This document shows positions 1 to 64,000 of a stretch of DNA of 64,000 nucleotides, piece by piece (positions within the stretch are counted from its first letter, which is position 1; every line of letters starts with the position of its first letter). The translations under genes and the position numbers were made by a program. Source of the DNA: Candidatus Falkowbacteria bacterium (GTDB lineage Bacteria; Patescibacteriota; Patescibacteriia; CAIXNZ01). The stretch lies in NCBI GenBank assembly GCA_016927685.1, contig JAFGMD010000021.1, forward strand, positions 21,913 to 85,912, given 5' to 3'. The notes under the pieces are model-generated. The model did no database searches. It was given only the letters and a program-made list of their open reading frames with translations, and was not told the DNA's origin.

Positions 1-521
1 ACATTGGCGTTGGAATAGCTATTGCTTGCATTGGATTTGTACTGGGCGGCATATTTGGCGGATTGGGTATATTTAGTCTTGTTCTAAGCGGAATTTTAAT
101 AGCTTTTTTCGGTATTTTTATGCCTGCCAGGACAAAAGAGGGGGTATTAGCCAAAGAGCATATTTTAGGATTAAAAATGTATCTAAATGTTGCTGAGAAA
201 GCTAGGATTGAATTTCATAATGCACCAGCTAAAAATCCAGAAACATTTGAAAAATATTTGCCCTTTGCCATGGTTTTGGGCGTGGAAAAAGCATGGGCTA
301 AACAGTTTGAAGATATATATAATACCAAGCCTGACTGGTATAATGATCCATCAACTTCCAGTTTCAATTCCATGGCGCTTGTTAATAATTTAAATACTTT
401 TAGCGCTGAAGCGCGCTCCACTTTATCTTCTGCACCAGCTTCTGCTTCCAGCGGTTCTAGCGGCTTTGGCGGTGGCGGTTCTGGCGGAGGAGGCGGTGGG
501 GGTGGGGGAGGATCTTGGTAA
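1..521 (+). CDS. C-terminal part of a membrane protein with a Gly-rich tail (DUF2207-like); 5'-truncated by the window edge
   Basis: The reading frame is open from the window start (IGVGIAIACIGFVLGG...). Hydrophobic helices are followed by a poly-Gly/Ser C-terminus (GFGGGGSGGGGGGGGGGSW). The family assignment is from memory of DUF2207-type C-termini. Confidence 0.45.
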   Translation, partial: IGVGIAIACIGFVLGGIFGGLGIFSLVLSGILIAFFGIFMPARTKEGVLAKEHILGLKMYLNVAEKARIEFHNAPAKNPETFEKYLPFAMVLGVEKAWAKQFEDIYNTKPDWYNDPSTSSFNSMALVNNLNTFSAEARSTLSSAPASASSGSSGFGGGGSGGGGGGGGGGSW

Positions 522-569
522 ATTCTAAATACTAAATTCTAAATCCTAAAAAATAGGAATATTATTTTA

Positions 570-1571
570 ATGAACAAATTCTATACTCAATTTAACGATA
601 TCTTAAAAAATCAGCCTGCTTATAGAGTAAAACAGATTAAGCAGGCGATTTTTGTTGAACTCATTGATAATTGGGATAAAGCCATGACTTTACCTAAAGA
701 CCTTAGAATAGAATTGGCAAAAAAATTACCCCTGGAAATTAAGGCGCAAATTTTTGAATCAAAAGATGAGGATGCTGCCAAGGCTTTAATAACCTTAAGC
801 GATGGCCTAAAAGTTGAAACAGTGTTGATGAAACATAATCGCCGAAATACTGTTTGCGTTTCTTCGCAAGTCGGTTGTCCTTTGGGGTGTAAATTTTGCG
901 CCACAGGCGCCATGGGGTTTAAAAGAAATTTGGAAACTTGGGAAATAGTCAGCCAGGTTTTATTTTTTGCCAGAATTTTAAAAGCCCAAGGTGATAGGGT
1001 AGACAATATCGTTTTTATGGGCATGGGTGAGCCATTTTTAAATTATGATAATGTCATGGAGGCGATTAGAATTATTAATGATCCTCATGGCCTGTCCATT
1101 GGCATTCGTCATTTTTCCATTTCTACAATTGGTATAATCGAAGGTATTGAAAAGTTTGCTGATGAGAAAATGCAGGTTAATTTGGCCATTTCTTTACATG
1201 CGCCAGATGACAGGACTAGGATTGGCATAATTCCTTGCGGTAAAAAGTATACTATTCATAAAATTTTAGAAGCAGTTGATAATTATATTGCCAAAACTAA
1301 TCGTAAGGTAATGTTTGAATATTTGCTCATAAAAGATGTGAATGATTCAGATGAATTTGCTTTAAAATTAGCCAAATTAATGAAAAAACCACTTTATTTT
1401 GTGAACTTAATAACGTATAATAAAACTGGGGCCTATCAGCCACCCTCCACTGATAAGATAAAGCATTTTAAAGATATTTTAGAGAAAAACAGGGTATTTA
1501 CCACCTTAAGATACCGCTTTGGTGCTGATATTGAAGCCGCTTGTGGGCAATTAGCAGCTAAGAACAAATAA
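570..1571 (+). CDS. rlmN: 23S rRNA (adenine2503-C2)-methyltransferase, radical SAM (RlmN)
   Basis: Radical SAM CxxxCxxC motif (CPLGCKFCATG), a conserved RlmN N-terminus (YRVKQIKQAIF), and the C-terminal Cys (EAACGQ). Confidence 0.9.
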   Translation: MNKFYTQFNDILKNQPAYRVKQIKQAIFVELIDNWDKAMTLPKDLRIELAKKLPLEIKAQIFESKDEDAAKALITLSDGLKVETVLMKHNRRNTVCVSSQVGCPLGCKFCATGAMGFKRNLETWEIVSQVLFFARILKAQGDRVDNIVFMGMGEPFLNYDNVMEAIRIINDPHGLSIGIRHFSISTIGIIEGIEKFADEKMQVNLAISLHAPDDRTRIGIIPCGKKYTIHKILEAVDNYIAKTNRKVMFEYLLIKDVNDSDEFALKLAKLMKKPLYFVNLITYNKTGAYQPPSTDKIKHFKDILEKNRVFTTLRYRFGADIEAACGQLAAKNK

Positions 1572-1573
1572 AA

Positions 1574-2038
1574 ATGAAGTTAAATTACATCACAATTCCG
1601 ATAATTACTATTGCCGTTTCAGTATTAGGTAGTTTTTTAACTAGCGCTGGTATGGATTGGTATAAAACTTTAAAATTGCCATCTATAGCGCCTGGCGGAA
1701 ATATAATTGGCAGTGTTTGGACAGTTATTTTTATACTTTCAACTATTTCAGCATTGATTGTTTGGAATAACATTCCTAAAACAAATTTATTCTGGTGGAT
1801 TATTGGATTATTTATAGCAAATGCGATTTTGAATGTGCTATGGAGCTTTATTTTCTTTTATTCTCAAAGCATTGGACCCTCAATTATTGAAATGATAATT
1901 TTAGAACTTACAGTTTTGTGTCTATGCATTTTAATTTGGCCATTTTCCAAGATCGCTTCAATTTTACTTTGGCCATACGCGGCTTGGGTTATTTTTGCTA
2001 CATATCTGGCCTATAATATTTGGATTTTAAATAAATAG
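1574..2038 (+). CDS. tspO: TspO/MBR family tryptophan-rich sensory protein
   Basis: About 154 aa with 5 TM helices, W-rich motifs (DWYKTLKLPSIAPGG, WPYAAWVIFATYLAYNIW) typical of TspO. Confidence 0.7.
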   Translation: MKLNYITIPIITIAVSVLGSFLTSAGMDWYKTLKLPSIAPGGNIIGSVWTVIFILSTISALIVWNNIPKTNLFWWIIGLFIANAILNVLWSFIFFYSQSIGPSIIEMIILELTVLCLCILIWPFSKIASILLWPYAAWVIFATYLAYNIWILNK

Positions 2039-2076
2039 GTCTTTTGACCTAATATCTAATAATTAACGTTAAAAAC

Positions 2077-2283
2077 ATGAGAAGATTAAATGTCATGGAT
2101 TTAATTGCTTTTATTCTAGTGATCGTTGGCGCACTTAACTGGGGCTTGGTTGGTATATTCAACCTTAACCTTGTTACTGCAATTTTAGGCTCAATCCCTG
2201 TTTTAGTAACAATTGTTTATGTTTTAGTCGGATTGGCAGGCGTTTATTGCATTTATTTGCTTTTAAACGTTGGCAAAAAATAA
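2077..2283 (+). CDS. DUF378 family small membrane protein
   Basis: 68 aa with two TM helices. The LIAFILVIVGALNWGLVGIFNLNLV motif matches the DUF378 consensus (GxLNWGLVG). Confidence 0.6.
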   Translation: MRRLNVMDLIAFILVIVGALNWGLVGIFNLNLVTAILGSIPVLVTIVYVLVGLAGVYCIYLLLNVGKK

Positions 2284-2363
2284 GAATTTTTCAAAAACCC
2301 TCTTGCTTTTTGGCCAGAGGGTTTTGAATTGAATTAATGTTTGAATTATGGTAAATTAGGCAT

Positions 2364-4166
2364 ATGCTAAATTCACAAATTGAAGAAATAAAATCAAAAA
2401 TTGATATTGTTGATTTGATCTCCGAATACACTGCTTTAAAGCCAGCTGGAACTAATTGGAAAGCGCGCTGTCCGTTTCATAATGAAAGAACACCGTCTTT
2501 TATGGTTTCGCGAGATAAGCAAATTTGGCACTGTTTTGGTTGTGGCGAAGGCGGAGATATTTTTGAATTTGTGCAAAAAATAGAGGGTATGGAATTTTCT
2601 GAGGCTTTAAGGCATTTAGCCGAGAAGGCCGGAGTAAAATTAAAGAAAGTTGACCCTGCCATTGTTTCGCAAAAAACTAAATTATTAGATATTCTTAAAG
2701 TAGCCGCTGAATTTTTTCATTTGTCTTTATTAAAAACCCAAGAAGGCAAAATTGGTCGTGATTATATTGAAAAACGAAATTTATCTCAAAAAACAGTTTC
2801 TGATTTTAAAATTGGTTATGCGCCTGATTCTTGGGACAAGCTTTTAAATTTTTTAATTAAAAAGGGTTTTAAGCAAAACGAAATTTTACTTTCTGGCATG
2901 GTTATAAAGAACGAAAAGGGGCAATGTTATGACCGTTTTAGGTTAAGATTAATGTTTCCGATTTTTGATCAGCATGGTGCTGTTGTTGGTTTTACCGGCA
3001 GAATTTTAAATGAAGAAAAGCAGGATCAAGGCGGTAAATATGTAAATACGCCGCAAACAACGATATATAACAAGAGTTTGGTAATTTATGGTTTAGATAA
3101 AGCAAAAAATGAAATAAAGAAAAAAGATTTGGCAGTTATTGTTGAAGGCAATATGGATGTAGTCGCCTCTCATCAAGCTGGCATAACTAATGTAGTGGCT
3201 TCATCTGGGACTGCTTTAACGCAAGAACAACTTAAATTGTTAAAGCGCTATACAAATAATATTGCCTTATCATTTGATGCTGATTTGGCTGGTCAAGCTG
3301 CTGCAGAAAGAGGAATTGATGCAGCGTTGGCTTTGGGATTTAATATTAAAATTATTCAGTTACCTAAAGAAATAAATGGCAAATCCATAAAAGACCCCGA
3401 TGATTGCATAAAACAAGGTCAGGAATTTTGGCAAAAAGCCATAGATTCAGCAATTTCTATTATGGATTTTTATTTTGATAAAGTTTTTTTAAAATATAAC
3501 AAGGATAATCCAGAACAACGCAAGGAAATAGCCAATAAACTCTTTAAGCAAATAGCTAAATTGCCGGATTTAGTGGAGCGGGATTTTTATCTGACAAAAT
3601 TAGCTCAAAAACTGGATGTTCCTGAGAATATTTTAAGAGAGGCCTTTCATCCTTTTAATGACTCAAAGCAAAAAAATACTAATGAAGAAACTCTCTTTAA
3701 TAAAAAGAAAATTGATAGAGAAATAATGTTGGCGAGGCAATTAGTAGCCATAATTTTAAAATATCCCCAAAACCTTGATTATGTAATTAGTCATTTGGAG
3801 GTAGAAACATTGCCCGATTCGCAATTACAGCAAATTTACAGGGAAATTATTTTATATTATAATGATAAGAAGGAGTTTGATTATTCTCAATTTGAAAAAA
3901 TATTATCAGACAAGACCAAAGAATTACTCAACCCAACTTCTACCTTGTTGCTATTAGCTGATAAGGATTTTTTTGATTTTACAGATGATCAAATAGAAAG
4001 AGAATTAATTAATATTGTTTCGGCTTTAAAAAAAGATTATATTAATAAAAAATTAAAACAGGTGCAAATGCTGATTGCTCAGGCGGAAAAACAAAAGAAT
4101 AAACAGCAAATCGAAGAACTGGCCAAGGAATTTTCAATCTTAACTTCAAAATTAAACAACTTATAA
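2364..4166 (+). CDS. dnaG: DNA primase DnaG
   Basis: CHC2 zinc finger ([34 protein letters not shown]) and a TOPRIM region ([16 protein letters not shown]); the length is typical of DnaG. Confidence 0.9.
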
Positions 4167-4171
4167 TATTT

Positions 4172-5401
4172 ATGCCTAAAAAAACAAAGAAAAAATTTTC
4201 TTCTAAAGTGAGAAAAATAAAAAAACTGCGTCCTAAAAAGAAATTAGGCAAGAAGGCTAAAAAAGCAGGCAGAAAGAAAAAAGCAGGCAGAAAGGGCAAG
4301 CGCGAAATAAAGAGGCCAACGGATGATCAATTAAATTTGCTTTTAGCCAAGGGCAGAAGTCGTGGTTTTGTGACTGAGCATGAATTATTAATGACCTTTC
4401 CTGAAGTTGAAGATTATATTGATACATTTGAAAAGTTTTTAGATATTTTAGACCAAAATAGCGTACAAATAGTATCTTTAAAAGGCGGAATGTTAATGAA
4501 AAGCAAGGAAAAAGATGAAGCACTTGGCAAAACAAGCACCGGCAAGGAAAGAAAAAAAATTGAATTAGCAGACATTAGCAGTGAAGATTCAATCCAAATG
4601 TATCTTCGCGAAATCGGTAAAGTCCCGCTTTTAAAAGGTGAGGAAGAAATGGCTTTGGCGCGCCGAAAAGATAAGGGTGATCAAGAAGCAGTAAAAAAAT
4701 TAATAGAAGCTAATTTGCGCTTAGTTGTGTCTATCGCCAAAAAATTCGTGGGAAAAAACATGTCTCTGCTTGATTTGATTCAAGAGGGTAATATGGGTTT
4801 ATTTAAAGCAGTAGAAAAATTTGACCCTAGCAAGGGCTATAAGTTCTCAACTTATGCTACTTGGTGGATAAGGCAGGCCATTACCAGATCTTTGGCTGAT
4901 CAATCAAGGACAATAAGAATTCCAGTCCATATGGTGGAAACAATAAATAAATTCCAGCAGGTCCAAAGGCGTTTAATTCAGGATTTGGGTCGCGAGCCAT
5001 TGCCAGAAGAAATTGCTGCTGAAATGGGGGAAGACGTAGAAAAGGTTAGGCATATTATTAATATTTCACAAGAAACAGTGTCATTAGAAACATCAGTGGG
5101 CGAGGATGAAGATGATTCAACATTAGAGGACTTCATTGAAGATGTAAAAAATATGGCGCCAGACCGTTCTGCTGCTTTACAGCTTTTAAGGGATTATGTT
5201 AAAGAAATTATCAGCGAATTATCACCTAGAGAGCAAAAAATATTAGAAATGCGCTTTGGTTTAACTGACGGCGTAGCTCATACCCTAGAAGAGGTTGGAA
5301 AGGAATTTGATGTGACTCGCGAACGTATCAGACAGATTGAAGCCAAGGCATTAGAAAAAATAAAAATGCATCACCAGATTGAAAAATTAAAAGATTTCTA
5401 A
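4172..5401 (+). CDS. rpoD: RNA polymerase sigma-70 factor RpoD with a Lys-rich N-terminal extension
   Basis: Region 1.2/2 ([44 protein letters not shown]), region 3 ([13 protein letters not shown]) and a region 4 HTH ([23 protein letters not shown]). Confidence 0.9.
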
Positions 5402-5404
5402 AAT

Positions 5405-5433
5405 AAAAAAGCCACGCGTTGCGTGGCTTTTTG
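5405..5433. terminator. bidirectional intrinsic terminator (rpoD / convergent 5436..5897 gene)
   Basis: GC hairpin gccacgcGTTgcgtggc flanked by an A-run upstream and a T-run downstream, between convergent genes. Confidence 0.6.
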
Positions 5434-5435
5434 AT

Positions 5436-5897
5436 TTAAGCCGACAAAAGCTCAAGTTCATGATAATGGCAGATAGAAATTGTAGGGTGGTCTTCACCAA
5501 TTTTATCCAAAACTTCTTTAGTTTTGTCTAGCCAGCGAGCATCGCAAGGCATAAGATCAGTCTGATTGAAACAAACAAGTGCGTCCTCTTTTGTTAAGAA
5601 AAGAGCAACTATTTTTGATGTACCAGCCCTCCACCACATAGTATTGACTATTTCAAGACGGCGCTCTTCTCCGGTCTGGGAAGATAACATACTATGAGCT
5701 TCGGGGATATAAAATTGTAAATTCTTAGCAATTGCTAACATAGGACCACTAATTTTTTCACTAATCTCTATTTTTCCTTCTTTTTTCTGGGCGATCTTTT
5801 CTGCAAAAGGCTGACCACTTTCATTCTTGGATATTACCATGTAAAGCGAATTCTTTGTTACAGCATAGAATTTTTCCAAAATTTCTGACATAAACAC
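5436..5897 (-). CDS. hypothetical protein
   Basis: 153-aa ORF with an RBS-like aaaggaggtg upstream of the ATG. No domain recognised. Confidence 0.4.
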   Translation of the reverse strand: MFMSEILEKFYAVTKNSLYMVISKNESGQPFAEKIAQKKEGKIEISEKISGPMLAIAKNLQFYIPEAHSMLSSQTGEERRLEIVNTMWWRAGTSKIVALFLTKEDALVCFNQTDLMPCDARWLDKTKEVLDKIGEDHPTISICHYHELELLSA

Positions 5898-6021
5898 CTC
5901 CTTTTATATATTTCTTTTATCAGCTTGAGAATATTTTGTCAATATAATATTAATTCATTGACTTGAAGATTTTTTTGTGCTATTATATCATATATAAAAC
6001 GAATTTCACTTCGTTTTTTTA

Positions 6022-6038
6022 TTCCGGGGTAGCGCAGT
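6022..6038 (+). repeat. 17-nt direct repeat copying the 5' end of tRNA-Asn (pseudo-tRNA fragment)
   Basis: ttccggggtagcgcagt at 6022-6038 is identical to 6344-6360, the 5' acceptor/D-arm of the tRNA. It is followed by two small hairpins (ccgccAGAggcgg, cagccTTCGgctg) and a ttaagggc motif that recurs after the tRNA at about 6461. Confidence 0.6.
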
Positions 6039-6092
6039 TTCCGCCAGAGGCGGATCAGCCTTCGGCTGAGGCTGTCTTAAGGGCTTAAAATT

Positions 6093-6338
6093 ATGTATTA
6101 TGTTTACGTATTAAAAAGCTTAAAGAATGGCAAAAGATATGTTGGCTTTACCAGTAAACAATTGAATGCTAGATTTAAGGAACACAATGCTGGTTCTAAT
6201 AAATGGACACGAGAAAATAGACCTTTTATAAATATATATTCAGAAGAATATAAAACAAAAACCGAAGCAATGAAACGCGAAAAATTTCTAAAATCTGGGC
6301 AAGGAAGAAAAATTTTAGATAGTATTATCGATAAGTAA
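6093..6338 (+). CDS. GIY-YIG nuclease family protein (small URI-domain, COG2827-like)
   Basis: 81 aa; YYVYVL...GKRYVGFT...RFKEHN...REKFLK matches the GIY-YIG core (GIY, YIG, Arg, Glu). It lies between the tRNA 5' repeat copies. Confidence 0.8.
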   Translation: MYYVYVLKSLKNGKRYVGFTSKQLNARFKEHNAGSNKWTRENRPFINIYSEEYKTKTEAMKREKFLKSGQGRKILDSIIDK

Positions 6339-6344
6339 TAATTT

Positions 6345-6419
6345 TCCGGGGTAGCGCAGTGGTAGCGCAGTTGGCTGTTAACCAATTGGTCGTGGGTTCG
6401 AATCCCACCCCCGGAGCCA
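6345..6419 (+). tRNA. tRNA-Asn (anticodon GTT)
   Basis: Manual fold: acceptor TCCGGGG/CCCCGGA, D-arm GCGC-AGTGGTA-GCGC, anticodon stem GTTGG/CCAAT with loop CTGTTAA (GTT), T-arm GTGGG-TTCGAAT-CCCAC, discriminator G and an encoded CCA. Confidence 0.85.
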
Positions 6420-8006
6420 TTCTGCACGAACAGAGGCGAGAGCCTCTGTTTTTGCTTTGTTTAAGGGCAGTATCTTTGGTTCTAACCTTAGATATTCTTT
6501 TTCTAAGACTGAATAACTATTTTTTATTGGGAGAAACCAATTATTGGCGGAAATAGTGAGTTTCCCGTCTTTCATCAAAAAGTTCGAGCCTAAAGCCATT
6601 ACAATGCTTTTCTTGGCTTGTAAATCTCCCAATAAGAAGTTTTTGTAAGCATAAGTAGCAAAGTTAAAGGTATTTTCAGTCAATTCTAACCAACGCTCTG
6701 CTCTGGCTTCGGTCTCCCGTAATTTTTCTTTTAGCTGAATTATTTTTGATTGGAGTAAATTTTTTTCTTTGGTAAAAGCTTCATCATCAATCAGCTCCCT
6801 ATATCGCATTTTGGTAAGCTCATCAATTTCTTTTTGGGTTTTTAGCAAATCAATGCTTAAGCTTTCGTGAATTTTACTTCGGTCTTCAATTTCCTTATCA
6901 TTTGACTGATTTAATACTCCCAAAGCCCAATCTCTAAAATCTGGTAAAATTGTAATGCTTTTTAGTTCATCCAAGATTTGATTTTCTAATTCTTCCTCTC
7001 TGATAACTTTTTTTTGGGAGCAATTTACTCTTATTGTTTTTCTGGTGCAATGGTAGTAAGTATATTTTTTAATCACCCCCGTGCTTTTAATAAACTTCTT
7101 TTTAATTTCAGCCGTATAAAGACAACCGCATTCAGCACATCTGATAAGTCCAGTAAAAGCGAATTTATATTTTTGCGGTCTTGGCTTGCCCTTTTTGCCA
7201 AGTAAAATCTGCACTCGGTCAAATTCTTCCAATGTAATAATTGGTTTGTGATTGCCCTGATATTGTTTGCCAGCCCAATCAATAATGCCAGCATAGAAAA
7301 TATTGTTAAAAATTCTGTATATCCCGCTTTTAGATAATTTGTTATCGCCAATCCTTTTATATTTTTTAGTTCTAAAGCCCCATTCATTATTAGCTAATTC
7401 AAGAATTTTAGGCGGTGTATAATTGCCAGTCAGCATTAAATCCCACATTTTCCTAACCAAGTTAAAACGCTCTGGGTCTTCAGCGATTGTTTTATTTTCT
7501 TTATCGTTGACATAGCCAAGGGGAGCTAAATTGGGCAACCAGCCTTTTTCTAATTTACTTTCCAAACCTCTTTTAGTATTTTTCTTTAAATCAAGGATGT
7601 ATTGATTGGCAACGCCAGTTTCAACACTAAAAAGCAGAACATTGTCATCTGGGAGATATTGCCTATCTATTGTTTGAATTGATTTAAGCGTCCCTTGCTG
7701 TAAAAGCCAGCCTAATTTACCGCTATCAATCGGATTTCTTGAAAGGCGGTTTATTTGCCAGCATAAAATCCCATCTGCTTCGCCTTGCTCTATTTTTTGT
7801 ATCATTTCATCAAATAGGGGTCTGTTATAGGGTTTCTTGGCAGATTTGGCTTCAGTATAAATCTTTTTAATGCTTAAATTCGTTTCTTGAGCTAATTTTT
7901 TTAAGCGGTTGATTTGGTCATCAATTGACTGGACTTGGCGGTCTTCACTTTCAGATGATTTTCTGGCGTAGAGAAAATATTTGATTTTTGATTTATTTTC
8001 GGTCAT
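6378..8006 (-). CDS. large serine recombinase (phage-integrase type; resolvase catalytic domain + recombinase domain + zinc ribbon + coiled coil)
   Basis: N-terminal resolvase motif (YARKSSESEDRQVQSIDDQ with catalytic Ser, WQINRLSRN), a Cys cluster (CAECGCLY...YYHC) and a C-terminal coiled coil. The last 14 codons (WLRGWDSNPRPIG) are the reverse-strand reading of the tRNA T-arm and acceptor; the stop codon falls in the anticodon loop. Confidence 0.85.
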   Translation of the reverse strand: MTENKSKIKYFLYARKSSESEDRQVQSIDDQINRLKKLAQETNLSIKKIYTEAKSAKKPYNRPLFDEMIQKIEQGEADGILCWQINRLSRNPIDSGKLGWLLQQGTLKSIQTIDRQYLPDDNVLLFSVETGVANQYILDLKKNTKRGLESKLEKGWLPNLAPLGYVNDKENKTIAEDPERFNLVRKMWDLMLTGNYTPPKILELANNEWGFRTKKYKRIGDNKLSKSGIYRIFNNIFYAGIIDWAGKQYQGNHKPIITLEEFDRVQILLGKKGKPRPQKYKFAFTGLIRCAECGCLYTAEIKKKFIKSTGVIKKYTYYHCTRKTIRVNCSQKKVIREEELENQILDELKSITILPDFRDWALGVLNQSNDKEIEDRSKIHESLSIDLLKTQKEIDELTKMRYRELIDDEAFTKEKNLLQSKIIQLKEKLRETEARAERWLELTENTFNFATYAYKNFLLGDLQAKKSIVMALGSNFLMKDGKLTISANNWFLPIKNSYSVLEKEYLRLEPKILPLNKAKTEALASVRAEWLRGWDSNPRPIG

Positions 8007-8032
8007 ATAATTATAATTTAATAATTAAAATG

Positions 8033-8150
8033 GACGGTTCTGGTTAACCCAACACACTTGCCCGAAGGTAGTTTTGTCGGCAGAACCGCCCATTAAAAGC
8101 GACAAAAAATAATAAATCCTTCGAACATAGATTGTGTGTGGGTTAACACT
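8033..8150. promoter_or_regulatory. nested imperfect inverted repeats immediately upstream of the recombinase start (candidate att-like or operator site)
   Basis: gttaacccaacacac (8044-8058) pairs with gtgtgtgggttaac (8136-8149). gacggttctg (8033-8042) pairs with cagaaccgcc (8081-8090). cccgaagg pairs with ccttcgaa. Confidence 0.45.
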
Positions 8151-8194
8151 TGTATTATAGCCTATTTTAAAGATTAAGTAAAATTAAATTTCAT

Positions 8195-9094
8195 CTAATT
8201 TATTTTCTCTTTTATCACTTCGCTTGCCTTGGGATAACTTGCATACATTTTATCATTTTCTTCCTTGCCATAAGTCATTGCTATAAGTTGCTTTACTCTT
8301 ATTTTAAACATTGCTTTTTGTTCTTCAGTTATTTCATTATTTGTCTGGTTAGACTGATTAAAATTATTTTGTTGAGAAACTAGAAATTTATTATTATCAA
8401 GCATTGCTGGCAAAAAACCAAATCTAACTAACAACTTATCAAGTTCATTTAAATGATTAGACAGTTTAGCAAGGGATATTTGTAAAAATTCATAACTTAA
8501 AACTAATGACTTGCTGGGCATTAAATCGCCTGCATTGGCTTTTTTAATTTTCTTTTTTAAATTGCCGATACCTTCTTCCATTGATAAAACAATACTTTCT
8601 GATTTTTGATATAATTTCACCCTTGCCGAAAAAATATCAAAATCTTTTAATACTCTGCCTATTTTAACTTCATCTCTTAGTCGCAATGCTATACCTTGAA
8701 CTTCAAGTTCTTGATTTTCCTTGCTCAACTTCTTTTTAAAATCATTTATACTAACAACGCTTGGTATAAGTTCTTTGGGTATATCTGGAAATTCTCTAAG
8801 CATATCTTCTAAAAAAAATGGGGCTGGAACGCTTAAGGTTATCAATGCTTTTATGGCAAACTCACGAAAACCTTTTTTGGTATTCATCAAATATCCAAGC
8901 TTCCCGCCATACTTTTTATACTTTATAGCAGTTTGAATATATTCTTTACCGACTGTATGTTTCTTTGGTTTAACATTAACTTGCTTATTCTCTTGCGGAT
9001 TTTTCTCTATTTGTAATTTTAATTTTGCCATAGTTGCTTTTTTTAGGTATTTTCTCTTTATTTCTCTATAATAAAGAAAGTTAATTATTATCAC
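8195..9094 (-). CDS. hypothetical protein (element cargo)
   Basis: 299-aa ORF; the likely true start is the internal MAKLKLQ. No recognised domain. Confidence 0.4.
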   Translation of the reverse strand: MIIINFLYYREIKRKYLKKATMAKLKLQIEKNPQENKQVNVKPKKHTVGKEYIQTAIKYKKYGGKLGYLMNTKKGFREFAIKALITLSVPAPFFLEDMLREFPDIPKELIPSVVSINDFKKKLSKENQELEVQGIALRLRDEVKIGRVLKDFDIFSARVKLYQKSESIVLSMEEGIGNLKKKIKKANAGDLMPSKSLVLSYEFLQISLAKLSNHLNELDKLLVRFGFLPAMLDNNKFLVSQQNNFNQSNQTNNEITEEQKAMFKIRVKQLIAMTYGKEENDKMYASYPKASEVIKEKIN

Positions 9095-9156
9095 TAAAGA
9101 AGTAATATATTAAGTATCAACACATTATAGGAATAGACTTTAAAGTTCTTTTATTT

Positions 9157-9174
9157 TGCTATATAGTATTATAA
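9157..9174. promoter_or_regulatory. perfect 18-bp palindrome in the promoter region of the 8195..9094 gene (candidate operator)
   Basis: atagtattataatactat reads identically on both strands. It sits in the AT-rich intergenic region upstream of a minus-strand gene. Confidence 0.3.
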
Positions 9175-9209
9175 TACTATTACTTTAGAATTCTATATCC
9201 ATTGCTAAA

Positions 9210-9527
9210 CTAATCCCTTTCGTTTATTGATTGGCTTATCAGATATTCAGTATGTTCAGTATTAAATTTTTCTAAAACTAACTTGCAAAATGAATTCCAC
9301 AGCTCCTTATCATCAGTCCAAAATATCTTTATCCATTTACCGCCCCCAGAACGATTAGCGGGCGGATATGCTACAAAGGGTTCTTTATTTTCAAATATTG
9401 ATTTTCTAATAGTGAAACCTCTGATTTCAAACTGCCCAATTATTAAAATCATTGTAGCTGGCATTTCTGGATTGTCAGTAAATTTGAATTTGAATTTTAA
9501 AGCATTTAAATCTATAGTCATAGTCAT
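9210..9527 (-). CDS. SpoVG-like protein
   Basis: 105 aa. The pattern ...IIGQFEIRGFTIRKS...EPFVAYPPANRSGGGKWIKIFWTDDKELWNSFCKLVLEKF resembles the SpoVG core (hDIRVIdg..GLFVAMPSrR...g.frDIahPI...R..I...VL). Confidence 0.4.
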   Translation of the reverse strand: MTMTIDLNALKFKFKFTDNPEMPATMILIIGQFEIRGFTIRKSIFENKEPFVAYPPANRSGGGKWIKIFWTDDKELWNSFCKLVLEKFNTEHTEYLISQSINERD

Positions 9528-9572
9528 TTATGTTAATAGCTTAAATAAATCGCTGTAATCGCCAATTTGCCC

Positions 9573-9800
9573 CTAATTTGGGCGGTCTTCAGAGGTGTTA
9601 GCAAAAAGCTCAAGATGTTTTAATATGCCCCTTTTATCGCTTTGGGAGTAATCGTCTTTAACTACCAGTCGATTAAACCAATGGCTGATTGTCTTTTTAG
9701 TAAAACCTCGACCCTTTATTGCCATCGCAAAGCAAAGATAAGAGCTGTAATAGGAATTTCTATTTTGGATTTTGGTAAATCTCCGTGCTAAAGATTTCAT
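9573..9800 (-). CDS. hypothetical small basic protein
   Basis: 75-aa ORF in the co-directional block. No domain recognised. Confidence 0.3.
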   Translation of the reverse strand: MKSLARRFTKIQNRNSYYSSYLCFAMAIKGRGFTKKTISHWFNRLVVKDDYSQSDKRGILKHLELFANTSEDRPN

Positions 9801-9834
9801 AATTTTAATGTTAATTATAATTATTTAAGGATTT

Positions 9835-10017
9835 TTAATTTTGTTTCATCTTCTCCCAAACTTCTTTAAATTCTGTTTCGGTCATCGGCTTGTAAATCAA
9901 TTTAAATAACTCAACGAGCTTTGCTCCCATATCATAGGCAACTTCACGGCTTATTTCCTTGCCGAAGTTTTTTTTATAGATATTCTGAAATTTTATTATT
10001 TGCTCATCGCTTAGCAT
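9835..10017 (-). CDS. hypothetical small protein
   Basis: 60-aa ORF, co-directional and tightly spaced. Confidence 0.3.
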   Translation of the reverse strand: MLSDEQIIKFQNIYKKNFGKEISREVAYDMGAKLVELFKLIYKPMTETEFKEVWEKMKQN

Positions 10018-10032
10018 AAGTAAGCATTTTAT

Positions 10033-10293
10033 TTATTCGCTATAAATCCTGTTTTTAAGCATTTTGATATTATCAAAAAGTGTGCGGGCATTAACTTTTA
10101 GGTTGTCTTGCCAGTAATTGTTTATGGCAAGGTCAATGCTTTCAGCACGCTTAAAAATAAACTGCACTTTTTTAGAATTGGTCTTGTCTAAACCAACCAA
10201 TTCATAATCAAGGGATACTAAGACAGAAGCCAATCCTAAATCAAAGGTTAAAAAAATTTCTGACGGCTGTAATTGGGAGCAATTTTTTGTCAT
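10033..10293 (-). CDS. DUF5659-like small protein (phage/plasmid-associated)
   Basis: 86 aa. The pattern FLTFDLGLASVLVSLDYELVGLD...KVQFIF...SIDLAINNYW...LKVNARTLFDNIKMLKNRIY matches my recollection of DUF5659. Confidence 0.35.
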   Translation of the reverse strand: MTKNCSQLQPSEIFLTFDLGLASVLVSLDYELVGLDKTNSKKVQFIFKRAESIDLAINNYWQDNLKVNARTLFDNIKMLKNRIYSE

Positions 10294-10303
10294 ATAATTT
10301 AAT

Positions 10304-10338
10304 GAATAATAAAAAAAGTAAGCTTAATGTTAGCTTAC
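10304..10338 (-). terminator. intrinsic terminator of the 10404..11114 gene
   Basis: Hairpin gtaagctTAATGTTagcttac; the plus-strand A-run before it gives a T-run after it on the minus strand. Confidence 0.45.
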
Positions 10339-10403
10339 TTAATTGTGTGTATTTTTGAGTAGTGGTTATTTGGGGTCTGTTTGGGGTTTATCTGGAGGCT
10401 GTT

Positions 10404-11114
10404 TTAAATATTTAATATAATATTTCCGCTATTATTTACAAATTCTTTTTGATTTAAGCCAGTCTTTAACCTAATATCTTTTACGACTTCATTTATTTTA
10501 TTGGTTATGGTTATTTCTCGTATTGATTTTTTTCTTATTGTTTCATCTCCCAAAGCTGATAATATTTTTCGAGGGTCAACGCCATTATCAACGCCATTAA
10601 GATTTAATACTTTAATAACATCTTCTCTTAAAATCTTCCTCCCCCTATTTTCAAAAGCCAAATCAAAAAGTTTTTTATATTTACCGCTATCTTTAAGCCG
10701 TTTAAATTTTTCGCCCCTCAATTCACCGTCTCCAGTTTCAGGATTATATTTAAAAATTCCATCTTGTCTTATATCTATTTTCTGAAATATAATTTGATAT
10801 TGTTTATAAACCTCATCAAATTTTGGCTGTAAAATATCTACTAAAACCGAAATAGATGTGGGCACTATCCCTAACCAATCCCATTCATACTCATTTAAAG
10901 GTGAAGGTAAATATTTTTCCTTGATTATATTTATAGCACTTTCATTATTTAATAATATCAGGGCTTTTTTCTGTTCTATTTTCGTTGGTATTGTTTTGGT
11001 AGGATTTTGAAATCTAAAATTAAGATACTCATCTTTAGGCGTGGTTAAAAATTCAGCCTTCAATTCTTGTAAAGTCCACCATACAGCTTTATTAAGTTTT
11101 TCTTCTGTTGTCAT
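10404..11114 (-). CDS. hypothetical protein (element cargo)
   Basis: 236-aa ORF. No domain recognised. Confidence 0.4.
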   Translation of the reverse strand: MTTEEKLNKAVWWTLQELKAEFLTTPKDEYLNFRFQNPTKTIPTKIEQKKALILLNNESAINIIKEKYLPSPLNEYEWDWLGIVPTSISVLVDILQPKFDEVYKQYQIIFQKIDIRQDGIFKYNPETGDGELRGEKFKRLKDSGKYKKLFDLAFENRGRKILREDVIKVLNLNGVDNGVDPRKILSALGDETIRKKSIREITITNKINEVVKDIRLKTGLNQKEFVNNSGNIILNI

Positions 11115-11227
11115 AGTAATTTAGGCTAATTTTCATAGTAATATATCTATATTTTAGCTTATTTTGATTACTTTTTCAAGATTTCAAAAGCCCTTTTAAA
11201 ATTTATCGTGTTTTGATACAATATAAG

Positions 11228-11350
11228 TGTTCACCCATAACGAAATAACCTAAAGGGAAGCTGTCCATTCATTAGCCAATTATGGCTGGAAATGGGCAGT
11301 CGAGTTCCATAATTGGCTCTCCCTTTGGGTGAACCGTTATGGGTGAACAG
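11228..11350. repeat. about 122-bp imperfect palindrome with an iteron-like GTTCACCC/ATAACG motif, followed by a small intrinsic terminator (11351-11373)
   Basis: The left arm (tgttcacccataacg ... aaaggga ... agccaattatgg) is mirrored by the right arm (ccataattggct ... tcccttt ... cgttatgggtgaac). gggtgaac occurs twice on the right. Then acagcTCGgctgt + ccttttttatt. Confidence 0.5.
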
Positions 11351-11411
11351 CTCGGCTGTCCTTTTTTATTTAACTTAAATATAAAATTAAATCTTAATCT
11401 TAATCATTTTT

Positions 11412-11999
11412 ATGGAAAACGAATTAAAAAACAACTCAAAAAGTAAAAAACCGATTTATAAAAAATGGTGGTTCTGGGTGATTATTTTCTTTTTTGTAAT
11501 GGGCATAAAGGGATTTATCGGAAATTCCATCATAACTACAGATAATACAAATAATCCCGTTAATGCTCCAAAAGAAATTGAAAATTGGAAATATGGTGAA
11601 AATGTAGATAAAATGACATCTGAAAAAATATATTATGCATACACAACTTCGACTAATCGGATTGACTTTGATTTCCCTTACAATGGTGGCTCAAATTTTC
11701 AACTGCTAGTTAGAAATGGGGGCAAAAAAAATGAGATACTTTTAAGTGTCTCTAAGGGGCAGTTTATGACAAGCATTGGTTATTCTGATGTAAGAGTTAA
11801 ATTTGATGACAATAAACCAATTGTTATAAATTATAGTTCTCCTTCAGATGGAAGTTATGATACTATATTTCTTAAGCAATCAGATACTTTAATATCTGAA
11901 TTAAAAAAGAGTAAGAAGGTCATTGTTGAAGCCGAATTTTTTGATGAAGGCAACCAACTAATAGAATTTAATGTAGAGGGTTTTAAATGGGATAAATAG
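11412..11999 (+). CDS. hypothetical membrane-anchored protein
   Basis: 195 aa with an N-terminal TM helix (WWFWVIIFFFVMGI) followed by a soluble domain. Confidence 0.4.
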   Translation: MENELKNNSKSKKPIYKKWWFWVIIFFFVMGIKGFIGNSIITTDNTNNPVNAPKEIENWKYGENVDKMTSEKIYYAYTTSTNRIDFDFPYNGGSNFQLLVRNGGKKNEILLSVSKGQFMTSIGYSDVRVKFDDNKPIVINYSSPSDGSYDTIFLKQSDTLISELKKSKKVIVEAEFFDEGNQLIEFNVEGFKWDK

Positions 12000-12071
12000 T
12001 TCTTCTTTCTCCCAAGGATAGTGAAATGGTATAAAAAAAGATGTATTTAAGATAATTAAATTAAAAAAATT

Positions 12072-12245
12072 ATGGAAGTCCTTTTTTATTGGTTGATAGT
12101 GTTGGGTATTTATTTTATACCAACCTTTCAAGCAATCAATTCACACAAGAAAAACAAAGGTGCTATTTTCGCTCTCAACTTATTGCTTGGGTGGACTATA
12201 ATTGGGTATATCGTTGCTCTTATTTGGAGTTTAACTAAGGATTAA
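12072..12245 (+). CDS. superinfection immunity protein (Imm_superinfect family)
   Basis: 57-aa ORF below the ORF-track size cutoff. LGIYFIPTFQAINSHKKNKGAIFALNLLLGWTIIGYIVALIWSL matches the family pattern (YFLP..IA..R.H.N..AIF.LNLLLGWT.IGW.VAL.WA). Confidence 0.6.
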   Translation: MEVLFYWLIVLGIYFIPTFQAINSHKKNKGAIFALNLLLGWTIIGYIVALIWSLTKD

Positions 12246-12375
12246 ATTAGGTATATAAATATACTCATTTGACTGCTTAAATATAGTTCTAATGTCATTC
12301 ACGATGTGGAGCAAGTATAATAAAAAGCCCTGCATTTATATCGCAGGGCTTTTAAAATATACAAAAATACGTTTA

Positions 12376-12633
12376 TTACCAGCCATTAGAGCTGGTACGG
12401 GCGCAGTCACTATCAGATTCACATAGATTGGGAATTGCGCATAAAAACTCAGGTAAAAGATATTTTATACGCTCTCCTAAAGTAAATTTACGCAAGTGTT
12501 TTTGTGGTTTATCCACCCATCTTAGCAAGGGCATCCTCGTATACCTGAACCAGATGCCGTCAGCTAATACTAGTGTGCCAATGCTGATAACAATGGTTAA
12601 GATAATTATCCCAGGTAAAAAAGCGTACCACAT
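12376..12633 (-). CDS. hypothetical small membrane protein
   Basis: 85 aa with an N-terminal TM helix. Confidence 0.3.
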   Translation of the reverse strand: MWYAFLPGIIILTIVISIGTLVLADGIWFRYTRMPLLRWVDKPQKHLRKFTLGERIKYLLPEFLCAIPNLCESDSDCARTSSNGW

Positions 12634-12825
12634 CTTTTCCTCCTTTCGCCTGTAAACAAACAGGCATTTTAAGACCTAAATTTTTTATACGAACCTATTT
12701 AAATTTTGCTCCACTTTTTCTTTTTTGTCAATATATTTTTTAAAAAGATTATGACTTGATTTATTTTAAAAATTCTGTTAAGTTTTTCTTATATTTGTTC
12801 TATCAAAATTCAAAGGAGAGAAATA

Positions 12826-14175
12826 ATGAAAAGAGCGTTTACTAAGGATCAAACCTGGCTACAATGCATGGATTGCGGCTATAGAGCTGATTTATTGAAT
12901 GAAAGATTCTTCCGCTGTCCAAAGTGTCAAGGACTTTATGACATTCATCATGATTTGAATCCACCCCTAAAAGCATTGGCTCGTGTTTATGAATTAGAAC
13001 GCCCTGATCTTACTTATAAGCGTGTATTTGATTTTAGAGCTGGGAAGGGTACTTCTTGGTCTGGTCCTGTTTTGTCTTCTGGTGTTTGGCGTTTTAAGGA
13101 ATTGATAATGCCATATTTACCGGAAAAGCACATTATTAGCCTACAAGAAGGTAATGTACCAATCGTACGTGCTGGAAAGTATTTACGGCAATGGGTTGGA
13201 GATTCAATTGATTTATACATTATTTTGGAAGGCCAATCTCCGACTGGCTCATTTAAGGACTTTGGCGGAACAGTGATGATGTCAATCGCCAAAGCGGCCG
13301 GCATTGAAGCGGTCTGCTGTGCTTCAACGGGTGATACCTCGGCCATGGCCGCTGCCTATGCTGCTGCTGCAAATATTCGTTGTGCAGTTCTTTTGCCAAA
13401 AGGCAAAGTAACACCAGCGCAATTAGTGCAGCCGCTTATTTATGGAGCACGAGTTATTACTTTACCAGGCGATTTCGATGATTGTATGCGCGTTATGCAG
13501 CATCTTGTGACTAATTACCGTATTTATCCTGCCAACAGCTTAAATCCCTCAAGAATTGAGGGGCATCAAGTAACAGTATTTCTTATCGCACAAAATTTCG
13601 AGTGGGAATTGCCTGATTGGATCGCTGTGCCAGTAGGAAATGGTAGTAATTGTTCTTCAGTGGGCAAGGGCTTGCGCCTTATGAGCCAAGTAGGATTTAA
13701 GGTTAAGACAAAAATTTTGGGATGCCAGTCCCAAGCCGCAAATCCTTTGGCATTGTCATGGAAAAATGCAATATCCATACAAGAATGGCAAAATGCTTAT
13801 AAGTCAATTAAGGTTGGCGAAACAACTGCTACTGCGGCACGAATCGGTAATCCTGTTTCTTGTAAAAAAGTCATGCGTGAAATCACGCTTTCAAACGGGG
13901 AAATGCAAACGGCTTCTGAAAAAGATCTTAATGAAGCAGTAGCGATTTGCGGTAGAGACGGATACTTTGTCTGTCCGCAAACAGGCATAGCCCTAGCTGG
14001 GGTAAAAAATGCAGTGCGGGATGGGCAGATTCAAAAAAATGAAAGAGTGGTGGTCGTATCTACAGCAACTGGCTTAAAATTTACTGACTCTGCATCTAAT
14101 AATCTGAAAAAGGAAATAATTTCAGCACCAAGTTGTAAAACTGAAACAGTGCTCAATCTCATTATGCACACTTAA
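12826..14175 (+). CDS. thrC: threonine synthase-like PLP-dependent enzyme with an N-terminal zinc ribbon
   Basis: N-terminal CxxC...CxxC (CMDCGY...CPKCQG). PLP-Lys motif SPTGSFKDFGG and a Gly-rich loop (VPVGNGSN) typical of the threonine synthase / cysteate synthase family. GC content is clearly higher than the surroundings. Confidence 0.65.
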   Translation: MKRAFTKDQTWLQCMDCGYRADLLNERFFRCPKCQGLYDIHHDLNPPLKALARVYELERPDLTYKRVFDFRAGKGTSWSGPVLSSGVWRFKELIMPYLPEKHIISLQEGNVPIVRAGKYLRQWVGDSIDLYIILEGQSPTGSFKDFGGTVMMSIAKAAGIEAVCCASTGDTSAMAAAYAAAANIRCAVLLPKGKVTPAQLVQPLIYGARVITLPGDFDDCMRVMQHLVTNYRIYPANSLNPSRIEGHQVTVFLIAQNFEWELPDWIAVPVGNGSNCSSVGKGLRLMSQVGFKVKTKILGCQSQAANPLALSWKNAISIQEWQNAYKSIKVGETTATAARIGNPVSCKKVMREITLSNGEMQTASEKDLNEAVAICGRDGYFVCPQTGIALAGVKNAVRDGQIQKNERVVVVSTATGLKFTDSASNNLKKEIISAPSCKTETVLNLIMHT

Positions 14176-14177
14176 AT

Positions 14178-14208
14178 TTTAAGAGGCAATCTAATGATTG
14201 CCTCTTTT
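14178..14208 (+). terminator. intrinsic terminator after the thrC-like gene
   Basis: aagaggcaatcTAATGattgcctctt followed by a T-run. Confidence 0.5.
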
Positions 14209-14387
14209 CTATTCTTGACATTTTTATAATTATATGATAAGTTAAAAAATCAAAAAGAATTTTAAAGAGTGAAAGAGGGGAGTTGGGTGAGACGACATTC
14301 CAGATGTTCTTAATTGAACTACTGTGGGTCTGTCTCGCCCCCTTTCCCTGACTATTAGTTGTTGATGGTCAAGGAAAGGAGGCAAGA

Positions 14388-14624
14388 ATGAGCAAAAAAA
14401 ATGAAAAAAAGTGGTCACCATTAGACAATGGTACAAAGGTTAGAACAACTCGATCCAAGACAAAGAAAAAAGATTGGACTCCCGAGGCATGGAAAAGCCG
14501 AAAATGGAATGTCGAGGGCTCAATAACGGGCTACCACGATTCCCACGGCCTTTGCTACGAAGTAAAGCATGACGATGGAACACTTGGATGCTATGACCCA
14601 TCAGAACTGAAAGTCCTCGAGTAA
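14388..14624 (+). CDS. hypothetical small protein (possibly DUF2945-like)
   Basis: 78 aa with an RBS ggaaaggagg. The C-terminus YEVKHDDGTLGCYDPSELK is reminiscent of DUF2945; the match is weak. Confidence 0.3.
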   Translation: MSKKNEKKWSPLDNGTKVRTTRSKTKKKDWTPEAWKSRKWNVEGSITGYHDSHGLCYEVKHDDGTLGCYDPSELKVLE

Positions 14625-14734
14625 ACCACTAAAAAAATTTTACGAGCTGTTGTTGCATAAAAAATTAAATCCCGTTGTCAAAAACAGCGGGATTTTTTTA
14701 TTTATGTTATAATTAAATCAATAATAAAATCTGT

Positions 14735-15007
14735 ATGAAAAAAATAATAATATTGATAAGCATGGTTTTGATTTTGAGTAGTTGTGTGCAAGAAAAATGT
14801 GCTAAAGAAGGTGAGAGAATAAGATTTGGGGATAATACTTTACCCGCAACTTGTTGCGGAAATTTAAAAGCTCTAAATTTAAGCTATTTTCCAGAAACTT
14901 GCGAGCAGGGTATTGGTGATATTTTGGGATGCAGTAAATGTGGTGATGGAATTTGTAATCCTCAAACATTTGAAAATAAATGCAATTGTCCTGAAGATTG
15001 CCGATAA
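14735..15007 (+). CDS. small secreted Cys-rich lipoprotein
   Basis: Signal peptide with a lipobox (LILSSC), then 11 further Cys residues. An intrinsic terminator (gagggttcTATTTgaaccctc) follows. Confidence 0.4.
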   Translation: MKKIIILISMVLILSSCVQEKCAKEGERIRFGDNTLPATCCGNLKALNLSYFPETCEQGIGDILGCSKCGDGICNPQTFENKCNCPEDCR

Positions 15008-15063
15008 AATTTATATAAAAAAAAGAGGGTTCTATTTGAACCCTCTTTGAATTTTTATTTAGA

Positions 15064-15837
15064 TTATTGCGTAAAAGTAATGGACTCAATACATATCCAG
15101 GATGCCCAATCGCCAGATTCCAATCCAAAGCTTATGTCATCTATTGTTAGTGTGTCGCTAATGTGGATGGAAATGGAACCGTAACTAGATGAGTTGCAGT
15201 CAAACGAAAAGTTTTTCGATTGAAGACCTGCCATTACCTCAAAAACTGGTTCATCGTAACATGTGTCTGCCCTTGCTCGATAGTCAAAAGAAATTGTCAT
15301 GGTTGATGGCACAATTAAAGTTGTGTTTAAACAATCAAGAACTTCGACCCCGGTAGTTGTGATATATGAGGATCCATGAGTACTAAAACCACACCTACTC
15401 TCAGGGCAGTCAAACCACGAAGTTTTTTGAACGCACATTCCATACCCATCATATATCGTAGTCGCATAGTCAGAATCAGAATATGGAGAATCTCCAGCTT
15501 TATTAAAGCCACGAGCTCGATAATAATACGTGGTTCCTGGCTTAAGTCCTGTATCGTCATAGTCATATCCATCCCCTATGGTTGCTATTTGAGTATAATT
15601 GGTTTCATCATCCTTGCTTCGCTCAATTTTTAATCCGTCTACATATACACCCATTGGTACTAATTCAAGATGGATTACTGATATTGAAACAGTATACGCA
15701 TAAAGACTGGGCTTAGGCGGAGGAACCTTTTCCTCCTCGTCTTCGTAATCAGTTGACCAGTTGCCACATGCTAAATGAACAAATATCAAGGAACAAAATG
15801 CCAGCATGACCAGAACCATTTTAACTAAATTTTTCAT
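15064..15837 (-). CDS. secreted protein with a fibronectin type III-like domain
   Basis: Signal peptide (MKNLVKMVLVMLAFCSLIFV). The FN3-like signature is YTQIATIGDGYDYDDTGLKPGTTYYYRARGFNKAGDSPYS. Confidence 0.5.
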   Translation of the reverse strand: MKNLVKMVLVMLAFCSLIFVHLACGNWSTDYEDEEEKVPPPKPSLYAYTVSISVIHLELVPMGVYVDGLKIERSKDDETNYTQIATIGDGYDYDDTGLKPGTTYYYRARGFNKAGDSPYSDSDYATTIYDGYGMCVQKTSWFDCPESRCGFSTHGSSYITTTGVEVLDCLNTTLIVPSTMTISFDYRARADTCYDEPVFEVMAGLQSKNFSFDCNSSSYGSISIHISDTLTIDDISFGLESGDWASWICIESITFTQ

Positions 15838-16013
15838 TTTACTACCTCCCGGCCTTTGGCCATTTTTGTGATGTACCCACTCTTTAAAAAATACCCTATT
15901 ATTAAAGGACTAATATCCTAATTTAAGATTACTACTGAATAAAATATTGTCAAATTGTTTTATTATGATTTAGATATGTTATAATACAATCAAGATAAAT
16001 AATAAAAAATTAT

Positions 16014-16748
16014 ATGGACAATCAAAAACAATCATTTGGCGCATTTGTTTGGGCAGGTTTAATTTTGGGCATATGTTTTATAATAGCAGCCGGACTCGGT
16101 TCTTATGCTTTTTATACTGTTAAATCATTTGATAATGCTTTGACTGTGACTGGTTCAGCTAAAAAACAAATAACATCTGATTTGGTCAAATGGCGCTCAA
16201 CGTTTTCGCGCAATATAACGCTGGATACAATAAAAGATGGCTATGCGTTAATGAAGTTAGATAATACTGCTGTTATAGCGTTTTTTGCGAAAAATGGTAT
16301 TGAAGAAGGAGATCTGACCATTTCTCCAGTGACTATGAATCAAATTTCTTGGGATAGAAATCAGGGTCCGATTGAATATGCGCTTACGCAAAATGTAGAG
16401 ATTCAATCAACTGACGTAGAGAAAATAACGCAAATTGCCAAAAATACAGAAGATTTAATTAATGCCGGAGTAATATTTTCTACGCAAGCACTAGAATATT
16501 ATTACACCAAACTGCCTGAAGCCAGAATAGAACTTTTAAGCGAAGCAGTGCAAGATGCGCAAAATAGAGCCGCCAAGCTGGTAGAATATAGCGGCAAGAG
16601 CGTAGGCAGTCTAAAATCAGCCAGCGTAGGCGTGGTTCAGTTAATGCCGGTTAATTCTACAGATGTGTCTGACTATGGCACTTATGACACTTCCACAATT
16701 GAAAAAGAAATAATGGTAACTGTCAGAACGCAATTTGTATTGAAATAA
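16014..16748 (+). CDS. SIMPL domain protein (DUF541, YggE-like)
   Basis: N-terminal TM anchor, LTVTGSAKKQI..., and a C-terminal ...VTVRTQFVL, as in SIMPL/DUF541 proteins. Confidence 0.6.
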   Translation: MDNQKQSFGAFVWAGLILGICFIIAAGLGSYAFYTVKSFDNALTVTGSAKKQITSDLVKWRSTFSRNITLDTIKDGYALMKLDNTAVIAFFAKNGIEEGDLTISPVTMNQISWDRNQGPIEYALTQNVEIQSTDVEKITQIAKNTEDLINAGVIFSTQALEYYYTKLPEARIELLSEAVQDAQNRAAKLVEYSGKSVGSLKSASVGVVQLMPVNSTDVSDYGTYDTSTIEKEIMVTVRTQFVLK

Positions 16749-16759
16749 AATTAACATTA

Positions 16760-16793
16760 AAAAACACCCCCGCGTGGTGGGGGTGTTTTTATT
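16760..16793. terminator. bidirectional intrinsic terminator
   Basis: acacccccGCGTGGTgggggtgt with an A-run before and a T-run after, between convergent genes. Confidence 0.6.
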
Positions 16794-16794
16794 A

Positions 16795-16974
16795 TTAGTA
16801 GCGATTTCTTTGTGGACGTCTTGCCCTGTGGCAATCTCTGCAAAGTAATTGATCCAATCTTGCTGGATCTGGTTCAAAAGGAAGCTCGGTAATATCAGCT
16901 CCGCAAGCAGAGCATTTCCAGTTACCTTGATACATCTTCCTTGGTTGAAAACCGCCTTGATTTCCAAAAGCCAT
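16795..16974 (-). CDS. small zinc-ribbon protein (59 aa; CxxC-x17-CxxC)
   Basis: Manual translation of the minus strand gives MAFGNQGGFQPRKMYQGNWKCSACGADITELPFEPDPARLDQLLCRDCHRARRPQRNRY. It is not in the ORF track (<60 aa). The track ORF 16641..16967 is in another frame and rejected. Confidence 0.5.
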   Translation of the reverse strand: MAFGNQGGFQPRKMYQGNWKCSACGADITELPFEPDPARLDQLLCRDCHRARRPQRNRY

Positions 16975-17165
16975 TTTGCTTTTCGTTAATAATTAAACTC
17001 GAAACAAAACGGCACTTATGTTATAAAACGAAAAATTTTATATTTATACTGCCTAATTTGCTCGATGATAATAGTATAGTACATATTAAGGTTTTTGTCA
17101 ATAAAGCTTTGACGTAAATTATTTATTAAGCTAAAATAATAAAATAAAAATAGGAGTCATTAAAT

Positions 17166-17480
17166 ATGCAAATAAAAAAGTTCCAAAGGAAAATTGAAGA
17201 TTTTATTTGTGAAAATTGCGGAAATAAAATTAAGGGCACTGGTTACACTGACCATTGCCCAAATTGTTTATATTCCAAACATGTGGATATTAATCCTGGC
17301 GACAGAAAGTCAGTATGCCACGGTTTAATGGAACCCATTAGCGTAGAACTAAAAGGTGATCAGAAAATAATTCATTACAAATGCCTTATGTGCGGTTTTG
17401 AACATCAAGTCAAGGCATTAGAATCAGATAATAAAGAAAAATTAATTGAATTGAGCACTAATCCTATAAAAATGCTATAA
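17166..17480 (+). CDS. RNHCP domain protein
   Basis: FICENCGNKI...YTDHCPNCLYSKHVDINPGDR...CHGLMEPI...YKCLMCGF matches the RNHCP Cys/His pattern. Confidence 0.55.
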   Translation: MQIKKFQRKIEDFICENCGNKIKGTGYTDHCPNCLYSKHVDINPGDRKSVCHGLMEPISVELKGDQKIIHYKCLMCGFEHQVKALESDNKEKLIELSTNPIKML

Positions 17481-17488
17481 TACAGTTA

Positions 17489-19627
17489 ATGATTAACGAA
17501 CTCTTAATTTATATTTCAGCGCTTTTGCCCAAAATCAGTCATTTGGGCTTTTTTGCATATTGGCTAGTAGCTGGCGTAACATTTTTAGAATCAATAGCTA
17601 TAATCGGAACATTTATTCCGGGCGCAATTATTATTGCTTTTTTTGGCTTTTTAGCGGGCCAAGACTATTTTGATTTCGGCGATTTAATTTGGTATGCGGC
17701 GATTGGCGCAATACTTGGTGATATTATCAGCTATTATTTTGGAAAATACGGCAAAAAAATATTTAAACCTAAAAATAGAATATTTAAAACAGAATATTTG
17801 TTAAGGGGAGAGAGGTTTTTTAAAAGGCATGGAGCAAAAAGCGTTTTTCTGGGCCGATTCTTGGCAGTTATTAGGCCAAATATTTCCTTTATCGCAGGAT
17901 TGTTTAAAATGGATGCTAAAAAATTCTATTTTTATAATATTACCAGCGCATTTTTGTGGTCTTTGCTATATTTAACAATTGGTTATTTTGTAGGCCAAAC
18001 AACTGCTTCGGTAGTAATTTGGTCAACTCGTATTGCCGTCTTTGTCTTATCAATCATTCTTTTCTTATTGCTAATAGATTTAATCAGATATTTAATAATC
18101 AAATACGGTAAGCCTTTTTATGCTTTTTGCAAATCAATAGCTATTTCAATCAAAGAAGCCATTTTTACAAATCCTGATGTTAAAAGAGCTCTTAAAAAAC
18201 ATCCTCGTTTTTTTGGGTTTTTGGGGGATAGACTTGAAATTAGAAAATTTACTGGGTTACCATTAGCATTACTATGCGTACTTTTTATATATTTTTTATC
18301 TTTATATTTTGATGTTACAAGCAGTATTTTGCGTACTACAGCAATCGTAGAAGCAGATTTGCGTATTGAAAAATTAGTTTTTGTATTTCGAGAGGGCAAT
18401 CTGATTAATTTTTTTACTTGGATTACTTTATTAGGTGAATGGCAATTTGTAATGTGCGTTATCGTGATTATATGCATTATTTTTTGGCTATATAAGAAAA
18501 AGGAATATATTCTATCATTTTTAATAACGACTGGCGGTACAGCTGTTTTTGGCGTGCTTAGTAAGGCCATTTTACATCGTCCTAGGCCGGAAATGGGTTT
18601 AATAGAAGAAACATCTTTTTCTTTTCCAAGCAATCATGCTGGCATAAGTATGGCGATTTTTGGCTATTTAATTTACTACATATGCAGAAATACTAAACCC
18701 TGGAAAACTCATCTAAATGTTTTTTTTGGCGGTTTAGTTATTATTATTGCCGTGGGTTTTAGCCGCATTTATTTGGGTGTACATTATTTAAGCGATGTTA
18801 TTGGGGGTTATTTATTGGGCTTGCTTTTTTTACTAATCGGCATAACCATAAATGAATGGTTAATACATAAAAAAATAATTAAGCGAGAGAGAATAAAGCA
18901 TAGAAAAAAAATACATTATATTTTTATCTGTTTAATTATTTTAATCGGTATAATATATTTTTGCCTTGGTATTTTTTTAAAGCCAGAAATTAGCCCAAAA
19001 ATAGAAAAAATAGAAACGCCTATAACTATATCCGGCATAATTAATATAAGTCCGATTTTTGAAAATAATAATTTGCCCAAATATTCTGAAACTTTGATTG
19101 GCACGATGCAAGAGCCGCTTCAATTTATTATTTTGGCAAAAAATGAAAATGATTTTATTAATATTTTTACCAAAGCAGGCTGGCATCTGGCAGAGGAACC
19201 CGATATATTTTCAGTTCTTAAAATTGCCAAATACGCCGCATTCAATGAGGAATATTTAACCGCTCCCATGACGCCTTCTTTTTGGGATGGTGAGGTTCAC
19301 GAGTCAGGATTTCAAAAACCCACTGAAACTAATTCTGTACGTTCTAGACATCATGTTAGATTTTGGAAAACTAATATAACTTCTGTTGATGGCAAGAAGG
19401 TTTATGTGGGCACGGCCAGTTTAGATACTAATATAAAATGGATCGTAGTGCATAAAATTGATCCAAATATTGATGCTGAGCGAGAAATAATATTTAAAAA
19501 CCTTTTGGATACCGGGCTTATTAAACAATATCAAAAAGAACAATTTGTCACGCCATTTTTGGGAGAAAATTTTGCCCGCGACCAATTTTTTACAGATGGA
19601 CAAATATACGTAATTGAACTAAAATAG
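17489..19627 (+). CDS. fusion membrane protein: DedA/VTT domain + PAP2 phosphatase + LssY-like C-terminal domain
   Basis: The N-terminus is DedA-like (GVTFLESIAIIGTFIPG...GDIISYYFGKYG). PAP2 motifs are KAILHRPRP, SFPSNHA and SRIYLGVHYLSDV. The C-terminal 200 aa are soluble and resemble the LssY_C domain that accompanies PAP2. Confidence 0.6.
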   Translation: MINELLIYISALLPKISHLGFFAYWLVAGVTFLESIAIIGTFIPGAIIIAFFGFLAGQDYFDFGDLIWYAAIGAILGDIISYYFGKYGKKIFKPKNRIFKTEYLLRGERFFKRHGAKSVFLGRFLAVIRPNISFIAGLFKMDAKKFYFYNITSAFLWSLLYLTIGYFVGQTTASVVIWSTRIAVFVLSIILFLLLIDLIRYLIIKYGKPFYAFCKSIAISIKEAIFTNPDVKRALKKHPRFFGFLGDRLEIRKFTGLPLALLCVLFIYFLSLYFDVTSSILRTTAIVEADLRIEKLVFVFREGNLINFFTWITLLGEWQFVMCVIVIICIIFWLYKKKEYILSFLITTGGTAVFGVLSKAILHRPRPEMGLIEETSFSFPSNHAGISMAIFGYLIYYICRNTKPWKTHLNVFFGGLVIIIAVGFSRIYLGVHYLSDVIGGYLLGLLFLLIGITINEWLIHKKIIKRERIKHRKKIHYIFICLIILIGIIYFCLGIFLKPEISPKIEKIETPITISGIINISPIFENNNLPKYSETLIGTMQEPLQFIILAKNENDFINIFTKAGWHLAEEPDIFSVLKIAKYAAFNEEYLTAPMTPSFWDGEVHESGFQKPTETNSVRSRHHVRFWKTNITSVDGKKVYVGTASLDTNIKWIVVHKIDPNIDAEREIIFKNLLDTGLIKQYQKEQFVTPFLGENFARDQFFTDGQIYVIELK

Positions 19628-19688
19628 GGAAAAATAAAAAACCCTCATGTTTATCAAGAGGGTTTTAAGTTTATTTCCAGCTAATATT

Positions 19689-20048
19689 TTAAATTCTCTT
19701 TCTCCCATTCTTCTTTCTTAGAATTTTAATGGATATGATGTGTCGGATATTTACTGCTTTAATGCATAAATGAGTTTTAGGATCCTTAATGGCAATAATT
19801 TTGTCAAATTCAATATGCGGTGATGGTTTGTCGAGCCAGCCATGTCCAATAATGCCTTTTACCATCATGGGCTGGCAATAATCTTCTTGATAACAAATGA
19901 TAGCCAGCTTACTGCGAAATTTGTCAAGAATGGCAATCTTTTTTTGAAACAGTTCCCTGTGAGCCTCTTTAATTTCAGCCATTTCTTTTCTAAAAGAATA
20001 AGATCTGCGCATCTTCATATTTATTTTCCTCCTTTTTTTAATGTTCAA
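19689..20048 (-). CDS. hypothetical protein
   Basis: 119-aa ORF. No domain recognised. Confidence 0.3.
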   Translation of the reverse strand: MNIKKRRKINMKMRRSYSFRKEMAEIKEAHRELFQKKIAILDKFRSKLAIICYQEDYCQPMMVKGIIGHGWLDKPSPHIEFDKIIAIKDPKTHLCIKAVNIRHIISIKILRKKNGRKRI

Positions 20049-20122
20049 ATTTACTAGAGTTTATTATAAATTCTATGATTTGTCAAGATTGTATAGTATA
20101 ATAATATAAATAATCTAAAATT

Positions 20123-20665
20123 ATGCAAAAAAATAAAACTTATTGGGTAATTTTGCTGTTTATCTCCATTTTATTTTTAGATATGTTGATTATGTATTTT
20201 ATTTATAGCAAAAAGCCCTCGGCTTATATTATTACTCAAGATGCTGCCATTCCATTAACTCTAAGCTCTGAAATTAAAAATAGTAATTTTAATACACAGC
20301 TTTATTATTATACAGTAACCCCAAATGAGATAAAATTTTATGATTTGGCAGGTAATTTATTAATGGATAAAAAAGGGAAATATAGTATATTTGGGATTTA
20401 TGATCAAGCAGGTAACTATTTAGTGTCTGAAGATAAATCATTGTTTGTAATTAATCTGCATAAAAAAGAAATGAATGAGATATTAGTTGCCAATAGTAAA
20501 ATTGTTAGCGCAATAGCATCTCCTGAGAATGAATTTATTACTTATGTAATAGAAAATAAAAATAATTACGAAATTTGGCAATATGATTTGGATGCAAGGG
20601 ACAATAAATTTTTAACCTCAATCCCTTCTGAATTTGATATTAATTTACTGGATTGGATAAAATAA
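20123..20665 (+). CDS. hypothetical membrane-anchored protein
   Basis: 180 aa with an N-terminal TM helix. Confidence 0.35.
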   Translation: MQKNKTYWVILLFISILFLDMLIMYFIYSKKPSAYIITQDAAIPLTLSSEIKNSNFNTQLYYYTVTPNEIKFYDLAGNLLMDKKGKYSIFGIYDQAGNYLVSEDKSLFVINLHKKEMNEILVANSKIVSAIASPENEFITYVIENKNNYEIWQYDLDARDNKFLTSIPSEFDINLLDWIK

Positions 20666-20666
20666 T

Positions 20667-21176
20667 ATGTACTTTGTCATTGTCTTGATTTTATTTTTAA
20701 TTTTATGGACCGTAGCTATAGCCGGACTTTCTTTTGCGCCGTGGGTTCCTTCAAAAAAACATGATTTTGAAAGAATATTTAAATTAGCAAATTTAAAGCC
20801 AGGTGAAATTTTTTATGATCTTGGTTGCGGAACCGGCAAAGTTGTAATTTATGCACATAAAAAATTTAAAGCTAAATCAATCGGACTTGAAATTGCTTTA
20901 CCATTTTATTGCATTTGTAAATGCAAACAAATTTTTAATCCTGGGGTTAATTTTAAATATAAAAATTTATATAAAGAGGATTTGTCCAGGGCAGACGTTA
21001 TATATTTTTTTGGTACTCCAAAAACAATAAATGAAAAATTGAAAGCTAAATTAGAAAGAGAAGTAAAAAAAGGCGCTAGAATTATTTCTTATGTTTTTGC
21101 TATTAATAACTGGTCGCCTGCCGTGGTTAGTAAGCCAGACGATAGCGCAGTACCCATTTACCTTTATCTTAGATAA
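20667..21176 (+). CDS. class I SAM-dependent methyltransferase (membrane-anchored)
   Basis: Motif I FYDLGCGTGKVV preceded by a TM helix; start is 2 nt after the upstream stop. Confidence 0.55.
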   Translation: MYFVIVLILFLILWTVAIAGLSFAPWVPSKKHDFERIFKLANLKPGEIFYDLGCGTGKVVIYAHKKFKAKSIGLEIALPFYCICKCKQIFNPGVNFKYKNLYKEDLSRADVIYFFGTPKTINEKLKAKLEREVKKGARIISYVFAINNWSPAVVSKPDDSAVPIYLYLR

Positions 21177-21309
21177 AACTGTTGAAAAATCGCTTGACAA
21201 AAAGTTAAATAATATTTATCATATTTTATATCCTAATAAGGATCCTAATTATTAAGGGTATTGTAAACTATGTTAGACGCTCTATCATTGCTAGATTTAA
21301 GAGTCTTGG

Positions 21310-21426
21310 CAATGTCTGATGAAGAAGAGGGAGAAGAAATGGATGAAGAAACAGAAGAAGAGGGTGAGGAAGAAGAAGAGGGTGAGGAAGAAGAAGTTGA
21401 GGGTGATGACGAAGAAGAGGCCATGT
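21310..21426 (+). CDS. possible small highly acidic peptide (38 aa) encoded by purine-rich GAAGAAGAG repeats
   Basis: Manual translation gives MSDEEEGEEMDEETEEEGEEEEEGEEEEVEGDDEEEAM. The low-complexity sequence makes coding status uncertain. Confidence 0.2.
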
Positions 21427-21496
21427 AAAAAGTAGTGTTTTATATAAAAAAGGGTAAAATTATGCCCTTTTTTATTTTTGCTTTATTCACTAATTT

Positions 21497-22147
21497 TTGT
21501 TAAGCTTAATATTAAGTTTAATCTTATTTTTAAAAAATATGCAAAAAATTCTTAAAATTATATATATTATAATCGGCTCCGTTATTGTGGTCGCTATTTT
21601 AATAATGTCAGGTTTGCAAATAAATAAAATTATTTTTGACAAACAACTTAATCAGGCGAAAGAGCAAGTTAAAAATTATAATGCATATAAGTTTGGCGCG
21701 GGAGAGTATAATAAATTAAAAAAGAGCGAAAAAAATGAAGTATATTATTATGCAGCTGATGGCAAAAGATATGTCTTTCCGGATACAAATACTTATCAAT
21801 CGTGGTTTGGCCCAATATCAATAGAAGATCTTAATACTTATGATTTATTGAAATTATATGAAACTCCCCTGGGTGGGAATGTAACGTGCAGACCAGGCAC
21901 CTTACTAAAAACCATTACAGACCCAAATACTTATATTGTTATTGGAAATGGTCATATCAAAGCTGTTGATAATAAGATTTTAGATCAAGTATTTGATAAA
22001 AATTGGCAAAAAAATGTTATTGATATTGCTAATTATTATTTTACAAATTATAAAGTGGATAAACCTATAGAAAATTTATCTGAATTTCCAGAAATACCCT
22101 TAAGTATAACGATAGATCAAGATAAAGATCTAAAAAATGATAAATAA
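21497..22147 (+). CDS. hypothetical membrane-anchored protein with repeat motifs related to the 54179..55579 protein
   Basis: N-terminal TM helix. The GKRYVFPDTNTYQSWFG and NTYIVIGNGHIKAVDNKIL modules resemble the repeats in the putative cell-wall hydrolase. Confidence 0.35.
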   Translation: MLSLILSLILFLKNMQKILKIIYIIIGSVIVVAILIMSGLQINKIIFDKQLNQAKEQVKNYNAYKFGAGEYNKLKKSEKNEVYYYAADGKRYVFPDTNTYQSWFGPISIEDLNTYDLLKLYETPLGGNVTCRPGTLLKTITDPNTYIVIGNGHIKAVDNKILDQVFDKNWQKNVIDIANYYFTNYKVDKPIENLSEFPEIPLSITIDQDKDLKNDK

Positions 22148-23297
22148 AATAAAAACCTTCTTGCTTATTATTTTTAATATTTTCCTGCTGACCATAATCG
22201 TCACTGTAATTTTTTATTCTTCAAAAAACACCCAGATATTGGCACAAAATGATAAGTATGCCCTTAATTTTACTACAGATTTTTCTTATAAAGGGGAGAT
22301 AAAAACAATTACTAAGCGTGAGAAGGTAAAAGAAAAAGAAATTCGTGGATTATACTTAACTTCATATTCAGGCGGAAATGGTGCGAAGATAGATGAAATA
22401 ATAAATGCCATAAAAGGTAGCCAACTTAATGCTGTTGTTATTGATATAAAAGATTATTCTGGCCAGATTTCTTACGATAGCAATATTCCATTAATAAATG
22501 AATTGCAAACAGATCGAAATACAATTAAAAACATCTCTGCATTGATTAAAAAATTACATGATAATGGCATTTATGTCATTGCCAGACAAACCGTATTTCA
22601 GGACCCTGAATTGTCTGATAAAAAACCGGAATGGGCAGTAAAAAATAGCGCCACGGGTGGTGTTTGGCGCGACAATAAGGGTTTGGCTTGGCTGGATCCG
22701 ACAATTAAAGAAAATTGGGTTTATAATTTGGATATTGCAAAAGAATCAATTGGGTTGGGCTTTGATGAAATAAATTTTGATTATATAAGATTTCCATCGG
22801 ATGGCAAAATGGCTTTGATGAAATTTGCTAATTTAGGCAATACAACAAAAGCCACTGTTATGAGAAATTTTTTTCAATTTTTATATGATAATCTGAAAGA
22901 TGAGCCCGCCTATATTTCCGGAGATTTATTTGGTTTTACCACGGAAAGAGATGATGATATGCAAATTGGCCAGCAAATAGAAGATGCGGCTGCTTATTTT
23001 GATTATGTTTGCCCTATGGTTTATCCATCTCATTATCCATATGGTCATTTAAATTTTGAAAATCCCGCAGCTCATCCCTATGAAGTAGTTAAAATGGCCC
23101 TCGTAAAAGGCGAAGAAAGTTTAAACAAAGTAGAGGGGATTAGAGCAAAAATTAGACCCTGGCTTCAGGCCTTTGATATGGGAGCTGATTATACGCCAGC
23201 CATGATTGATTTGCAGATTACAGCAGCAGCTGAAGCTGGTAGTTATGGCTATATGCTCTGGAATGCCAGAAATGTTTATGATTATATTCCTAAATAA
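22137..23297 (+). CDS. putative glycoside hydrolase-like protein (DUF4015 / GHL family)
   Basis: N-terminal TM helix, then IRGLYLTSYSGGNG...LNAVVIDIKDYSGQISYDS...GIYVIARQTVFQDPEL...WLDP...FDEINFDYIRFPSDG, characteristic of the DUF4015 TIM-barrel family. Confidence 0.55.
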   Translation: MINKIKTFLLIIFNIFLLTIIVTVIFYSSKNTQILAQNDKYALNFTTDFSYKGEIKTITKREKVKEKEIRGLYLTSYSGGNGAKIDEIINAIKGSQLNAVVIDIKDYSGQISYDSNIPLINELQTDRNTIKNISALIKKLHDNGIYVIARQTVFQDPELSDKKPEWAVKNSATGGVWRDNKGLAWLDPTIKENWVYNLDIAKESIGLGFDEINFDYIRFPSDGKMALMKFANLGNTTKATVMRNFFQFLYDNLKDEPAYISGDLFGFTTERDDDMQIGQQIEDAAAYFDYVCPMVYPSHYPYGHLNFENPAAHPYEVVKMALVKGEESLNKVEGIRAKIRPWLQAFDMGADYTPAMIDLQITAAAEAGSYGYMLWNARNVYDYIPK

Positions 23298-23354
23298 TAT
23301 TGACAATTTTAAATAAACAGAATAAGGTCAAGTATAGTTCTGATAAAAAGGAGG

Positions 23355-23597
23355 GTGAAAATGAATTCATGCTTATTCCTATTGCCGATTGGATATTTGG
23401 TGCTCGGAGCATTGATTTATTTAAGCTGGCTGTTCTCTGAATTAAAGATGGGTACAAAATTTCTGGAAAATGGAGAAAAACAGACAATCAAGCTATTTGT
23501 CGGAGTAATTTTCTGGCAAGTTATTATCTCTATTCTTTTCTGTTTTTTTTGGCCACTATATCTTCTACTCTATCTCTTATCTTACGATCCAGCCTAA
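23355..23597 (+). CDS. small membrane protein
   Basis: 80 aa with two TM helices and an RBS aaaaggaggg. Confidence 0.3.
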   Translation: MKMNSCLFLLPIGYLVLGALIYLSWLFSELKMGTKFLENGEKQTIKLFVGVIFWQVIISILFCFFWPLYLLLYLLSYDPA

Positions 23598-23609
23598 AAG
23601 GAGGAGAAA

Positions 23610-23927
23610 ATGCTCACAGTAGAAAGAATCGCGAGAATCAGGGTTTGCGGCGATAATGTAGAACTTTATCAGCAAAAGTCGCCGCCAAGGTTTGATGGTC
23701 CAGGTTTTATTGTCTGGCGCGACAAAAAGCACCAGATAGCCACGGTCTTGATGAATGGCCTAACTCGCGGTGGAATTGAAGTTGCTGCCAAGGCCTTCAG
23801 AGAAAATGGGATGAATCCCACGAATCTTGTTCTTGAGCAAGATCGTCTGAAACAAGTCGGACACAGTCAAGTCAAACTTACCAGACTTGGAAGAAGCGAA
23901 AAATTCGTATTAAAGATGATGCATTGA
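23610..23927 (+). CDS. hypothetical protein
   Basis: 105 aa with an RBS aaaggaggag and raised GC. Confidence 0.3.
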   Translation: MLTVERIARIRVCGDNVELYQQKSPPRFDGPGFIVWRDKKHQIATVLMNGLTRGGIEVAAKAFRENGMNPTNLVLEQDRLKQVGHSQVKLTRLGRSEKFVLKMMH

Positions 23928-24014
23928 CATCTAAATCCCATCCAAATAGGGTGGGATTTTTTATTTAAAAATGGTATAATAAATTCATAATTGTTAATTC
24001 ATAATTAATATAAT

Positions 24015-24734
24015 ATGGCCAAAAAAATAAATAAAAAAGTATCCAAGATTCCAACCCTACCAGGTCCCGGACCCGAGAAAAGAATTTCCTTACAGAAAAT
24101 GTCAGATATTACCTGGCGAATTTTCCGTATCATGTCCGAATTTGTGGAAGGCTTTGAATTCCTTTCTAAGCTAAAAAAAGAAGTGACTATTTTTGGCTCA
24201 GCGCGCTTGGATCACCAAAATCGCTGGTGTAGGGAGGCAGAAAAGCTGGCCAAAATTTTAGTTAAGCATAAATTTACTGTTATTACTGGAGGCGGTCCAG
24301 GCATCATGGAGTCCGCTAATAAAGGCGCTTATAGCATTGATCCGAGCAAATCAGTGGGGATTAATATCCAATTGCCAACCGAACAAAGGATTAATCCTTA
24401 TGTTAAAAAAAGCGTAGGATTATATTATTTCTTTACTCGCAAGGTTATGCTGGCCGCTTCCGCTCAAGCTTACATATTCTTTCCCGGAGGGTACGGCACA
24501 ATTGATGAATTCACAGAAATTCTTTGTCTAATCCAAACCGGTAAAATGCAAAAAACCCCCATGATTTTAGTTGGAAAGGAATTTTGGTCCCCGATGGTTA
24601 ACTGGTTTGAAAAAACAATGGTAAAAAAATATAGGACTGCAAAACCGCAAGATTTAAAATTATTTCATGTGGTTGATACCGCAGAGCAGGCCTTTAAATA
24701 TATCAAGGGGTCACACGAAAGAACAATATTTTAG
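24015..24734 (+). CDS. LOG family protein (TIGR00730; cytokinin riboside 5'-monophosphate phosphoribohydrolase-like)
   Basis: VTIFGSARL...FTVITGGGPGIMESANKGA...PGGYGTIDEF...ILVG motifs. Confidence 0.75.
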   Translation: MAKKINKKVSKIPTLPGPGPEKRISLQKMSDITWRIFRIMSEFVEGFEFLSKLKKEVTIFGSARLDHQNRWCREAEKLAKILVKHKFTVITGGGPGIMESANKGAYSIDPSKSVGINIQLPTEQRINPYVKKSVGLYYFFTRKVMLAASAQAYIFFPGGYGTIDEFTEILCLIQTGKMQKTPMILVGKEFWSPMVNWFEKTMVKKYRTAKPQDLKLFHVVDTAEQAFKYIKGSHERTIF

Positions 24735-24871
24735 AAAAAAACAATATTATATTTTTTTTAATAAAGCCGCCGAAATCGTTAGATTGAGGCGGTTTTATTA
24801 TTGACATGAAATATATAAACATGCTAATTTAAACTATCAAGGGTTCTTTTAAATTAAAAGGAGGTAATATC

Positions 24872-25675
24872 ATGGCCATGCCAAATGATTTAGTGTTGGT
24901 ACGTCATGGAGAATCAGAGGGAAATGTGATTAAGCACGCACAAGAACAAGACAAAAAGATTAAAATTCCCGCTGCATACTATGAACGTCATTCAACTGAT
25001 TGGAGATTAACCAAATTAGGCGTTAAACAAGCGAAAATGGCTGGAAAATGGTTAAGAGAGAATGTCGATATGCAATTTGATAGATACTATACATCTAGCT
25101 ATAACAGAGCCAAAGAAACAGCCGCGCACTTACAATTGCCAAATGCCCATTGGTTTCCTACGCCATATTTAGGTGAAAGGAATTGGGGCATATTAGATCA
25201 ATATCCAGTAGAAGTCAGAATAAAAAAGTTCCAGGCAGATTTTAAAAGCAAAGAAATAAACGCCTTTTACTGGGCGCCTCCTCGCGGAGAATCAATGGTC
25301 CAAATATGTATGCGGGTTGACCGCGTCCTTGATACATTACATCGTGAATGTGACGGTAAAAGAGTAATAATTGTCTGTCATGGTGAAATTATGTGGGCAT
25401 TTCGCATCAGGATAGAACGCATGACTGTTGAACAATTTTTAGGGCTTGACCAATCAGAAAATCCATTTGACCGTATTAACAATTGCCAGATTATTCATTA
25501 CACCAGAAAAGATCCGCAGAGTAAAAAAGTCACTTCTCACATGGATTGGATGAAATCGGTTTGCCCGACTAATTTAAGTTTATCAAGGAATGAATGGGTA
25601 AAAGTTACGCGGCATTCCTTTACCAACGAAGACCTTTTACAGGAAGCCGAGAAAATTAAGCGGCTTATCAATTAG
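24872..25675 (+). CDS. histidine phosphatase family protein (phosphoglycerate mutase-like)
   Basis: N-terminal LVLVRHGESEGN (catalytic RHG motif) and a later conserved His (CHGEIM). Confidence 0.65.
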   Translation: MAMPNDLVLVRHGESEGNVIKHAQEQDKKIKIPAAYYERHSTDWRLTKLGVKQAKMAGKWLRENVDMQFDRYYTSSYNRAKETAAHLQLPNAHWFPTPYLGERNWGILDQYPVEVRIKKFQADFKSKEINAFYWAPPRGESMVQICMRVDRVLDTLHRECDGKRVIIVCHGEIMWAFRIRIERMTVEQFLGLDQSENPFDRINNCQIIHYTRKDPQSKKVTSHMDWMKSVCPTNLSLSRNEWVKVTRHSFTNEDLLQEAEKIKRLIN

Positions 25676-25680
25676 AATTC

Positions 25681-25714
25681 AAACCCGCCCGGCTAAAGCC
25701 GAGGCGGGTTTTTT
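25681..25714 (+). terminator. intrinsic terminator (copy 1 of a near-identical pair)
   Basis: aaacccgcccggctaaagccgaggcgggttttttatt. Confidence 0.6.
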
Positions 25715-25781
25715 ATTTGACAAACCTCAATTTCAAATGTTAAATTAGGGTATTCGTACTTTGAAAATAAGGAGGTAATAA

Positions 25782-27179
25782 ATGAAATCATATAATGACA
25801 CCGCTAAACAGCTATCCAGAGAAAAAGAACTCGATTTTATATCACAACACCTGCGAAATGAAATTTTAGCACCTCATAACATTAAAGTTGTGTGTCTCGA
25901 ATCCGAAGAACTTCTCGAGATAATTAATGTATTTGATAAATTGGGAGTGCCGAGAAAAAACATAAGGGTTATCGAAAGAAATGAAGAAATAGCAAAAAGA
26001 ATTTATGAAAAAGGTAATGGCGTATGGGTTTACAATTATCTTGATCATCATTTTTTTGCAACCACCCGCGAACAATTCGATATAATCAGTCTTGATTATA
26101 CTGGCAAAAAAAATCAAAGGATTATAGAGAGCATACGATTGATCACTGGGAGAAAATTGTTGAAGAAAAAAGGAATATTAATTATTAACACCTTCTCGGC
26201 TCGCGAAAATCGAGAAAAATTATTCTTAATGCCAGTTGCAAATATGATTGATATTTCTTATTCGAGAACTAACGACAAAAATGTAATTTCGGAAAATGAG
26301 TGTCTAGAAAATGCCCTGAAAGAAATTGAAACATTTAATGAAGGCGGAGCTTCGCTTGAAAGTTCTAGAGATTCTTTTACGGATTTCATAATCGCCAACA
26401 TATTTGACTCTGGATCGACTAAATTCACGGAATTCAATCGCCTTTATCCCCAAGTCAAGGACACTGATGAACTCATAAAGCAAGAATTAGAGAAAATGGA
26501 ATTTTCTGATGCTACGCAGAAAGAAAATGCTCGTTTACTCCTATCAGCCAATCTTCATCGTCGAGAAATGTGCCTTCATCTGGGAAGACTTTTCGGAAAT
26601 TCTGACTATAGAGTAACATGCTTCTTGTATTATGGCCTCAGAGCTATTTTTGAGATGAAATATAAAATTGATGCAATTGAACGCTATAAATATATCAGTT
26701 CAAACGGAGCACCTATGGAATTTGATCTTTATGCATTCAGTGATATCGAAAATCAATTTTCTAGTCTTCGTTCATATTTTTATCTTCAGGATTCAGCGTT
26801 TGGGGGAAAAATTATGCGAGTCAAGAGTGATAAAATCCGCAATTCAAAAAAATGGCAGGAGATAGCGACAAATGTTTACAATGCAAACTTCCTAATAAGG
26901 CTCCCGCCAATCCCTGAAAGGGTTTTTCTGGGTTCATCTGCCAAAAATGGAAAGGAGGATGACGAAATGGCAAGGCCAAAAAAAGTTGAAAAACAACAGG
27001 AAGACTCATCAATCTTGGCGAATATCAAACCCGGTGACACAATAACCAAGGAGCAAGCGATCGAGCTGCTCGATGCTGGCTGGACCGCCAAGCAAATAGC
27101 CAAAATTTTTAAAGGCTTCACTAAAATGCAAATCGCAGCTTTTAAAGCTCATATTACCATGGGGACATATCAAGAGTGA
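25782..27179 (+). CDS. hypothetical protein (Rossmann-like N-terminal region, possible C-terminal HTH)
   Basis: 465-aa ORF with an RBS ataaggaggtaataa; flanked by near-identical terminators. Confidence 0.4.
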   Translation: MKSYNDTAKQLSREKELDFISQHLRNEILAPHNIKVVCLESEELLEIINVFDKLGVPRKNIRVIERNEEIAKRIYEKGNGVWVYNYLDHHFFATTREQFDIISLDYTGKKNQRIIESIRLITGRKLLKKKGILIINTFSARENREKLFLMPVANMIDISYSRTNDKNVISENECLENALKEIETFNEGGASLESSRDSFTDFIIANIFDSGSTKFTEFNRLYPQVKDTDELIKQELEKMEFSDATQKENARLLLSANLHRREMCLHLGRLFGNSDYRVTCFLYYGLRAIFEMKYKIDAIERYKYISSNGAPMEFDLYAFSDIENQFSSLRSYFYLQDSAFGGKIMRVKSDKIRNSKKWQEIATNVYNANFLIRLPPIPERVFLGSSAKNGKEDDEMARPKKVEKQQEDSSILANIKPGDTITKEQAIELLDAGWTAKQIAKIFKGFTKMQIAAFKAHITMGTYQE

Positions 27180-27184
27180 TATTT

Positions 27185-27220
27185 AACCCGCCCGACTAAA
27201 GCCGAGGCGGGTTTTTTATT
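27185..27220 (+). terminator. intrinsic terminator (copy 2, 1 mismatch to copy 1)
   Basis: aacccgcccgactaaagccgaggcgggttttttatttt. Confidence 0.6.
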
Positions 27221-27247
27221 TTGCTAAAATTTTGCTAAAATTAATCT

Positions 27248-28330
27248 ATGTTCAAGAAAAAACAAAAAGTTGCGATTGCTATGAGCGGAGGAGTTGATTC
27301 TTCAGTTGCCGCCGCATTACTAAAAAAACAAGGCCTTGATGTTGTTGGTATTTTTATGCATTTTTGGTCAGACCCTCATTATGCGCCAAAACAAACCATT
27401 GCCAATAAATGCTGTTCAATTGACGCTGAAACAGATGCGCGTCGCGTGGCTGAAAGGCTTAATATTCCGATTTATACGATTAATCTTGATAATAATTTTA
27501 AAAAATACATAGTAGATAATTTTTTAGATGAATATAAAAGGGGCAGGACGCCTAATCCCTGTGTACGCTGTAATCAATTTATTAAATTTGGAGAATTTTG
27601 GATAAAAGCTAAATCTCTGGGCTGTGATTTTATTGCCACGGGCCATTATACTCAAATTAAAAAAGATAAAAACGGATTTCATTTACTTGAAGCCAAAGAT
27701 AAATCTAAAGACCAGTCATATTTTTTGTATCGTTTAAATCAGAAAATTCTATCTCATTGTTTATTTCCTCTTGGCGATTATAAAAAGGAAGAGATCAGAA
27801 AAATCGCGCAAAAATTAAAACTGCCAGTTTTTGCGAAAAAGGACTCGCAAGAAGTTTGCTTTATAAAAGAAAAAACGCCAGCAGAATTTTTAAAGAGGTA
27901 TTTAAAACCTCGAATGGGGGAGATAATTACGACTGGAGGCAAGGTTATGGGCAAACATCTTGGCTTGCCATATTATACAATCGGCCAAAGAAAGGGTTTG
28001 GGTTTAAGCGGAGGTCCTTGGTACGTTATTAATCTTAATGTTCAAAAAAATCAACTAATCATAACTGATGATCCGGGACATTCAGTGCTTTTTAATGATA
28101 TAATGTATGTATCGCAAATAAATTGGATAAACAATATTCCCAAAATGCCGGTTAAGGTTGAAATAAAAATCCGTTCTATGAATAAAAAACAATCGGGAAT
28201 CATTAGAAAAGAAAAAAATAGTTATCAAATTAAATTTAAAAATAAACAAAGGGCCATCACGCCTGGCCAATCAGCTGTTTTTTATAAAAAAGATGAAGTG
28301 CTCGGTGGTGGCATAATTATAAAAAAATGA
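27248..28330 (+). CDS. mnmA: tRNA-specific 2-thiouridylase MnmA
   Basis: PP-loop VAIAMSGGVDSSVAA, catalytic Cys (NPCVRCN), conserved QSYFL and the C-terminal domain. Confidence 0.9.
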   Translation: MFKKKQKVAIAMSGGVDSSVAAALLKKQGLDVVGIFMHFWSDPHYAPKQTIANKCCSIDAETDARRVAERLNIPIYTINLDNNFKKYIVDNFLDEYKRGRTPNPCVRCNQFIKFGEFWIKAKSLGCDFIATGHYTQIKKDKNGFHLLEAKDKSKDQSYFLYRLNQKILSHCLFPLGDYKKEEIRKIAQKLKLPVFAKKDSQEVCFIKEKTPAEFLKRYLKPRMGEIITTGGKVMGKHLGLPYYTIGQRKGLGLSGGPWYVINLNVQKNQLIITDDPGHSVLFNDIMYVSQINWINNIPKMPVKVEIKIRSMNKKQSGIIRKEKNSYQIKFKNKQRAITPGQSAVFYKKDEVLGGGIIIKK

Positions 28331-29493
28331 ATGGGTTATCAGTAAAACAAAAAATGCAAGGATTATTAGCAATTGCTTTTTTAATAGCGCTTAATTTTGC
28401 TTTTTTTGCATATGTTGAATCTACGTTCTTGAATCAATTCTTTACCCTAGAATTTATTGGTATTGTATTTTTTGTATCATATTTGATTACATTTTTCGCT
28501 ATAAACAAGTATCCGGATTTTATTACTAGATTTAATAATTACCATACAATTATTTTTTCTATCATTTTAGAAATTATCAGCATTGTTATTTTTCTTTTTT
28601 TCCAAAATCCAATTTTAGTAATCATAGGGTTCGTATTGTATATTGTCTCAACAAATTTGATTTGGATTAATTTTGATATATTTCTTGAGGCCTATACGTC
28701 AGATTCTGCTACCGGTAAAATCAGGGGGATATATTATACAATTCATAATCTTGGCTGGGTATGCGCGCCTTTTTTTGCTGGCAGCATATTACAAAACATC
28801 GGGTTTGATTGGATTTTTTATTGTGTAATTTTATTAGCCATATTACTTTTGGCTATTATTAAATTTATTTTTTCCAGTTTTAGAGTTAAATATGAAAGAA
28901 ACCATTTTAGTCTGAAAAGTACTGTTATTTCTGTAGTAAGGGATAGGAATATGGAAAGAATATTTTTTATTGCTATGCTTTTGCAGGTATTTTATGCAAC
29001 TATGGTAGTATATATGCCCATATATTTAAACCAATATATGGGACTTAATTGGTCTCAAATCGGCTTGATTTTTATGATAATGCTTTTGCCATTTATATTT
29101 TTGCAATATCCTGCTGGCTATCTGGCAGATAAATTTTGGGGCGAGAAAGAAATGCTTACTGCCGGCTTGGTAATTATGGCTATAAGTTCAATAAGTGTCT
29201 TTTTTATTGAAAGCAATAGTATGCTTCTTTGGGCATTTATTCTATTTTTTAGCAGAATTGGCGCCAGCATAACTGAAATAATGAGAGATACTTATTTTTT
29301 CAAAAAAGTAGATGTTGAGAATATTCATATAATAAATGCTTTCCGTTCTACAACTCCCTTGGCTTATATAATAGTGCCTATTTTTTCTAGTATTTTGCTT
29401 TATTTCTTGCCATTTAATTATATTTTTTTAATTTTAGGATTGTTTATAACCAGCGGGCTGACTTTTTCATTGACATTGAGAGATACAAAATAA
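28327..29493 (+). CDS. MFS-type transporter
   Basis: About 12 predicted TM helices in two halves; overlaps the mnmA stop. Confidence 0.55.
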   Translation: MNGLSVKQKMQGLLAIAFLIALNFAFFAYVESTFLNQFFTLEFIGIVFFVSYLITFFAINKYPDFITRFNNYHTIIFSIILEIISIVIFLFFQNPILVIIGFVLYIVSTNLIWINFDIFLEAYTSDSATGKIRGIYYTIHNLGWVCAPFFAGSILQNIGFDWIFYCVILLAILLLAIIKFIFSSFRVKYERNHFSLKSTVISVVRDRNMERIFFIAMLLQVFYATMVVYMPIYLNQYMGLNWSQIGLIFMIMLLPFIFLQYPAGYLADKFWGEKEMLTAGLVIMAISSISVFFIESNSMLLWAFILFFSRIGASITEIMRDTYFFKKVDVENIHIINAFRSTTPLAYIIVPIFSSILLYFLPFNYIFLILGLFITSGLTFSLTLRDTK

Positions 29494-29536
29494 ATAAAAA
29501 TACACCCCAATCAAGGGGTGTTTTTTTATTTAAAAA

Positions 29537-29998
29537 TTATTTAATTACCCAGGAAGGCAAAATAGTGAAATTTAGATTAATTTTAAAAACATCAAAATAA
29601 GCAAGAATAATAATTAATACAGTGTAAATTAGAGTGATTAATGCTTGTTTCCAAAGCGTTTCTTTTTCTTCTGATTTGCCAGTAATGCTATAATGAATCA
29701 TTAAAAATCCTAATAAATTAGTTAAAAAGTATCCGACAATAAATAAAATTATAAAAAACCAGCGAGGGATCAAAATAAAAATATGAATTATTCTGCCCAC
29801 TGCATAGGCAAATCCGTAAGCAAGGGGAAAATTGATAAAAATATCATTCCACCAGGAAAGGGGAGATAGTAAAAATCCTATAACAGCCAGCGTGCCCCTT
29901 TTAAGCCAAGTTGTAATTTTAAAATATTGTTCAGCCATAAATAAATTATAACCAAAAATTTCTAAAAGAAAAAGGGCCTGGTCTAAAACCAAGCCCAT
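29537..29998 (-). CDS. integral membrane protein (unknown function)
   Basis: 153 aa with 4 TM helices. Confidence 0.35.
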   Translation of the reverse strand: MGLVLDQALFLLEIFGYNLFMAEQYFKITTWLKRGTLAVIGFLLSPLSWWNDIFINFPLAYGFAYAVGRIIHIFILIPRWFFIILFIVGYFLTNLLGFLMIHYSITGKSEEKETLWKQALITLIYTVLIIILAYFDVFKINLNFTILPSWVIK

Positions 29999-30009
29999 TT
30001 TTTTAAATT

Positions 30010-30948
30010 TTATTTTATCGCGAAAACGCGCGATTTACCTGCTCTTTTGGCTTTACGCATCAGCTCATTGGCCCTGCGCACTGCCCGAACCAGATTTTCT
30101 TCTTCTGGCGTATTGACCTGATAAAGGCCGGCCGAGAAGGAAATGGACTGCTCCTCGAATCCTCCTTCTTTGAGAGTGAAATCGCTGAAGTGCTCGAGAA
30201 TAGCATTCATTCTTTTTTGCATGATTTCAAGCGGCTGGCGCCAGATGACCACGAATTCGTCTCCGCCGACTCGGGCGAAAATGTCATCGCTGCGTAAAAG
30301 GCGTCGCAATTCGGAAACGAAAGCAATAAGCAGTTTGTCTCCGAATGCCTCCAGATGGCGCTTGTTGACCTGGCCGAATTCGTCCAAATCAATGTAAGCC
30401 ACTGAAACAGGCACATGCGGCGAGCGAAGTAGTTCGCTCTGCAGTTCTTTCATCTTCCATTCCAAGCCGCGACGATTCAAGATGCCGGTCAATGGATCGG
30501 TAAAGCGGAAGTTGTCTATGTTGGTCCGTTGGCGGAAGACCTCATCCAGGAACAAACCTACTGAACCTAGCATTTCTACCTGGCCCTGAGTAAAATTCCT
30601 GGCCTTGGTCGTATCATCGAGTGCCAGCAAAGCAACGATTTCGTCGCCGTCATGGATCGAAACATAGATGTCCCAGCCGATGCCACTGGTCGGATTTCTG
30701 ATAATCCTGTTGCTGAGGTCAAATCTGAATTCATGGCGCGAATCAAGCACGTCTGTGCCGATCTGCCCATGAATGCCCCTCAAGATAAATTCGTCCGTGT
30801 TGCCGCTATCCGCTCTGACAAAGATCGCCAAGCGGTTAACGTGCAGATCGATGGACAAATTCTTGAGCAAAACCTTCACGAACTCATGTATGCCTTTTGT
30901 TAGGGCGGCGATCAATTCTGTGATTCGACGATAATGGTCTGCAATCAT
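30010..30948 (-). CDS. GGDEF-domain diguanylate cyclase with an N-terminal sensor-like domain
   Basis: GGDEF signature (LTGILNRRGLE...AYIDLDEFGQVN...RVGGDEFVVI). GC is about 50-55% against about 33% in the surroundings. Confidence 0.8.
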   Translation of the reverse strand: MIADHYRRITELIAALTKGIHEFVKVLLKNLSIDLHVNRLAIFVRADSGNTDEFILRGIHGQIGTDVLDSRHEFRFDLSNRIIRNPTSGIGWDIYVSIHDGDEIVALLALDDTTKARNFTQGQVEMLGSVGLFLDEVFRQRTNIDNFRFTDPLTGILNRRGLEWKMKELQSELLRSPHVPVSVAYIDLDEFGQVNKRHLEAFGDKLLIAFVSELRRLLRSDDIFARVGGDEFVVIWRQPLEIMQKRMNAILEHFSDFTLKEGGFEEQSISFSAGLYQVNTPEEENLVRAVRRANELMRKAKRAGKSRVFAIK

Positions 30949-31054
30949 TTATACCTCCTTATTTTTTTGTTAAACATCAATCATTACATTAAATCATATT
31001 TTCCATATTTTGTCAATATTTCGCCTTGCTTTAAGCCCTTAAATCAGCTATAAT

Positions 31055-32875
31055 TTGTATATGGAAGCACACGAACTGCGCAAAAAATATATAGATTTTT
31101 TTGTATCAAAGGGGCATACACATATACCTAGCGCTTCTTTAATTCCAGAAAATGACCCCTCTGTACTCTTTACCACAGCTGGCATGCATCCCTTAGTTCC
31201 TTATTTAATGGGAGAAGCGCATCCTGGCGGTAAAAGAGTTGTTAATGTGCAAAAATGCATCAGAACATCTGATATTGATGAAGTGGGAGATAATCGTCAT
31301 TTAACTTTTTTTGAAATGATGGGAAATTGGTCCTTTGGCGATTATTTTAAAAAAGAGGCTATAGAGTGGAGTTGGGAATTTTTAACTGATCCCGCTTGGC
31401 TTGGCTTGGATCCGCAAAGGATTTATGTCACGGTTTTTAGGGGCGAAGAGGGGATACCTAAAGATGAGGAATCGGTTAAAATCTGGCAAACCATTTTTAA
31501 GCAAGAAGGCCTTACCCACGAAATTGCTAAAAACGAAAAAGTAGATGACACTACCAGAATTATTCCGCTTGGCAAAGAAGATAATTTTTGGATAGCAGGC
31601 GCGACAGGCCCTTGCGGCGCAGACACTGAAATGTTCTATGACACTAATCCGCAAGCAGGTCCATTAACTGGTAATTTTAGTGATTTAGTTAAAAGTGGCA
31701 GGCTTATTGAAATCTGGAATGATGTTTTTATGGAATTTAATAAAACGCCAGAAAATAAGTATGTGCCGCTTAAACAGCAAAATGTAGATACTGGCATGGG
31801 TCTAGAGAGAACAATTACAGTACTCAATGGTTTTGAAAATGTTTTTCAGACAGAATTTTTTCAGCCGTTTTTTAAAGAGATAGAAAAACTTTCTGATAAA
31901 AAATATTCTGAGGAAGAAAATACGCACGCTTTTAGAATTATTGCGGACCACATTAAAACCGCTACCTTTATCTTGGGAGATCCTAAAGGGCTAACGCCCT
32001 CTAATGTAGATCGGGGTTACATTTTACGTCGACTTATTCGTCGTGCAGTCAGGTTTGGTAAACTTTTAGGCATAAAAAATATTTTTACCTTTAAACTTGC
32101 CGAACAAGTTATAAAAATGTATAAGGATACTTACCCGGAGCTAAAAGACAATAAAGAATTCATAGTCAATCAGCTTTCTTTAGAAGAGGAAAAATTTAAT
32201 AAGACCTTAAGTCAGGGTCTTAAAGAGCTAGAAAAAATGTCTAAAGATAAAAATATTTCAGGGAAAGAAGCGTTTATTTTATTTACAACTTACGGCTTCC
32301 CCTTTGAAATGACTAAAGAAATAGCTGAAGAAAATGGATTTAAGATAAATGATAAAGAATTTAATGATGAATTTAAAAAACATCAACAGCTTTCCCGTAC
32401 TGCCAGCGCCGGTATGTTTAAGGGAGGGCTAGCCGATACCTCTGATGCCACAAAAAAATTACACACTGCCGCTCATTTAATGTTGGCAGCTTTAAGAAAA
32501 GTTTTGGGTGCAGAAGTTTATCAAAAGGGAAGTAATATCACGGCTGACCGTTTAAGATTTGATTTTAGTTATGATAAAAAAATGACTCCCGAACAAATTA
32601 GGGAGGTGGAGGATTTAGTTAATGAAAAAATAAAAGAGAAAATTCCTGTTAATTGTGAAGAAATGGATACTGAAGAAGCTAAAAGGCAAGGCGCTATGGG
32701 CGTCTTTGGCCATAAATATGGGGACAAGGTAAAAGTCTATTCTGTTGGTAGCTTTAGCAAAGAAATATGTGGCGGTCCTCATGTAGAAAATACTGGGGAT
32801 TTGGGACATTTTAAGATTCAAAAAGAGGAGAGTTCTTCTGCTGGGGTTCGCAGAATTAAAGCAATTTTAGAATAA
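31055..32875 (+). CDS. alaS: alanine--tRNA ligase (short form lacking the C-Ala domain)
   Basis: The class II catalytic core is FTTAGMHPLVPYLMG, RHLTFFEMMGNWSFGDYFK; the editing-domain motifs are HTAAHLMLAAL...CGGPHV. 606 aa; the likely start is ATG 31061 (MEAHELRKKYIDFF). Confidence 0.85.
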   Translation: MYMEAHELRKKYIDFFVSKGHTHIPSASLIPENDPSVLFTTAGMHPLVPYLMGEAHPGGKRVVNVQKCIRTSDIDEVGDNRHLTFFEMMGNWSFGDYFKKEAIEWSWEFLTDPAWLGLDPQRIYVTVFRGEEGIPKDEESVKIWQTIFKQEGLTHEIAKNEKVDDTTRIIPLGKEDNFWIAGATGPCGADTEMFYDTNPQAGPLTGNFSDLVKSGRLIEIWNDVFMEFNKTPENKYVPLKQQNVDTGMGLERTITVLNGFENVFQTEFFQPFFKEIEKLSDKKYSEEENTHAFRIIADHIKTATFILGDPKGLTPSNVDRGYILRRLIRRAVRFGKLLGIKNIFTFKLAEQVIKMYKDTYPELKDNKEFIVNQLSLEEEKFNKTLSQGLKELEKMSKDKNISGKEAFILFTTYGFPFEMTKEIAEENGFKINDKEFNDEFKKHQQLSRTASAGMFKGGLADTSDATKKLHTAAHLMLAALRKVLGAEVYQKGSNITADRLRFDFSYDKKMTPEQIREVEDLVNEKIKEKIPVNCEEMDTEEAKRQGAMGVFGHKYGDKVKVYSVGSFSKEICGGPHVENTGDLGHFKIQKEESSSAGVRRIKAILE

Positions 32876-33030
32876 AACTTGACAATTTTTTACATTTCTA
32901 TATAATTTAGATATATAATTTAATTAGCTAAATTATAAGCAAACAAATAAAACAACCGGTTTTTTGCAAAAGATTCTTGCAAAGAATCCTTTTTTTTGTT
33001 ATTATTTAAAACACGTCAAAAAAACACACT

Positions 33031-33270
33031 ATGGTTGATAGCGAAAATGCTAATAAAACCAGTAAAAATTTTATTGAAACAAAAGGTGTTGTTATTGAAC
33101 TTTTACCAGCCGGCAGTTTTAAGGTGAAATTGGAAAATGGGCAAGAAATCCTGGGATTTCTTTCGGGCAAAATGAGAATGAATAAAATTAGAATTTTGCC
33201 GGGCGATGAAGTAAAAGTTGAAATGACACCCTATGACCTCTCCAAGGGTCGCATCATCTATCGTTTCTAA
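33031..33270 (+). CDS. infA: translation initiation factor IF-1
   Basis: S1-like fold, [25 protein letters not shown]...RILPGDEV. Confidence 0.9.
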
Positions 33271-33312
33271 TTAATTGAAATTAAGAATAGACCAAAAGTC
33301 TTTTTATTTTCT

Positions 33313-33426
33313 ATGAAAGTTAGAGCATCAGTAAAACCAAGATGCCGAGATTGTAAAGTTATCAGACGCAAAAAACGCGTTTGGGTAATTTGCAAGAACC
33401 CTAAACATAAGCAACGCCAGGGTTAA
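33313..33426 (+). CDS. rpmJ: 50S ribosomal protein L36
   Basis: Manual translation [37 protein letters not shown] (37 aa), below the ORF-track cutoff. Confidence 0.85.
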
Positions 33427-33480
33427 GTTTTTATTATTCCAATCCCTAATTACTAATTACCAATTCCTAATTACTATCAT

Positions 33481-33873
33481 ATGTCAATTCGTATCGCAGG
33501 CGTTACAATCCCACAAGATAAAAGAATAGAGGTTGCTTTAACCTATATTTATGGCATTGGCCGTCCTGCGGCTGCTAAAATTTTAAAAGACTTAAAAATT
33601 GATCCTAATGTCAGGACAAAAAATTTGACAGCTGTTGATGAAGGCAAGTTAAGAGATTATTTAAAAGATAATTATAAAGTTGAAGGAGATTTAAAAAGAG
33701 AGGTACTGGGCAATATTAAAAGATTAAAAGAAATTAGAAGTTATAGAGGTGTTAGACACGAAAGACATTTGCCTGTACGTGGACAAAGAACTAAAACTAA
33801 TTCAAGAACTGTACGAGGCAATAAGAGGGTTACTTTAGGTAGTGGTAGAAAACCAGCAGCTCAAAAGACATAA
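33481..33873 (+). CDS. rpsM: 30S ribosomal protein S13
   Basis: [31 protein letters not shown]...[21 protein letters not shown]. Confidence 0.9.
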
Positions 33874-33886
33874 TATTTAATTAAAT

Positions 33887-34450
33887 ATGGCAGAAAAAAT
33901 TAAAAAAGAATCCACTTCCGCTCTGGCTTCGGCCAAGACGAGCAAAACTGCGGTGGATAAAGAAAAAGAAGTTTTGAAAGACGAAAAGGTTGTAAAACAG
34001 CCCGAAATTAAAATTGAAAAAATAGAAGAAAAAAAGGAAGATATTAAAGATGTTACCTCTGAAAAACCAATTAAAGTTATCAAAAAGAAAAAAAATATTA
34101 GGCAAATTACACACGGTCGTGCTTATATTCAGGCAACTTATAATAATACCATAATCACCTTGACAGATTTAAATGGTAATGTTTTGTCATGGTCAAGTGC
34201 GGGACAAAACGGCTTTAAAGGGCCTAAAAAAGCCACCCCTTATGCGGCTTCTGTTATTGTAAAAGATGCTGTTGAAAAGGCCAGTGTTTATGGCTTAAAA
34301 AATGTTAATGCATTCGTTAAAGGAGTTGGCTCAGGACGTGAAGCAGCTGTACGCGCTTTAAATACGTATGGCTTAAATGTTATATCAATTAAAGATATAA
34401 CACCCATTCCGCATAATGGTTGCCGCGCTAGAAAGCCAAGAAGAATTTAA
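33887..34450 (+). CDS. rpsK: 30S ribosomal protein S11 with a Lys/Glu-rich N-terminal extension of about 60 aa
   Basis: The C-terminal 125 aa match S11 ([29 protein letters not shown]...TPYAA...[13 protein letters not shown]). Confidence 0.9.
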
Positions 34451-34491
34451 TTAATTCATATTTCATAATTCATAGTTCATATTTAATCAAA

Positions 34492-35118
34492 ATGGCAAGA
34501 AATATTAATGCAAAATGTAAACAGTGTCGTAGGGAAGGAACTAAACTATTTCTTAAGGGTGAGCGCTGTATGTCTCCAAAATGCGCCATGGTTAAGAGAA
34601 ATTTTCCACCCGGCGTTCATGGCGGAAAAGGTTACCCCCGCTCAACTTCTTATGGTTTGCAATTGCGAGAAAAACAGAAAACAAAGAAAATTTACAGACT
34701 TTTAGAAGCTCAATTTTATAATTATTTCGTTAAAGCTTCAAAATCTCGCGCAAATACAGAAGAAGTTCTTTTTCAATTATTGGAAATGAGGTTTGATAAT
34801 ATAATTTATCGTGCTGGTTTCGCAAAATCTCGCGATTTAGCCAGACAGCTTATCGGCCATAAACATTTTTTGGTTAATAATAAAAGGGTTAATATTCCAT
34901 CATATCGTATAAAAGTAGGCGATACTATTAGCGTTAAAGAAAAAAGCTTGATGTTAAAAGCATTCAGTAATATTAAGGAACAAGTTAAAAAAGTAGAAGG
35001 GTTAAGCTGGCTTTCAATTACTCCAGATAAATTGGAAATAAAAGTTGTAGATAAACCAAAACTAGCAGATTTAAAAGAATTTAACCCGAAATTAATCGTA
35101 GAATTTTATTCAAAATAA
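34492..35118 (+). CDS. rpsD: 30S ribosomal protein S4
   Basis: An N-terminal zinc-binding region (CKQCRREGTKLFLKGERCMSPKC) and an S4 domain. Confidence 0.9.
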   Translation: MARNINAKCKQCRREGTKLFLKGERCMSPKCAMVKRNFPPGVHGGKGYPRSTSYGLQLREKQKTKKIYRLLEAQFYNYFVKASKSRANTEEVLFQLLEMRFDNIIYRAGFAKSRDLARQLIGHKHFLVNNKRVNIPSYRIKVGDTISVKEKSLMLKAFSNIKEQVKKVEGLSWLSITPDKLEIKVVDKPKLADLKEFNPKLIVEFYSK

Positions 35119-35148
35119 AAATAAATTTTTAAAATTAATCTTTTTTTT

Positions 35149-35922
35149 ATGGAAAATCTCTTCTTGCCAAATAAAATTGAACTAAAAAAAGGTATAGATG
35201 AAAATGAGGGTGTCTTAGTAATAGAACCCTTATTTCATGGCTATGGCACAACAATAGGGAATGCTTTGAGAAGAGTATTGTTATCGTCTTTACCAGGCGC
35301 TGCAGTTACTTCATTTAAAATCAAAGGGGCCACTCATGAATTTTCAGCTGTAAAGGGAGTTCAAGAAGATGTCTTGCAGATTGTACTAAACCTTAAGCAG
35401 TTGCGTTTAAAAATGTTTGTAGATGAACCAGTTGTTTTAAAATTGCACAAAAAGGCTGAGGGCGCGGTTACCGCTGCTGATATAGATAAGGATGCCAGTG
35501 TGCAAATTATAAATGGGGATTTAAAAATTGCTACTATTACGGACAAAGGAACGGAATTAAACATGGAAATTACCGTTGAAAAAGGTTTGGGTTTTGATCC
35601 AACAGAAAATAGAGATAAAACAAAATTGCCGGTTGGCGCTATTGCTATTGATGCAATTTTTACTCCAATCAAGGATATTGGCTTTAAAGTGGAAGATACG
35701 CGTGTCGGGCAGATTACTAACTATGACAAATTAACCATGAATATTAAGACAGATGGCACAATTACGCCATCATATGCTATTAATTTTGCCGCTAAATTAT
35801 TAATAGATCATTTTAGCTTAGTCACTAATGAACAAAATATTCCCGTGGAAATGACTAAGGAGGTAAAGACTGAAACTAAAAAAGCTAAAAAGCCCAGAGC
35901 AACTAAAAAAACCAAAAAATAA
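35149..35922 (+). CDS. rpoA: DNA-directed RNA polymerase alpha subunit, N-terminal domain only (no alpha-CTD), with a Lys-rich tail
   Basis: The alpha-NTD is recognisable (GYGTTIGNALRRVLLSSLPGAAVT; insert/dimerisation regions). The protein ends at 257 aa with KKAKKPRATKKTKK, and rplQ starts 3 nt later. Confidence 0.8.
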   Translation: MENLFLPNKIELKKGIDENEGVLVIEPLFHGYGTTIGNALRRVLLSSLPGAAVTSFKIKGATHEFSAVKGVQEDVLQIVLNLKQLRLKMFVDEPVVLKLHKKAEGAVTAADIDKDASVQIINGDLKIATITDKGTELNMEITVEKGLGFDPTENRDKTKLPVGAIAIDAIFTPIKDIGFKVEDTRVGQITNYDKLTMNIKTDGTITPSYAINFAAKLLIDHFSLVTNEQNIPVEMTKEVKTETKKAKKPRATKKTKK

Positions 35923-35924
35923 TT

Positions 35925-36275
35925 ATGAGGCATGCGAATAAAAAGAAAATTTTAGATAGAGCTAGTGCTCAAAGAAAAGCCTTGCTAAGAAGTTTAGCAA
36001 CCAGCTTAATTTTATATGAAAAAATTAAAACAACTCAGGCCAAGGCTAAGGTTTTAAGGCCTTTTGTGGAAAAACTCATTACCAAAGGCAAAAAAAATGA
36101 TTTATTAGCCAGAAGAGACTTGAAAAAGGTTCTGTATAAAGAAACTGCAGTAAAAAAGGTGTTAGAGGTATTAAGCCCTCGTTATAAGGAAAGAAAAGGG
36201 GGCTATACTAGAATAATTAAACTTAGCGCAAGAAAAGGTGACGCGGCTAAGATGGCTATCATTGAATTTGTATAA
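35925..36275 (+). CDS. rplQ: 50S ribosomal protein L17
   Basis: MRHANKKKILDRASAQRKALLRSLATSL...TRII. Confidence 0.9.
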   Translation: MRHANKKKILDRASAQRKALLRSLATSLILYEKIKTTQAKAKVLRPFVEKLITKGKKNDLLARRDLKKVLYKETAVKKVLEVLSPRYKERKGGYTRIIKLSARKGDAAKMAIIEFV

Positions 36276-36279
36276 ATTT

Positions 36280-36675
36280 ATGAAATCAACAAATTTAAAC
36301 GTAAAAACTCAAAGAAAAACCATAACTCTTGATGCTAAGGGCGTACCAGTTGGTCGTTTAGCTACTCAAATTGCCAAGATATTGATGGGCAAACATAAAG
36401 TTGGTTATACGCCGCATATTAATGATGGTGATTTTGTAGTAGTTATAAATTCAGATAAAATAATTTTTACTGGAAATAAACTAGCGCAAAAAGTTTATAG
36501 GCATCATAGCGGTTATCCGGGAGGTCTAAAAGAAATTAAAGTGCAAAAAGTTTTTTCTGAAAATCCTGGCAAGGTTATAATTCATGCGGTAGATAAGATG
36601 TTGCCTAAAAATAGACAAAGAAAAGAAATGTTAAAAAGATTGACCGTGCTTCGCCCAGGCGAGCATATTAAATAA
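36280..36675 (+). CDS. rplM: 50S ribosomal protein L13
   Basis: MKSTNLNVKTQRKTITLDAKGVPVGRLATQIAKIL...; the start was moved to the in-frame ATG 36280 after the rplQ stop. Confidence 0.9.
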   Translation: MKSTNLNVKTQRKTITLDAKGVPVGRLATQIAKILMGKHKVGYTPHINDGDFVVVINSDKIIFTGNKLAQKVYRHHSGYPGGLKEIKVQKVFSENPGKVIIHAVDKMLPKNRQRKEMLKRLTVLRPGEHIK

Positions 36676-36676
36676 T

Positions 36677-37099
36677 ATGGATAAAGCTCAAATTAAAACA
36701 AAAGATACATTAAGTAAATATTCTTTTGCGGTTGGACGCAGAAAAACATCTATTGCCAGAGTTAAACTATTTGTTAGGGGCAAGGGCGAAATTACTATTA
36801 ACGGTAAAAAATCACAGGAATATTTACCCGATTATGTATTACAGGAAACTATTAATGCTCCCTTGAAACTTGTTAATTTGGCAAAGGCAGATGTTATAGC
36901 GGTTGTTAGTGGTGGCGGAAAAAGGGGACAGGCAGAGGCTCTTAGACTGGCAATTGCCAGAGCTTTAATAAAATCCGATAAGGATTTGCGTAAAACTTTG
37001 AAAGTCGCCGGCTTTTTACACAGGGATCCAAGAATTAAAGAAAGAAAGAAACCAGGACTTAAACGAGCCAGACGCGCGCCACAATGGCAAAAACGTTAA
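36677..37099 (+). CDS. rpsI: 30S ribosomal protein S9
   Basis: AVGRRKTSIARV..., and a C-terminal KPGLKRARRAPQWQKR. Confidence 0.9.
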   Translation: MDKAQIKTKDTLSKYSFAVGRRKTSIARVKLFVRGKGEITINGKKSQEYLPDYVLQETINAPLKLVNLAKADVIAVVSGGGKRGQAEALRLAIARALIKSDKDLRKTLKVAGFLHRDPRIKERKKPGLKRARRAPQWQKR

Positions 37100-37207
37100 T
37101 ACTCATATACAAAAACACTCCAGGAATGGGGTGTTTTTGAATTTATTAGTATTTGACAAAATTGTATTTCTGTGTTAATATATAAAATTATAAAAAAGGA
37201 GGTGAAG

Positions 37208-37726
37208 GTGTTCATTAAAACAAACCAATTTATTATTAGGCCATTTAAGCTTTCAGATGCAGCAGATTTAGCAAGGAACATAAATAATGCTAAGGTTGCC
37301 AGATATACAACTTCGATTCCTTATCCCTACAAATTGCAATACGCTCATGATTGGCTAGCAAAACAAATAAAAACATACGAGGAAAAACGGCCAGAAAATA
37401 TTGTTTGGGCAATTGAAATTGATAGGGAAGTAGTCGGTGCCATTGGCATCCATAAAATTATTTATGGGCATAAGGCTGAACTTGGCGCTTGGATCGCCCA
37501 AAAACATTGGAATAAGGGAATCATGACTCAGGTTATTAAAATTATGACTGATTATGCTTTTAAGTCTTTTAAGCTCAAAAGAATCTACGCCAGAATTTTT
37601 ACGCCAAATTTAGGCTCAAAAGCAGTGGCGGAAAAAAATGGTTTTAAATTAGAAGGTATTATGAAAAAAGATGCGAAAAAAGATGGTAAATATTATGACG
37701 TTTATCTGCTTTCTAAAACAAAATAA
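37208..37726 (+). CDS. GNAT family N-acetyltransferase (RimL/RimJ-like)
   Basis: Acetyl-CoA binding-region pattern (VVGAIGIH...AELGAWIAQKHWNKGIMT). The likely GTG start at 37208 has an RBS aggagg 7 nt upstream; the track ORF begins at 37172. Confidence 0.55.
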   Translation: MFIKTNQFIIRPFKLSDAADLARNINNAKVARYTTSIPYPYKLQYAHDWLAKQIKTYEEKRPENIVWAIEIDREVVGAIGIHKIIYGHKAELGAWIAQKHWNKGIMTQVIKIMTDYAFKSFKLKRIYARIFTPNLGSKAVAEKNGFKLEGIMKKDAKKDGKYYDVYLLSKTK

Positions 37727-37776
37727 AAACGACAAAAAGCGCCTTAACGTATTTAGCAAGGCGCTTTTTTATTTTT

Positions 37777-39279
37777 GTGTTTTATGTTAAAATTACATTA
37801 AATATGGCGGAAAATCCTCAAAATATTGCTAAAAATACGACTTGGCTAACCTCGGCATATATCTTCCAAAAGATATTTGCCTTTATTTATTTTACTCTAA
37901 TCGCCCGCTGGTTAGGCGCAACTGATATTGGAGTTTATACCTTTGCAATTTCTTTGACAACATTAATGGCGATTTTTATAGATTTTGGTTTGTCTAATGT
38001 TTTAATTCGGGAAGCAGCTAAATATAAAGATAAAGCTAATGACTATCTAAACAACATAATAAGCTTAAAATTGCTATTTTCTGTTATAACCTATATTTTG
38101 GTCGTTATTATTATTAACCTGCTAAATAAAAGCCATATTTCATTAATAATGGTCTATTTAGCGGGCATAGCAATGGTTTTTGACTCTTTTACTCTTAGTT
38201 TTTGGGCAATTTTTCGTGCTTATCAAAATTTAAAATATGAGGCAATTAGTATTGTTATTAATCAGATTTTAATTTCTATAGTGGGTATTATTGGCTTATT
38301 ATTAAAATTTCCTCTTTATATTTTAATTATTGCCTTAGTTTGCGGCAGTTTATTTAGTTTTTTATATTCGCTGATTCTTCTAAAAACAAAATTGAAATTT
38401 ATTTTTAAATTAGATTGGAATAAGCAAGTAATAAAATTTTTATTTTATATTGCAGTACCCTTTGCTTTGGCTGGCATATTTGCCAGAGTTTACAGTTATA
38501 TTGATCAAATTTTACTTTCGGTTTTGATAGGCGATAAATATTTGGGTTGGTATGAAATTGGATACAAGATTACTTTTGCCCTGCAGTTTGTCCCGGCTGC
38601 TTTTGCTGCGGCAGTTTATCCGGCTATGAGCCATTCGTTTGTAAATGATAAAGAGCGTTTAAAAATAATATTTGAAAAATCCATATTTTTATTACTTATA
38701 TTTTCTGTACCTGCAGCAGCCGGAATTGCCCTGTTATCAGATCAAATAATCTTATTGCTCTATACCAGCGAATTTCAGCCGTCTATTTTAGCCATGCAAA
38801 TTATTATCTTCAGCATCATTGCTATGTTTTTAAATTATCCAATAGGTTCATTGCTTAATTCTTGCGACAAGCAAATTGTTAATACGATTAATGTCGGCAT
38901 AGCCATGCTTTTAAATATAATTTTAAATATAATCTTAATTCCTTTATATCAACATATTGGTGCTGCCATTGCTTGTCTAATATGTCAATTTCTTTTATTT
39001 ATACTAAATCTAATTTGGGTACCAAAAATAATCAATTATAATTGGAAATATTTGCTTATTAAAACATTGAAAACAATATTTTCAGCAATACTAATGTCTA
39101 TAGCGGTAATTTATTTAAAAACTTATCTTAATTTCATAATTGTGGCCATAATCGGAGCATTGCTTTATGGTTCGATTATGTATTTAATTAAGGGTTTTAC
39201 CAAGGAAGATATTATATATTTAGTACAGGCAATATTTAAAAAAACTCCTTATGAAAAAGAGCTTATTGATAACAATTGA
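37777..39279 (+). CDS. Wzx-like oligosaccharide/polysaccharide flippase (MOP superfamily)
   Basis: About 14 TM helices in the Wzx/MATE-like architecture. The likely start is ATG 37804 (MAENPQ). Confidence 0.6.
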   Translation: MFYVKITLNMAENPQNIAKNTTWLTSAYIFQKIFAFIYFTLIARWLGATDIGVYTFAISLTTLMAIFIDFGLSNVLIREAAKYKDKANDYLNNIISLKLLFSVITYILVVIIINLLNKSHISLIMVYLAGIAMVFDSFTLSFWAIFRAYQNLKYEAISIVINQILISIVGIIGLLLKFPLYILIIALVCGSLFSFLYSLILLKTKLKFIFKLDWNKQVIKFLFYIAVPFALAGIFARVYSYIDQILLSVLIGDKYLGWYEIGYKITFALQFVPAAFAAAVYPAMSHSFVNDKERLKIIFEKSIFLLLIFSVPAAAGIALLSDQIILLLYTSEFQPSILAMQIIIFSIIAMFLNYPIGSLLNSCDKQIVNTINVGIAMLLNIILNIILIPLYQHIGAAIACLICQFLLFILNLIWVPKIINYNWKYLLIKTLKTIFSAILMSIAVIYLKTYLNFIIVAIIGALLYGSIMYLIKGFTKEDIIYLVQAIFKKTPYEKELIDNN

Positions 39280-40363
39280 TTTTCCGCCAAAAACCGGAGG
39301 CGTAGCCAATTATTTATCTAATTTGAGCGAAAATTTGCCTCATGATAAAATAGTTGTTTTGGCTGATAAAAAAGTAGGGCAAAAGTTGCATCATGAAATA
39401 AAATATCAATTGATTAAAGTTGATTTGTTTTTTAAATATTTCTGGCCTCACTGGTTAAAATCTTACTTTGAGGCCAAGAAAGTAATTAATGAACATAAAA
39501 TTGAACAATTGATTATCAGTCATGTTATTCCTATGGGTTATGTTTGTTTAATGCTTAAATTGCCTTATTTTGTGATTTTACACGGTTATGACATTGTTTT
39601 GGCCAGAAGATCTGCCTGGAAAAGATATTGGCTTGAAAAAATATTGAATAAATCAGAGCATATTATTGTAAATAGTAATTTTACGAAAAATGAAGTTTTG
39701 ACTCTCGGTATTAAGGAAAACAAAATAACTATAGTTAATCCATGTCCTAATTTTGTTAAAATGCAAATAAATGAAACTGAAAGGCAAATCATTAAAAATG
39801 AATTAGATTTACATCATAAAAAAATATTATTATCAGTTGGCCGGCTTATTCCCAGAAAAGGTTTTGATAAAGTTATTGAAGCCTTGCCGCAAGTTATAAA
39901 ACAAATACCAAATTTAACTTACATGATTGTGGGTAACGGTTCTGATGATAAACGCCTAGAAAAAATAGCTCAAGATTTGGGCGTTCTCAAAAATATCACA
40001 ATTATCAAAGATGTGCCTGATACAAATTTGCCTGCTTATTATTCTTTGGCAGATATTTTCATTATGCCTTCCAGAATTATAAATAAAAGTGATGTTGAGG
40101 GGTTTGGCATTGTTTATTTGGAAGCAAATCTTTTAGGCAAACCAGTTATTGCTGGAAAAAGCGGGGGAGTAGAAGACGCTGTTATTGATAATCAAACTGG
40201 TCTATTAGTTGATCCGGAAGATGTAAATAGCATTGCTATAGCTATTATTAAATTATTTACTGATCAAAATTTAGCGAACACATTGGGTGTTCAGGGTAAA
40301 GAAAGGGTAGAAAAAGAATTTTGTTGGTCAAAACAAATTGGTAAAATAGAAAATTTATTGTAA
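39251..40363 (+). CDS. glycosyltransferase family 4 (GT-B, group 1)
   Basis: C-terminal GT4 motifs (SRIINKSDVEGFGIVYLEANLLGKPVIAGKSGGVEDAV). Confidence 0.7.
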   Translation: MKKSLLITIDFPPKTGGVANYLSNLSENLPHDKIVVLADKKVGQKLHHEIKYQLIKVDLFFKYFWPHWLKSYFEAKKVINEHKIEQLIISHVIPMGYVCLMLKLPYFVILHGYDIVLARRSAWKRYWLEKILNKSEHIIVNSNFTKNEVLTLGIKENKITIVNPCPNFVKMQINETERQIIKNELDLHHKKILLSVGRLIPRKGFDKVIEALPQVIKQIPNLTYMIVGNGSDDKRLEKIAQDLGVLKNITIIKDVPDTNLPAYYSLADIFIMPSRIINKSDVEGFGIVYLEANLLGKPVIAGKSGGVEDAVIDNQTGLLVDPEDVNSIAIAIIKLFTDQNLANTLGVQGKERVEKEFCWSKQIGKIENLL

Positions 40364-40400
40364 GTAAAAACCCCTTGATATTATCGCGGGGTTTTGGTGG

Positions 40401-40583
40401 CTATTTTTGCGTAAAAATGACGACAAGCGCAAATTTGTCTTCTTGATACTCACTTGATGTATAATGTGAAAATTCAACAGATGGAATTACCTGGAGAACT
40501 TTTTTGTCACTAGCTTTAAAAAAGCTGTCAAAACTTTTTTCTACTTTTTCAGCATCTCCCCTAAATATTTTGCATTTTGTCAT
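40401..40583 (-). CDS. Cse60-like small protein (copy 1)
   Basis: Exactly 60 aa. MTKCKIFRGDAEKVEKSFDSFF...VLQVIPSVEFSHYT...KFALVVIF aligns with my recollection of the Cse60 family (M.KVK.FD..HEKDLE...FL....IIDIKYQVS.......YCFSALIIF). Strong RBS aaggaggtag. Confidence 0.4.
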   Translation of the reverse strand: MTKCKIFRGDAEKVEKSFDSFFKASDKKVLQVIPSVEFSHYTSSEYQEDKFALVVIFTQK

Positions 40584-40664
40584 TTTCTACCTCCTTATTT
40601 TATTGATTTATTAATTTATCATAATATTTATATAATGTCAAGCAATCCCAAATTGAATATCATA

Positions 40665-40730
40665 ATGTTTAACATGTCAAAATATGGCGATTGGCAAAAA
40701 GGAATTGCCAAGATTGAAAATTTATTGTAA
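40665..40730 (+). pseudogene. chimeric 21-codon remnant: the 5' end of the downstream GT gene fused to the 3' end of the upstream GT gene
   Basis: MFNMSKYGDWQKGIA|KIENLL*. The first part matches the 40996 gene N-terminus (MFNMSKYSDWQKGIA) and the last part matches the 39251 gene C-terminus (GKIENLL*). It is followed by a copy of that gene's terminator. Confidence 0.5.
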
Positions 40731-40775
40731 ATATAAAAACCCCTAATATATTTAATCAGGGGTTTATAAATGGCC

Positions 40776-40937
40776 TTAATAAATAACTGTGATGATTAAA
40801 TGCTTTCGGTCATCTGGCAAGTCTCCCGTATAATTATAATATGATTGTACTACGTGAAGCGGTTTCTTATCGCGTAGAAACCTATTCAACTTATTCTGCA
40901 CTTCTTTAATCGGACCGTCAAATATACGACACTTCAT
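40776..40937 (-). CDS. Cse60-like small protein (copy 2, paralog)
   Basis: Manual translation gives MKCRIFDGPIKEVQNKLNRFLRDKKPLHVVQSYYNYTGDLPDDRKHLIITVIY (53 aa). Strong RBS aaaggaggtgaaaaaa. The N-terminus parallels copy 1 (M.KC.IF.G...V...). Confidence 0.35.
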   Translation of the reverse strand: MKCRIFDGPIKEVQNKLNRFLRDKKPLHVVQSYYNYTGDLPDDRKHLIITVIY

Positions 40938-40995
40938 TTTTTTCACCTCCTTTGCTATTTTTAAGTTATCACAGTACTTAATTTATGTCAATTTT

Positions 40996-42183
40996 ATGCA
41001 AAAATTAAATATTATAATGTTTAACATGTCCAAATACAGCGATTGGCAAAAAGGAATTGCCAATCGTAATTATCATATTTTGCATAATTTAGTTAAGCAT
41101 GAGGAAATAAACAAAGTTATTGCTGTAGATTTTCTACCTTTTAACTGGAAAAGGGCAATTAAAACTTTTATTTATGATCAAATTATTAAAGATACTAGGG
41201 GCAAGATAATTTTTGGCGATTTAACTTCTAGATGCTGGCAAATCTCCAGCAAAATATTAGTTTATTCAACCATTGATTCTATGTTGAATAAAGAAAGGAT
41301 TATTTCGGAATTAAAAAGGATTATAGATAAAGAGGGGATGAACAGTAATTTAATTGTCTGGAATTATAATCCTATGTTTGTTGATTATTTTAATCAATTT
41401 GGCCAAAAGCTTAATATTTTTGATACAGTAGATAATTGGCTAGAACATTCAAGTTATGAAACATACAAAAAGGTTCTGCAGAAAAATTATAATTTAATTA
41501 AAGATGGCAGTGATTTAATTTTTACTGTTTCAGAAAATTTAAAACAAAGCTTATTTAGTAACCAAGAAAATACATATTGGATCCCTAATGCAGTAGATTT
41601 AGAATATTTTCAAAGCCAAACAAATATTTCAGAAAAATTAAAAAATATTCCCAAACCAATAATTGGTTTTTTAGGTATCTTACAAGATAGAATTGATGAT
41701 GAAATCTTGCTATATTTAGCTAAAAAAAATCCAGACAAATCACTGGTTTTAGCTGGACCTATCTGGAAAAACTTTCCTAAGAAAAAATTTGAAGGACTAA
41801 AAAATGTCTATTTTTTGGGGCAAATAAATCATTTAGAAATACCATCGCTTTATAATGGTTTTGATGTGGGCATTATTCCTTATAAAATCAATGCCTTTAT
41901 CAAATCCACTGACCCCATGAAATATTATGAATATATAGCCGCTAATTTGCCAGTTGTTTCAACTCCAGCGCCAGGCATTGATCGCTTTGGGAATTTAATT
42001 TCCATTGCTAATAATCTTGAAGATTTTAATGATTTTGTTAATCAAGCGATTAAAGGGGGGAAAGAAAAAAAGAAAGATGAAAGAATTAAGATTCTTCATG
42101 GAAATACTTGGAATGATAGAATCGAACAGATGCTTAAATTGGTAAACGCAAAACTCAACCCCCATAGTCATTCCGAGCGTTAG
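40996..42183 (+). CDS. glycosyltransferase (GT-B fold, group 1-like); the C-terminal 6 codons and the stop are supplied by an inserted TIR element
   Basis: The GT-B C-terminal region (GILQDRIDDE...LAGPIW...GFDVGIIPYK). The tail ...PHSHSER* is encoded by the left arm of the GIY-YIG element. Confidence 0.6.
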   Translation: MQKLNIIMFNMSKYSDWQKGIANRNYHILHNLVKHEEINKVIAVDFLPFNWKRAIKTFIYDQIIKDTRGKIIFGDLTSRCWQISSKILVYSTIDSMLNKERIISELKRIIDKEGMNSNLIVWNYNPMFVDYFNQFGQKLNIFDTVDNWLEHSSYETYKKVLQKNYNLIKDGSDLIFTVSENLKQSLFSNQENTYWIPNAVDLEYFQSQTNISEKLKNIPKPIIGFLGILQDRIDDEILLYLAKKNPDKSLVLAGPIWKNFPKKKFEGLKNVYFLGQINHLEIPSLYNGFDVGIIPYKINAFIKSTDPMKYYEYIAANLPVVSTPAPGIDRFGNLISIANNLEDFNDFVNQAIKGGKEKKKDERIKILHGNTWNDRIEQMLKLVNAKLNPHSHSER

Positions 42184-42575
42184 CGAGGAATCCAAAACAT
42201 CTGATATATGAAACAATATTGCGTTTATATAATGACCAACAAAATCGACTCAGTTGACTATACTGGAATAACAAATGATTTATTTAGAAGAGTCTATGAG
42301 CACAAAACTCATTTTAATGAAAAAAGTTTTACCTCAAAGTATAATATAAATAAATTAGTATATTTTGAAGAATATAATAATCCCAAGCAAGCCATTAACC
42401 GAGAGAAGCAAATCAAGGGCTTGAGTCGGGAAAAGAAATTTAATCTAATTAAAACAATAAATCCTAATTTTAATGACTTAGCAAGGGATTGGTATAAAGA
42501 TAACCAGGCCGAGCATAAGGAACAACCGACTTAACCTAGGTTATAGATTCCACGCTGCGCTCTGAATGACAGTTG
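42163..42575. mobile_element. TIR-bounded element carrying a GIY-YIG nuclease gene (putative autonomous member of the MITE family seen at 44967-45050)
   Basis: The left arm gtcattccgagcgttagcgaggaatcc (42167-42193) and the right arm ggttatagattccacgctgcgctctgaatgacag (42539-42572) are about 80% identical to the two arms of the 84-bp MITE. The GIY-YIG ORF replaces the central loop of the MITE. Confidence 0.55.
42208..42534 (+). CDS. GIY-YIG nuclease family protein (COG2827-like)
   Basis: 108 aa; CVYIMTN...DYTGITNDLFRRVYEHK...FTSKY...LVYFEEY...REKQIKG matches the GIY-YIG core and is paralogous to the 6093..6338 protein. Confidence 0.8.
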   Translation: MKQYCVYIMTNKIDSVDYTGITNDLFRRVYEHKTHFNEKSFTSKYNINKLVYFEEYNNPKQAINREKQIKGLSREKKFNLIKTINPNFNDLARDWYKDNQAEHKEQPT

Positions 42576-42598
42576 CGGCTCGGCTTTCATAAATATAT

Positions 42599-43468
42599 AT
42601 GGACTTATCAATAATTATAGTAAGCTGGAATGTAAAGGAGTTATTGGAAAAATGCTTAAAATCTATTTATGAAAAAACTCAAGGCATTGAGTTTGAAGTT
42701 GTTTTAATTGATAATGCCTCGAAAGATGGCTCCGCACAAATGGTTTTAACTAAATTCCCGCAAGTGATCTTAATCGCGTCCAATGAAAATCTTGGTTTTG
42801 CCAAAGCTAACAATTTGGCATTAGAACAAGCAAGCGGCAAATATGTTTTATTCATGAACCCGGATATGGAGCTAATAGAAAATTCATTTCCTAAATTAAT
42901 TGAATTGATGGATAAAGATCCCAAAATCGCTTTATCAACCTGTCAATTAATTTACCCTGATGGTTCAAAACAAAATAATGTTAAGAATAATCCTAGACTT
43001 TGCGACCAGCTTTTAATACTTCTAAAACTTCATCATTTTTTTCAGCCTCAATGCTTAAAAAGATATTTAGCCAAAGATTTTGATTATGCCAAAGAACAAG
43101 AGGTTAAACAGATAATGGGTGCGTTTATGTTTGGCAGGGCAGATATAATAAAAGAAATGGAGGGATTTGATATTGATTATTTTTTATGGTGGGAAGATTT
43201 AGATTTATGTAAAAGAGTACAAGATGCCGGTTATAAAATTATTTATACTCCAATTACAAAAGTTATTCATTACGAGGCTAAGTCCTTTGAGCAGCAACAA
43301 AGTTTAGAAAAACAAATTAGGTTTAATAGGGGAATGAGATTGTATTTTAGAAAACATTTTGGTTTATTAGTTTATTGGTTAATTGGTTTATTTGGATTCA
43401 TAAGTTTAGGCCTAGCTTGGCTAAGCCAGATCCTTAAAATCAAGTCAAAACCACAGTCAAAAATTTAA
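42599..43468 (+). CDS. glycosyltransferase family 2
   Basis: LSIIIVSWN...IDNASKDGS...NLGFAKANN...FMNPDME...DEDLDLC, a typical GT2 N-terminus with DxD and ED motifs. Confidence 0.75.
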   Translation: MDLSIIIVSWNVKELLEKCLKSIYEKTQGIEFEVVLIDNASKDGSAQMVLTKFPQVILIASNENLGFAKANNLALEQASGKYVLFMNPDMELIENSFPKLIELMDKDPKIALSTCQLIYPDGSKQNNVKNNPRLCDQLLILLKLHHFFQPQCLKRYLAKDFDYAKEQEVKQIMGAFMFGRADIIKEMEGFDIDYFLWWEDLDLCKRVQDAGYKIIYTPITKVIHYEAKSFEQQQSLEKQIRFNRGMRLYFRKHFGLLVYWLIGLFGFISLGLAWLSQILKIKSKPQSKI

Positions 43469-43477
43469 AATAAAAAG

Positions 43478-44200
43478 CCCCACATTTTATGTGAGGCTGT
43501 AAATTCGCCGGTGAGGAGGTTGCTTGGCATCCAGATTACTCTGGACGAGCATAGAGTTCTCTTGGTGCTTGCCGAAGTGGACCCGAGAATCTATCCTCGC
43601 TTTGATATCCGAGTACTTTTCTATCGCAAGCCCTGACAAATTTCCCTGGACATCTCTGGCGGCATCGAAGTCCAGACACATACCGTGCATTTCTACGTTC
43701 GTCAACGTAGTTGAGCGTAGCCATTTGGCCTTGTAAAACCCCTGCACTAATACATGCCCAGAAAGCCACCCTCTCTCCTCCTCGATCTGTAATAAACATT
43801 AACAAACGAATAAAATAATGTCAAATAAAAAGCCCCACATTGCTGCAGGGCTGAATTTACAAATGATTGGAAGGGTTAGAACAGCATTGCTGAACAACAA
43901 TGCCGACGGCGACCAAATGGGTCTGCTCCTAACCTGACGTTTTTATAATGGCTCGGTCAGCGCCCTTTGTCCATCCAACCATTTACCTGATGGCAAGTCG
44001 TGGGAGAGGAAAGGCTTTGGAAAGAAAAGGCAGTTATTGCCCTTGCGTATTTCAACGCAAATTTCCTTCTTTTCTGCCCAGATGCTCTTGCCAGCTTACT
44101 AGGCAGTATTCCCACTTCAGGATTTGAATAATGATGATCGCTACCAAGGACAAAGCCCATGGGAGTGATGCTAATAAAATATCAAATGGATCAGTTTTTG
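43478..44200. other. GC-rich (about 48%) segment with no credible ORF; contains two terminator-like hairpins sharing the head aaaaagccccacatt
   Basis: Only short overlapping ORFs in several frames (43487..43747-, 43524..43736+, 43536..43805-, 43957..44160-) with implausible composition. aaaaagccccacattttatgtgaggct at 43475 and aaaaagccccacattgctgcagggct at 43831. Confidence 0.4.
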
Positions 44201-44207
44201 TCAACAT

Positions 44208-45761
44208 ATGAATATTCTCAAAAAAAATAAAATTCTCACCGTATTTTTACTGATTTTTTTAGTGGAAATGTTATCACTAATCAGTTTTAAAATTGCCTGG
44301 CTTTCGGGCTTATTTTTTGTTCTGATTTGTACTGGAGTATTTTTAATTACTTGGAAAAAATTAGAATATGGGATATATGTCGTTTTAACAGAATTAATAA
44401 TTGGATCGCAGGGGTATTTATTTTATCTGGTTTTACCTGGATTTAAAGCATCAATTCGCTTGGGAATTTTTCTAATTGTCTTTTTTGTCTGGCTGATAAA
44501 ATATTTGAAACCCAGGATTTTTCTCAATTTATTGAAAAGAGATGCACTTGTTCAAAATTTTATCTTGCTTTTAATTTTTGTCGCCTTCGGAACGATTAAT
44601 GGAATAATAAATAAAAATGGTTTGACTAATGTCTTTTTTGATGTAAATGGCTATTTGTATTTCGGTTTATTTTTCGCTTTTCTTGAAGTATTCAAATCAA
44701 TTGAGCAAATTAAAAAATTTTTAAAAATATTTATTGGCGCCATGATATATGAATGCACTAAGGTATTTTTAACTCTCTATTTATTTTCCCATGATTATTT
44801 CATTAATGCCTCTGATTTATTTTATCACTGGATTCGCGATACCCGAGTAGGGGAGATAACTTATGCCGGAGGCAATTTTTTTAGAATATTTTTTCAGTCG
44901 CAAATTTGGGCTTTGATAGGAATTTTTATTATTATTTGTTTAATAATTTGGGTGATGCAAAAAAAACCGCTCTGTCATCCAGAGCGTAGCGAAGGATCTA
45001 AGACATTGGGGGTTATAGATTCCTCACATTCGTTCGGAATGACAGAGCGGGTTTGGCTTTTTTTGCTGTTAACTATAATCCAAACATCAATTATAATTTC
45101 CTTTTCCCGCAGTTTCTGGGTTGGTGCTATAGCTGCTTTTATAATTTTACTTGGTTATCTAGTCTTTATTTATAAACCAGGATTTAAGATAATAAGCAAA
45201 ATAATTGGTATTTCTGCCAGCTCATTAATTTTAAGTATTTTTTTGGTTATTTTTATTGCCAATTTCCCCATTCCCAAACCATCATCAGAATTATCAGCGC
45301 AGTTAATCGGCGCCAGATTTTTATCCTTTTTTGGCGAAGCAGGAGTTTCTAGCCGTTGGAATGAATTGCCGTCGCTCCTGGAAAAAATAAAACAAAGCCC
45401 CGTATTTGGTTCTGGCCATGGCACAACCATAACTTTTAAATCTGAAGATCCTAGAATTAAAAATGAGCAAAACCCCGAGGGTTGGTATACAACTTATACT
45501 TTTGAATGGGGCTATTTAGACACGCTTATAGAGATAGGAATTCTAGGTTTGCTGGTATGTCTGGTATTTATCGGTCAAATCGCTTATATGGGCCTTAAAA
45601 CGCTTAAAAACAAGGAATATGGCCTGATTTCAGCCGGTTTACTGCTTGGCCTAGTTGCCATGTTAGTCACCCATATGTTTAGCCCTTATTTGAATCATCC
45701 CCTGGGAATAGGATATCTAATGCTGTGCGCCAGCATCTTTAAATCAAAGCCGTCAGATTAA
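44208..45761 (+). CDS. O-antigen ligase / Wzy-like polysaccharide polymerase family membrane protein, with an in-frame MITE insertion
   Basis: A multi-TM protein with a Wzy_C-like block (SFSRSFWVGAIAAFIILLGYLVF) and a large loop. Codons for ...KKPLCHPERSEGSKTLGVIDSSHSFGMTERVWLF... are contributed by the 84-bp palindromic element. Confidence 0.5.
   Translation: MNILKKNKILTVFLLIFLVEMLSLISFKIAWLSGLFFVLICTGVFLITWKKLEYGIYVVLTELIIGSQGYLFYLVLPGFKASIRLGIFLIVFFVWLIKYLKPRIFLNLLKRDALVQNFILLLIFVAFGTINGIINKNGLTNVFFDVNGYLYFGLFFAFLEVFKSIEQIKKFLKIFIGAMIYECTKVFLTLYLFSHDYFINASDLFYHWIRDTRVGEITYAGGNFFRIFFQSQIWALIGIFIIICLIIWVMQKKPLCHPERSEGSKTLGVIDSSHSFGMTERVWLFLLLTIIQTSIIISFSRSFWVGAIAAFIILLGYLVFIYKPGFKIISKIIGISASSLILSIFLVIFIANFPIPKPSSELSAQLIGARFLSFFGEAGVSSRWNELPSLLEKIKQSPVFGSGHGTTITFKSEDPRIKNEQNPEGWYTTYTFEWGYLDTLIEIGILGLLVCLVFIGQIAYMGLKTLKNKEYGLISAGLLLGLVAMLVTHMFSPYLNHPLGIGYLMLCASIFKSKPSD
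44967..45050. mobile_element. 84-bp MITE-like palindromic element with 12-bp perfect terminal inverted repeats
   Basis: ccgctctgtcat...atgacagagcgg. The arms (ccgctctgtcatccagagcgtagcgaaggatctaagacatt and ttatagattcctcacattcgttcggaatgacagagcgg) are joined by ggggg. It is in-frame inside the Wzy-like ORF. Confidence 0.6.
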
Positions 45762-45845
45762 TCAAGAGCTAAAATTTGATCCTTAGACGAGGATCTTTTT
45801 TATTTCTCTTGTGTTCGGTCTTTGTTCGGGTTATAATGTAAGTTG

Positions 45846-45896
45846 AAACACAGATACTTAATCGCTGATAGCACAGATAATATCAGTGAATATCTG
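45846..45896. promoter_or_regulatory. operator-like repeats (cacagata x2 direct, tatctgtg inverted) overlapping the promoter of the 45886..46170 gene
   Basis: acacagatacttaatcgctgatagcacagataatatcagtgaatatctgtg, with a tataat-like -10 (ttataatg) just upstream. Confidence 0.3.
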
Positions 45897-46170
45897 TGAA
45901 AAAAATCCGTGGTTCAAATCTATGCATCTCATTAAAGAAAAACAACCTATCGAAGTTATTACCATCTTTAAAAAAGACGGTCCCAAACCATATGCCATCA
46001 AATGGGGCGGCAAAAAATACATTATTGAAAAAATCAATCTGCGCTATGAAAAAAGAGCAGGCGATGGTAAATTGGTTTATTTTTCTGTGACCAGCGAAGA
46101 TAATTATTTTAAGCTGGTTTTTGATACTAATAATTTAAAGTGGTATTTGGAGGAGGCGTACCATGAATAA
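45886..46170 (+). CDS. hypothetical protein
   Basis: 94-aa ORF (possibly starting at the internal MHLIKEK). No domain recognised. Confidence 0.35.
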   Translation: MNICEKNPWFKSMHLIKEKQPIEVITIFKKDGPKPYAIKWGGKKYIIEKINLRYEKRAGDGKLVYFSVTSEDNYFKLVFDTNNLKWYLEEAYHE

Positions 46171-46216
46171 AAAAAGCCGCGACTTGATAGCCGTGGCTTT
46201 AAGGCCAATCACTAAA

Positions 46217-46816
46217 TCAGTTAGGAGGAAGAGGGCATAATTCCGGGATTTCTGCCTCGAAATTTCTACCTTCTTGATACCACTCGGTTTCCTTCTTGTC
46301 AGTGGTCACATCCTTCGCAAAGAAATATACAATTCTATATAATTTTCTTGAAGAAGCATCGACGGGAATATCCTTTACCACCGCTCTTACCATGCCGTTG
46401 GAAAAATAGTCCGTAACCGGTAAGAACACGCCGTTATAATTAATGCCTATCCACATTTTTGCTTCTGAATCAATGAAGGCAGAGGACCCATGTTTTTTGA
46501 TATAAACACAATCGGCGACATGGACCTGAAGGAGAAGATCCCTGGTCAAGTATTGTGCGACTTTGGCCTCCTCCTCCTTGGTGGGCATATTCAGGGCCTG
46601 TCGAATATTGTTATCAACATCACCCTGCAGCGAAATATCCTTTTCTACGGTTATTTTCCCCGTCGTGGGCGAAATAACCGTCAGGTGGATCGCTGACTCA
46701 TCTGCTTTGGGCTTTCTCTCGCAACCGAGCGAGAAAACTGCCATAACACAAACCCCAATAATCACGAACATTCTCTTCATCTCTTCCTCCTTTTTTAAAG
46801 AATTTATATAGCTCAA
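46217..46816 (-). CDS. hypothetical lipoprotein
   Basis: Signal peptide plus lipobox (VFSLGC), an RBS aaaaaaggagg, and GC somewhat raised. Confidence 0.4.
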   Translation of the reverse strand: MSYINSLKKEEEMKRMFVIIGVCVMAVFSLGCERKPKADESAIHLTVISPTTGKITVEKDISLQGDVDNNIRQALNMPTKEEEAKVAQYLTRDLLLQVHVADCVYIKKHGSSAFIDSEAKMWIGINYNGVFLPVTDYFSNGMVRAVVKDIPVDASSRKLYRIVYFFAKDVTTDKKETEWYQEGRNFEAEIPELCPLPPN

Positions 46817-46836
46817 ATTATCACTCTAATCATTTT

Positions 46837-48093
46837 TTGTCAATGTCCAACTTCATCTTGCATCTCGACATGAATTCTTACTTTGCCTCTGTAGAACAGC
46901 AGGCCAATTCTTTTTTGCGCGGAAAACCAGTGGGTGTTTGTGCTTATTTGGCACCGCGGGGTTGTATTATTGCATCATCCAAAGAAGCCAAAAAACTAGG
47001 CATTAAAGTCGGCTGTACGGTAGAAAAAGCCAAGCAAATTTATCCTAAAATTATATTGGTAGAAAATGAACCAGCTAAATACAGATCAACCACTAAAAAA
47101 ATATTTAATATTTTGAGCGACTACACCGACAGAATTGAACCCTATAGCATTGATGAGGCCTTTTTAGATATGACTGGCCATATTAAAAACTGGCAACAAG
47201 GCGAAAAAATAATATTGGAAATTAAAGCCAGAATTAAAAAAGAAGTGGGGGAATGGCTGGCTTGTTCAGCTGGCTTATCTTGGACGCGCTTTTTAGCCAA
47301 ATTCGCTTCTGACATTTGTGAAAAAGATAGTTATTTACTTATTGATTCAATTGCCAAAATGGAAGATATTTTTAATCGTGTTAAAATTACTGAGGCCTGG
47401 GGCATTAAAGAAAGAATGCAAGTTCATTTAAACCGTTTGGGTATATTCAACCTGCTGGATTTAAAAAACTTTCCAGTTGCCAATATTATGCAGGCTTTGG
47501 GCAAACCCGGCTATTATCTCTGGGCCAATGCCAATGGCGTGGAAGTACAGGGCATTAGAACGCAAGAAGAAATCTTGCCAAAATCAATTGGTCATTCTTA
47601 TTGTATGCCTCGGCATACGACTGACTTAAAATACCTGGCTGGAATTTTAATGAAACTCTCAGAAAAAACTGGTAGGCGTTTGCGCATCCAGGGATTAGAG
47701 GCGCGCGGCATATACGCTGGCTATTGGCTAAAATATGGTGGCGGGTTTTTCAAAAGCAAAAAAGTTCCCAGCGCCTTGTTTACCACTGAGGAAATCTTTA
47801 AAGCGGCACAGAATTTACTATTCAAAACTTTGCCGCCGCGCGCCGTCACCATGCTGGCTGTTTCAGTTACTCAATTACAACCCTTGACTAATCAATTGGA
47901 TTTATTTTACAGCTTGGATAAAAAACGCTTTGCCTGTCAGGCCATGGATAAAATTAATGATAAATTCGGCGAATACACGATTTTTAATGGCACTATGTGG
48001 GGCTTGGGCGATCAGGCACATGACAGAATCGGTTTTAGAAAATCAGTAGAAATTATGGACAAATTAGATAGATTTAGTTATGAACCGATTTAA
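46837..48093 (+). CDS. dinB: DNA polymerase IV (Y-family translesion polymerase)
   Basis: ILHLDMNSYFASVEQ (the catalytic Asp/Glu region), SIDEAFLD, and little-finger domain length. Confidence 0.85.
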   Translation: MSMSNFILHLDMNSYFASVEQQANSFLRGKPVGVCAYLAPRGCIIASSKEAKKLGIKVGCTVEKAKQIYPKIILVENEPAKYRSTTKKIFNILSDYTDRIEPYSIDEAFLDMTGHIKNWQQGEKIILEIKARIKKEVGEWLACSAGLSWTRFLAKFASDICEKDSYLLIDSIAKMEDIFNRVKITEAWGIKERMQVHLNRLGIFNLLDLKNFPVANIMQALGKPGYYLWANANGVEVQGIRTQEEILPKSIGHSYCMPRHTTDLKYLAGILMKLSEKTGRRLRIQGLEARGIYAGYWLKYGGGFFKSKKVPSALFTTEEIFKAAQNLLFKTLPPRAVTMLAVSVTQLQPLTNQLDLFYSLDKKRFACQAMDKINDKFGEYTIFNGTMWGLGDQAHDRIGFRKSVEIMDKLDRFSYEPI

Positions 48094-48142
48094 TTGACAA
48101 AATTATTTATCTTTGCTTAAATATAAAAAAAGGAGGATAAAA

Positions 48143-48328
48143 ATGGCAAAAAATAAACTTAATTATTTTGCGTTACCATTTGCCGAGGAAAATCAATGGC
48201 TAAGGTTAGAATGCCCTAATTGCGAATCCAGTGCCTATAAAAGCTCAGAAGAGGAGACTCAACAGGGTACCCAAACAATATATACCTGCACAAAATGCCA
48301 AACGAAATTTAGAAATCCCAAAAAATAA
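48143..48328 (+). CDS. small zinc-ribbon protein
   Basis: CPNC...CTKC, an RBS aaaaaggaggat and its own intrinsic terminator (aaaaccgctccaactggggcggtttt). The start was moved to ATG 48143. Confidence 0.4.
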   Translation: MAKNKLNYFALPFAEENQWLRLECPNCESSAYKSSEEETQQGTQTIYTCTKCQTKFRNPKK

Positions 48329-48431
48329 AAACCGCTCCAACTGGGGCGGTTTTACTTTAAAATGTAGTGATTGACAAAAATATAATTTAATGATAAAATG
48401 TAAAAATATCATAAATAGGAGGAGGGATAAA

Positions 48432-48635
48432 ATGTCTGAAATGCAGGGAGGAAAAATGCTGAAAGCTGTGTCTCTGAAGAGCCAAACTAAAATAGGCATC
48501 TTGAAAAAAGGCGAAACAAAATGCCCATTTTGCGGAGATCAGATCTATTATCACCATGCAACTGAAGAAAAGGATGCAGAAGGCAGACAAATTATTGTCT
48601 GTACTGGCTGCTACAATAAGTATGTGGAAGTTTAA
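48432..48635 (+). CDS. small zinc-ribbon protein
   Basis: CPFCGD...CTGC, an RBS aggaggaggg and a terminator (aaaaccgccctccgcgacacggagagcggtttttt). The start was moved to ATG 48432. Confidence 0.4.
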   Translation: MSEMQGGKMLKAVSLKSQTKIGILKKGETKCPFCGDQIYYHHATEEKDAEGRQIIVCTGCYNKYVEV

Positions 48636-48678
48636 AATAAAAACCGCCCTCCGCGACACGGAGAGCGGTTTTTTCTTT

Positions 48679-49629
48679 TTATGCTAATATTGTGCCAATT
48701 ATTTTGGGGTGACCATTAATAAATTCCTTGACAGACATTTTATTTTTTCCTTCAAGCTGTAATTCAACTAATTCTAGTTGTTCTTGTCCACATTGAACTT
48801 TTAAAATTCCATTAACTTCATAAATCTCACCCGTTACCTTATTAACCTCGTCAACCCAATGAACTTCAGATTTTAGTATCTTTAAATTCTTGCCTTCCCA
48901 ATTTGTAAAAGCGCCTGGCCAAGGATTAAAGGCGCGAACTTGGCGTTCAATTTCGTTGGCTGGTTTATGCCAGTCAATTTTACCATCTAACTTTGTAATT
49001 AATTTGCAATAAGTTGCATCAGTATCTTTTTGTTTTTTACCTTGCAATTGCCCGCCCAAATATTTTGGCAATATCTCAATTAATAATTTTGCGCCCAAAT
49101 CAGCCAGCTTGTCATGCAGAGTAGCAAAATCATCATAGGGTAATATTTTAACTTTATTTTGGGATAAAATCGGGCCATGGTCCATTTGCTCATCTAAAAT
49201 CATTATTGTTACCCCGGTTTGTTCATCGCCATTTAAAATAGCTGATTGTATGGGGGAAGCGCCGCGATATTTTGGTAATAAAGAAGCATGTGCATTAATA
49301 ACTCCAAATTTTGGAATTACTAATAATTCTTTTGGTAAAATAAAGCCATAAGCCACCACTACAATTAAATCTGGATTCAATTCTTTTATTTGTTTAAGAA
49401 ATTCTGGATTGCCCCTAACTTGTTCTGGCTGCAAAACTGGAATACTATTTTGTAGAGCAATTTGTTTAGTGGGTGGGGGAGTAAGCACTTGATTTCTTCC
49501 AACTTTTTTATCTGGTTGAGTAACAACCGCAATCACATTGGCATTTTCTATTAACATTTTTAAACAAGGCGCGCCAAAATCTGGCGTGCCCATAAAAATG
49601 ATTTTTTCTTCTTTCAAATTGATTGCCAT
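48679..49629 (-). CDS. fmt: methionyl-tRNA formyltransferase
   Basis: IIFMGTPDFGAP...VVTQPDKKVGR...INAHASLLPKYRGASPIQ (an SLLP motif). Confidence 0.9.
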   Translation of the reverse strand: MAINLKEEKIIFMGTPDFGAPCLKMLIENANVIAVVTQPDKKVGRNQVLTPPPTKQIALQNSIPVLQPEQVRGNPEFLKQIKELNPDLIVVVAYGFILPKELLVIPKFGVINAHASLLPKYRGASPIQSAILNGDEQTGVTIMILDEQMDHGPILSQNKVKILPYDDFATLHDKLADLGAKLLIEILPKYLGGQLQGKKQKDTDATYCKLITKLDGKIDWHKPANEIERQVRAFNPWPGAFTNWEGKNLKILKSEVHWVDEVNKVTGEIYEVNGILKVQCGQEQLELVELQLEGKNKMSVKEFINGHPKIIGTILA

Positions 49630-49636
49630 AGTAGCT

Positions 49637-50083
49637 TTATTTTATTTCCGGTTTATCAGTAATCAACTTACCATTCAAATGATCTAGTTCGTGCTGTATT
49701 ACACGGGCAAAAAGTCCACGTGCCCTGAAAAATAAATATTTACCATTTTCATTTTTAGTTAAAACCCAAATTGATTTTGCTCTTTTTACTTTCTTAAAAA
49801 TACCAGGACAGCTTAAGCAACCCTCTTCTTCAACCTCTTTTCTAAATGATCTCCATAAAATTATTGGATTAATAAGAGCCAGGGCGCCTTCGCCAGTATT
49901 AATAGTTACTAAACGTACATTTAGACCAATTTGTGGGGCAGCCAAGCCAATGCCATCACTAGCTTTCATTGTTTCTACCATATCTAAAATAAGCTGTTTT
50001 ACTTCTGGCGTAATAGCTTTAATTTTGGCGTTTTTGGCGCGCAAAATTGGATTTGGCTCTGTAATTATTTGTAATCTTGACAT
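49637..50083 (-). CDS. def: peptide deformylase
   Basis: GIGLAAPQIG, EGCLS and QHELDHLNG motifs. Confidence 0.9.
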   Translation of the reverse strand: MSRLQIITEPNPILRAKNAKIKAITPEVKQLILDMVETMKASDGIGLAAPQIGLNVRLVTINTGEGALALINPIILWRSFRKEVEEEGCLSCPGIFKKVKRAKSIWVLTKNENGKYLFFRARGLFARVIQHELDHLNGKLITDKPEIK

Positions 50084-50164
50084 ATTATAAAATATAGTGT
50101 AAATTTAGTTATCTGCTATTATAGCAGTTGTTCATAAAAAAATCAAGATGAAGGAGGCCTTTAG

Positions 50165-50755
50165 ATGACAGAGAGAAAAGAGGTTAAGGTAGCAATTTTT
50201 GTTGATGGCCCGAATCTTTACCATATGACTAAAAATCTTGGCTACAGGATTAATTTCAAGGAATTGATTTATACGCTTTGCAATGAAGAAGGCGTTTATC
50301 CTACTATTTTGGAATATTTCTATGATTTTAATCCTAAAAAACCATTGACTGATGGCTTTAATCAATTTCTTGGCATGCTAAAAAGTCTTAGTTTTAACAT
50401 TATACCAGTTGAATTAAAATCATACTACGGCAAAAATCAGTATAAAGATTTCAAAAGCAGAACAGATTCGGCCATAAATTTCAGAGTTGGAAAATATCTT
50501 GCTCAAAATATTTTTGACACCATTATTTTGATTTCTGGAGATAGTGATTTTGAATATTTAACTAAAGAATGCAAGAATGCCGGAAAGCAAGTTATTATTA
50601 TTGCCATCACTGAGCAGATAGCAAATAATTTATATAACTATGCGGATATGGTTCTTTGTCTTGATAAATTAAATCAAAAAGGAAGGAAGCTTCTTTTGCC
50701 TATTCCAGAAAGGCACGATGAAGCTGATGAATTTCCTCAAGAAAATACAAGATAA
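50165..50755 (+). CDS. NYN domain (LabA-like) protein
   Basis: VKVAIFVDGPNLYH...ILISGDSDFEYL...VIIIA, the acidic-residue pattern of NYN/LabA nucleases. A palindrome ctgctattatagcag sits in the divergent promoter region (50121-50137). Confidence 0.7.
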   Translation: MTERKEVKVAIFVDGPNLYHMTKNLGYRINFKELIYTLCNEEGVYPTILEYFYDFNPKKPLTDGFNQFLGMLKSLSFNIIPVELKSYYGKNQYKDFKSRTDSAINFRVGKYLAQNIFDTIILISGDSDFEYLTKECKNAGKQVIIIAITEQIANNLYNYADMVLCLDKLNQKGRKLLLPIPERHDEADEFPQENTR

Positions 50756-50801
50756 AACACTAGTTAAATTTATAACCTGTCATTAAAAATGACGGGTTTT
50801 T

Positions 50802-52712
50802 TTATATCAAACTTAGCGGCTTAACATCGATAATAACATCGTCGGGCAATTTTTTTAAAAAATCTATATTTGTATTATCTTTTAATATTTTTATAATCAT
50901 TTGCCAGCGAAAACGGCCACGCACCTGTTGTGAATAAATTAAATTAGGGGAACTAATAAAAACTTCATTATTTTTTGCCTGTAACTCTAATATTTTATAA
51001 ATTTCGTTTGCTTCCTTTTGTCCGGCATTAAATTTATAACTTTGGTAAATAAGTTTAATTATTTTTACAAATGGTGGCAAATTAACTGCTTTTCTTTCCT
51101 CTAATTCTTGTCCGTAAAAACTTTGAAAATCAAGCTTGATTAAATATTTAAAAATATAATTATTTATGGCAAGAGTTTGGATTATTATTTTTTTATTTTC
51201 TTTTCCTAAAAATAAAATCATTTTTGCTAGTAAATCGAAAGTTCTTTCTGTGCTTTTAAAATCAGGTATATACAGCGAAGTATCAGCGCTGATTACTCCA
51301 ATAAGATTTATCGTTTGCCAGTTTATAAAATCAAAAGCATACTGCGTGCCAATAATAATGTCATAATTGGACAAATCTTTTTCTGGTTGCGGAGTTTTTA
51401 TGTCAATCTTGGTAATTTTAGCTTTGGGAAAAAGTTTTTTTATTTCCTGCTCTACTTTCTCGGTTCCTGCGCCAGACAATTTAATATTTGGGCTTTTGCA
51501 TTCTGGGCAAAATAAGGTTAAATCTTCTTCAAAACCGCAATGACCGCAAGTCATTTTTTTATTGGCATAATAGGTAAGGGGCAATTTACAAGCAGGACAT
51601 TGTAAGGATTGTCCGCAATCCTGGCAAATTGCTAATGTGGCTATGCCTTTGCGATTTAAAAATAAAAATATTTTTTCTTTCTTTTTTAAATTATTTTCTA
51701 TATCCTTAATTAATTCCTCGCTAAAAATACTATAATTGCCCTTTTTAAATTCTTCTTTTTTATCAATAATTTTGATTTGGGGTAATTGGGTGGCCTTATT
51801 AATTTCAAAAAACTCCCAATCGCCATTTTTAGTTTTATAAATACTATCCAGTGATGGTGTTGTAGAAGTCAAAATCAACTTCGCCCCTAATAAATCTTTA
51901 ATTTTTGAAGCTACTGCTTTGGCATTATAACGGGGGTTTGGCTCTTCTTGCTTATGATTTTCATTATCTTCTTCATTAATTATTATCAGGTCCAGATTAT
52001 TAAATGGCGCAAAAATCGCGCTACGAGTACCAATAATAATTTTTGCTTGCCCTGATTTAATCTTATTGTATTCTTCAAAATATTTATTCATGGGCAAATC
52101 ATTTAAAAAAACAGAGGTTTGCTCTTTATAATCTCCCAAGTACTGGAAAATCTTTTTAATATTGATTAATTGCGGGCAAATAATGGCAACTTGCTTATTT
52201 TGCTTAATAACTTTTTCAACTGTGCCTAAATAAATTTTAATTTTTGTGTCAGCGTCAAAATATTGTAATAAAACTGGCTTGGTTAGATTATAAAAATCAT
52301 TAATATCAATTTTTTCTTTTGGCGCTGAAATAAATTGTAAATTTTTTAAAAATTTTTCTTCCGAACTCTTGACTCGTTTAGGTATATCGGGGATTATCAT
52401 TTTCAATAAAACCCCCATGGAAACAAAATAATATTCTGATAAATCTCTGATTAAATCCAATTGCCATTTAGCTAAAAAGGGTAGAGGATCGATAATTTTA
52501 CTAATTGGTTTTAATTCAAATTCATTCTGGCTTTTTTCACCCGTCAAATTTAAAATAACCCCTTTAACAAATTGTTTTCTAAAGGGGATTTCTACTAATT
52601 GTCCAACTTGCGCTTGCTCTTGCATATTCGAAGGTATCTCGTAATCAAAAAAATGCATGTCACGCTTTAAGCGCAAAGCGGGAATAACTTGGGCAATCCT
52701 ATTTTTCCTCAT
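50802..52712 (-). CDS. priA: primosomal protein N' (PriA helicase)
   Basis: Walker A and DEED-like (IINEEDNE) motifs, and a Cys-rich zinc-binding region (CQDCGQSLQCPACKLPLTYY...CGHCG...CPEC). The likely start is the internal Met (MRKNRIAQVIP); the track ORF extends to 52784. Confidence 0.85.
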   Translation of the reverse strand: MRKNRIAQVIPALRLKRDMHFFDYEIPSNMQEQAQVGQLVEIPFRKQFVKGVILNLTGEKSQNEFELKPISKIIDPLPFLAKWQLDLIRDLSEYYFVSMGVLLKMIIPDIPKRVKSSEEKFLKNLQFISAPKEKIDINDFYNLTKPVLLQYFDADTKIKIYLGTVEKVIKQNKQVAIICPQLINIKKIFQYLGDYKEQTSVFLNDLPMNKYFEEYNKIKSGQAKIIIGTRSAIFAPFNNLDLIIINEEDNENHKQEEPNPRYNAKAVASKIKDLLGAKLILTSTTPSLDSIYKTKNGDWEFFEINKATQLPQIKIIDKKEEFKKGNYSIFSEELIKDIENNLKKKEKIFLFLNRKGIATLAICQDCGQSLQCPACKLPLTYYANKKMTCGHCGFEEDLTLFCPECKSPNIKLSGAGTEKVEQEIKKLFPKAKITKIDIKTPQPEKDLSNYDIIIGTQYAFDFINWQTINLIGVISADTSLYIPDFKSTERTFDLLAKMILFLGKENKKIIIQTLAINNYIFKYLIKLDFQSFYGQELEERKAVNLPPFVKIIKLIYQSYKFNAGQKEANEIYKILELQAKNNEVFISSPNLIYSQQVRGRFRWQMIIKILKDNTNIDFLKKLPDDVIIDVKPLSLI

Positions 52713-53229
52713 GTCTGCTAACCGTGAATTTATAAACCACAAATTTATCGGCCTTAGGATCAATGCCTGCTTTTTGGCAGGCAATATTAATCTGCTTTTC
52801 TACGGTATTTACTCCTTCCAAATTGGGGAGGAGTAAGCCGCTGGCAAAACCATCTTCCGTTTTAACCATAACGCCATGAACTTTTGGATTCAGCTTCTTG
52901 ATATCTTTTTCTGCAACTAGCTCAGGAGTGCTGAGAACATCAATTGAAACAGTTACGTCCCTCAACTCTTTAGCAGATACCGGCAAAAAACGGGGATCTT
53001 GCGTGGCAGCTGAAATTGTACTATTAATAATTTCTTCTGCCACATTTTCCTGCGTTGGCATATAGGTGCCAATGCAACCACGCAATTCGCCCTTGTTTTT
53101 GAAACAGACAAAAACACCTGCCTGCGTATTTAGCATTTCAGCAGGCAGATCTTTTGACGGCTCAATGGTCTTGCCATGCAAAAGATATTCTTTGATTGCC
53201 TCTTTGGCTAAATTTATATAAGCGTCCAT
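52699..53229 (-). CDS. AMMECR1 domain protein (AmmeMemoRadiSam system protein A-like)
   Basis: GVFVCFKNKGELRGCIGTYMP...DPRFLPV matches the AMMECR1 signature (CxG ... DPRF). Confidence 0.8.
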   Translation of the reverse strand: MDAYINLAKEAIKEYLLHGKTIEPSKDLPAEMLNTQAGVFVCFKNKGELRGCIGTYMPTQENVAEEIINSTISAATQDPRFLPVSAKELRDVTVSIDVLSTPELVAEKDIKKLNPKVHGVMVKTEDGFASGLLLPNLEGVNTVEKQINIACQKAGIDPKADKFVVYKFTVSRHEEK

Positions 53230-53301
53230 ATGGTATATAGTAGCATAAATAAAATAAAATAAAAAAGCCGCGGGATTTCTCTTACGGCTTTTTAACTATA
53301 T

Positions 53302-54090
53302 TTATAGAAATTTAAAATTGGCCACTAAATAACCCACTCCAAAGGGGCCTTCGTAAGAATAAACTTCTGGCTCATATTTATATTCGTCTAAAATGCCTAA
53401 TAAAATTATAAATGAACGCAGACCGCACTCTGCTGCCTTATCAATTAATTTAGGATCCATTTTTATGATGCCGCGTACATCTTTGCGCTGTAATAATTGT
53501 ATGAATTTTTTATCAAATTCTGCTCCCTTAGGCGAATAGCGGGCTGGCGCGTCTTCTGTCAATGCGTGAGACATATCACCAGAAGCAATCACAGCAATTC
53601 TTTTTTCGCTTTTAGCAATTTCTTTTTTTAATAACTGACCAAATTCAAAATGGCTCTGATAATCTAAAAAACTGTAGCAAATTGGCAGAATTTCAATTCC
53701 TTTAAGGTGTTTGGTTAAATAAAATAAGGGAACTCCGATTCCGTGATCAAGTTGTTCTATGCTGGTTAAAACTATGGGCAATGTGCCTTCAATCCTTTCT
53801 TTTATTTTCATGGCTAAAAGGGAAGAGCTGCGGAATTCCATTTTAGTTGTAAAATCTCCAAATTGCTCGAAATTAGCATTATATTTGGTATTTAAATTCA
53901 AACAAAAGGCATCGGGAATTATTTCGCCATGAGGCGATATAACTATAATAATATCTGGCTTACTGGCATATAAATCAGTTTCCAATTTTTTCATGGCCTC
54001 TGCTGTATTTTTAATTTTATCTAAATTGTCCTTTCCAATTGTAGGAATTAAAATTGGCGGATGAGGACAAATAGCTGAGAAGACTAGCAT
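53302..54090 (-). CDS. MEMO1-family protein (AmmeMemoRadiSam system protein B-like; LigB-type fold)
   Basis: AICPHPPILIP (compare Memo IAPHAGY), IVISPHGEI (compare ILGPSHH), and a size of about 260 aa. It lies directly upstream of the AMMECR1 gene on the same strand. Confidence 0.6.
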   Translation of the reverse strand: MLVFSAICPHPPILIPTIGKDNLDKIKNTAEAMKKLETDLYASKPDIIIVISPHGEIIPDAFCLNLNTKYNANFEQFGDFTTKMEFRSSSLLAMKIKERIEGTLPIVLTSIEQLDHGIGVPLFYLTKHLKGIEILPICYSFLDYQSHFEFGQLLKKEIAKSEKRIAVIASGDMSHALTEDAPARYSPKGAEFDKKFIQLLQRKDVRGIIKMDPKLIDKAAECGLRSFIILLGILDEYKYEPEVYSYEGPFGVGYLVANFKFL

Positions 54091-54178
54091 AATTTTAAAA
54101 TATGAAATACGAAATATGAAATACAGAAAAAATTAATCATCCAATCACTTATTTCCAATTTCTTATTTCTTATATCAG

Positions 54179-55579
54179 TTAATTATTTGTCGCAATTGTT
54201 GCGGTTGGAATTAATAAGTCCAAATTTTCACCCTGCGGATGTAAGCTCAAGACTTTATCAGTCACGTCAAATATATCTGTCCAGCTATAACCTAAGGATA
54301 TAAAAGTATTTTCATTAGCAACCCAGCGACGCTGACCATTAGAAATTACATATACCTTGGGATCGCTAGGACTTTTTATTAAAATACCGTCACGAATTTT
54401 TAAGCCGTTAGCTGCTGTAACATATTTATCAAGTTCTTCGGTAGTGACTTTAATAGTGCTGTATTTTTTATTGTAATTAATATTTAAAACATCTTTTGAC
54501 CAAATAGGATATTTTATGCCATCTTCAACATAAAATACACCCCCCGTTTTTGAATCCTGAAGCAGAGCGCCCTGTGGATATAAGCTAGTAAGTGTTATTT
54601 TTCTACCCTCCAAATAATAGCCAAGCTCTTCATCAGTAACATCTATGATCTCATCTGGATTATAACCTATAGCGCGAAAAACTTCATCTGATTCAATTTC
54701 CTTTTTTTCATTGCCGACAATTAAATATATTTTATTGGCAGGGGAGCGAAGTAATGAAAAATTAGCATACTTAATGGGATAGCCCTCTTCATATCTTAAT
54801 AAATCATTTTTAGAAATTTCAATAATTTTGGCATTGGCATAACGGCTGGTTAGGGCTAAATTAGACCAGAATAATCTTCGTTTGCCATTGGCTATTAAAT
54901 ATATTTTAGAATCGCCTGTTTGTTTAACGATTGTACCATCAGGGAAAATTTTAGCAAACCATCGATTCCAAATATTCCAAAAATTAAAATTACCATGCAG
55001 ATGTGGCGTATAATTATATAAATTTGCTGTTGATTGATTATAAGGAACTATTGTCTGATTATCAACTATACTGGATTTGCCTGGTAGAAAATTAAAGTCA
55101 GAAGCATGATCATAATAATATCTTATTCTCCAAGTACCGCGGTCAACTTGCGTGCCAAAACCCTTAAACATGGCAACTTGGGGGTCATCAATAGAACAAG
55201 AATCGCAAACTGCATAACCCATAGCCCAATCAATATTTTTTTGCGATGGAGTCGGATTTGTAATCAAGCTCTGTTCCTTTTGAAGTGTTGCTAAAATCCA
55301 TTTGGGATTTATTTTATATGTCTGGGCAGCATTAAAAATTATTTCAGCCGCTAATTTTTGAACACCATAATTATCAGGAGTTATAAGGCTTTTTAAAACT
55401 CCATTTTGGTTATTTAAAAATTCTGCAATAGCAGATAAATTCATGGACTGAAAATCAGTCAAATCTCCATCAGAAATAATATCATTTGGATCAAATTCAA
55501 AAGCCAAAAGCTGGCCAAATGGCGCTAAAATAAAACTTATAACAACAATAAAAATAATAATTTTATGATAAATTTTCAT
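54179..55579 (-). CDS. secreted putative peptidoglycan hydrolase (glucosaminidase-like N-terminal region) with 3-4 C-terminal repeats of about 45 aa
   Basis: A signal peptide. INPKWILATLQKEQSLI resembles the glucosaminidase motif. The repeats are KIYLIANGKRRLFWS..., KIYLIVGNEKKEIES..., KVYVISNGQRRWVAN.... Confidence 0.4.
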   Translation of the reverse strand: MKIYHKIIIFIVVISFILAPFGQLLAFEFDPNDIISDGDLTDFQSMNLSAIAEFLNNQNGVLKSLITPDNYGVQKLAAEIIFNAAQTYKINPKWILATLQKEQSLITNPTPSQKNIDWAMGYAVCDSCSIDDPQVAMFKGFGTQVDRGTWRIRYYYDHASDFNFLPGKSSIVDNQTIVPYNQSTANLYNYTPHLHGNFNFWNIWNRWFAKIFPDGTIVKQTGDSKIYLIANGKRRLFWSNLALTSRYANAKIIEISKNDLLRYEEGYPIKYANFSLLRSPANKIYLIVGNEKKEIESDEVFRAIGYNPDEIIDVTDEELGYYLEGRKITLTSLYPQGALLQDSKTGGVFYVEDGIKYPIWSKDVLNINYNKKYSTIKVTTEELDKYVTAANGLKIRDGILIKSPSDPKVYVISNGQRRWVANENTFISLGYSWTDIFDVTDKVLSLHPQGENLDLLIPTATIATNN

Positions 55580-55712
55580 ATATTATATTTTATCATAAAT
55601 TCATGCTTCTTTCAATAAATAAAAAGATCGCCTGCATAATTACGGACCTAACCCTCTAACCCCGGATTCAGCGAAAGCTGATACCGGGGTCTTTTTCTAT
55701 CCAAAAAATATT

Positions 55713-55742
55713 TTGACATATTCTTTTACTATTGCTAATATA
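55713..55742 (+). promoter_or_regulatory. sigma-70-like promoter (TTGACA -N18- TAATAT) driving the candidate ncRNA
   Basis: ttgaca at 55713-55718 and taatat at 55737-55742, with no ORF downstream. Confidence 0.45.
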
Positions 55743-55749
55743 TTTTTAC

Positions 55750-56113
55750 GAGGGAATATGTCTGTGAAAAATAGCTCGGTTTGCTAGCGACAAAGAGCGA
55801 AAAGGCCATCCAATTGAAATACGCATTAACACTATGTGGCAGAAATGTCAGGTGGATGCGTTCCTCATGAAAAAATTGTGGGGTGGTGCCATACCCTGCG
55901 TACTGCACTGAGCGAGGTGCGCGGGAGCAAACCTGCCCATGATGCCGAAACCCCCATGTTTCTCGTTTTGCGGGACCGCATGCCAACGGGAACCTAGGGC
56001 GGCTGTCGCCACGTGCCTAGTTATGGGACCGGAGAAAAAAGCTCTGTTTTTACAGACTACCTCAAGTCGTGCCCCGGCGAGTTATGTACAAACTTGCCGG
56101 GGCCTTTTTTATT
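55750..56113 (+). ncRNA. candidate structured ncRNA of about 360 nt (unclassified), GC-rich, bounded by a promoter and a strong intrinsic terminator
   Basis: No ORF longer than 25 codons on the plus strand. The only track ORF (55735..55986 minus) has an implausible composition. The terminator is ccccggcgag-TTATGTACAAA-cttgccgggg + ccttttttatt (56071-56113). No tmRNA, RNase P or SRP motifs were found. Confidence 0.3.
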
Positions 56114-56202
56114 GACAAAAAGAGTTATATTTGTTAAGCTGCCAATAATAACAGTGAGCTGACCTGGCATATAGGATGCTATGGGAACGGCTCGCCCCTC
56201 CA

Positions 56203-56245
56203 AGCCCCGCTTTCACTGATCATGATTGCGGGGCATTTTTTATTT
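56203..56245 (+). terminator. second plus-strand intrinsic terminator, ending a possible ~100-nt transcript that starts after the ttgaca at 56112
   Basis: ccccgc-TTTCACTGATCATGATT-gcgggg + cattttttattt. Confidence 0.4.
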
Positions 56246-56290
56246 AAAAATTAAAAAAGAAACGGATTTACCGCTTCTTTTTTGTTTTAT

Positions 56291-58912
56291 TTATTTAAAA
56301 ACTACTTTATCTTTTATAACATCCACTCTAACCTTTTGCCCTTCTTTTATCTTGCCTTCAATAATTTGCAAGGCTAAATCATCAAGAATTTGATTTTGAA
56401 TCACGCGCTTGAGCGGGCGAGCGCCAAATTGGGGATCAAAACCCTTATTAGCCAAATATTCTTTAAGCGCTTCTGTAAAATCAACTTTAATTTTTTTATC
56501 CAATAATCTTTTTCTGACAATTTCCAACTGCAATTCAATAATTTTTTCGATTTCTTTTTTTGCCAGAGGATGAAAAATAATTATTTCATCCAAACGATTA
56601 ATAAATTCCGGCTTGAAATGCGACTTTAAAGCTTCATTAACTCGTTCTTTCATTTTCTCCTCATCAACTTTTTCATTTGTTCTGACTGACTTATCTTCAA
56701 AACCAAGAGTAACTTCTTTTAAAAGCTGATTGCCTAAATTAGAAGTCATAATTATAATAGCATTTTTAAAATTTACTATTCGGCCCTTGGCATCAGTCAA
56801 ACGGCCATCATCAAGTAACTGCAACAGAATATTAAAAACCTCTGGATGAGCTTTTTCAATTTCATCAAATAAAACCACAGAATATGGACGTCTACGAATC
56901 TGTTCAGTTAATTGTCCGCCTTCATCATAGCCAATATAACCGGGAGGGGAGCCAATAAACTTGGAAATAGAATGTTTCTCCATATATTCTGACATATCCA
57001 CGCGAATCATGGCATCTTCATCACTAAACATAAATTCTGCCAAGGCCTTGGCTAATTCAGTTTTGCCTACGCCGGTTGGGCCCAAGAAGATAAATGAGCC
57101 AATTGGCTTATTTTCCTCGCCAACGCCTGCGCGTGAGCGTCTAATAGCGTTTGCCACGGCTGAAATGGCCTCTTCCTGGCCAATTACGCGCTTTTTTAAC
57201 TCATCTTCAGCGTGAGCAAGCTTAGCCATTTCTGATTGCAGCATTTTGGAAACAGGAATGCCTGTCCAGCGAGAAACAACTGCCGCTATATCTTCCTCAG
57301 TTACTTCTTCTTTTAATATTTTATTTTCTTTTTGAATGAGGGCTAATTTTTTTTCTAAAGACTTGATGTCTTTTTCCAAAGCCGGAATCGTGCCATAGCG
57401 AATTTCTGCAACTTTTTGCAATTCTGATTTTCTTTCCAAAATATCTGCTTCTTGTTTTAGAGAATCAATTTTCTTTTTAGCCTCGCGGATTTTTGTAATA
57501 ATTTCCTTTTCATTTTTCCAGTGTAATTCCAATTGGTTTGATTTTTCTTTCAAATCATTCAGTTCCTTATTTAGATTTTTCAAATTTTCTTTGGCCTCTT
57601 TTTCTGATTCATTTTTTAGCGCGGCTTTTTCGATTTCCAACTGTTTAATTTTTCTTTTCATTTTGTCCAAATCTTCGGGCATAGAATCAATTTCCATGCG
57701 CAAGGCCGATGTTGCTTCGTCAATCAAATCAACTGCCTTATCAGGCAAAAAACGATCGGTGATATAGCGCTGTGAAAATTCAGCTGCTGCAGTAATTGCT
57801 GAATCAGTAATTCTCACACCGTGATGAACTTCATATTTTTCTTTAATGCCACGCAAAATGGCAATCGTATCTTCAATTGACGGCTCTAAAACCATAACCG
57901 GTTGAAATCTGCGTTCTAGGGCCGGATCTTTTTCAATATGTTTTTGATATTCTTTCAGGGTTGTTGCGCCAATGGCATGCAATTTACCGCGAGCCAAAGC
58001 AGGCTTTAACATATTAGAAGCATCCATCGAGCCTTCGATAGCGCCGGCGCCCACTACAGTATGCAATTCATCTATAAATAAAATAATCTGGCCATTGGAA
58101 TTTTCTACTTCTTTTAAAACAGCTTTTAATCTATCTTCAAATTCACCACGAAATTTTGTACCTGCTATCAAAGATCCCAAATCCAAAGCAATCACTTCTT
58201 TATTTTTTAAAGTTTCCGGCACATCACCGGCTACAATTCTTTGTGCCAGGCCTTCGGCAATAGCAGTTTTGCCAACACCTGCTTCGCCGATTAAAACCGG
58301 GTTATTTTTTGTCCTGCGAGAAAGTACTTGCATAACACGTCTAATTTCAGAATCACGGCCAATAACGGGGTCTAATTTTTCCTGTCTGGCCATCTCAGTT
58401 AAATTTTGCGCGTATTTTTCTAAAACCTGAAATTTTGATTCTGGCTCGGGATCAGTTATTCTGGTTGAACCGCGTAATTGCGCTAAGAGCTTTAAAACCT
58501 CGTCATATTTAATTTCAAAACTTTCCAAAAGCGTTTTAACTTTGGATTTAGTATTGAGCATGGAGAGAAATAAATGCTCTGTAGAAATATATTCATCCTT
58601 GAGATCTTTAGCTTCTTTTTCACTTCCAGCTAAAATGCGCGCCAAATCTTCAGTTAAAAACATCTGGGTTAAATTAACTTCAACCTTGCTTTTAGGCATT
58701 GATTCAATGGCACGCGAAATTTCTTTTTTTAAATTTGCCGCTTCTACTTCCAGCTTTTTTATAATAGTCAAAACCAAGCTGTCTTCTTGAAGTAATAGAG
58801 CAGCGAGTAAATGCAGAGCATCAACTTGCTGATTATGATTGTCAACAGCTATTTCTTGCGCGTGGCGCAAAGCCTCCTGCGATTTTGTAGTAAATTTGTT
58901 TATATTAAACAT
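56291..58912 (-). CDS. clpB: ATP-dependent chaperone ClpB
   Basis: Two AAA+ modules ([15 protein letters not shown]; [15 protein letters not shown]), a long middle coiled-coil domain, and 873 aa. Confidence 0.9.
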
Positions 58913-59068
58913 AGTATTAAGATTGTAAAATAATTAGCACTCTCACTTTACGAGTGCTAATACTAGTATAAAAAAACAAATGCATATTGTCAAGTAATTG
59001 AGTTGACAAAATTTAATATAGTGTTAAGTTTAATTTGTACCTTAAAATCAAATAAAAAGGAGGTTGTT

Positions 59069-60148
59069 ATGGAGTACGGATTTCGCGGTGTTAAAATTTT
59101 TGCATTGGAAGGGTCTGATCTCCTGGCTAATAAGGTTTGCCAGGAGCTAAACAACAAACTGCCTGATTCAATGAAGCCAGATGATGGTCTTAAGCTGATA
59201 AAGGTTGTGCTTGATGATTTTGACAACGAAAATGTCCAGGTGCAGATTGAAAAAGTTCGGGGCTACTTCACGGTCGTTATTCACACCCAATGCCCGCCAG
59301 TAAATACTCGGCTGATGGAATTATTCGCCTTGCTGGACGCTATTTACAATTCTAATCCGGCTGATTTGCTTCTGGCCTTTCCTTACATGCCTTATGCGCG
59401 TTCAGACCGCAAGGACCAGCCCAGGATTTCTGTCATGAGCAAGGTCCTGGCAGAAACATTCAATAATGTGCTGGGCGTCAGACGAGTTTTGTTGCTTGAC
59501 CCACATGACTCTCATGTTAAGCATTATTTCAAGCCTTCGGCTGATGAAATCTCTTCAATTTATATGTATGCTGATTTTCTGCTCTATTGGATTGAAGAAA
59601 ACTTGGGCGGCAAAAAAGACGATGTCCTTATTGCTTTTTCAGACGGCGGAGCAGCCAAGCGCTTTCACAAATTGCCAAAAATTACTGGCTTACGTCACGA
59701 CTACATTGACAAGATAAGACTTGACAATAAGGGAACTATTAAAATTGAAAGAGACATTGATTGTCAGGGAAAAACCTGCTTTATGGTTGACGATGAACTT
59801 TGCTCAGGCGGAACAGCCATTGAAGATGCCAAAGCCTTGAACAAAAACCGAGCAGCTAAAATTATTATGCTTGCTCCTCATGCGCCGTTGTCCAAAAAAC
59901 GCATGGAGTCCAGGGATCTGATTGCCCGTTTGAATGATTCGCCAATTGATCATTTTTTGTTCACTGACACGATACCGAGTGATGACAAAATTCAGGGAGA
60001 AAAAAAATTTCACATCTTATCAGTTGCTGGTCTTTTAGCTGAAGCCATTGCCCAAACCATTGCCAATGATTCAGTTACTAAGCTCCATGAGCCTGACAAT
60101 GTCCAACTCTACCGTCCAGATTACTCCAAACTAATACTGCCTCTTTAA
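59069..60148 (+). CDS. prs: ribose-phosphate pyrophosphokinase (PRPP synthetase)
   Basis: The PRPP-binding and flexible-loop motifs are FPYMPYARSDRK and FMVDDELCSGGT. The start was moved to ATG 59069 (RBS aaaggagg); the track ORF begins at 59003. Confidence 0.8.
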   Translation: MEYGFRGVKIFALEGSDLLANKVCQELNNKLPDSMKPDDGLKLIKVVLDDFDNENVQVQIEKVRGYFTVVIHTQCPPVNTRLMELFALLDAIYNSNPADLLLAFPYMPYARSDRKDQPRISVMSKVLAETFNNVLGVRRVLLLDPHDSHVKHYFKPSADEISSIYMYADFLLYWIEENLGGKKDDVLIAFSDGGAAKRFHKLPKITGLRHDYIDKIRLDNKGTIKIERDIDCQGKTCFMVDDELCSGGTAIEDAKALNKNRAAKIIMLAPHAPLSKKRMESRDLIARLNDSPIDHFLFTDTIPSDDKIQGEKKFHILSVAGLLAEAIAQTIANDSVTKLHEPDNVQLYRPDYSKLILPL

Positions 60149-60199
60149 TTAAAACAAGCCCTTCTTATAAAAGAAGGGCTTTTTTATTTTCAAAAGTAT

Positions 60200-61222
60200 T
60201 TATTTTAGTACCAAGTCTATTTTTTCACTGCATTTTGGGCATTTACCATCTCTATCAAAGCGTTTTATATCATAACCTTTACGCTCAATTACTAATTCGT
60301 TACAATTTGGGCAATAAGTATTCTCCAATTTTTCGCCTAAAACATTACCGCCATAGACATATTTCAAGCCAGCTTCTTTACCTAATTGCACCGCAGTATA
60401 GATTCGCTCCTCCTCTGTGGGGTCAGTATCTTGTAACTTATATTGTGGATAAAAACGAGAGAGATGCCAAGGTACGCATTTGCCCAATTCATTTTTTATA
60501 AACATAGCAATTTGTAAAAGTTCGTCATCGGAATCATTAAATCCTGGAATAACCAAGGTCGTAATTTCCAGCCAAATCTTTTTTTTCTTTAAAACTTTTA
60601 AATTATCCAAAACGGGTTGAAGTTTACAACCGCAAACTTTTAAATAGGTTTCATTTTTAAAAAATTTTAAATCAACATTAATGGCATCCAGATAGGGAAG
60701 TATCTTTGGCCAAGCTTCTTTAGACGTATAACCATTGGAAACCCAAACATTTCTTAATCCTGCTTTTCTAGCCAGCTTCATGCAGTCAATGGCAAACTCG
60801 GCAAAAATTGTTGGCTCAGTATAAGTATAGGCAATTGACTGGCAACCAGATGCTTTTGCCCGCTCAATAACTTGTTCTGGGGTGGTATTATGACCAGGCA
60901 CAACATTTTCTTTAAATTGTTCCTCGATAGGGTATTGGGAAATATCAGCATTTTGGCAATGCATACATCGCAAATTACAGCCCACTGTGGCAATTGAATA
61001 AGTCAAACTTCCGGGCAGAAAGTGGAAAAGCGGTTTTTTCTCAATGGGATCATTATCATTTTCAGAAATCAGTTTACCATAAACCAATGAATGCAATTCG
61101 CCATTTATGTTTTTTCTGACAGCGCAAACACCGACTTTGCCTTCTGAAATTAAGCAGTAGTGATTGCAAAGCTGGCATTGGATTTTATTATCTTTTTTTG
61201 TCCAAAATTGAGCGAGTTTCAT
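60200..61222 (-). CDS. AmmeMemoRadiSam system radical SAM enzyme
   Basis: MKLAQFWTKKDNKIQCQLCNHYCLISEGKVGVCAVRKNINGELHSLVYGKLISENDNDPIEKKPLFHFLPGS...ATVGCNLRCMHCQN closely follows the family N-terminal pattern as I remember it, with CxxxCxxC (CNLRCMHC). Confidence 0.8.
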   Translation of the reverse strand: MKLAQFWTKKDNKIQCQLCNHYCLISEGKVGVCAVRKNINGELHSLVYGKLISENDNDPIEKKPLFHFLPGSLTYSIATVGCNLRCMHCQNADISQYPIEEQFKENVVPGHNTTPEQVIERAKASGCQSIAYTYTEPTIFAEFAIDCMKLARKAGLRNVWVSNGYTSKEAWPKILPYLDAINVDLKFFKNETYLKVCGCKLQPVLDNLKVLKKKKIWLEITTLVIPGFNDSDDELLQIAMFIKNELGKCVPWHLSRFYPQYKLQDTDPTEEERIYTAVQLGKEAGLKYVYGGNVLGEKLENTYCPNCNELVIERKGYDIKRFDRDGKCPKCSEKIDLVLK

Positions 61223-61321
61223 GCCTTTATTATAACATAAATTGTTTGACTTTTGTGGTAATTTTTGTTAATCTTCTGAATTAGAAAGATGAACCTTAAA
61301 AATTTAAAAAAGGAGGAAATA

Positions 61322-62707
61322 ATGAAGCTATTTGAAATTCTGAAAAATATCAAACATTATATCAGAGTCAAAGAGCCACAACATCGCCTAAGAAAAGGTC
61401 AGCACAACATTTTCATGTCTTTATATGAATTTTTGAAAAAGGGCATGACAATGGGTTATCTTATGCTGCCTAGCGGTGTCGGCAAAACCAATATTGCTAT
61501 TGAATTAGCAATAGCCGGTGACTTTAAAAAGGTATTATTTTTAGTGCCAACTGTCACGCTCGTTGATCAAACCAAGGAGCGATTCAGGAAATTTTCAAGT
61601 TTCACGGTTGATGTATTTACTGGGGCTCGCAAAAATATGTCCGAACAAATTACTGTTGCCACTTATCAATCGATACAAAGGCGGCATTTGCTGCCAGAGA
61701 AATTTGACCTTGTCATCTTTGATGAGGTGCATGAAGCTTTAAGTCCAGGCCGCCAAAACATCAGAAAACATTTTGGGCCAGAGACTATTCAAATCGGTTT
61801 AACTGCCTCTGATACTTATAACGAAACAAAGCAAGTTTCAAGTTATTTTCCGCTTATTGCTAAAATGACAATTGAAGAAGCGATTAAGCTTGGTATGCTT
61901 TGTCATGTTCAAAATTGGCTTGCGCAAACAAATATTGATATTTCGAAAATAACCAGACGTAGAGGTGACTATGATGTAAGGGAGCAGAAGCGCTATATTG
62001 ATGTATCTCGACGCAATAAGGCAGCGCTTGATATTTATAAGCGCTTCTTAAACGGTCAGACATGTTTAATAACATGTATAAATGTTAATCATGCTATAAA
62101 AGTTGCTCGGATATTTCAACGCTCTGGCATACCGAGTAAGGCAGTCTGGGGATCAACCCAAAAACATCTATTATCAAGAGCGGATTTAAGACAGCGATTG
62201 AGCGATTTTAAAACGGGTAAAATCAAAGTATTGACCACAGTCGATCTCGTTGATAAGGGGTTTGATAACACTCTTATCACTGCTTTGATTAATTTGCGTA
62301 TAACCAGTTCTGTTGTTAAGGCAACCCAGCGCGGAGGACGAGTTCTGCGACTTTTTAGTGAGGATGACAGAATACAGCCAATCGCCCAAAAAATGCTAAA
62401 AAAATTTCATGTCAAACTTGCTACTGTCGTTGATTTTCTTGATGAGTGTAAAAATCACACTTTCAGGCCAGTTCTTTTCAGTGATATTTTGGCACAAACC
62501 TACCGTTTACCAACGGAAATAGAACGTTCTATCAGTAATGGAACGCGAAAGGGAGAAGTTGATCTGTGGCCATCAGGTGGCCCAATCAAGATTAAATTAA
62601 TCACAAACGTAACTCAAATAGCCAAAATTACATCTAAATTAACCACTTATGTGAATTTACCAGTATCCGATGAGAGGGAAATTTTTTTCCTCCCAGTAAA
62701 ACGTTAA
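61322..62707 (+). CDS. SF2 helicase (DEAD/DEAH-box, ResIII-like N-terminal domain + helicase C domain)
   Basis: Motif I LPSGVGKT, motif II FDEVHE, motif III TAS, motif VI QRGGRVLR. The likely start is ATG 61322 (RBS aggagg), and an intrinsic terminator follows at 62717-62747. Confidence 0.65.
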   Translation: MKLFEILKNIKHYIRVKEPQHRLRKGQHNIFMSLYEFLKKGMTMGYLMLPSGVGKTNIAIELAIAGDFKKVLFLVPTVTLVDQTKERFRKFSSFTVDVFTGARKNMSEQITVATYQSIQRRHLLPEKFDLVIFDEVHEALSPGRQNIRKHFGPETIQIGLTASDTYNETKQVSSYFPLIAKMTIEEAIKLGMLCHVQNWLAQTNIDISKITRRRGDYDVREQKRYIDVSRRNKAALDIYKRFLNGQTCLITCINVNHAIKVARIFQRSGIPSKAVWGSTQKHLLSRADLRQRLSDFKTGKIKVLTTVDLVDKGFDNTLITALINLRITSSVVKATQRGGRVLRLFSEDDRIQPIAQKMLKKFHVKLATVVDFLDECKNHTFRPVLFSDILAQTYRLPTEIERSISNGTRKGEVDLWPSGGPIKIKLITNVTQIAKITSKLTTYVNLPVSDEREIFFLPVKR

Positions 62708-62817
62708 TTATTTTTAAAACCCGACAATATTATTGCCGGGTTTTTTATTGACTTTTTTTATTATTAATGTTAATCTTCATTGTTGAACTTTGACAAAATA
62801 ATAGAAAGGAGGCAGAA

Positions 62818-64000
62818 ATGAATCTTAATGAATTAGTAAAAAAATACGGCCTCCTTCAAGATGAAGAGGGGCGGTATTATGTGATCGATGAAGGCATTAA
62901 AAAAGAACCATACTGTCCTATTAAATTATTAACTAAAGTTCTAGGGCTGAGTATCAGCGCAATAAAAAAAAGAATTTTAAACTTAACTCCGTTCGCTGGT
63001 AGAATTTACAAGGGACGCGCTACAAATTTTTTTAATCTTAATGACGTTAAGAAACTATGCTCTGATTTATCGGAAAATAGTGACCTGCTATTAGTGAATG
63101 AAGGTGATTGGATATTGAAAGGTGGCAAAAAATATGCATCTATCCGCGTGATATCAAAGAAAATAAGATTATCGCAAACAGCAATAAAATCGCGCATTAA
63201 GAACTTAGAACCGGTTAAAAGCAAAAAACGTGGACATATCATAAATATTTACAGACTTGATCAAGTTAGGCAGGCCTGTTCAGATCTCCTCGATAGAAAT
63301 CTGCTGATAGTAAATAATAATGGTTGGGCAATTAAAAATGGACAGAAATATGCCACCGCCCTTACTATTGCTCAAAAATTAAAAATATCTGACGCTACTG
63401 TAAGAAAATATGCAGAAAATATGCCTAAAGTCAGGGGAAGAGATAAATGTGGACGAGTTGCAGATCTTTTCAATTTTGAAAAAATAAAAGCTGCTTGTGA
63501 TAACTTAATTACTTGTGAGCTTTTAGCCGATAATGACGGCTGGGCTGAAAAAGATGGACAAAAATATGCTCCTATTAGTGTTATTGCTAAAGAATTAGAC
63601 CTTTCTCATGATACAATGAAAAAATATATAAAGAGATTAACTCCTCTTCATGGCCGTCTCCCTAGAAAAATGGTTACTGATTTTTATAACTTTGAGGAGT
63701 CTAAAAAGGCCTGCTCGGATTTTATTAATGAAGACATTCTATTTCTGGACAAAAAAGGCTGGGCAATTAAAAACGGACAGAAATATGCTTCTATAAAAGC
63801 AATTGCAAAGGAATTGGGTCTATCTCATAGTGCAATAGCATTACGTATAAAAAGTTTAACACCTACTAGGGGTATAAATTTAAAGGGTAGGCTTGTGAAA
63901 GTATTCAACTTTAATCAAGTCGAAAATTCTTGTGCCGATCTTCTCGATGCAAACCTGCTAATTACTGATAAACATGGCTGGGCTGAAAAAGATGGACAAA
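62818..64000 (+). CDS. tandem-repeat protein (at least 5 diverged ~72-aa repeats, each with an HTH-like module), 3'-truncated by the window edge
   Basis: RBS aaaggagg + ATG 62818. It is absent from the ORF track because no stop codon is reached. Manual translation shows in-frame repeats with period 213-216 nt: ...GW(A/E)IKNGQKYA.I..IAKEL.LSH..I..RIK.L.P..G......F.NF..V...C.DLL..NLL.... Confidence 0.6.
   Translation, partial: MNLNELVKKYGLLQDEEGRYYVIDEGIKKEPYCPIKLLTKVLGLSISAIKKRILNLTPFAGRIYKGRATNFFNLNDVKKLCSDLSENSDLLLVNEGDWILKGGKKYASIRVISKKIRLSQTAIKSRIKNLEPVKSKKRGHIINIYRLDQVRQACSDLLDRNLLIVNNNGWAIKNGQKYATALTIAQKLKISDATVRKYAENMPKVRGRDKCGRVADLFNFEKIKAACDNLITCELLADNDGWAEKDGQKYAPISVIAKELDLSHDTMKKYIKRLTPLHGRLPRKMVTDFYNFEESKKACSDFINEDILFLDKKGWAIKNGQKYASIKAIAKELGLSHSAIALRIKSLTPTRGINLKGRLVKVFNFNQVENSCADLLDANLLITDKHGWAEKDGQ

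Follow-up and report, generated by a model that had tools for sequence, protein, structure and literature searches.

The small nuclease gene at 42208-42534 and the inverted repeats on its two sides are a new example, from an uncultured lineage, of the Ssn/SRM system; they do not amount to a novel type of mobile element. In that system a single-domain GIY-YIG protein, Ssn, acts as a site-specific endonuclease on ssDNA, and its gene has cognate hairpin repeats on its flanks, called NTS/SRM, SRM standing for Ssn-related motif (Chenal et al. 2025, Nat Commun 16:2388; PMC11893778). The first-pass annotation of the window (the whole 64-kb stretch of Candidatus Falkowbacteria DNA analysed here) had proposed a previously uncharacterised class of element bounded by ordinary terminal inverted repeats. 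Because the same gene and repeat architecture was published as Ssn/SRM in March 2025, no new class is opened and our finding is an independent rediscovery. Nor are the arms ordinary terminal inverted repeats, since each folds on itself into a hairpin, with GTC as a tag on the 5' side and a C on the 3' side, as the published enzyme requires for cleaving and binding ssDNA. Judging from the sequence, the locus is probably an Ssn/SRM cassette in which the arms beside the gene, as well as both halves of a nearby 84-bp palindrome, are cognate SRM hairpins.

With at most 1 mismatch allowed, the window contains exactly 4 copies of the core GTCATTCNGARCG, where 0.18 would be expected, and none of 100 shuffled sequences reached 4. 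Two copies lie inverted around the 108-aa GIY-YIG ORF and the other two make up the palindrome at 44967-45050. The left SRM-type unit (42166-42193, plus strand) reads GTCATTCCGAGCGTTAGCGAGGAATCC at 42167-42193, matches the core and has the architecture seen in the 80 homologous loci described below. Its (A)GTC tag (42167-42169) is followed by a stem in which ATTCC (42170-42174) pairs with GGAAT (42187-42191), enclosing a GA/GA internal loop and then an inner GC/GC stem with a GTTA loop, and the tail C is at 42192. The predicted ssDNA fold of this unit (-3.7 kcal/mol, z -2.1) has the expected structure. The ssn-type gene follows on the plus strand, and the right SRM-type unit (about 42539-42572) is inverted, reading GTCATTCAGAGCGCAGCGTGGAATC-TATAACC on the minus strand from 42570. 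Its stem is slightly degenerate, with one mismatch, and alone it folds weakly (z -0.3); it has an orthologous counterpart in the homologous locus L087. The 13-mer GGTTATAGATTCC has exact matches at 42539 and 45011 only. The first-pass annotation had placed the arms at 42167-42193 and 42539-42572 and the palindrome at 44967-45050, with a complete GIY-YIG ORF between the arms, all of which we confirmed; its figure of about 80% arm identity agrees with our hand alignments (~78% for the left arms, ~77% for the right arms). It had also reported correctly that the upstream GT1-family glycosyltransferase (40996-42183, plus strand) ends within the left arm: the 3' end of this gene enters the SRM, from which it takes its last codons (...HSHSER*) and its TAG stop (42181-42183). 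When the window was scanned for additional units under strict structural criteria, 3 matches were obtained versus 1-8 in shuffles, which is not above background. Rfam yielded no family over the units, whether the whole window and 20 loci were searched at gathering thresholds or the region and 11 Bacteroidota loci by E-value, nor did these searches return a family for a "COG2827 RNA motif."

Sequence comparison places the 108-aa protein in the Ssn family of single-domain GIY-YIG nucleases. It gave a full-length match to Pfam GIY-YIG PF01541 (E 5e-14, residues 3-79), and a second domain was not found. Against the gonococcal SsnA ortholog, BLASTP gave 39% identity over 92 aa (E 3e-23) and hhalign 99.7%, while tblastn against the N. 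gonorrhoeae ssnA locus gave 7e-14. The homology cut-off used for the Ssn family was a tblastn/blastp E < 1e-10 (PMC11893778), and the protein passes it. The SsnA residues Y6, Y17, and E64, which were mutated in the same study, align with Y7, Y18, and E66; all 17 homologs compared keep Y18 and E66, and at least 90% keep Y7. The AF2 model (pLDDT 90.3) is a compact single domain with a short disordered tail, and the nearest solved folds are UPF0213 1zg2, Slx1, and the N-terminal domain of UvrC. The comparison with homing endonucleases suggested by the first-pass annotation yielded none among the sequence matches or the listed fold matches, and searches of NCBIfam, PHROGs, and PADLOC gave zero matches. 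The Ssn family itself has been placed in CDD cd10448 (GIY-YIG_unchar_3) (PMC11893778). A point that speaks against the Ssn/SRM reading is that the protein is 39% identical to the biochemically tested enzymes.

The association of gene and repeats was then explored in 80 loci, from many phyla, that carry a homologous GIY-YIG gene. The main prediction of the first-pass annotation, recurrent bracketing of GIY-YIG genes by these arms, was borne out: a unit lies within 150 bp of the gene in 73/80 loci, and 43/80 show the outward-facing up(+)/down(-) bracket. Units number 9.1 per kb near the gene, 0.51 elsewhere and 0.15 after shuffling, an 18-fold enrichment beside the gene. Where units were detected on both sides, the geometry was outward-facing in 33 of the 56 loci. 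The dispersed short form had been taken for the same arrangement minus the gene, and it is indeed usually an outward-facing inverted pair (67/115 adjacent unit pairs in metagenome loci, with a median span of 84 nt). Units far outnumber genes, ssn being present in 1/120 unit-seeded loci.

Each arm is a self-folding hairpin whose stem covaries. The exact reverse complement of a core's own 5-nt stem was found within 79 nt for 336 of the 423 cores, compared with 34/423 when the stem of another unit was used, and all three variable stem positions are paired in 115/131 units of an unbiased subset versus 27.7 +/- 4.1 in shuffles. A C directly follows the stem on its 3' side in 97% of the units, at a position outside the selection. 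Position -1, also unselected, is Y in 89% (T 65%, C 24%), and conservation is absent farther out. The stem opens with A (position 1) in 92% and continues with T (position 2) in 89% of the units, bearing in mind that the search pattern itself allowed just A/G and T/C there. In the published work, binding depends critically on the C that follows the palindrome, and cleavage on the three nucleotides that precede the palindrome (PMC11893778). The two unselected positions match these determinants.

In the typical unit 9 positions are stacked, namely 5 bp of stem, two G·A pairs and 2 bp of inner stem, and a loop of 3-4 nt closes the hairpin; the inner stem is variable, often GC-GNA-GC, and the tail is CTC or CTA. 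The Ssn clade with such G·A-loop hairpins is large and includes members from Chloroflexota, Bacteroidota, Cyanobacteriota, and other phyla. The published SRM string, HGTCWYN(0-2)YYVSBRHN(0-5)WNVSBRGN(0-2)RNCYNB, matches 0/4 arms of the window and gave a match within 200 bp of the gene in 1/80 loci, while the NTS consensus does match it; tag, AT stem start and 3' C are conserved in the units all the same. Also to be set against the Ssn/SRM reading are this failure of the string on all four arms, the partly degenerate right arm, and the inward orientation of the Neisseria repeats. In the published survey, at least one SRM was present in 71% of the Ssn homolog regions and both sides were flanked in 42% (PMC11893778). 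The G·A-internal-loop hairpin is a new type missed by the published search string, and it could account for part of the 29% of the Ssn homolog regions reported without a repeat.

The 84-bp element (44967-45050) is an inverted SRM pair with its tags facing outward (CCGCTCT-GTCAT ... ATGAC-AGAGCGG) and a predicted ssDNA fold of -20.8 kcal/mol (z -5.5). Its left unit (44974-44998, plus strand) is GTCATCCAGAGCGTAGCGAAGGATC, and its right unit (45018-45043) reads GTCATTCCGAACGAATGTGAGGAATC on the minus strand. The 7-nt tail TATAACC is common to the right units of this pair and of the ssn cassette. The element lies in frame, as 28 codons in a loop, within a Wzy_C/O-antigen-ligase-like ORF (44208-45761). 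It is absent from the closest ortholog, in L081, and from that in L087, and the same site is occupied in L085 and L086. This distribution may reflect a single old insertion that was lost several times, or insertions that recurred at the one site. A target-site duplication, which the first-pass annotation had proposed to look for, was not seen at the ends of the cassette or of the 84-bp insert.

The cassette sits in a glycosylation operon with the order flippase, GT4, GT1, [ssn], GT2, Wzy. In L087, an orthologous cassette occupies the same operon position with the same left and right junctions, its Ssn being 70% identical and its neighbours 61-74% identical to those of the window. The L087 glycosyltransferase ends at the TAG of aTAGtcat, and in the window the reading frame is shifted by one additional C, which adds HSHSER* to the protein. 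Junctions were compared by eye and via translation, MAFFT having misaligned the left one. The cassette is missing from the syntenic loci L081, L085, and L086. L081 was considered as the empty, pre-insertion site sought by the first-pass annotation; this was dropped, and the locus is better read as a loss, because the same cassette, with the same junctions, is present in L087, a locus not nearer to the window than L085 or L086 are. Another Ssn, 68% identical, was found in an unrelated context, adjoining an integrase. Comparison of these sequences indicates that the cassette is an old resident of the operon, vertically inherited and lost in some relatives, and not a recent insertion.

By analogy with the characterised homologs, the enzyme would bind the folded hairpin on ssDNA only, and only on the strand reading GTCAT..., and would then make its cut on the 5' side of the tag, a few nucleotides away. 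The predicted cuts at the cassette fall just left of ~42167 on the top strand and just right of ~42570 on the bottom strand, both outside the cassette, and the same geometry is predicted at the ends of the 84-bp pair. Repeats would be kept beside the gene and scattered through the genome, mostly as outward-facing pairs. If the parallel with Neisseria holds, the most likely role of the enzyme is to process ssDNA at SRM sites when DNA is taken up, recombined or replicated. As to the order of origin, the 84-bp element may derive from the cassette, or the gene may have entered a pre-existing repeat pair.

A possible but rather doubtful alternative is a selfish replicator of the REPIN/RAYT kind, with SRM-ssn-SRM as the autonomous form and outward SRM pairs, the 84-bp element among them, as non-autonomous derivatives: Ssn would cut exposed single strands at both outer ends, and the replication or repair machinery of the host would copy and insert the element. 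The shared outward orientation of the gene cassette and the dispersed pairs (33/56 loci; 67/115 pairs, median 84 nt) would fit such a scheme, as would the excess of units over genes, the additional 7-nt tail shared by the right units of the cassette and the 84-bp pair, the predicted cuts within a few nucleotides of the 84-bp insert ends, and the 68% identical Ssn beside an integrase in an unrelated context. The CGTC/TGTC-tagged REPs, which our units resemble, were also found to lack a dedicated transposase (Di Nocera et al. 2013, BMC Genomics 14:522; PMC3733652). Against this, GIY-YIG nucleases hydrolyse DNA and rejoining is not known for them, and the two flanking sites are on opposite strands, so that single-strand excision of the IS200/IS605 type cannot work. 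The missing target-site duplication, the persistence of the cassette at one operon position across deep divergence, and the sharing of the Wzy insert by distant orthologs all weigh on the same side, and no transposition event was reported in PMC11893778. In its broadest form, the idea would make Ssn the missing mobilising enzyme of the CGTC/TGTC-tagged REPs (including dRS3, RPE-4, and RPE-6), self-propagating in parallel with RAYT/REPIN and with outward pairs, including in-frame gene insertions, as its non-autonomous copies; we put this forward only tentatively.

A regulatory link to the nuclease would be expected if the hairpins worked mainly in RNA, by terminating transcription, stabilising mRNA or regulating the nuclease gene. 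Stable hairpins do lie in both untranslated regions, 5' and 3', of the gene, and many REPs have been suggested to be transcribed (PMC3733652). This reading nevertheless seems improbable, as SsnA does not interact with RNA (PMC11893778), the units match no Rfam family and have no T-runs, and they occur in both orientations and also inside coding sequence. A homing-type origin, with a free-standing GIY-YIG gene that entered the spacer of a pre-existing SRM pair and spreads by cutting gene-less pairs, would make sense of the abundance of gene-less outward-facing pairs and of the position of the gene exactly between two such units. We hold it to be very improbable, given that the protein has no DNA-binding domain like those of homing GIY-YIG enzymes, that its closest listed folds (UPF0213, Slx1, UvrC) include no homing endonuclease, that the characterised homologs do not cleave dsDNA (PMC11893778), and that the cassette is single and stable in its operon. 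Chance juxtaposition of two independent repeat fragments beside an unrelated small gene might be suspected from the single cassette visible in the 64-kb window and its imperfect right arm; it is refuted by the bracket in 43/80 homologous loci across phyla, the 18-fold enrichment near the gene, and the L087 cassette with the same junctions, which leave it practically no probability.

As an Ssn/SRM cassette, the locus brings several new elements. It places Ssn in Candidatus Falkowbacteria, a lineage of the candidate phyla radiation (CPR); the word Patescibacteria is absent from the main text of PMC11893778. It also connects the repeats of the Ssn system with the CGTC-tagged REPs, a superfamily that, according to the 2013 survey, lacks a dedicated enzyme; Nocera is named neither in the text nor in the reference list of PMC11893778. 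New also are the long vertical inheritance of a cassette within a glycosylation operon, with loss of the cassette in some relatives, and an inverted SRM pair tolerated in frame in the gene of an O-antigen-ligase-like membrane protein. The synteny, with long persistence and occasional loss, and the in-frame pair bear on whether Ssn mobilises the repeats or merely uses them as substrates. In the literature after PMC11893778 we found no follow-up on Ssn mobility; searches for GIY-YIG coupled with REP, RAYT or MITE found nothing relevant, and the repeat sequence as a text string returned primer sequences only.

Compared with classical IS and MITE elements, the locus shows no target-site duplication, and its sole gene encodes a hydrolytic nuclease instead of a rejoining transposase. 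Unlike the homing GIY-YIG enzymes (I-TevI, Seg type), which couple a nuclease domain to a distinct DNA-binding domain and cut their cognate site as dsDNA, the 108-aa protein is single-domain. It has the GIY-YIG fold in common with UPF0213 (YhbQ-like; PDB 1zg2, 1ywl) and Slx1, to which its likeness is weak (profile E 3e-8 and 5e-5; Foldseek E 1.9e-4); Slx1 has an additional domain and acts on branched DNA together with Slx4. Like the Rickettsia RPE, the 84-bp element is a palindromic repeat with a length that is a multiple of three, in frame in a gene and tolerated in a surface loop; unlike them, it belongs to another host, and the in-frame case was seen once in the window. When the RPE were first described by Ogata et al. 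2000, a link to an enzyme was reportedly not yet known.

The likeness to REP/REPIN-RAYT lies in a usually single-copy gene between inverted hairpin repeats, with the same repeats dispersed as inverted pairs, in recognition of the hairpin on ssDNA (expected here by homology to Ssn), and in long vertical persistence. RAYT, however, is an IS200/IS605-like Y1 HUH tyrosine transposase acting through a covalent intermediate, whereas the GIY-YIG nuclease is hydrolytic and unrelated in fold and chemistry, and the tag is GTC here versus GTAG in REP/RAYT. The CGTC-tagged REP superfamily, which includes dRS3 of Neisseria and RPE-4 and RPE-6 of Rickettsia and for which no dedicated transposase or other enzyme was found (PMC3733652), shares with our units the unpaired CGTC/TGTC tag, a complementary A-T stem start and a short unpaired tail, and likewise occurs mostly as inverted dimers, with some copies within genes, in many phyla. 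Those REPs have 8-9 bp stems, 4-5 nt loops, and a CCA tail, whereas the units here have a 5-bp stem, a G·A loop, an inner stem, and a CTC/CTA tail, and they bracket an Ssn gene.

The closest system remains Ssn/SRM, whose IS-like layout and analogy with REP/RAYT were already remarked in PMC11893778. The characterised members are those of N. meningitidis, N. elongata, and N. wadsworthii and the SsnA of Wolbachia, and specificity varies between homologs (PMC11893778). The window differs in its host, Candidatus Falkowbacteria, and in the outward orientation of most units around the gene, the gonococcal ssnA repeats being inward-facing. Where NTS has the 8-bp stem ATTCCCGC, the hairpins of the window combine 5 bp of stem with tandem G·A pairs in an internal loop and an inner stem that varies; the G·A/G·A internal loop corresponds to C-G pairs in NTS. 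In common are a single-domain GIY-YIG protein of ~94-108 aa with full-length homology and conserved catalytic residues, inverted hairpin repeats on both sides with a (C/T)GTC tag, an AT stem start and a C after the stem, dispersed repeats in excess of genes, and flanking frequencies near the published ones (73/80 and 43/80 versus 71% and 42%).

Our scan of the whole window with the core GTCATTCNGARCG, at up to one mismatch, returned four copies, at 42167 (+), 42570 (-), 44974 (+) and 45043 (-), against 0.18 expected, and none of the shuffled sequences contained four. The first two enclose a 108-aa ORF (42208-42534) that matches Pfam GIY-YIG across the whole domain (E 5e-14). The other two make up an 84-bp palindrome (44967-45050) that lies in frame within a Wzy_C/O-antigen-ligase-like ORF. 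The 13-mer GGTTATAGATTCC is found exactly in the right-hand units of both pairs, and the left arm of the nuclease cassette contains the 3' end of the upstream glycosyltransferase gene. The arms, ORF, palindrome and glycosyltransferase end are thus as the first-pass annotation had described them. The contig belongs to Candidatus Falkowbacteria, and one database protein listed for this taxon is 100% identical to the 108-aa protein.

That annotation had proposed asking whether GIY-YIG genes are recurrently bracketed by such arms, and they are. A protein search with the window nuclease uncovered 3,898 relatives, 50-70% identical and spread over many phyla, and the comparison set comprised 80 genomic loci with a gene for a relative, drawn from Chloroflexota, Bacteroidota, Cyanobacteriota, Planctomycetota, Patescibacteria, Pseudomonadota and others. 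There, matches to the 13-mer core, allowing at most two mismatches, clustered tightly at the ends of the nuclease gene. With a degenerate core, 73 loci had a repeat unit no more than 150 bp from the gene, and 43 of the 80 showed the window's arrangement of a (+) unit upstream and a (-) unit downstream. Unit density was 9.1/kb beside the gene, 0.51/kb in the rest of the loci and 0.15/kb in shuffled sequence, and of the 56 loci with a unit detected on both sides, 33 had their nearest units facing outward.

The units share the consensus Y-GTC-[A Y N N N]-GA-[inner stem and loop]-GA(A)-[N N N R T]-C-T-C, obtained with a search pattern that fixes GTC and GA but places no constraint on flanking positions or the 3' half. 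The exact reverse complement of a core's own 5-nt stem occurred within 79 nt for 336/423 cores, as opposed to 34/423 for the stem of another unit, and more than 20 stem variants were seen. In a subset of 131 units picked blind to the three variable stem positions, all three were paired in 115, compared with 27.7 +/- 4.1 when partners were shuffled. The inner part is commonly GC-GNA-GC or a longer, likewise covarying hairpin; conservation ends 2 nt 5' of GTC, and a C directly follows the stem in 97% of units. Folded as single-stranded DNA, the left arm gave the predicted structure weakly and the right arm of the cassette was degenerate, and the 84-nt pair folded strongly (-20.8 kcal/mol, z -5.5). 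In a Chryseobacterium locus, a Flavo-1 RNA (RF01705, 59.8 bits; L025 1295-1370, (-)) situated 1.6 kb upstream of the nuclease gene includes GAUUGCAAUGAC and GCGAAGC, strings also found in the repeat units, which may be a coincidence.

No Rfam family matched the units, and PHROGs, PADLOC and NCBIfam gave no match for the nuclease protein. A recently described family does fit. Ssn proteins are single-domain GIY-YIG proteins (cd10448) whose genes are flanked by hairpin repeats, generally termed SRM, those of Neisseria being called NTS (CGTCATTCCCGCGMAVGCGGGAATCYRG); at least one SRM is present in 71% of Ssn homolog regions, and both sides carry one in 42% (Chenal et al. 2025, PMC11893778). SsnA binds and cleaves only single-stranded DNA, on one strand only, with the cut placed a few nucleotides to the 5' side of the tag. 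Binding depends critically on the C that directly follows the palindrome and cleavage on the three nucleotides preceding it, and without ssnA, transformation with DNA that carries NTS is about five-fold higher (PMC11893778). The same authors likened NTS-ssnA-NTS to an insertion sequence, drew the REP/RAYT analogy and proposed domestication; they reported no transposition event and left the role of Ssn outside Neisseria to be elucidated (PMC11893778).

For the gonococcal SsnA ortholog, a 94-aa protein in which Y6, Y17 and E64 are present and whose gene has NTS copies on both sides, we used a PLSDB record that is filed as a gonococcal plasmid but is in fact a 2.17-Mb chromosome. Both this record, NZ_CP119140.1 (L083), and NZ_CP119142.1 are nearly unannotated 2.17-Mb "Neisseria gonorrhoeae plasmids" that look like misfiled chromosomes. 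The full-length alignment of the window protein with this ortholog has 39% identity (E 3e-23), and the family profile matched SsnA at 99.7% probability. The residues Y6, Y17 and E64, mutated in PMC11893778, align with Y7, Y18 and E66 of the window protein. Its AF2 model is confident (pLDDT 90.3), the closest solved folds being UPF0213 BH0048, followed by Slx1 and the UvrC N-terminal domain, with no homing endonuclease among the fold matches listed. The published degenerate SRM string fits the NTS consensus and none of the four window arms, and only 1/80 loci have a match to it at most 200 bp from the gene; it misses the window arms because a tandem G·A internal loop replaces the C-G pairs of NTS. 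Since the window units have the tag, a stem that starts with AT and the C on its 3' side, features important in the published biochemistry, the locus was filed as an Ssn/SRM member despite the string mismatch. Taking identity and basic activity jointly, we consider it quite probable that this is an Ssn/SRM locus with a hairpin subtype outside the published pattern. The first-pass suggestion of a previously uncharacterised class of selfish element has been overtaken by the Ssn/SRM description; the system is already known, and what is new here is the hairpin subtype and a lineage not covered in PMC11893778.

The history of the cassette was explored in four syntenic contigs from relatives, all with the operon's flippase, GT4, GT1, GT2 and Wzy genes. 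The nuclease gene is absent from the closest, L081 (neighbouring proteins 77-84% identical), where GT2 follows GT1 by 27 bp, and from L085 and L086 (61-78%). L087, as distant as these two (61-74%), encodes a 70%-identical Ssn at the same position. It shares with the window the left junction AAAACT(C)AACCCC(C)ATAGTCATTC, and its right unit and right flank recognisably match. The simplest reading of these alignments is that the cassette would descend from one old insertion, inherited vertically and later lost in relatives, rather than from a recent hop. A 68%-identical Ssn (P0009; L088 1866-3306, Parcubacteria) lies in an unrelated context, between a tyrosine-integrase gene that it directly follows and T4SS-pilin-like genes, so relocation occurred over longer time scales; this copy may lie within an integrative element. 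Repeat tags also provide stop codons to adjacent genes: GT1 of L087 (2880-2905) stops at the TAG of aTAGtcat, and in 8/80 loci the nuclease ORF takes its stop codon from the downstream unit, as the TGA within AATGAC. At 42155-42183 of the window, one extra C relative to L087 shifts the GT1 frame and gives the HSHSER* tail.

In the reverse test, 120 metagenome loci retrieved with a window-type unit as seed contained 404 units in 651 kb and an Ssn homolog in a single locus, where the gene was bracketed; the repeats thus greatly exceed the gene in number. Outward-facing inverted pairs accounted for 67/115 adjacent pairs and spanned a median of 84 nt, and the usual dispersed form is the cassette geometry minus the gene. 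The earlier view of the short element as a gene-less derivative of the cassette holds as far as this shared geometry goes, but mobilisation does not follow from geometry.

Within the Wzy-like gene (44208-45761), CCGCTCTGTCAT...ATGACAGAGCGG replaces nine bases of L081, which adds a net 25 codons and keeps the frame. A related insert occupies the same loop in more distant orthologs (P0124 to P0128, L085 at 6773 and L086 at 6782); it reads PLCHPE.SEGS...FGMTE in P0124-P0128, and the 5' flank CCGCTCTGTCATCC is common to the window and L086, the L085 counterpart being CACTTTGTCATCC. The insert is absent from P0122, P0130, P0132, P0135, P0140 and L087, of which P0130, P0135 and L087 have another common loop sequence, RRSD...SSV..KK. 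This patchy distribution may reflect either a single old insertion with several losses or a hot-spot site.

The spacer between GT2 and the Wzy-like gene (43469-44207) has a GC content of 0.42-0.50 against ~0.30 around it, with no convincing ORF or Rfam match. Two terminator-like hairpins (AAAAAGCCCCACA...) lie in it, the second half shows partial conservation with the equivalent L081 spacer, and the region could encode one or two RNAs or small proteins from the minus strand.

Beyond what is established (that the protein belongs to the family, that the arms are hairpins with conserved determinants, that the bracket recurs, and that the cassette has persisted and been lost), a mechanism can be proposed by analogy with SsnA. 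Ssn would bind the hairpin only in single-stranded DNA, on one strand, and cut 5' of the tag, so that the two predicted cuts would fall outside the cassette, on opposite strands. If the cut lies 3 nt before the NTS-equivalent start, as oligonucleotide truncations would suggest (PMC11893778), the predicted cuts would be a few nucleotides from both ends of the 84-bp insert. A self-propagating, REPIN-like Ssn/SRM system seems unlikely. Opposite-strand sites and a hydrolytic enzyme make IS200/IS605-type excision and rejoining unavailable; copying, if any, would need host replication or repair. The remaining rival readings are rated lower still.

Several known systems resemble what is seen here. 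CGTC-tagged REPs, which include Neisseria dRS3 and Rickettsia RPE-4 and RPE-6, have a CGTC or TGTC tag and stems starting with A-T pairs, occur mostly as inverted dimers, some inside genes, and "apparently lack a dedicated transposase" (Di Nocera et al. 2013, PMC3733652). The repeat pair set in frame within the Wzy-like protein is similar to the Rickettsia palindromic elements found inside genes, and tandem unit arrays with a period of ~80-180 nt, at or near the nuclease gene in L078, L066, L065, L064, L022 and L063, resemble clustered REP arrays (BIMEs). The NTS around gonococcal ssnA face inward, with the tag adjoining the gene on both sides (L083 1380-1890), whereas outward-facing units, the opposite arrangement, dominate in the clade studied here.

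Follow-up and report, generated by a model that had tools for sequence, protein, structure and literature searches.

Two tandem structured-RNA genes probably fill a GC-rich gap between the GT2 and Wzy-like genes of a Candidatus Falkowbacteria bacterium

We have analysed a GC-rich block of DNA within a stretch of 64,000 nucleotides from a Candidatus Falkowbacteria bacterium, hereafter the window. Judged from its sequence, the block probably consists of two independent genes for structured non-coding RNAs, units A and B, arranged in tandem on the minus strand and each provided with a strong predicted promoter and an intrinsic terminator. Unit B would represent a new RNA family and unit A an inserted cassette. 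Both would be transcribed, each from a promoter of the housekeeping type, within a putative promoter-to-terminator slot that has the GT2 gene, convergent with them, on one side and the divergent Wzy-like gene on the other. The gap extends from 43469 to 44207 and is flanked by GT2 (42599-43468, plus strand) and by a Wzy_C/O-antigen-ligase-like gene (44208-45761, plus strand). The two units are placed as follows.

43822..44171, minus strand: unit B, putative structured RNA of ~350 nt with a predicted start near 44170 (promoter, terminator, fold, homologues)
~43467..43789, minus strand: unit A, putative orphan structured RNA of ~320 nt with a predicted start near 43789 (promoter, terminator, fold)

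The GC content of the block is 45.2% over 43469-44207, with 200-nt windows peaking at 49.5%, compared with a window mean of 34.4% and 26-32% in the block's flanks. The earlier note on this DNA had given about 48%, which was slightly high, whereas the GC-rich block itself is real. The block belongs to the top 1% of 739-nt windows by GC (z = 2.6), the remainder of which is coding. Two of the 12 intergenic gaps exceed 40% GC, namely this block and 55580-56290, and the other gaps have 31-37%. An independent Logan assembly (L001) contains the same block sequence letter for letter, which rules out an artefact of the present assembly. The nearest relatives of the proteins encoded in the window come from Candidatus Falkowbacteria and other Parcubacteria MAGs. 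In AT-rich genomes, structured RNAs are known to stand out as long GC-rich intergenic regions (the GC-IGR approach, PMC6429828). Elsewhere in the window, a 312-aa ORF (30010-30948, minus strand) has 50% GC and a GC3 of 0.59, compared with 0.24-0.39 in all other genes checked, and is probably a recent foreign acquisition.

The promoters of this genome follow the consensus pattern TTGACA-N14-TGnTAnnnT, of which the window holds 10 full copies against 0.03 expected. Two of these head units A and B exactly, another two stand before the RNA-like units at 55.7-56.2 kb, and the remaining copies precede genes or small ORFs with a Shine-Dalgarno (SD) sequence. The predicted signals of the block are listed below.

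44176..44204, minus strand: unit B promoter, TTGACA at 44204-44199, 14-nt spacer and TGaTATTTT (extended -10)
43796..43824, minus strand: unit A promoter, TTGACA at 43824-43819, 14-nt spacer and TGtTAATGT, a full-consensus match
43852-43831, minus strand: unit B terminator, hairpin and T-run, with the T-tail at 43830-43822
43498-43476, minus strand: unit A terminator, hairpin and T-run, with the T-tail at 43475-43467
43814..43841, no strand assigned: direct repeat, proximal copy, comprising the 3' arm and T-tail of the unit B terminator
43459..43486, no strand assigned: direct repeat (family D2), distal copy, comprising the terminator 3' arm and T-tail and adjoining the GT2 stop codon

A gap of 3 nt separates the -35 hexamer of unit B from the Wzy start codon (44208), and the relatives carry the same promoter at the same position, adjoining the Wzy ATG. 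The unit A promoter begins directly behind the unit B T-tail. Terminator-like sites occur on the minus strand of the block only, and the two hairpins, as the earlier note had proposed, read as minus-strand terminators that close each unit. Their energies are -14.1 and -14.2 kcal/mol on the minus strand versus -10.7 and -8.5 kcal/mol on the plus strand, which makes them stabler on the minus strand by 3.4 and 5.7 kcal/mol, G.U pairs becoming C-A mismatches on the plus strand. The hairpins had also been described as sharing a motif. The repeat was indeed found (AAAAAGCCCCACATT at 43472-43486 and 43827-43841), 17 nt long in its exact part (blastn against the whole window, E = 0.005) and with its sites 3-4 nt to the left of where they had been placed. 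When mismatches are allowed, it is 28 nt long (89% identity), and its copies lie 355 nt apart. Both copies form the 3' arms of minus-strand terminator hairpins, and the last Ts of the proximal copy are the start of the unit A -35 hexamer.

We have then compared unit B with its homologues. On these comparative grounds, unit B is firmly placed in an undescribed, clade-restricted and modular family of predicted structured RNAs of 226-350 nt. The predicted fold of the window copy comprises three parts.

~44171-44136, minus strand: 5' hairpin (predicted fold)
~44121-43986, minus strand: middle domain (predicted fold)
43851..43992, minus strand: conserved 3' domain of ~130 nt (covariance model R1 and compensatory pairs)

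In the 3' domain, an outer helix (AAAUGGUUGG/CCAAUCAUUU) is predicted to enclose a helix formed by AGGUUAGG/CUAACC and two hairpins. The minimum free energy (MFE) of unit B compared with dinucleotide shuffles gave z = -3.0 for the minus strand and +0.2 for the plus strand. Homologues were found in the slot between the GT2 and Wzy-like genes of the relatives L100, L103, L082/L083 and L097/L098, and L101 holds a tail fragment only. Identity within the family is 53-96%, and 53-80% to the window copy. The homologues differ by many indels whose lengths are not divisible by three (1, 2, 4, 5, 8, 16... nt) and have no ORF in common.

Five sequences were aligned with MAFFT without structural input, and RNAalifold then predicted 61 pairs. 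Standard pairs filled 90.6% of the pair cells, compared with 37-48% when the partners were slid by 1-3 columns. The covariation check that had been proposed for homologous intergenic regions thereby returned 13 compensatory pairs, changed on both sides, among the five sequences, and none of 500 column shuffles matched the observed values. For the 3' domain alone, 83.5% of the cells were paired, with 6 compensatory pairs. This covariation is suggestive, not conclusive, as it comes from five related sequences (four to five of them distinct) and from a structure predicted on the same alignment. One-by-one MFE folds of each homologue gave the same domain layout; the 5' hairpin is absent in L082, the middle domain is replaced in L097 and the 3' domain is present in all. 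The covariance model R1, built on the 3' domain, scored 89-131 bits on the five copies.

The family was found in these relatives only. R1 detected nothing besides the five copies in 1.37 Mb of related CPR loci, the pattern-hit loci and L124/L125. A metagenome scan with the best-conserved 20-mer of unit B gave 10 matches, all by chance, and pattern scans of viral contigs for A, B and a further RNA family, X (see below), gave no real match. Among 80 loci of GTDB genomes reached through the DinB neighbourhood, none held unit A or B, the contig of the closest genome stopping 1.5 kb before the block. Unit B is also absent from the slot in L084, L085, L096 and L124, and hence is not essential to the clade.

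The block was also examined for coding potential. Its longest ORFs (86-89 aa) overlap, lie in several frames and are short and implausible, as the earlier note had said. They have no Pfam match and their codon-usage scores are non-genic, from -0.17 to 0.06 versus 0.12-0.45 for 20 genes of the window. Pfam searches of the ORFs and of six-frame read-through gave no match with E below 0.009 and none that approached the cut-offs, and tblastn of the relatives' PQ-loop proteins against all slot sequences left the block unmatched. The block thus behaves neither as a protein gene nor as a pseudogene, with no family similarity in any frame and no host-like codon usage. Several open frames are to be expected of a stop-poor, GC-rich RNA. 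An 87-aa ORF in unit A was called by the gene caller in the Logan contig. A word-indexed search of 5.8 billion proteins with it returned itself only, and phmmer against 1.84 billion representatives added two borderline hits (E ~ 1e-3) in proteins of 1700-2000 aa. We regard this called 87-aa protein as spurious.

Unit A is predicted to fold strongly. Its MFE is -118 kcal/mol, with z = -4.3 on the minus strand (none of 100 shuffles being as stable) and z = -2.6 on the plus strand. The fold is closed just before the terminator by pairing of GAGGAGG (43783-43777) with CCUCCUC (43519-43513). Type I toxin mRNAs such as hok and aapA1 hide their ribosome-binding site by pairing between the 5' and 3' parts, and unit A resembles them in being a predicted structured transcript of ~300 nt whose SD-like GAGGAGG pairs with CCUCCUC before the terminator. 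Unit A could accordingly be read as the mRNA of an orphan 77-aa protein starting at GTG 43769, perhaps SD-locked in the same manner. A GGAGG stands ~8 nt before this GTG, the 77-codon frame that it opens is called by the gene caller in the Logan contig, and the other small protein genes of the window likewise combine this promoter type with strong SD sequences. In the MFE fold, the SD is paired with a 3' anti-SD-like stretch, but this also buries it in the closing helix of unit A. Furthermore, the frame has no credible homologue in either protein library, and its codon score of -0.11 falls outside the 0.12-0.45 of window genes. Its GC1/2/3 of 0.59/0.52/0.36 is unlike that of any gene in the window, AlphaFold gave a low-confidence pLDDT of 58, and the same DNA also carries another open frame, of 86 codons. 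We thus consider a small-protein mRNA quite unlikely.

The type I toxin-antitoxin assignment was rejected for unit A, whose sole SD-preceded frame encodes a basic, Arg-rich product of 77 aa, not hydrophobic as such toxins are. Inside the unit, the plus strand has neither a promoter nor a terminator that could serve an antisense RNA. Unit A therefore differs from hok and aapA1 in having no short hydrophobic ORF, no detectable antisense RNA gene and no homologues.

A search with nhmmer in roughly 100 related loci found no homologue of unit A, and there was no blastn match in phages or plasmids, nor any by viral-contig patterns. As unit A has no homologue, its reading as an RNA rests on the anatomy of one sequence. 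We have considered several possible relationships. In L082/L102 the same position is taken by the X family; membership of A in that family was rejected since the alignment fails and the covariance model R2 misses A even at E = 10. A and B are not paralogues, having only the terminator arm in common, and their mutual complementarity is limited to imperfect inverted repeats of 16-17 nt at chance level (E about 0.6). Neither does unit A look like a MITE- or IS-derived element, being single-copy in the 64 kb and absent from roughly 100 related loci.

The location of unit A is more informative. Two copies of ATGTGGGGCTTTTTATTT flank the unit and its promoter (355 nt in all), which gives it the look of a cassette recently inserted behind the B terminator. 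The sequence past the unit A terminator and distal repeat (TTTTAAATTTTTGACTGTGG) corresponds by orthology to what follows the B terminator in L100/L103, which would represent the "empty site." Unit A may accordingly be a lineage-specific cassette of ~355 nt, promoter included, that inserted between the B terminator and GT2. This insertion would have duplicated the 3' half of the B terminator, or recombined with it, leaving copies at both ends. A repeat search found no inverted-repeat pair at the ends of unit A, and the direct repeats of 17-28 nt are longer than usual target duplications. In the closest relative (a contig of sample ERZ1426824 with a GT2 gene 85% identical), the gap at the position of the block is 726 nt. 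We provisionally regard unit A as an orphan structured RNA carried by an inserted cassette, as its sequence suggests.

Alternatively, the block, or at least unit A, could be non-functional foreign or decayed DNA, that is, a pseudogene remnant or captured junk. In keeping with this, A is an orphan of foreign-looking composition between direct repeats, and the slot is variable among relatives. For unit B, junk is excluded by its conservation with covariation. Unit A has a fold far stabler than shuffles, between a promoter that fits the host type perfectly and an equally perfect terminator, and GC-rich junk in a genome of 34% GC should drift to AT. No protein similarity appeared in any frame with stops ignored, nor any to the PQ-loop gene, whose slot looks ancestral, and at the DNA level phages, plasmids and viral contigs gave no match. 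Hence, we hold the junk explanation to be very unlikely. The decayed gene remnant suggested in the earlier note likewise found no backing in the search for remnants that it had proposed: read-through by Pfam in all frames and tblastn with PQ-loop proteins detected none, and no ORF had a credible homologue. Its other suggestion, a pair of structured non-coding RNAs, agrees with the promoters at both heads, the minus-strand folds that beat shuffles and the conservation of B with compensatory changes.

The surroundings of the block are conserved in relatives, in the order ribosomal protein genes, flippase, GT4, GT1, GT2, the slot and Wzy, usually followed by DinB or Fmt. Of nine loci, all but L096 have the -35 hexamer of the slot close to the Wzy ATG, at a distance of between a few and about twelve nt. 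In most loci the slot terminator directly adjoins the GT2 stop, and in L097 and L096 an extra 100-130 nt lies between them. The contents of the slot are as follows.

Window: units A and B
L082: X and B
L100, L103 and L097: B alone
L102: X
L082:2440-2715 and L102:1866-2150, minus strand: candidate RNA family X, a ~75% identical pair (z = -7.4)
L124, 10872-11116, minus strand: unrelated GC-rich putative RNA Y of ~215 nt (z = -3.15)
L084, 9830-9965, minus strand: putative hairpin RNA of ~110 nt
L085, 9644-9921, minus strand: PQ-loop/SemiSWEET-like gene (92-109 aa across L085 and L096)
L096, 11006-11335, minus strand: PQ-loop/SemiSWEET-like gene, with a promoter that is not next to the Wzy start

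In L124, L084, L085 and L096, the slot content is on the minus strand with its terminator on the GT2 side and, except in L096, its promoter by the Wzy start. The unit B terminator (AGCCCTGCAGCAATGTGGGGCTTTTTATTT; AGCCCTGCAG-CA-ATGTGGGGCTTTTTATTT) closely matches that of the PQ-loop gene in the L096 slot. In L082, X is placed between GT2 and B; in L102, it adjoins GT2. It is unrelated to unit A in spite of the same position. By sequence and predicted fold, X is a second new RNA family.

Two observations concern the GT2 side of the slot. In L102, in a situation resembling that of unit A, X is flanked by two ~85%-identical copies of the last ~39 nt of GT2 (1830-1868 and 2228-2266), which suggests an insertion or recombination that would have duplicated the 3' end of this gene. 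L097/L098 have an extra AT-rich stretch of ~85 nt between the B terminator and GT2 (L097:6871-6953). It is rich in ACAAAT/TACAAA/ATTTGTA motifs and is absent from the other B-bearing loci.

What is most unusual about the locus is that unrelated folded RNAs replace one another within a single promoter-to-terminator slot. One could propose that the GT2-Wzy gap is a fixed promoter-to-terminator landing pad in this Parcubacteria group, at which unrelated, GC-rich and highly folded RNA cassettes are gained, stacked and swapped. Insertion would then target the terminator and duplicate part of it. At present we consider such a landing pad unlikely.

The earlier note had called this neighbourhood a hotspot of foreign DNA, in line with the different slot contents of close relatives and with a palindromic insertion of 25 codons in the Wzy-like gene. 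The in-frame insertion lies at 44966-45049 (CHPERSEGSKTLGVIDSSHSFGMTERV), with inverted repeats (CGCTCTGTCAT/ATGACAGAGCG) at its edges, and a 79%-identical Wzy orthologue is without it. The label of MITE that it had been given was not confirmed, as the window holds one weak, partial look-alike (near 62120) and no multi-copy element emerged.

We have next considered a cis-regulatory role of the block, as leader, riboswitch or antisense RNA of the Wzy-like or GT2 genes. The B promoter abuts the Wzy start codon, its -35 hexamer being close to the ATG in all relatives, so that mutual interference between B and Wzy transcription is plausible and may occur. The units also converge on GT2. On the other hand, both point away from Wzy, have their own terminators and are followed by no same-strand ORF before GT2. 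The earlier proposal of a regulatory region for Wzy, in the sense of a leader or riboswitch, was dropped for this reason. A riboswitch or 5' leader lies upstream of an ORF on the same strand, and neither unit does. Duplex energies between B and the Wzy start region were no better than shuffles in five loci (z 0 to -1.3), and in relatives unrelated RNAs or a protein gene occupy the same slot beside the same Wzy and GT2. We therefore hold a cis-regulatory function to be highly improbable. A comparison of B with 56 gene starts in the window revealed nothing distinctive.

Units A and B might instead act in trans as folded RNAs, binding proteins or serving as scaffolds rather than as antisense RNAs or leaders. 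For unit B, we see a trans-acting folded RNA, e.g. protein-binding or scaffold, as a possibility of clearly less than even weight. It is suggested by the conservation of the helices and of a compact multi-domain fold, together with the lack of complementarity to the neighbouring gene start.

The comparison with known RNAs started from Rfam 15 (4227 models), which at the gathering threshold recognized in the whole window a tRNA-Asn at 6345 only. The scan of the block, which the earlier note had also proposed, matched no known family at E up to 10, giving noise only (<=20 bits against cut-offs of 60-82). In the relatives bearing B or X, a scan at E up to 0.1 returned only rli40, at 27.8 bits against a cut-off of 100. 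ARAGORN found the one tRNA-Asn (6345-6419) and no tRNA or tmRNA in the block, and neither the P4 consensus of RNase P nor the acceptor end of tmRNA was seen in the sequence when read by eye.

Both units have the predicted features of stand-alone small RNAs, with their own promoter upstream and an intrinsic terminator on the same strand. Like the GC-IGR candidates (Stav et al. 2019, PMC6429828), the block is intergenic DNA with a GC content far above that of the genome and with stable predicted folds, and unit B shares with them the presence of covarying helices. Unlike the motifs of that survey, the block matches no Rfam family, those motifs included; its host belongs to an uncultured Patescibacteria/CPR lineage, and the B family comes from five loci only. 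B is thus a new family of a known general kind, namely the GC-rich stand-alone structured RNA genes of an AT-rich genome (cf. PMC6429828).

Compared with the housekeeping RNAs (RNase P RNA, tmRNA, 6S RNA and SRP RNA), the units are likewise stand-alone, GC-rich relative to the genome and of comparable size (100-400 nt). They also have long-range closing helices, that of unit A joining both ends of the RNA. Unlike these RNAs, the block has no covariance-model match even at E = 10. The replacement of B by unrelated sequences in the slot of close relatives is not the behaviour of an essential RNA.

Another comparison is with raiA, OLE, ROOL, GOLLD and HEARO/omega RNA, large bacterial non-coding RNAs whose function is not known. 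The units resemble them in being multi-domain and highly structured, as predicted, and these RNAs too are often lineage-restricted. They differ in matching no Rfam family, in being smaller than OLE, ROOL and GOLLD, and in having no adjacent IscB, TnpB or other partner gene.

The other GC-rich non-coding gap of the window (55580-56290, 43% GC) lies between a gene for a 466-aa protein and ClpB. A full-consensus promoter at 55713 (plus strand) leads into a unit of ~360 nt with a terminator at 56072-56110, z = -4.0 and a long closing helix between its 5' and 3' parts. A second promoter at 56112 (plus strand) leads into a unit of ~100 nt with a terminator near 56240, and another terminator lies at ~55660-55700. 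Rfam at E up to 10 gave nothing usable for the 55.6-56.3 kb gap. At the corresponding position, L085 has a different closed RNA of ~330 nt. In the landing-pad reading, considered unlikely above, this gap would behave similarly.

Full-consensus promoters were also seen in front of small ORFs. In the 40.4-41.0 kb gap (40340-40991, minus strand), they precede two paralogous SD-preceded genes of ~55-61 aa. At 48371-48660 (plus strand), one precedes an SD-preceded gene for a Cys-rich protein of 75 aa (CxxC...CxxC) that starts near 48432. At 14215-14620 (plus strand), another precedes an SD-preceded ORF of 78 aa with its ATG near 14388 and a leader of ~140 nt that contains a GC-rich hairpin.

The genomes of CPR/Patescibacteria are tiny and tightly packed. 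In the present case, out of roughly 1 Mb of genome, ~0.7 kb would be given to two RNAs that are predicted to be strongly promoted and strongly folded. To our knowledge, almost nothing has been described of CPR non-coding RNAs beyond the universal ones. For annotation, the locus calls for caution, a gene caller having already placed a spurious protein of 87 aa inside unit A. Unit B, for which a model and an alignment exist, is a testable family. If expressed, the two units would be new classes of structured RNA from a little-explored part of the tree, and the locus would offer a concrete case for the gain and replacement of RNA genes. A landing pad, if true, would be an undescribed way to exchange expressed RNA genes and possibly a mobile RNA cassette family in CPR. 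The turnover of slot RNAs deserves a wider survey.

Follow-up and report, generated by a model that had tools for sequence, protein, structure and literature searches.

The gene for an O-antigen-ligase-like membrane protein located in the window (i.e. the whole 64-kb stretch of Candidatus Falkowbacteria DNA analysed here) carries an in-frame 84-bp palindrome in one of its loops. This palindrome is probably a non-autonomous hairpin element that settled in a tolerant site, and that is related to larger units in which similar hairpin arms bracket a gene encoding a GIY-YIG nuclease (Table 1).

Table 1. Coordinates in the window of the hairpin element, its host gene and its ORF-bearing relative.
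Feature	Position	Strand	Basis or remark
Host gene, multi-helix Wzy_C membrane protein, intact, 517 aa	44208..45761	+	ORF and Pfam
84-bp hairpin doublet (REPIN/MITE-like, no gene of its own)	44967..45050	.	Host-protein residues 254-281
Left arm, GTCAT at 44974-44978	44967..45002	+	Arm profile match, E = 4e-9
Right arm, inverted copy of the left arm, ATGAC at 45039-45043	45014..45050	-	Arm profile match, E = 6e-8
A8 run (Lys codons) directly 5' of the element	44959..44966	+	Sequence
ORF-bearing relative, 419 bp: left arm, GIY-YIG gene, inverted right arm	42160..42578	+	
GIY-YIG nuclease gene, 108 aa, catalytic domain only, UPF0213-like	42208..42534	+	Pfam PF01541
GT1 3' end (gene 40996-42183): last codons P-H-S-H-S-E-R and TAG stop from the unit junction/left arm	42160..42183	+	

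An in-frame hairpin element in a Wzy_C membrane-protein gene

The host protein is 100% identical to an 'O-antigen ligase family protein' of Candidatus Falkowbacteria recorded at NCBI, and the cluster surrounding its gene comprises a flippase and three glycosyltransferases. Residues 290-450 match the Wzy_C family (Pfam PF04932; E = 1.1e-11) with 45.2 bits, and since the ORF reaches the curated cut-off of this family (31.7 bits) the host gene is not broken. We assign it a putative Wzy_C/O-antigen-ligase-like role; NCBIfam held no model for this protein or for the GIY-YIG protein described below.

The element (ccgctctgtcat...atgacagagcgg) is a near-perfect palindrome with arms of about 36 nt and terminal inverted repeats matching at 12 of 12 positions. 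With up to one mismatch allowed, the terminal 12-mer occurs in the 64-kb window only at these two ends, 44967-44978 (+) and 45039-45050 (-), as compared to a mean of 0.09 matches in shuffled sequences, none of which (0/100) had two or more; the perfect 12-bp terminal repeats reported in the initial annotation are thus confirmed as a pair unique in the window. As a single strand, the element is predicted to fold with -41.6 kcal/mol, versus -21.9 +/- 2.9 in shuffles (z = -6.8), and its left arm is a small stem-loop in its own right (GTCAT-CCA-GA-GC-GTA-GC-GA-AGG-ATC). The element has no ORF of its own and is read solely within the host ORF, of which it makes up precisely codons 254 to 281; the one frame out of six that is devoid of stop codons is the frame in use, in which the insert is presumably translated as 28 residues (PLCHPERSEGSKTLGVIDSSHSFGMTER). 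The in-frame addition of these residues to the 517-aa gene, as initially annotated, leaves both the ORF and the Wzy_C domain intact, and the conservation of this downstream domain speaks against the split or pseudogenised gene that had been envisaged as a caveat.

The AlphaFold2 (AF2) model of the host protein is mostly helical, with about 20 helices of at least four residues. The helices 222-252 and 278-297 flank a low-confidence coil (residues 253-277, pLDDT <50), in agreement with the earlier view that the insert falls in a predicted loop between TM blocks, and three helices set this coil apart from the large Wzy_C loop (353-435). The minimal loops present in orthologs are rich in K and R, the inserted loop is probably cytoplasmic, and the 28 extra residues are probably disordered.

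The flanks of the element read AAAAAAAA and GTTTGGCT. Together with the A8 run, a T7 run (45058-45064; Leu/Phe codons) forms an inverted A-tract/T-tract context that is common to the filled and the empty orthologs, and we infer that the elements target such a context. No direct target-site duplication was found at the window element, at the GIY-YIG units or at 18 distinct miniatures (of 25 found); in place of direct repeats, the 5-8 nt lying outside GTCAT are mutually complementary. A search of positions 40000-47000 against Rfam (E <= 1) returned no family for the element, its arms or the neighbouring gap. An intein or a group I/II intron was rejected on this lack of an Rfam match at E <= 1 and on size, the insert having only 28 aa (84 nt) when an intein has about 130 aa or more.

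GTCAT arms bracketing GIY-YIG genes

A relative of the element that bears an ORF is situated 2.4 kb upstream of it, between the GT1 and GT2 glycosyltransferase genes, and its two arms match the arm profile at 42160-42196 (+) and 42578-42542 (-). The 84-bp element can be aligned with both ends of this unit, left and right, inner ACAT and GGTTATAGATTCC included, the latter being the inner end of the right arm of the element and identical to the inner right end of the unit. The protein encoded by the unit matches Pfam PF01541 through residues 3-79 over the full length of the profile (positions 1-78 of 78; E = 5e-14), as well as the UPF0213 protein BH0048 (PDB 1zg2; E = 5.5e-4). Its residues Y18, G20, R28, H32, E66 and N85 are invariant in 29 homologs. 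Homologs range in length from 85 to 134 aa, and no second Pfam domain was found in the 108-aa protein.

At the syntenic locus L001 the unit is absent and GT1 and GT2 are 28 nt apart, while L005 has it at the same junction, and the ORF-bearing unit is seen at this one junction in two lineages only (the window and L005). Between these two lineages, the GIY-YIG gene shows a dN of 0.031 and a dS of about 1.7 (saturated) and is under strong purifying selection; in the right arm together with its right-hand flank, 43 of 44 positions are identical. A recent horizontal transfer of the unit was rejected, because this dS is saturated like that of the flanking genes. The unit looks as old as its neighbours and vertically inherited between the window and L005, a history that fits a resident gene as well as a mobile one. 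In the 3' end of GT1, the GTCAT of the arm lies at 42167, and the GT1 product has 395 aa, as compared to 388 aa for its L001 and L003 orthologs. The initial annotation attributed the stop codon of this gene to another copy of the same family: the TAG does lie in a related arm, but the copy in question is the left end of the GIY-YIG unit and not a miniature.

In a survey of 80 metagenome loci, the density of arm matches was 2.14 per kb at up to 200 nt from GIY-YIG genes and 0.075 per kb elsewhere, a 28-fold difference, and inverted (T)GTCAT arms occurred on both sides of the ORF in more than 50 of about 80 loci. The narrow arm profile left 44 of 79 GIY-YIG loci without an arm, and the GIY-YIG gene of L008 has none within 200 nt. 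An arm-flanked GIY-YIG gene also exists in the cultured Algoriphagus confluentis; the loci showing this arrangement include the window, L005 and the Algoriphagus locus L115. The arms are not a general property of GIY-YIG genes, as judged from 24 distant relatives on viral contigs: arms flanked the gene in none of them (0/24), and three distinct weak motif matches, on a single strand, were spread across five of these loci. The window contains four arms, i.e. two units in 64 kb, and 129 arm matches were counted across 0.8 Mb of related loci, a single 6-kb locus containing as many as 20 of them. The ORF of every unit occupies exactly the place of the spacer of the miniatures.

Covariation supports the proposal that each arm forms its own stem-loop. 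Among 59 distinct arms, 94.7% of the stem cells are paired, as compared to 82.3% in shuffles and at most 52% in slid controls; changes on both sides of the stem were counted in 65 cells versus 17 in shuffles, a number reached in 0 of 500 shuffles, and compensatory changes affect six of the seven stem pairs. At the outer end of these 59 arms, G1, T2, C3 and A4 are invariant and T5 nearly so, yielding GTCA(T/C).

No homolog of a Y1 transposase, searched for with the L115 protein, was detected in the window or in the other L001-L116 loci (about 0.8 Mb). The involvement of a RAYT was rejected, as the sole Y1 gene (that of the Algoriphagus locus L115) has unrelated flanking repeats and no homolog in the other loci. 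The literature searched, in which subscription journals were mostly uncovered, contained no link of GIY-YIG genes to REP-, REPIN- or MITE-like repeats, and their pairing with hairpin repeats appears to be undescribed.

The Wzy loop as an insertion hot spot

The closest ortholog of the host protein, P0002 (syntenic contigs L001 and L002), is 79-83% identical to it and lacks the element, the DNA identity of the syntenic genes (window versus L001) being 85%; many further orthologs also lack the 28 residues. The possibility raised in the initial annotation that orthologs would show these residues to be ancestral did not hold, and the 84-bp segment is, on this comparison and on its alignment to the unit ends, an inserted repeat. 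The insertion lengthened the loop by a net 75 nt (25 codons) relative to the closest ortholog, and not by 84, nine bases of the short loop having been replaced, and the difference between the window and L001 in the loop thus goes beyond the element. A clean filled/empty junction was found neither in this comparison nor in that of L088 and L085 with L090, the sole near-identical pair, where a 97-nt presence/absence difference, flanked by sequences 99-100% identical, holds a miniature and exceeds its 68-nt hairpin. We count the latter difference as probable recent mobility. No sign of a co-conversion from a distant donor was seen, the left flank in the window resembling that of the close relatives L012 and P0009.

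The element resides in the same Wzy loop at no fewer than six scattered positions of the ortholog tree, and unrelated palindromes occupy this loop in L004, L006, L007, L008 and L012. Depending on the ortholog, the loop contains this element, a GTAG-tagged hairpin, a CCGAAGAAGCGATT hairpin, further palindrome-like insert peptides or nothing, the GTAG-tagged and CCGAAGAAGCGATT hairpins representing at least two unrelated DNA families. Because this element sits in the loop at scattered tree positions, and because unrelated palindromes are found there as well, the sequence comparison identifies the loop as an insertion hot spot. We see a plausible twofold reason for this behavior. The A-run, short palindrome and T-run of the loop DNA would resemble terminator-like hairpins, the usual location of such repeats, and the loop may be one of the few places of the gene that tolerate an insert without harm. 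Further in-frame cases of this type of element exist in L084 and L078. As only 1.43 of the six frames are open on average among 21 distinct miniatures, in-frame survival looks like the outcome of selective filtering.

Mechanism, alternatives and related systems

The 84-bp element comprises two arm copies of about 30 nt in inverted orientation and a short spacer between them. Each of the arms starts with GTCAT and folds into a stem of 5 bp, followed by two conserved G.A mismatches, a second stem of 2 bp and a GNA triloop. The whole looks like an arm-bracketed GIY-YIG unit that lost its gene through a deletion. In the short Lys-rich loop, the element would be transcribed and translated in its only open frame, the protein tolerating the insert. 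By analogy with the action of RAYTs on REPs, the GIY-YIG nuclease may cut DNA in hairpin or cruciform form at its GTCAT ends and thereby move or maintain the hairpins; to our knowledge, GIY-YIG enzymes are not known transposases. More tentatively, GTCAT hairpins and doublets could generally be non-autonomous mobile elements moved or maintained by a GIY-YIG nuclease reduced to its catalytic domain (UPF0213/SLX1-like), in a partnership like that of REPIN and RAYT with another nuclease fold. Such a system would be present in several phyla (Patescibacteria, Bacteroidota, Ignavibacteria, Cyanobacteria and Planctomycetes), and would invade coding regions in small-genome Patescibacteria frequently enough for the loops of envelope proteins to be remodelled. 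This general proposal is a possibility to which we give less credit than to the origin of the 84-bp element itself.

That nothing was inserted, the 28 residues being ancestral or positions 44967-45050 corresponding to a pseudogene or an assembly artefact, is very hard to maintain. Ten orthologs have related peptides (PLCHPE..EGS...FGMTE) at this position, which protein evidence alone might present as conservation, but the DNA of the insert is homologous to intergenic repeats in addition to the unit ends, the nearest ortholog and most others are devoid of the 28 residues, the ORF is intact with its conserved Wzy_C domain, and inserts of the same kind are present in independent assemblies (ENA, JGI and Logan). 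At the sequence level, the absence from orthologs and the alignment to the ends of the GIY-YIG unit refute this reading. It is also unlikely that a single entry of the hairpin into the Wzy loop took place in a distant ancestor, and that selection acting on the nucleic acid then preserved it (e.g. as an mRNA hairpin pacing translation or limiting decay, or as a GIY-YIG binding site), several lineages having lost it. A single old insertion would account for the junction, orientation and frame shared by the filled orthologs with DNA sequence (8/8), and predicts the similar spacer peptides observed in the P0004/5/6/7/11/14 clade. It also fits the near identity of arms located in a gene with saturated synonymous sites, and the outer stem, where CCG has turned synonymously into CCA on the left and a matching change on the right replaces R with W, an indication that pairing is conserved rather than the peptide. 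Repeated loss is plausible as well, since palindromes are easily deleted. However, about eight or more independent losses would be required; the coexistence of three states (this element, empty and the GTAG-type hairpin) among relatives at least 76% identical indicates a fast turnover; the unrelated palindromes found at the site, together with the palindromes carried by other loops of the Wzy gene, fit an invasion better than a specific function; and a loop of 4-8 residues suffices in many orthologs.

As for the relationship with the nuclease, the hairpin doublets may have come first and spread otherwise, like REPs, the GIY-YIG gene being a homing-type selfish ORF that invaded their spacers. 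The 84-bp element would then not be a deletion derivative, and the nuclease would not move the hairpins. An ORF positioned exactly at the spacer is equally expected if the spacer is a homing site, GIY-YIG enzymes count among the classic homing endonucleases (PMC3943268), insertion sequences targeting REP hairpins are known (PMC3733652), and miniatures were found far from any GIY-YIG gene. Against this scenario, the protein is a catalytic domain alone (about 95-108 aa) without the DNA-binding module of homing GIY-YIG enzymes, its strong purifying selection and its being as old as its neighbours (window/L005) do not resemble a cycling homing gene, and the loci (about 0.8 Mb) yielded no other enzyme, for instance a Y1 transposase, that could mobilise the hairpins. 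We regard this order of events as improbable, though worth keeping in mind.

The preferred reading, a non-autonomous hairpin element related to arm-bracketed GIY-YIG units, has parallels in several known systems. As outlined in PMC10969869 and PMC3733652, Rickettsia palindromic elements (RPEs; Ogata et al. 2000) are palindromic repeats lying in frame within intact genes. Like them, the present element is a short palindromic repeat located inside an intact gene of a small-genome bacterium and adding a tolerated extra peptide. RPEs are about 100-150 bp long and specific to Rickettsia, have no known associated enzyme and typically keep a conserved open frame; by contrast, the repeats studied here have GTCAT arms, a host among the Patescibacteria, a family link to a GIY-YIG gene and, on average, about 1.4 open frames out of six, and several families occupy one loop. 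The in-frame insert was initially considered an unusual way of generating protein variation; the insert is real, but in-frame palindromic inserts are already known as a kind, from the RPEs and from intragenic REPs.

The REP/REPIN elements and their RAYT (TnpA-REP) tyrosine transposases (PMC3116915, PMC3337134, PMC3733652) offer a closer anatomical model. In both cases, a short hairpin is the basic unit, the mobile-looking unit is made of two inverted hairpins and a spacer, the small nuclease gene is itself flanked by hairpins, and copies are mostly intergenic and occasionally intragenic in frame; in Xanthomonas recB, different REPs have been found at roughly one and the same site. The conserved end reads GTCAT here, as opposed to the GTAG or CGTC tag of REPs, and the associated protein is a GIY-YIG nuclease (PF01541) and not a RAYT (HUH/Y1 transposase, PF01797). 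The element also shares with bacterial MITEs (Correia/NEMIS, ERIC, RUP, Nezha) its small size (below about 300 bp), terminal inverted repeats, non-coding nature, ends in common with a larger protein-coding relative, and ability to fuse with or end neighbouring ORFs. Unlike MITEs, it has no direct target-site duplication, each of its inverted repeats is itself a structured hairpin, and its larger relative encodes a GIY-YIG nuclease and no recognised transposase. The initial label of MITE, which is suited to a short, gene-less element with terminal inverted repeats, hence fits only loosely, and the anatomy is closer to that of a REPIN (two inverted hairpin repeats). Finally, as in GIY-YIG homing endonucleases (I-TevI and the phage T4 Seg proteins), the catalytic domain has intact catalytic residues, and presence at the same site is sporadic among orthologs, as with homing genes, though it is that of an ORF-less element in the Wzy loop. 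Unlike these enzymes, the protein has about 100 aa, no DNA-binding domain and a UPF0213/SLX1-like character (PDB 1zg2), and its gene is bracketed by hairpin arms, instead of residing in an intron, an intein or a phage genome.

Thousands of small genes are annotated as 'GIY-YIG nuclease family protein' without a role, and their close bracketing by structured hairpin arms suggests a testable one, that of partner enzyme; as cultured Algoriphagus species carry the same arrangement, this idea can be tested at the bench. In-frame palindromic inserts have so far been treated largely as a Rickettsia curiosity, and the same process is now seen in Patescibacteria, where one loop of a conserved envelope-polysaccharide gene was independently struck by several repeat families. 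This loop offers a natural setting in which to ask why a coding site becomes a hot spot, and to what extent repeats add to membrane-protein diversity in ultra-small bacteria.

An in-frame palindrome in the Wzy-like gene

The element at 44967-45050, ccgctctgtcat...atgacagagcgg, corresponds exactly to codons 254-281 of the host gene and encodes the peptide PLCHPERSEGSKTLGVIDSSHSFGMTER; both the perfect 12-bp terminal repeats and the in-frame 28-residue peptide described in the initial annotation were confirmed. Allowing up to one mismatch, the terminal 12-mer occurs at only two sites in the 64-kb window, the two element ends (shuffled sequences gave 0.09 matches on average, and two matches in 0 of 100 shuffles). 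A 98-nt stretch spanning the element is predicted to form a single long hairpin (−41.6 kcal/mol; shuffles, −21.9 ± 2.9; z = −6.8).

The host protein is 100% identical to the NCBI entry [quoted passage not shown]. Its closest homolog among 976, P0002 (492 aa, 79-83% identical), lacks the segment. P0002 is encoded on L001, a contig that shares synteny with the window (85% DNA identity within the Wzy-like gene) and reads ...AGAAAAGAAACCATTTGGTTTGGCTTTTTTT... where the window reads ...AAAAAAAA[84 bp]GTTTGGCTTTTTTT...; since nine loop bases were replaced, the net difference is 75 nt. This comparison, and the DNA match to the ends of the GIY-YIG unit described below, show that the segment is an insertion and not ancestral protein sequence. 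The gene is intact, as also claimed: the ORF and the Wzy_C domain are complete, and many residues downstream of the insert are invariant in 30 orthologs, indicating that the gene is under selection. In an AlphaFold2 model (30-sequence alignment as input; mean pLDDT 68.7), residues 253-277 form a low-confidence coil (pLDDT < 50) between helices 222-252 and 278-297, in agreement with the loop position proposed earlier. The initial interpretation was thus right in substance, and the finding is real. The coil lies three helices apart from the large Wzy_C-motif loop (353-435), which faces outwards in O-antigen ligases, and the short loop, where reduced to its minimum in orthologs, is rich in Lys and Arg (e.g., QNKKDKR); both observations suggest a cytoplasmic location of the insert.

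Only one of the six frames of the element is stop-free, namely the frame in use. Knowing that 21 distinct doublets (two inverted arms with a short spacer) have a mean of 1.43 open frames out of six, and that their lengths show no bias to multiples of three, about 1/12 of random insertions would keep a gene open. In-frame copies are thus those that selection has spared; the family has no intrinsic tendency to be in frame.

A GIY-YIG gene flanked by related arms

A profile made from the element arms detected two further arms in the window, 42160-42196 (+) and 42578-42542 (−), on either side of a gene (Table) whose 108-aa product also matches the UPF0213 protein BH0048 (PDB 1zg2, E = 5.5e-4). This unit separates two glycosyltransferase genes, GT1 (40996-42183) and GT2, and its overlapping left arm supplies the last codons and the TAG stop of GT1. 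The proposal that the same family provides this stop codon therefore held, with the refinement that this copy brackets a GIY-YIG gene. L001 is devoid of the unit and has a GT1-GT2 spacing of 28 nt. The element aligns to both ends of the unit, inner ORF-adjacent sequences included (...ACAT on the left; GGTTATAGATTCC on the right, 13/13 identical), and the simplest reading of these alignments is that it would be a GIY-YIG unit after gene deletion.

The related locus L005 carries the unit at the same GT1/GT2 junction. Between window and L005 the GIY-YIG gene shows dN = 0.031 and dS ~1.7 (saturation like that of neighbouring genes), the right arm and right-hand flank are identical at 43/44 positions, and the catalytic residues do not vary in 29 homologs; together, these data indicate that gene and arms are both under purifying selection.

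Fifty-nine distinct canonical-length arms fit GTCAT-NNN-GA-GC-GNA-GC-GA-N'N'N'-ATC. Their stem-loop, ...(((((..((...))..)))))..., has 94.7% of cells paired (shuffles, 82.3%; slid controls, at most 52%), with both-side changes in 65 cells versus 17 in shuffles (0/500 shuffles reached 65) and compensatory changes in six of the seven pairs. G.A and A.G nearly always occupy positions 9/19 and 10/18, respectively, with GNA as the loop. GCGAAGC, the core of the arm, is a known DNA mini-hairpin of exceptional stability; as a lead, this would be compatible with the arms being recognised in a folded form, either single-stranded or cruciform.

In 80 metagenome loci encoding GIY-YIG relatives (51-90% identical), the density of arm-profile matches was 2.14 per kb up to 200 nt from the GIY-YIG genes versus 0.075 per kb elsewhere (28-fold), and a generic inverted-repeat search placed more than 50 of the ~80 genes between inverted (T)GTCAT-starting arms. 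These arms form subfamilies (GTCATTGCGAGC..., GTCATCCTGAAC..., GTCATTCCGAGCG...), accompanied by 68-140-nt ORF-less doublets and tandem arrays (up to 20 arms per 6 kb). At E <= 1e-8, the protein family comprises 3,895 members, with hosts including Patescibacteria, Ignavibacteria, Cyclobacteriaceae/Algoriphagus, Marinimicrobia, Planctomycetes and Cyanobacteria; many lie on contigs < 1 kb, in keeping with a location of these genes among repeats. In the cultured Bacteroidota species Algoriphagus confluentis (BTPD01000002.1; L115, 9675-10600), arms of the types GTCATTGCGAGG... and GTCACTGCGAGCGAAGCGAAGCAGTC form arrays in which the GIY-YIG gene is embedded. Located ~5 kb (5.4 kb) away, a RAYT-like Y1 transposase gene has its own, unrelated flanking repeat, CGAGATTTGTAATCTCGAAGCTCGATC, and no homolog in the window or in any other locus among L001-L116. 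In more distant GIY-YIG relatives encoded on viral contigs (n = 24), no arms flank the gene.

Neighbouring features of the polysaccharide gene cluster

The GT1-GT2 block (window 40996-43468; L005 7012-9472) shares 80.5% DNA identity between L005 and the window, and 78-80% between L001 and the window, whereas in the Wzy-like gene L001 is 81-85% and L005 73% identical to the window; this contrast suggests recombination within the cluster, or unequal rates. A 62-nt region at the start of GT1 (41002-41063) is duplicated 352 nt upstream (40650-40711, 92% identity), close to two similar small ORFs (Table), an arrangement suggestive of an insertion that left a long duplication where the gene begins.

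GT2 and the Wzy-like gene are separated by 739 nt (43469-44207), GC-richer than the surroundings and holding only short overlapping ORFs; all syntenic loci have such a gap (~180-620 nt; the shortest, in L003, 176 nt). Its minus strand presents a promoter-like site (44204-44176), terminator-like hairpins (43852-43831 and 43498-43476) and an RNA fold z of −2.7. Positions 43823-44187 are 77.6% identical over 392 nt to the Falkowbacteria contig L017, which a 67-aa ORF of the gap matches in two separate pieces, suggesting a frame-breaking indel. No Rfam, tRNA or tmRNA match lies in the gap, which is a candidate for a novel non-coding RNA. Cumulative GC skew increases from the window start up to ~46-48 kb and decreases beyond; this turning point (~46000-48000), adjacent to the Wzy-like gene and to a gene for a DinB-like polymerase (46837-48093), may mark a replication terminus or origin.

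Features of the window and of related loci
Feature	Location	Strand	Remarks
Wzy-like host gene	44208-45761	+	517 aa; Pfam Wzy_C at residues 290-450, E = 1.1e-11
GIY-YIG gene	42208-42534		between the two further arms; 108 aa; Pfam GIY-YIG, whole profile, E = 5e-14
60-aa ORF	40401-40583	−	just upstream of first 62-nt copy; similar to 56-aa ORF
56-aa ORF	40776-40946	−	between 62-nt copies; similar to 60-aa ORF
Palindrome CCGAAGAAGCGATT...AATCGCTTCTTCGG at Wzy loop	L004, L007		peptide RRSDWPIASS
GTAG...CTAC hairpin at Wzy loop	L006, L012		
Another hairpin at Wzy loop	L008		
Empty Wzy loop	L001, L005, L009, L010, L013		
In-frame palindromic inserts, other Wzy loops	L113 1009-1095; L004 248-361; L112 1568-1675; L110 7411-7473		fold −20 to −42 kcal/mol
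Gene with in-frame full doublet	L084 3638-5686	−	683-aa O-antigen-ligase-like protein, between hydrophobic helix-like segments (ICHPERAKRPKDIIIFFASLRMT)
Gene with in-frame single arm	L078 2178-2921	+	methyltransferase (IDPSTSLRMT)

The Wzy loop as an insertion hot spot

Inserts of the same kind occupy the same loop (PLCHPE..EGS...FGMTE) in 10 of the 42 closest orthologs, which fall at no fewer than six separate places on a neighbour-joining tree. At the DNA level, eight filled genes share one junction, orientation and frame: CC(G/A)CT(C/T)TGTCATCC...GGAATGACA(G/A)AG(C/T)GG. As its third base pair, the outer stem has G:C in three copies and A:T in three others; this change being synonymous on the left (Pro CCG/CCA) and Arg to Trp on the right, it points to pairing, not peptide, as the property kept. 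Other orthologs have different palindromes at the site, or none (Table). Three states, namely this element, an empty loop and a GTAG-type hairpin, coexist in the closest relatives (at least 76% identical), indicating fast turnover. In some lineages, further palindromes lie in other short loops of Wzy-like orthologs, including another GTCAT-type hairpin (peptide ...VMV..SVEPSA); at those sites the window's gene carries no insert. Members of the element's own family are also found in frame in two unrelated genes, of L084 and L078 (Table). The DNA of the hot spot consists of an A-run (Lys codons) followed by a short palindrome and a T-run (Trp-Leu-Phe codons), similar to the terminator-like surroundings in which several intergenic copies lie, and we infer that target resemblance and tolerance together account for the hot spot.

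Neither a target-site duplication nor a clean empty/filled junction was found for the element and the related copies examined. L088 (2009-2107) and L085 (128-224) differ from L090 (2101-2102) by 97 nt including a 68-nt GTCAT doublet, with flanks 99-100% identical, which shows a recent gain or loss, of a segment larger than the hairpin itself. The 5-8 nt just outside GTCAT vary between copies and are still mutually complementary, which would fit either elements inserting at the centre of small palindromes already present or hairpins undergoing internal templated correction. Given their association, the constraint on both and the RAYT analogy, we propose that the GIY-YIG enzyme may move or maintain the hairpins; under a rival explanation, the gene would be a homing ORF invading hairpin spacers.

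The doublet anatomy and the enzyme gene flanked by repeats are reminiscent of REPIN-RAYT systems, but the enzyme fold is GIY-YIG instead of the HUH/Y1 of RAYT, and the end motif GTCAT instead of GTAG or CGTC; in both respects the system departs from the defining features of that family. The MITE label fits only loosely, the element having no target-site duplication and its gene-bearing relative no recognised transposase. Rickettsia has in-frame inserts of palindromic DNA, the RPEs (PMC10969869), and REPs occur inside genes, with different REPs at nearly one position of recB (PMC3733652). We found no description of GIY-YIG-associated hairpin repeats in the literature, most subscription journals falling outside the coverage. 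The in-frame insert is thus a known phenomenon in a new lineage, which the hot spot and the GIY-YIG link set apart from the known cases.
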